A stretch of 64,000 nucleotides of DNA from Escherichia coli (GTDB lineage: Bacteria; Pseudomonadota; Gammaproteobacteria; Enterobacterales; Enterobacteriaceae): the NCBI RefSeq assembly GCF_003334785.1, contig NZ_QOWV01000006.1; one strand, written 5' to 3'. Shown piece after piece: positions 1 through 64,000 of the stretch. Positions within the stretch are counted from its first letter, which is position 1; each line of letters opens with the position of its first letter. Below the pieces are notes generated by a model. The model saw only the letters and a list, made by a program, of their open reading frames with translations, had not been told where the DNA came from and ran no database searches. The position numbers and the translations under genes were made by a program.

Positions 1-46820: not shown

Positions 46821-47036
46821 TTATTGGACATAGTGCCAGACGGACTTCGGTACCTGGCCGAGGTCAAACAAACGCCCGCCAGAAACCAGCTCTGCGCGAC
46901 GGTGATCGGCAGCACGATACATATTGATCAGTTCCTGATCGTCCGTCAGGGTGTAATTAAGATGGTCGTAGAGTTTTTCCAGACTTTCGAGTGAACTGAT
47001 TTTGCGAAATTTTAATAAGTAGTCCTGAACAGTCAT
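46821..47036 (-). CDS. cnu: OriC-binding nucleoid-associated protein Cnu (YdgT, Hha paralog)
   Basis: 71-aa [53 protein letters not shown]...; recognised as Cnu. Confidence 0.93.
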
Positions 47037-47308
47037 AAAAGGTCCATAAAATAATTAATACCAAAGGGGTAGGTATTATTAGTGATGATAAAATTTCACC
47101 AAAAGTGAACGCTTGTGTTATTACAATAATAAGAATGCGCTGATGGCAAATATTCAGGGATGAAAAACTGCTCTGAAAAGAGTAACGCGCTTTACTATCC
47201 CTGACAATCACCAACAACATCGAACAAGATAATAAATTCCTGGTTTAATATCCGACAAGTGAAAACATGCACCCGGACGGGCAGCATGTCGCTCCACAAG
47301 TGCAGAGC

Positions 47309-47434
47309 TTACTTGTGTTGTACCGAAGCACTCTGTTCAGGTGGCTGATAGTTGTCAATGTGACTCGCCACGCCAAGAAGAATGACTGAAACGACAAGAA
47401 CGATCCAACCTGTTAATTCAATAAGACGATTCAT
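47309..47434 (-). CDS. blr: 41-aa small membrane protein Blr
   Basis: Internal start within ORF 47309-47509 gives MNRLIELTGWIVLVVSVILLGVASHIDNYQPPEQSASVQHK (41 aa, single TM). Confidence 0.8.
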   Translation of the reverse strand: MNRLIELTGWIVLVVSVILLGVASHIDNYQPPEQSASVQHK

Positions 47435-47676
47435 TACAGCCCACATCTCTCTTGATTGATCCATTAACTTCAGGGGGTAAATGTTACTTAGCAATAATAG
47501 CTCCAGCAAGATTTTTACTGAGGTTTTTGCGATATTTAGCTTTTGTCGTTGGAAAATTCGCTATTTTTTTGACTTAAGTTAAACAACATCCCTTATTGCT
47601 GGCAGGTTATTAAACTGTTGAGCGTGGGTAAAGGATAGTGTCAAATAGCCATCATACTTCAATGAGAGGCAATGAC

Positions 47677-48717
47677 ATGAGCGACAACATCCGTGTTGGG
47701 TTGATTGGGTATGGTTATGCGAGCAAAACCTTCCATGCGCCCCTGATTGCGGGCACGCCCGGGCTGGAACTGGCGGTAATCTCCAGCAGTGATGAAACAA
47801 AAGTAAAAGCCGACTGGCCAACGGTTACGGTTGTCTCTGAGCCGAAGCATCTGTTTAACGATCCCAACATAGACCTGATTGTCATTCCTACACCCAACGA
47901 TACCCATTTACCGTTAGCCAAAGCGGCGCTTGAGGCGGGTAAACATGTGGTCGTTGATAAACCCTTTACCGTGACACTGTCACAAGCGCGAGAGCTGGAT
48001 GCGCTGGCAAAAAGCCTGGGGCGTGTGCTGTCTGTATTCCATAACCGTCGCTGGGATAGCGATTTCTTGACGCTAAAAGGTTTACTCGCGGAAGGCGTGC
48101 TGGGTGAAGTTGCTTACTTTGAGTCTCATTTTGACCGCTTCCGTCCGCAGGTGCGCGATCGTTGGCGTGAACAGGGCGGCCCAGGCAGCGGTATCTGGTA
48201 CGATTTAGCACCACATCTTCTTGATCAGGCCATTACGCTTTTTGGTTTACCGGTCAGCATGACGGTAGATTTGGCACAGTTACGGCCCGGAGCGCAGTCG
48301 ACCGATTATTTCCACGCCATCTTGTCCTATCCACAGCGGCGAGTCATTTTACACGGTACCATGCTGGCAGCCGCTGAGTCAGCACGGTATATCGTGCATG
48401 GATCCCGAGGCAGTTATGTGAAATATGGCCTCGATCCACAGGAAGAACGTCTGAAAAATGGCGAGCGTCTACCGCAGGAAGACTGGGGCTACGATATGCG
48501 TGATGGCGTACTTACCCGCGTGGAAGGTGAGGAACGTGTCGAAGAAACGCTGTTGACGGTGCCTGGGAATTATCCGGCTTACTATGCGGCTATTCGTGAT
48601 GCGTTAAATGGCGATGGTGAAAATCCGGTTCCGGCAAGCCAGGCAATCCAGGTAATGGAGTTGATTGAGCTGGGCATCGAATCCGCCAAACATCGCGCGA
48701 CTTTGTGCCTTGCATGA
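47677..48717 (+). CDS. ydgJ: Gfo/Idh/MocA-family oxidoreductase YdgJ
   Basis: ORF 47638-48717; internal start gives 346 aa MSDNIRVGLIGYGYASK with Rossmann motif. Confidence 0.88.
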   Translation: MSDNIRVGLIGYGYASKTFHAPLIAGTPGLELAVISSSDETKVKADWPTVTVVSEPKHLFNDPNIDLIVIPTPNDTHLPLAKAALEAGKHVVVDKPFTVTLSQARELDALAKSLGRVLSVFHNRRWDSDFLTLKGLLAEGVLGEVAYFESHFDRFRPQVRDRWREQGGPGSGIWYDLAPHLLDQAITLFGLPVSMTVDLAQLRPGAQSTDYFHAILSYPQRRVILHGTMLAAAESARYIVHGSRGSYVKYGLDPQEERLKNGERLPQEDWGYDMRDGVLTRVEGEERVEETLLTVPGNYPAYYAAIRDALNGDGENPVPASQAIQVMELIELGIESAKHRATLCLA

Positions 48718-48748
48718 AAAATGGATGGTGCATTTGCACCATCCATTT
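48717..48748. terminator. bidirectional hairpin between convergent ydgJ and add
   Basis: AAAATGGATGGTGCA-tt-TGCACCATCCATTTT perfect 15-bp stem directly after the ydgJ stop and just below the add stop. Confidence 0.7.
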
Positions 48749-48750
48749 TG

Positions 48751-49752
48751 TTACTTCGCGGCGACTTTTTCTCGCAGTGCGCGTTTTTCCTCAGCGCTGA
48801 GGAAAGCCATTTCCAGACCATTAATCTGTGCCTGGCGGATTTGCTCGCGGGATAACCCAGCAGCTGGCGCGGCAACGGTATATTCGTGAATGATATCCAC
48901 TCCCTGTACGCCGGGATCGTCAGTGTTAATGCTGGCACGAATGCCATGCTCAAGGAACGTTTTCAGCGGATGTGCAGCCAGCTCTGCTACGGTGCTGGTC
49001 TGAATATTGGAGGTCAGACAGGATTCAATACCAATTTGTTGCTCGGCGAGAAAATCCATCAGCGCCCGATCTTCAATGGCTTTTACGCCATGTCCAATAC
49101 GCTCCGCACCCAGTTCACGAATCGCCTGCCAGATGCTTTCCGGCCCGGCAGCTTCGCCTGCATGGACGGTAATATGCCAGCCCGCATCACGCGCGCGGTT
49201 GAAGTGAGAAAGGAACAGACTTCCCGGGAAACCAAGTTCATCACCGGCTAAATCAAGTGCGGTAATCTGGTCACGGTGGGCTAAAAAGGCCTCCAGCTCT
49301 TGCTGACAGGCGGCTTCGCCGAAGGTCCGGCTCATAATGCCGATAAGCTTCGCCTGCACACCAAAGGTGCGGCAACCTTCACGTACGCCATCGATCACCG
49401 CTTCGACAACACCCGCTACAGGCAGCTGATGTGCCATTGCCATGTAGCCTGGTGAAAAACGCAGCTCGACATAGTGCAGGCCGTGACGGGCTGCATCTTC
49501 AATGTTTTCAAATGCCACGCGGCGACAGGCATCAAGAGAGGCGAGAACTTTAACGCCCCAGTCAAGTTTGGTCAGAAAGCTCACCAGATCGGGTTCGTTG
49601 GCAATGACCTGAACGTGGGGAATCAGTGTTTCCAGGGATTGTGCAGGAAGCGAGATATTATACTGGCGGCCAAGTTCAAGAATGGTCTGGGGACGAATGT
49701 TGCCATCAAGGTGGCGATGGATATCAGTTAATGGCAGGGTGGTATCAATCAT
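48751..49752 (-). CDS. add: adenosine deaminase
   Basis: 333-aa ORF starting [28 protein letters not shown]; recognised as Add. Confidence 0.96.
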
Positions 49753-49820
49753 GGTCGCACTCTTTTTCTGGATATAAAAGTGCGCACCATTATAAAAACA
49801 AAGCAGGGTAAAAATCCACG

Positions 49821-49850
49821 ATTGCGCAACGATTTTTTACGTTGCGCAAT
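49821..49850 (-). terminator. hairpin terminator downstream of malY
   Basis: ATTGCGCAACG-atttttta-CGTTGCGCAAT 11-bp stem immediately downstream of the malY stop on the minus strand. Confidence 0.6.
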
Positions 49851-49855
49851 TGGGG

Positions 49856-51028
49856 TTAACGAACAGCGCGGATGGCGTTAATTAATCCAGCCACACCTTT
49901 TTCCAGTTTCGAACGTGGGCAGCCGGCATTGAGACGGACAAAACCACGACCTTCTTCACCGTAGGTATACCCCGGCATGATCGCGACTTTTTCTTGTTCG
50001 ATAAGTGCTTTTTGCAACGCGTTGTCGTCAATATTCAACGGACGTAAATCAAGCCATGCCAGATAAGTGGATTGTGGGATCTGCCAGTTGAGTTCAGGAA
50101 ACGCGGCGTTCATTTTATCTGCGATATACGTCAGGTTATCTTTCAGATAGATGCGTAAGGCATCCAGCCACGGCGCGCCTTGCTGATAGGCGGCGATATG
50201 GGCAGTTAACGCCAGTACCGAAGGGGAAGAAAGCCCATCACGGCCTTTCAGTGCCGATAAATAGGCATCGCGGCTACTGCTATTTTCTATAATCCCGTAA
50301 GCACCGGTCAGGGCGGGAATATTGAAACTTTTCGAGCCCGACGTTAGCAACGCCCAGTCTCCGCGAGCCACATTACTCCAGGGAATATGCGGCTGCTCGC
50401 CCCAAACCATATCCATATGGATTTCATCGGAAATAACCCGCACACCATGACGCTCGCACAGGTCAGCCATGATCTCCAGCTCATCGCACGTCCACACTTT
50501 CCCGGTAGGATTCTGTGGGCTACACAGGAGCATAATTTTACATTCTGGTTTCGCCAACACGGCTTCCAACTTGCCCATATCGCAAAACCAACCATCAGCC
50601 TGCTTCTCTAAAGCAACGGGCATTACTGTGCGCTGGTTACCTTCAATGGCCTTGTAAAATGCGTCATAGGCGGGTGTGTGGATCACCACGCCTTCACCTG
50701 TTTCAGACCACTGACGAATCAGTTCTGAAACCATATAGATGACAGAAGGGCCATACACCACCGTCTGAGAATCGATGGCGGTGTAATGCTGGGTGGAAAA
50801 CCAGTGGGCAATAGCCGCGAGAAACTCATCGTTTTTCCAGCGGCTGTAGCCAAATACGCCGTGCATCAGGCGCTGATTCAGCGCCTCGATAATGCAGGGG
50901 GCAGTGGCAAAATCCATGTCTGAAATCGTGAACGGTAACAGGTCAGCAGTGCCGAAACGGTCAGCGACATAATCCCACTGTGTACACCATGTGCCATGAC
51001 GATCCACGACCTTTGAAAAATCGAACAT
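49856..51028 (-). CDS. malY: PLP-dependent cystathionine beta-lyase / MalT-inhibiting protein MalY
   Basis: 390-aa ORF starting MFDFSKVVDRHGTWCTQWDY; recognised as MalY. Confidence 0.95.
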   Translation of the reverse strand: MFDFSKVVDRHGTWCTQWDYVADRFGTADLLPFTISDMDFATAPCIIEALNQRLMHGVFGYSRWKNDEFLAAIAHWFSTQHYTAIDSQTVVYGPSVIYMVSELIRQWSETGEGVVIHTPAYDAFYKAIEGNQRTVMPVALEKQADGWFCDMGKLEAVLAKPECKIMLLCSPQNPTGKVWTCDELEIMADLCERHGVRVISDEIHMDMVWGEQPHIPWSNVARGDWALLTSGSKSFNIPALTGAYGIIENSSSRDAYLSALKGRDGLSSPSVLALTAHIAAYQQGAPWLDALRIYLKDNLTYIADKMNAAFPELNWQIPQSTYLAWLDLRPLNIDDNALQKALIEQEKVAIMPGYTYGEEGRGFVRLNAGCPRSKLEKGVAGLINAIRAVR

Positions 51029-51037
51029 ATCTTATCC

Positions 51038-53833
<2,796 letters not shown>

Positions 53834-53944
53834 TCCTCTCTTTATCTGCTATACCTGGTAGTGTCCTTTCCTCAAGGTTAATGATAAAAAATGTGGCACA
53901 CAGGCGGTGCCTTTTATTTTTACTGAAGTTCACAGGAGGTTTAT

Positions 53945-54712
53945 GTGTTTAATTCTGACAACCTGAGACTCGACGGAAAATGCGCCATCATCACAGGTGC
54001 GGGTGCAGGTATTGGTAAAGAAATCGCCATTACATTCGCGACAGCTGGCGCATCTGTGGTGGTCAGTGATATTAACGCCGACGCAGCTAACCATGTTGTA
54101 GACGAAATTCAACAACTGGGTGGTCAGGCATTTGCCTGCCGTTGTGATATTACTTCCGAACAGGAACTCTCTGCACTGGCAGACTTTGCTATCAGTAAGC
54201 TGGGTAAAGTTGATATTCTGGTTAACAACGCCGGTGGCGGTGGACCTAAACCGTTTGATATGCCAATGGCGGATTTTCGCCGTGCTTATGAACTGAATGT
54301 GTTTTCTTTTTTCCATCTGTCACAACTTGTTGCGCCAGAAATGGAAAAAAATGGCGGTGGCGTTATTCTGACCATCACTTCTATGGCGGCAGAAAATAAA
54401 AATATAAACATGACTTCCTATGCATCATCTAAAGCTGCGGCCAGTCATCTGGTCAGAAATATGGCGTTTGACCTGGGTGAAAAAAATATTCGGGTAAATG
54501 GCATTGCGCCGGGGGCAATATTAACCGATGCCCTGAAATCCGTTATTACACCAGAAATTGAACAAAAAATGTTACAGCACACGCCGATCAGACGTCTGGG
54601 CCAACCGCAAGATATTGCTAACGCAGCGCTGTTCCTTTGCTCGCCTGCTGCGAGCTGGGTAAGCGGACAAATTCTCACCGTCTCCGGTGGTGGGGTACAG
54701 GAGCTCAATTAA
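53945..54712 (+). CDS. hdhA: 7-alpha-hydroxysteroid dehydrogenase (SDR family)
   Basis: 255-aa ORF with TGAGAGIG Rossmann motif and YxxxK; recognised as HdhA. Confidence 0.93.
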   Translation: MFNSDNLRLDGKCAIITGAGAGIGKEIAITFATAGASVVVSDINADAANHVVDEIQQLGGQAFACRCDITSEQELSALADFAISKLGKVDILVNNAGGGGPKPFDMPMADFRRAYELNVFSFFHLSQLVAPEMEKNGGGVILTITSMAAENKNINMTSYASSKAAASHLVRNMAFDLGEKNIRVNGIAPGAILTDALKSVITPEIEQKMLQHTPIRRLGQPQDIANAALFLCSPAASWVSGQILTVSGGGVQELN

Positions 54713-54932
54713 TACACTAACGGACCGGTAAACAACCGTGCGTGTTGTTTACCGGGATAAACTCATCAACGTCTCTGCTAAATAACTGGCAGCCAAATCA
54801 CGGCTATTGGTTAACCAATTTCAGAGTGAAAAGTATACGAATAGAGTGTGCCTTCGCACTATTCAACAGCAATGATAGGCGCTCACCTGACAACGCGGTA
54901 AACTAGTTATTCACGCTAACTATAATGGTTTA

Positions 54933-55523
54933 ATGATGGATAACATGCAGACTGAAGCACAACCGACACGGACCCGGATCCTCAATGCTGCCAGAGAGAT
55001 TTTTTCAGAAAATGGATTTCACAGTGCCTCGATGAAAGCCATCTGTAAATCTTGCGCCATTAGTCCCGGGACGCTCTATCACCATTTCATCTCCAAAGAA
55101 GCCTTGATTCAGGCGATTATCTTACAGGACCAGGAGAGGGCGCTGGCCCGTTTCCGGGAACCGATTGAAGGGATTCATTTCGTTGACTATATGGTCGAGT
55201 CCATTGTCTCTCTCACCCATGAAGCCTTTGGACAACGGGCGCTGGTGGTTGAAATTATGGCGGAAGGGATGCGTAACCCACAGGTCGCCGCCATGCTTAA
55301 AAATAAGCATATGACGATCACGGAATTTGTTGCCCAGCGGATGCGTGATGCCCAGCAAAAAGGCGAGATAAGCCCAGACATCAACACGGCAATGACTTCA
55401 CGTTTACTGCTGGATCTGACCTACGGTGTACTGGCCGATATCGAAGCGGAAGACCTGGCGCGTGAAGCGTCGTTTGCTCAGGGATTACGCGCGATGATTG
55501 GCGGTATCTTAACCGCATCCTGA
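54933..55523 (+). CDS. uidR: TetR-family repressor of the uid (gus) operon
   Basis: 196-aa ORF with TetR-type HTH; immediately upstream of uidA. Confidence 0.93.
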   Translation: MMDNMQTEAQPTRTRILNAAREIFSENGFHSASMKAICKSCAISPGTLYHHFISKEALIQAIILQDQERALARFREPIEGIHFVDYMVESIVSLTHEAFGQRALVVEIMAEGMRNPQVAAMLKNKHMTITEFVAQRMRDAQQKGEISPDINTAMTSRLLLDLTYGVLADIEAEDLAREASFAQGLRAMIGGILTAS

Positions 55524-55862
55524 TTCTCTCTCTTTTTCGGCGGGCTGGTGATAACTGTGCCCGCGTTTCATATCGTAATTTCTCTGTGCAAAAATTATCC
55601 TTCCCGGCTTCGGAGAATTCCCCCCAAAATATTCACTGTAGCCATATGTCATGAGAGTTTATCGTTCCCAATACGCTCGAACGAACGTTCGGTTGCTTAT
55701 TTTATGGCTTCTGTCAACGCTGTTTTAAAGATTAATGCGATCTATATCACGCTGTGGGTATTGCAGTTTTTGGTTTTTTGATCGCGGTGTCAGTTCTTTT
55801 TATTTCCATTTCTCTTCCATGGGTTTCTCACAGATAACTGTGTGCAACACAGAATTGGTTAA

Positions 55863-59095
<3,233 letters not shown>

Positions 59096-59133
59096 TATTC
59101 AATAAAAATAATCAGAACATCAAAGGTGCAACT

Positions 59134-60399
59134 ATGAGAAAAATAGTGGCCATGGCCGTTATTTGCCTGACGGCTGCCTCTGGCCTTACCTCTGCTTATG
59201 CGGCGCAACTGGCTGACGATGAAGCGGGACTACGCATCAGACTGAAAAACGAATTGCGCAGGGCGGATAAGCCCAGTGCTGGCGCGGGAAGAGATATTTA
59301 CGCATGGGTACAGGGAGGATTGCTCGATTTCAATAGTGGTTATTATTCCAATATTATTGGCGTTGAAGGCGGGGCGTATTATGTTTATAAATTAGGTGCT
59401 CGTGCTGATATGAGTACCCGGTGGTATCTTGATGGTGATAAAAGTTTTGGCTTTGCCCTGGGGGCAGTAAAAATAAAACCCAGTGAAAATAGCCTGCTTA
59501 AATTAGGTCGCTTCGGGACGGATTATAGTTATGGTAGCTTACCTTATCGTATTCCGTTAATGGCTGGCAGTTCGCAACGTACATTACCGACAGTTTCTGA
59601 AGGAGCATTAGGTTATTGGGCTTTAACACCAAATATTGATCTGTGGGGAATGTGGCGTTCACGAGTATTTTTATGGACTGATTCAACAACCGGTATTCGT
59701 GATGAAGGGGTGTATAACAGCCAGACGGGAAAATACGATAAACATCGCGCACGTTCTTTTTTAGCCGCCAGTTGGCATGATGATACCAGTCGCTATTCTC
59801 TGGGGGCATCGGTACAGAAAGATGTTTCCAATCAGATACAAAGTATTCTCGAGAAAAGCATACCGCTCGACCCGAATTATACGTTGAAAGGGGAGTTGCT
59901 CGGCTTTTACGCGCAGCTCGAAGGTTTAAGTCGTAATACCAGCCAGCCCAATGAAACGGCGTTGGTTAGTGGACAATTGACCTGGAATGCGCCGTGGGGA
60001 AGTGTATTTGGCAGTGGTGGTTATTTGCGCCATGCAATGAATGGTGCCGTGGTGGATACCGACATTGGCTATCCCTTTTCATTAAGTCTTGATCGTAACC
60101 GTGAAGGAATGCAGTCCTGGCAATTGGGCGTCAACTATCGTTTAACGCCGCAATTTACGCTGACATTTGCACCGATTGTGACTCGCGGCTATGAATCCAG
60201 TAAACGAGATGTGCGGATTGAAGGCACGGGTATCTTAGGTGGTATGAACTATCGGGTCAGCGAAGGGCCGTTACAAGGGATGAATTTCTTTCTTGCTGCC
60301 GATAAAGGGCGGGAAAAGCGCGATGGCAGTACGCTGGGCGATCGCCTGAATTACTGGGATGTGAAAATGAGTATTCAGTATGACTTTATGCTGAAGTAA
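59134..60399 (+). CDS. uidC: outer-membrane glucuronide porin-like protein UidC
   Basis: 421-aa ORF with signal peptide and C-terminal aromatic residue typical of beta-barrels; operon position. Confidence 0.92.
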   Translation: MRKIVAMAVICLTAASGLTSAYAAQLADDEAGLRIRLKNELRRADKPSAGAGRDIYAWVQGGLLDFNSGYYSNIIGVEGGAYYVYKLGARADMSTRWYLDGDKSFGFALGAVKIKPSENSLLKLGRFGTDYSYGSLPYRIPLMAGSSQRTLPTVSEGALGYWALTPNIDLWGMWRSRVFLWTDSTTGIRDEGVYNSQTGKYDKHRARSFLAASWHDDTSRYSLGASVQKDVSNQIQSILEKSIPLDPNYTLKGELLGFYAQLEGLSRNTSQPNETALVSGQLTWNAPWGSVFGSGGYLRHAMNGAVVDTDIGYPFSLSLDRNREGMQSWQLGVNYRLTPQFTLTFAPIVTRGYESSKRDVRIEGTGILGGMNYRVSEGPLQGMNFFLAADKGREKRDGSTLGDRLNYWDVKMSIQYDFMLK

Positions 60400-60406
60400 A
60401 AAATAA

Positions 60407-60433
60407 CGCCGGAGAGAAAAATCTCCGGCGTTT
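60407..60433 (+). terminator. rho-independent terminator of the uid operon
   Basis: CGCCGGAGA-gaaaaat-CTCCGGCG stem followed by TTTCAG. Confidence 0.6.
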
Positions 60434-60459
60434 CAGATTGTTGACAAAGTGCGCGTTTT

Positions 60460-60562
60460 TTATGCCGGATGCGGCGTAAACGCCTTATCCAGCCTACAAA
60501 AACTCATAAATTCAAAGTGTTGCAGGAAAAGGTAGGCCTGATAAGCGTAGCGCATCAGGCAA
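60460..60562. repeat. REP/BIME element pair
   Basis: GCCGGATGCGGCGTAAACGCCTTATCCAGCCTACA and GTAGGCCTGATAAGCGTAGCGCATCAGGC REP-type palindromic units between uidC and ydgA. Confidence 0.8.
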
Positions 60563-60583
60563 TCTCTGGTTTGTTTTCAGATG

Positions 60584-60615
60584 AAAACGCCGGAGTGAAA
60601 ATTCTCCGGCGTTTT
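60584..60615 (-). terminator. rho-independent terminator downstream of ydgA
   Basis: AAAACGCCGGAG-tgaaaatt-CTCCGGCGTTTT symmetrical hairpin with flanking A/T runs, 10 bp below the ydgA stop. Confidence 0.65.
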
Positions 60616-60624
60616 GGCCGTGAA

Positions 60625-62133
60625 TTACTGCTGCGGAATTGCCGGTACAGCCGGAACGTTAAGAGCTGGCATCGCAAACATGCCAACAAAATCTTCTAAC
60701 GACATTTTCTGCCCATTTAACGTTATCTGACCGTTAGCATATTGCAGGCTGGTGGTGATGGTATTGTCCTGCAAGGTGGTCAGACGGAACATCTGCCCCA
60801 TTGCTGATGCACCTTCAACTTGCTGTTTCGCCAGTTTTTTCGCTTGATCTTCCTGATAACCTTCCAGCTTCGCTACCTGAGTCACAAACTCAGTTGCCAT
60901 ATCCACCGGAATGGTCAGTTTCGCATCCAGAGATTTAACCGAACGATCTACTTCCTGCGCCAGCGTTTGCGGCGCTTCTTTAGTCGTTGCCGGATCTTTC
61001 AGGAACAGCGACAGATTCAGGGCACTTTCACCCTGACTGTTTTTCCAGCTTAGCGGCGCGATAGTAATCACCGGATCGCCTTTCAGCATCAGCGGCAGGG
61101 CGCTAAAGAAGGCTTCCGTCACTTTCTCCTGATAAAGTTCGGGGTTGTTGGCAATTTCTGGCTGTGCCAGCAGCGCCTGAGTTTGCGCGTTATATTGCTG
61201 GCTAAACTGATGCCAGGCTTCACCATCAATCTGGCCGACTTTTAAAGTCAGCTTGCCGCTGCCCAGATCCTGATTCTGTACCTTCAGGCTGTTTAGCGAG
61301 TAATCCAGTTGGCTATTGATCGTTTTACCGTCATTGACCAGATCCGATTTACCGCTGATCTCCATGCCTTCCAGCAGTGCCAGTTCTTTGCCTTCCACTG
61401 AAATGGTCATTTTTTCCAGTGACAGTTTTTGATTTCCTACACGCTCACCAAAACTTGCCAGCGTGCTGGAACCGTCGGTTTTCAGATTATTAAAGGTCAA
61501 CTGCACTTTCTGGTTGTATTCGTTAACTGCGTCTATCCGACCACTTTGCGCCTCCCCGGAAAGGGAGATGGCTTTGCCGTCTCTGTCAGCATTTAACTGG
61601 AACTCGCCGCCGCTAAAGGCGACTTTTTCATCCTTTTGCTCGTAATTCAGTGGCTTGAGCGAAATATCGGAACTGGAATCACCGCTGTAACCAATGCGCG
61701 AGTTAATCTCAAAAGGCGTTTCACCTTTTGCCATATCAAACAGTGGTTTGCTTACTTCGTTATTAACCAGCGTGGTTTGAATTGATGCCATCGACGGGAT
61801 CAGGTTCAGTTTTTTAAGCTGGGCAAGCGGGAAGGGACCATGATCAACCGATTCGTTGAAGATGACGCTCTGACCGCTTTTAATCCACGGATTTTCTTTC
61901 CCGGCAATGGGTTTCACCAACAGTTGCAACTGGCTGCTGAATACGCCGCGATGATAGTTTTGATAACTCACTTCCAGGTTGGATTCAGGAGCTGTCAGTT
62001 TGAGTTGCGCGTTCGCCTGCGCGACCATGTCTTCGAGATGGGTTTCAATCTTCTTGCCTGTATACCATGCGCCGCCTGTCCAGACTACGCCTAGCGCAAC
62101 AATGACGCCTACCGCTACCAGCGATTTATTCAT
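60625..62133 (-). CDS. ydgA: DUF945 periplasmic/envelope protein YdgA
   Basis: 502-aa ORF with N-terminal TM/signal segment; matches ydgA. Confidence 0.88.
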   Translation of the reverse strand: MNKSLVAVGVIVALGVVWTGGAWYTGKKIETHLEDMVAQANAQLKLTAPESNLEVSYQNYHRGVFSSQLQLLVKPIAGKENPWIKSGQSVIFNESVDHGPFPLAQLKKLNLIPSMASIQTTLVNNEVSKPLFDMAKGETPFEINSRIGYSGDSSSDISLKPLNYEQKDEKVAFSGGEFQLNADRDGKAISLSGEAQSGRIDAVNEYNQKVQLTFNNLKTDGSSTLASFGERVGNQKLSLEKMTISVEGKELALLEGMEISGKSDLVNDGKTINSQLDYSLNSLKVQNQDLGSGKLTLKVGQIDGEAWHQFSQQYNAQTQALLAQPEIANNPELYQEKVTEAFFSALPLMLKGDPVITIAPLSWKNSQGESALNLSLFLKDPATTKEAPQTLAQEVDRSVKSLDAKLTIPVDMATEFVTQVAKLEGYQEDQAKKLAKQQVEGASAMGQMFRLTTLQDNTITTSLQYANGQITLNGQKMSLEDFVGMFAMPALNVPAVPAIPQQ

Positions 62134-62233
62134 AATGATTATCCATAAAATGAAATCAGGCGGACTGGCCGCCTGAAGGTGTTATAAGCCTTTAATAAGC
62201 TTAGCAAGAGATGTTAATTTTTTCAGTAAGCTC

Positions 62234-63409
62234 TTACAGCTTGTTGTAAACACGCGCTAAACGGCCGTGGCCTTTGACAGTCACCGGTGATTCGTTGGCG
62301 GCAATAAACGCTGATTCACCCGGTTTAAGCTGTAACTGCTGAGAACCTTTCCACAACGTTGCATCGCCTTCGACGCAGAACAAAATGGCGGCACTCTGCT
62401 GGCTAATGGTGGTTTCTTTATCACTAAGGTCATGCAGCGAGAAGGCAAAATCATCCACTGGAATCGGGAAGTCCAGTTCTGCACCTTGTTTCACCGGCTG
62501 GGTCAACAACTGGTTAGCCGGTTTGGCTTCGAATTTCACATTGGCAACCAGTTCCGGAATATCAATGTATTTAGGCGTCAGACCCGCACGCAGCACGTTA
62601 TCGGAGTTTGCCATCACTTCCAGCGCCACGCCTTGCAGGTAAGCGTGCGGTGTTTCAGCGAACAGGAACATCGCTTCGCCAGGGTTCAATTTCACCACAT
62701 TCAGCAATAGCGGGGAGAACAGACCGCTGTCTTCCGGGTAAAATTCAGAAATTAAACGAATCGTTTGCCACGGTTCACCCTGCTGGCTATCGAGGGCCGA
62801 TTTTAAAATCGCCAGCGCGCGGGATTTTTCTTCACCCTGCATATTCAACAGGCTGGCGAACAGTTCGCTTAAACGTTCGGCATCAGGCTGTTGTAAAAAG
62901 TGAGCAATCGCCGGATGTGCACCTGCGACCGGCTGGAGTAGGGAGACAATCTCGGAAAATTCACGAAACGCGTTCATCGCAAGGAAAGGCGTCAGCGCAA
63001 AAACCAGCTCCGGCTTGTGGTTAGGATCTTTATAGTTACGCTCGGCGGCATCCATCGGGATACCTGCGGCATTTTCTTTGGCAAAACCGATTTCAGAATT
63101 GTGTTTGTTTGGATGAACCTGAATGGAGAGTGGCTGTGCTGCGCATAATACTTTGAACAGGAAAGGCAGTTCGCCAAAGCGTTTGGCAACGGCCTCTCCG
63201 AGCAGAGTCGATTTATCACTCTCAATCACATCACGCAGTGAAACGATATCTCCGGCGGCATTCTGCACTCGTGAACTGCTTTTCGGATGTGCGCCCATCC
63301 ACAGCTCGGCCATCGGCTGGCTGGACGGATTTTCCATACCATAAAGTTCAGTCAACGCCGTTTTGCTGCCCCAGGCATAGTTTTGCACTGAGTTAATGAG
63401 TTTTTGCAT
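62234..63409 (-). CDS. manA: mannose-6-phosphate isomerase
   Basis: ORF 62234-63487; internal start gives 391 aa MQKLINSVQNYAWGSKTALTELYG; recognised as ManA. Confidence 0.96.
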   Translation of the reverse strand: MQKLINSVQNYAWGSKTALTELYGMENPSSQPMAELWMGAHPKSSSRVQNAAGDIVSLRDVIESDKSTLLGEAVAKRFGELPFLFKVLCAAQPLSIQVHPNKHNSEIGFAKENAAGIPMDAAERNYKDPNHKPELVFALTPFLAMNAFREFSEIVSLLQPVAGAHPAIAHFLQQPDAERLSELFASLLNMQGEEKSRALAILKSALDSQQGEPWQTIRLISEFYPEDSGLFSPLLLNVVKLNPGEAMFLFAETPHAYLQGVALEVMANSDNVLRAGLTPKYIDIPELVANVKFEAKPANQLLTQPVKQGAELDFPIPVDDFAFSLHDLSDKETTISQQSAAILFCVEGDATLWKGSQQLQLKPGESAFIAANESPVTVKGHGRLARVYNKL

Positions 63410-63607
63410 GATCAATCCCTGTTTTAATGTGGAAATTAATCCCACTATTAAAGCAAGAATCCTACGGGAAGTAACCTGGAGCCGCAAAAAGTCGTACTAG
63501 TCTCAGTTTTTGTTAAAAAAGTGTGTAGGATATTGTTACTCGCTTTTAACAGGGCAACGGAACACCCGCCCAGAGCATAACCAAACCAGGCAGTAAGTGA
63601 GAGAACA

Positions 63608-64000: not shown

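Follow-up and report, generated by a model that had tools for sequence, protein, structure and literature searches.

We propose that the 75 bases immediately upstream of the annotated blr start codon comprise a promoter, an untranslated leader and four codons, that Blr has no N-terminal extension of the length suggested by its open reading frame, and that the ancestral start of the gene lies four codons upstream of the annotated one; we put the probability of this reading at about 0.9. The window referred to throughout is the whole stretch of Escherichia coli DNA that was analysed (64,000 nt of contig NZ_QOWV01000006.1), and coordinates are window positions unless another replicon is named. 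Codons are numbered relative to the annotated start codon, which is codon 0 (annotated Met1), with negative numbers for the codons upstream of it.

The blr locus is a familiar one and unremarkable. Of 5426 complete E. coli genomes, 5425 carry the ydgK-cnu-blr cluster, from which ydgJ is divergent, and the copy in the window is 100% identical to that of K-12-type strains, in which the product is annotated as "division septum protein Blr", with a length of 41 aa. The MG1655 counterpart is b4409 (1704551-1704676, 41 aa). Membership of the Blr family is indicated by the core NR(L/I)(I/V)EL..GW...HIDNYQPPE and by the position of the gene between divergent ydgJ and cnu; domain matches for the neighbouring genes are to GFO_IDH_MocA and HHA. 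Searches with the 66-aa translation of the full open reading frame gave a score of 90 bits for NCBIfam NF033231 (cut-off 40), covering residues 27-66, and E = 5e-25 for Pfam PF24673, covering residues 26-66; the extension residues matched neither model and contained nothing recognisable. Blr is reportedly a divisome-associated membrane protein of E. coli K-12 (Wong et al., 2000; Karimova et al., 2012), and is said to have been described as a protein of 41 residues. The coding sequence and the open frame upstream of it are placed as follows:

47309..47434, minus strand: blr coding sequence as annotated, 41 codons plus a TAA stop codon, with the ATG at 47434-47432
47435..47509, minus strand: the 25-codon "extension" of the first-pass annotation, read here as promoter, leader and four real codons
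47561..47563, minus strand: nearest in-frame stop codon upstream of blr, a TAG at codon -43

The first-pass annotation had noted that the blr frame stays open for 25 codons upstream of the annotated ATG, and had suggested that translation from an upstream ATG would give a 66-aa isoform with an extra hydrophobic N-terminus. The reading frame and its translation were given exactly: a 66-codon ORF spans 47309..47509 on the minus strand, and its product is MLELLLLSNIYPLKLMDQSREMWAV followed by MNRLIELTGWIVLVVSVILLGVASHIDNYQPPEQSASVQHK (the 41-aa Blr). The frame is in fact open for 42 codons, not just 25. Moreover, the first codon of the 66-codon ORF is TTG (47509-47507) rather than ATG, and the only in-frame ATGs within the extension are those at codon -10 (47464-47462) and codon -4 (47446-47444). 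An open frame of 25 codons is of a length expected by chance (P about 0.17). In first-order Markov simulations that preserved the dinucleotide content of the intergenic spacer, which is 37% GC, 17% of trials gave an open frame of at least 25 codons upstream of an ATG, and 5% gave one of at least 42 codons.

The published transcription start site (TSS) for blr lies inside this open frame. Kim et al. (2012; PMC3415461, supplementary file 2) list one blr TSS, at NC_000913.2 1702536 (+), with 57 reads and a 39 nt 5' UTR, and the promoter string that they give for it ends ...TAACATTTACCCCC (also quoted as ending ...GCTAAGTAACATTTACCCCC). When this position is transferred to the window, the TTG at 47509 is 36 nt upstream of the TSS. 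The TTG is thus absent from the mRNA, and a 66-aa Blr would not be made from the blr transcript. We note that the blr TSS comes from a single high-throughput study of limited conditions, and that an additional upstream promoter may be active under other conditions. The accessible parts of the Cappable-seq and ROSE supplements contain no match to the blr TSS, and the text consulted gave no TSS for the Klebsiella pneumoniae orthologue KPN_01960.

Sequence conservation upstream of the TSS is consistent with a promoter. When the 170 nt that precede blr are aligned across 26 species, three conserved blocks with fixed spacing stand out, namely CTTGC(C/T)G, GTAACATT 17 nt further on, and CTGT(G/A)TTTATGGATAAAT(C/T)A. 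The arrangement of CTTGC(C/T)G and GTAACATT with fixed spacing is found in 24 of the 26 aligned species, the spacer being free of indels across genera, and the GTAACATT block is common to Escherichia, Salmonella, Citrobacter, Enterobacter, Lelliottia and Leclercia. On this basis we infer a putative sigma-70-type promoter with a 17 nt spacer between its hexamers:

47504..47509, minus strand: -35-like hexamer TTGCTG, a predicted promoter element that begins with the TTG taken as the start codon in the 66-codon ORF
47481..47486, minus strand: -10-like hexamer TAACAT, a predicted promoter element within a conserved block, ending 7 nt before the mapped TSS
47473, minus strand: blr TSS (position of Kim et al., 2012, transferred to the window)

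Both hexamers are weak when compared to the sigma-70 consensus (3/6 matches for TTGCTG and 4/6 for TAACAT), and they fall below the threshold of a generic promoter scan. We considered an alternative promoter, with GTAACA as the -35 hexamer and TATGGA or GATAAA as the -10 hexamer, and rejected it because the hexamers and spacing are poor and the mapped TSS is upstream of that block. By eye, the conserved blocks contain no convincing match to sigma-32, sigma-E or CpxR motifs, and an Rfam search of 47100-47750 returned nothing significant.

We made three further observations in the region around the promoter. First, a block, TTTAACTTAAGTCAAA, with the palindrome ACTTAAGT (47568-47583, minus strand), is conserved from Escherichia to Citrobacter; it is a putative regulator site, located some 100 nt before the blr TSS in the spacer that separates the promoters of blr and of divergent ydgJ. 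Second, Kim et al. (2012; PMC3415461) list a second TSS that they assign to ydgJ, at NC_000913.2 1702603 (-), with 12 reads and a 271 nt leader. This position corresponds to about 47406 (plus strand) in the window, within codons 9-10 of blr, and the transcript would run antisense over the start and the promoter of blr. Third, in some E. coli assemblies (proteins P0012, P0014 and P0017) the DNA on the 5' side of the -10 hexamer (preceding "...SNIYPLKL" in the translation) is exchanged for an unrelated sequence translating as MFAGKKSAQIREILISESAWEEMTCLFAPS. This change suggests an insertion, perhaps the end of an IS element, that displaces the -35 region of blr.

If the extension were translated, its codons should be conserved as codons. 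We fetched 80 blr loci, one per GTDB species, and anchored 79 of them, all from Enterobacteriaceae, on the NR(I/L)(I/V)EL...HIDNY core. The nearest upstream in-frame stop codon in these 79 species is found anywhere from codon -5 to codon -48. The frame is not conserved even within Escherichia: a TAG at codon -5 closes it in E. albertii, E. whittamii and three other non-K-12 Escherichia lineages, one of which is titled E. coli (L001-L005). Stops at codon -7 or -8 are found in Pseudescherichia, Leclercia and others. The TTTATGGATAAAT block is kept although it is out of frame with blr at five loci (L006, L051, L063, L071 and L076), and although it is followed by in-frame stops at four more (L028, L036, L053 and L054); it thus appears to be conserved as DNA or RNA, not as codons. 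Entropies at codon positions 1/2/3 are 0.38/0.21/1.26 for core codons 1-33, the pattern being dominated by the third position, and are flat (0.34/0.36/0.33) for codons -10 to -5 in the Escherichia/Salmonella/Citrobacter subset; no codon periodicity by this measure was detected upstream of codon -4. Variation among E. coli strains includes a C-run at the TSS that is one C longer in strain DS26-1, which shifts the 66-codon ORF into the +1 frame, and a TGG to TGA change at codon -3 in E. coli O157:H7 C1-057 and strain ES5; the exact TGA allele is carried by 400 of 5397 E. coli genomes (7%).

A 66-aa Blr with an extra hydrophobic N-terminus, translated from the TTG at 47509, would account for the open frame of K-12-type E. 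coli and for the 66-aa or longer forms given by some automated annotations (P0001-P0004). A few database entries do carry the 66-aa form (such as P0001), but these are gene-caller output, not evidence of translation. Against such a protein, the TTG is inside the putative -35 hexamer, upstream of the mapped TSS, and the best anti-Shine-Dalgarno (SD) duplex in the 20 nt upstream of it is +0.7 kcal/mol, which is to say that there is no SD. Nor would read-through in the direction of blr be expected, as the gene upstream, ydgJ, is divergent. Together with the interruption of the frame in other Escherichia and in E. coli strains, and with the frequency of frames this long in the simulations, this makes the 66-aa isoform extremely improbable. 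The checks that had been suggested for the distant start, namely SD analysis and conservation of the upstream codons, both went against it: there is no SD, and the codons show scattered stops, frameshifting indels and no third-position periodicity. Judged by the refuting criteria of the first-pass annotation, the 66-aa isoform is refuted. The broader idea, that translation begins before the annotated ATG, does hold, but for no more than the final four codons of the extension.

These four codons behave differently from the sequence preceding them:

47435..47446, minus strand: four codons ATG TGG GCT GTA (MWAV), the proposed ancestral N-terminus of Blr, with the ATG at 47446-47444; translation from here would give a 45-aa Blr

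Codon -4 is ATG in 78 of the 79 species. By contrast, codon 0 is ATG in only 29; it is an Ile codon (ATT/ATC/ATA) in 34, a Phe codon (TTC/TTT) in 13, TTG in two and a Val codon (GTC) in one. There are no indels between codons -4 and 0 in any species. At codons -1 and 0 position 2 is always T and the third position varies freely, codon -1 encoding Val, Ile or Leu with position entropies of 1.08/0/1.63; this is how a hydrophobic residue within a coding sequence behaves, and not a start codon. In about 20 species codon 0 is not ATG, and the open frame that precedes it offers no canonical start codon other than the -4 ATG. The -4 ATG is also on the mRNA, with the TSS 27 nt upstream of it. When 1.84 billion proteins were searched with a profile, more distant Blr sequences were recovered in Klebsiella and Superficieibacter; every one begins M-x-x-(V/S)-F, and the NCBI annotation starts at this Met; the Klebsiella locus reads ATG GAA AAC GTT TTT AAC CGT at the start. 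Given this near-universal ATG at codon -4, against 29 species with ATG at codon 0, the comparative evidence places the ancestral start of Blr at codon -4, giving a protein of 45 aa in E. coli numbering.

Between the TSS and the -4 ATG there is a short leader that contains a further in-frame ATG:

47447..47473, minus strand: blr 5' untranslated leader, 27 nt to the -4 ATG and 39 nt to the annotated ATG

Within it, the codon -10 ATG forms part of AUGGAU (47464-47459), which resembles an SD, and a purine run, AAGAGAG, occupies 47453-47447. Kosakonia, Phytobacter, Pseudescherichia and two Enterobacter-like species have strong SDs (AGGGAG or AAGGAG, -7.4 to -8.7 kcal/mol) 9-11 nt before the -4 ATG; these are more than 20 nt from codon 0, which in Kosakonia, Phytobacter and Pseudescherichia is itself often Phe or Ile. 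Citrobacter, Salmonella and E. coli have, in the same place, a T(A/T)(A/T)GGAT block that is conserved whatever the reading frame. We considered RNA structure as a reason for conservation of the leader block, and rejected it, since the predicted fold from the TSS to +84 is no better than that of shuffled sequences (z = -0.94).

The codon -10 ATG could itself be a start codon, giving a 51-aa isoform in K-12 (MDQSREMWAV followed by Blr), as NCBI annotates Salmonella and many Citrobacter. The mRNA carries this ATG 9 nt in from its 5' end, and the ATG is in frame and open in K-12, Salmonella and many Citrobacter, with an equivalent at codon -12 in many Enterobacter; 51 or 53 aa is the annotated length of Blr in Salmonella, Citrobacter and Enterobacter. 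We consider this isoform improbable. The ATG has no SD, and its leader would be only 9 nt. In several Citrobacter and Enterobacter it is replaced by AAG, such that the block reads TAAGGAT, a better SD. It is followed by in-frame stops in five other Escherichia lineages, in Leclercia and at L028, it is out of frame at the same five loci that keep the TTTATGGATAAAT block out of frame, and it is absent from Kosakonia, Phytobacter, Kluyvera and Klebsiella. The lack of periodicity in codons -10 to -5 likewise argues against their translation. The codon -10 ATG would thus be part of a degenerate, long-spaced SD-like element rather than a start codon, with the GGA block presumably pairing with the ribosome on behalf of the -4 ATG.

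An ancestral start at codon -4 would bring order to the annotation of the family, in which Blr is given several lengths:

E. coli: 41 aa
Superficieibacter, and K. pneumoniae KPN_01960: 45 aa
Klebsiella (the K. oxytoca group and a K. pneumoniae entry): 49 aa
Salmonella and Citrobacter: 51 aa
Enterobacter and Lelliottia: 53 aa

One conserved ATG would account for all of these. The difference between the E. coli and K. pneumoniae genes is also evident in the data of Kim et al. (2012; PMC3415461), in which KPN_01960 is 138 nt and b4409 is 126 nt. In a widespread Enterobacter sequence (P0075, locus L082), a 41-aa Blr is called from an ATT (position 301 of the locus), with an ATG four codons upstream (position 289); the counterpart of the "-12 ATG" in this strain is AAG. 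The ATT start looks like an annotation artefact that results from fitting a family model of 41 positions. As a separate observation at the other end of the protein, C-terminal extensions of 6-11 residues (e.g. ...KPHALLKNSDI) are found in Leclercia (L036, L053 and L054) and in Kluyvera (L070, L074 and L075), in contrast to the 45-aa form of other genera.

Which of the two nested start codons is used in E. coli K-12 is a separate question from where the ancestral start lies. Several lineages have lost the upstream start and kept the gene. E. fergusonii has AAG at codon -4 and TAA at codon -3 (L093, positions 139-153), and its leader has diverged just upstream of the annotated ATG, while the -35 and -10 blocks are kept; Citrobacter amalonaticus S646 has AAG at codon -4 and ATG at codon 0; and the 41-codon blr is intact in the two E. 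coli loci with TGA at codon -3 that we examined. These losses in E. fergusonii, in C. amalonaticus S646 and in 7% of E. coli genomes argue that the annotated ATG works, and the pattern is most simply explained if this ATG initiates in Escherichia. The choice of the short form in the first-pass annotation was therefore reasonable, since E. fergusonii and 7% of E. coli genomes can use only the annotated ATG. In K-12, the annotated AUG is preceded by the AAGAGAG purine run 10-11 nt upstream (-4.7 kcal/mol), whereas the -4 AUG has only the weak SD-like AUGGAU, 12-13 nt away (-3.1 kcal/mol). We are confident that K-12 ribosomes use the annotated AUG.

It is possible that K-12 uses only the annotated ATG, the -4 ATG being an evolutionary relic that no longer initiates. 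This would fit with the retention of an intact 41-codon blr by E. fergusonii and the 400 E. coli genomes in which the -4 frame is lost, with the AAG of C. amalonaticus S646, with the purine run in K-12, and with the description of the gene as encoding a 41-residue protein (Wong et al., 2000). Against this reading, 93% of E. coli genomes keep the -4 ATG and the MWAV codons, as do all five of the other Escherichia lineages that were sampled, the sole difference being synonymous (GCT/GCA). Variation in the three codons that follow this ATG in Salmonella and Citrobacter is synonymous (TCG/TCA/TCT, the only kind seen at codon -3) or conservative (Val/Ile), which is what translated sequence should show. 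We regard exclusive use of the 41-aa start as a serious contender that falls somewhat short of an even chance. We consider the odds to be balanced as to whether K-12 ribosomes also initiate appreciably at the -4 AUG, and it is just as finely poised whether K-12 Blr is wholly or partly a protein of 45 residues (fMet-Trp-Ala-Val-Met-Asn...). The main texts of Meydan et al. (2019) and Weaver et al. (2019) do not mention blr; there is no blr entry in the accessible parts of the supplements of Nakahigashi et al. (2016), and blr is not mentioned in the Salmonella proteoform paper (PMC11005335), in TRAINSPOTTER or in the Mg-starvation small-protein paper. We also note that the -4 ATG, followed by TGG, forms an AUGUG motif (47442-47446, minus strand); initiation at AUGUG is reported to be possible in two frames (PMC9841429).

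We propose the following model for the region. Reading along the minus strand, RNA polymerase would recognise TTGCTG (47509-47504) and TAACAT (47486-47481), and transcription would begin at 47473. A 27 nt leader with a degenerate, long-spaced SD-like AUGGAU would then lead into AUG UGG GCU GUA. In K-12-type E. coli the frame is free of stops by accident, such that an ORF finder runs back to the TTG of the -35 element. On the branch leading to Escherichia, Salmonella and Citrobacter, a hydrophobic residue at position 5 of the protein (Ile or Phe elsewhere) would have been replaced by Met, creating a second in-frame AUG. This second AUG, which gives the 41-aa protein and is used by the E. coli annotation, would be sufficient alone in lineages that have lost the first.

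If the 45-aa reading is true, the 41-aa start is a derived second start of Escherichia, Salmonella and Citrobacter, and the 41-position models of Pfam and NCBIfam are four residues short; this shortfall would already be driving the ATT call in Enterobacter; elsewhere the forms called are of 51 or 53 aa. It is probable that the 12 nt just before the annotated ATG are coding sequence, and work that relies on tagging, deleting or expressing Blr (two-hybrid fusions, RseP-substrate assays, SPA tags) should take into account that the native N-terminus may hold four more residues. For biology at large the case carries little weight, but blr is a clean example of an ORF that has been extended into its own promoter.

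The gene in the window is the same gene as blr (b4409) of E. coli K-12, with 100% identity and the same ydgJ/cnu context, and differs only in how its start is interpreted: comparative data suggest an ancestral N-terminus four residues longer than the 41-aa model of Pfam and NCBIfam. Closely spaced pairs of in-frame start codons have been described by retapamulin profiling (Meydan et al., 2019) and in Salmonella (PMC11005335), and the two AUGs of blr, 12 nt apart, could likewise give 45- and 41-aa proteoforms; those pairs were mapped by profiling, whereas for blr it is conservation that suggests dual use. The closest parallels for the start itself are the Blr proteins of Klebsiella (49 aa, MENVFNRIVEL... 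or MTTVFTRIVEL...) and Superficieibacter (45 aa), in which the start is placed, relative to the NR(I/L)(I/V)EL...HIDNYQPP core, as is the -4 ATG of the window. These proteins have Phe as residue 5 and hence lack a second in-frame AUG, whereas the Met found at this position in E. coli gives two nested candidate starts.
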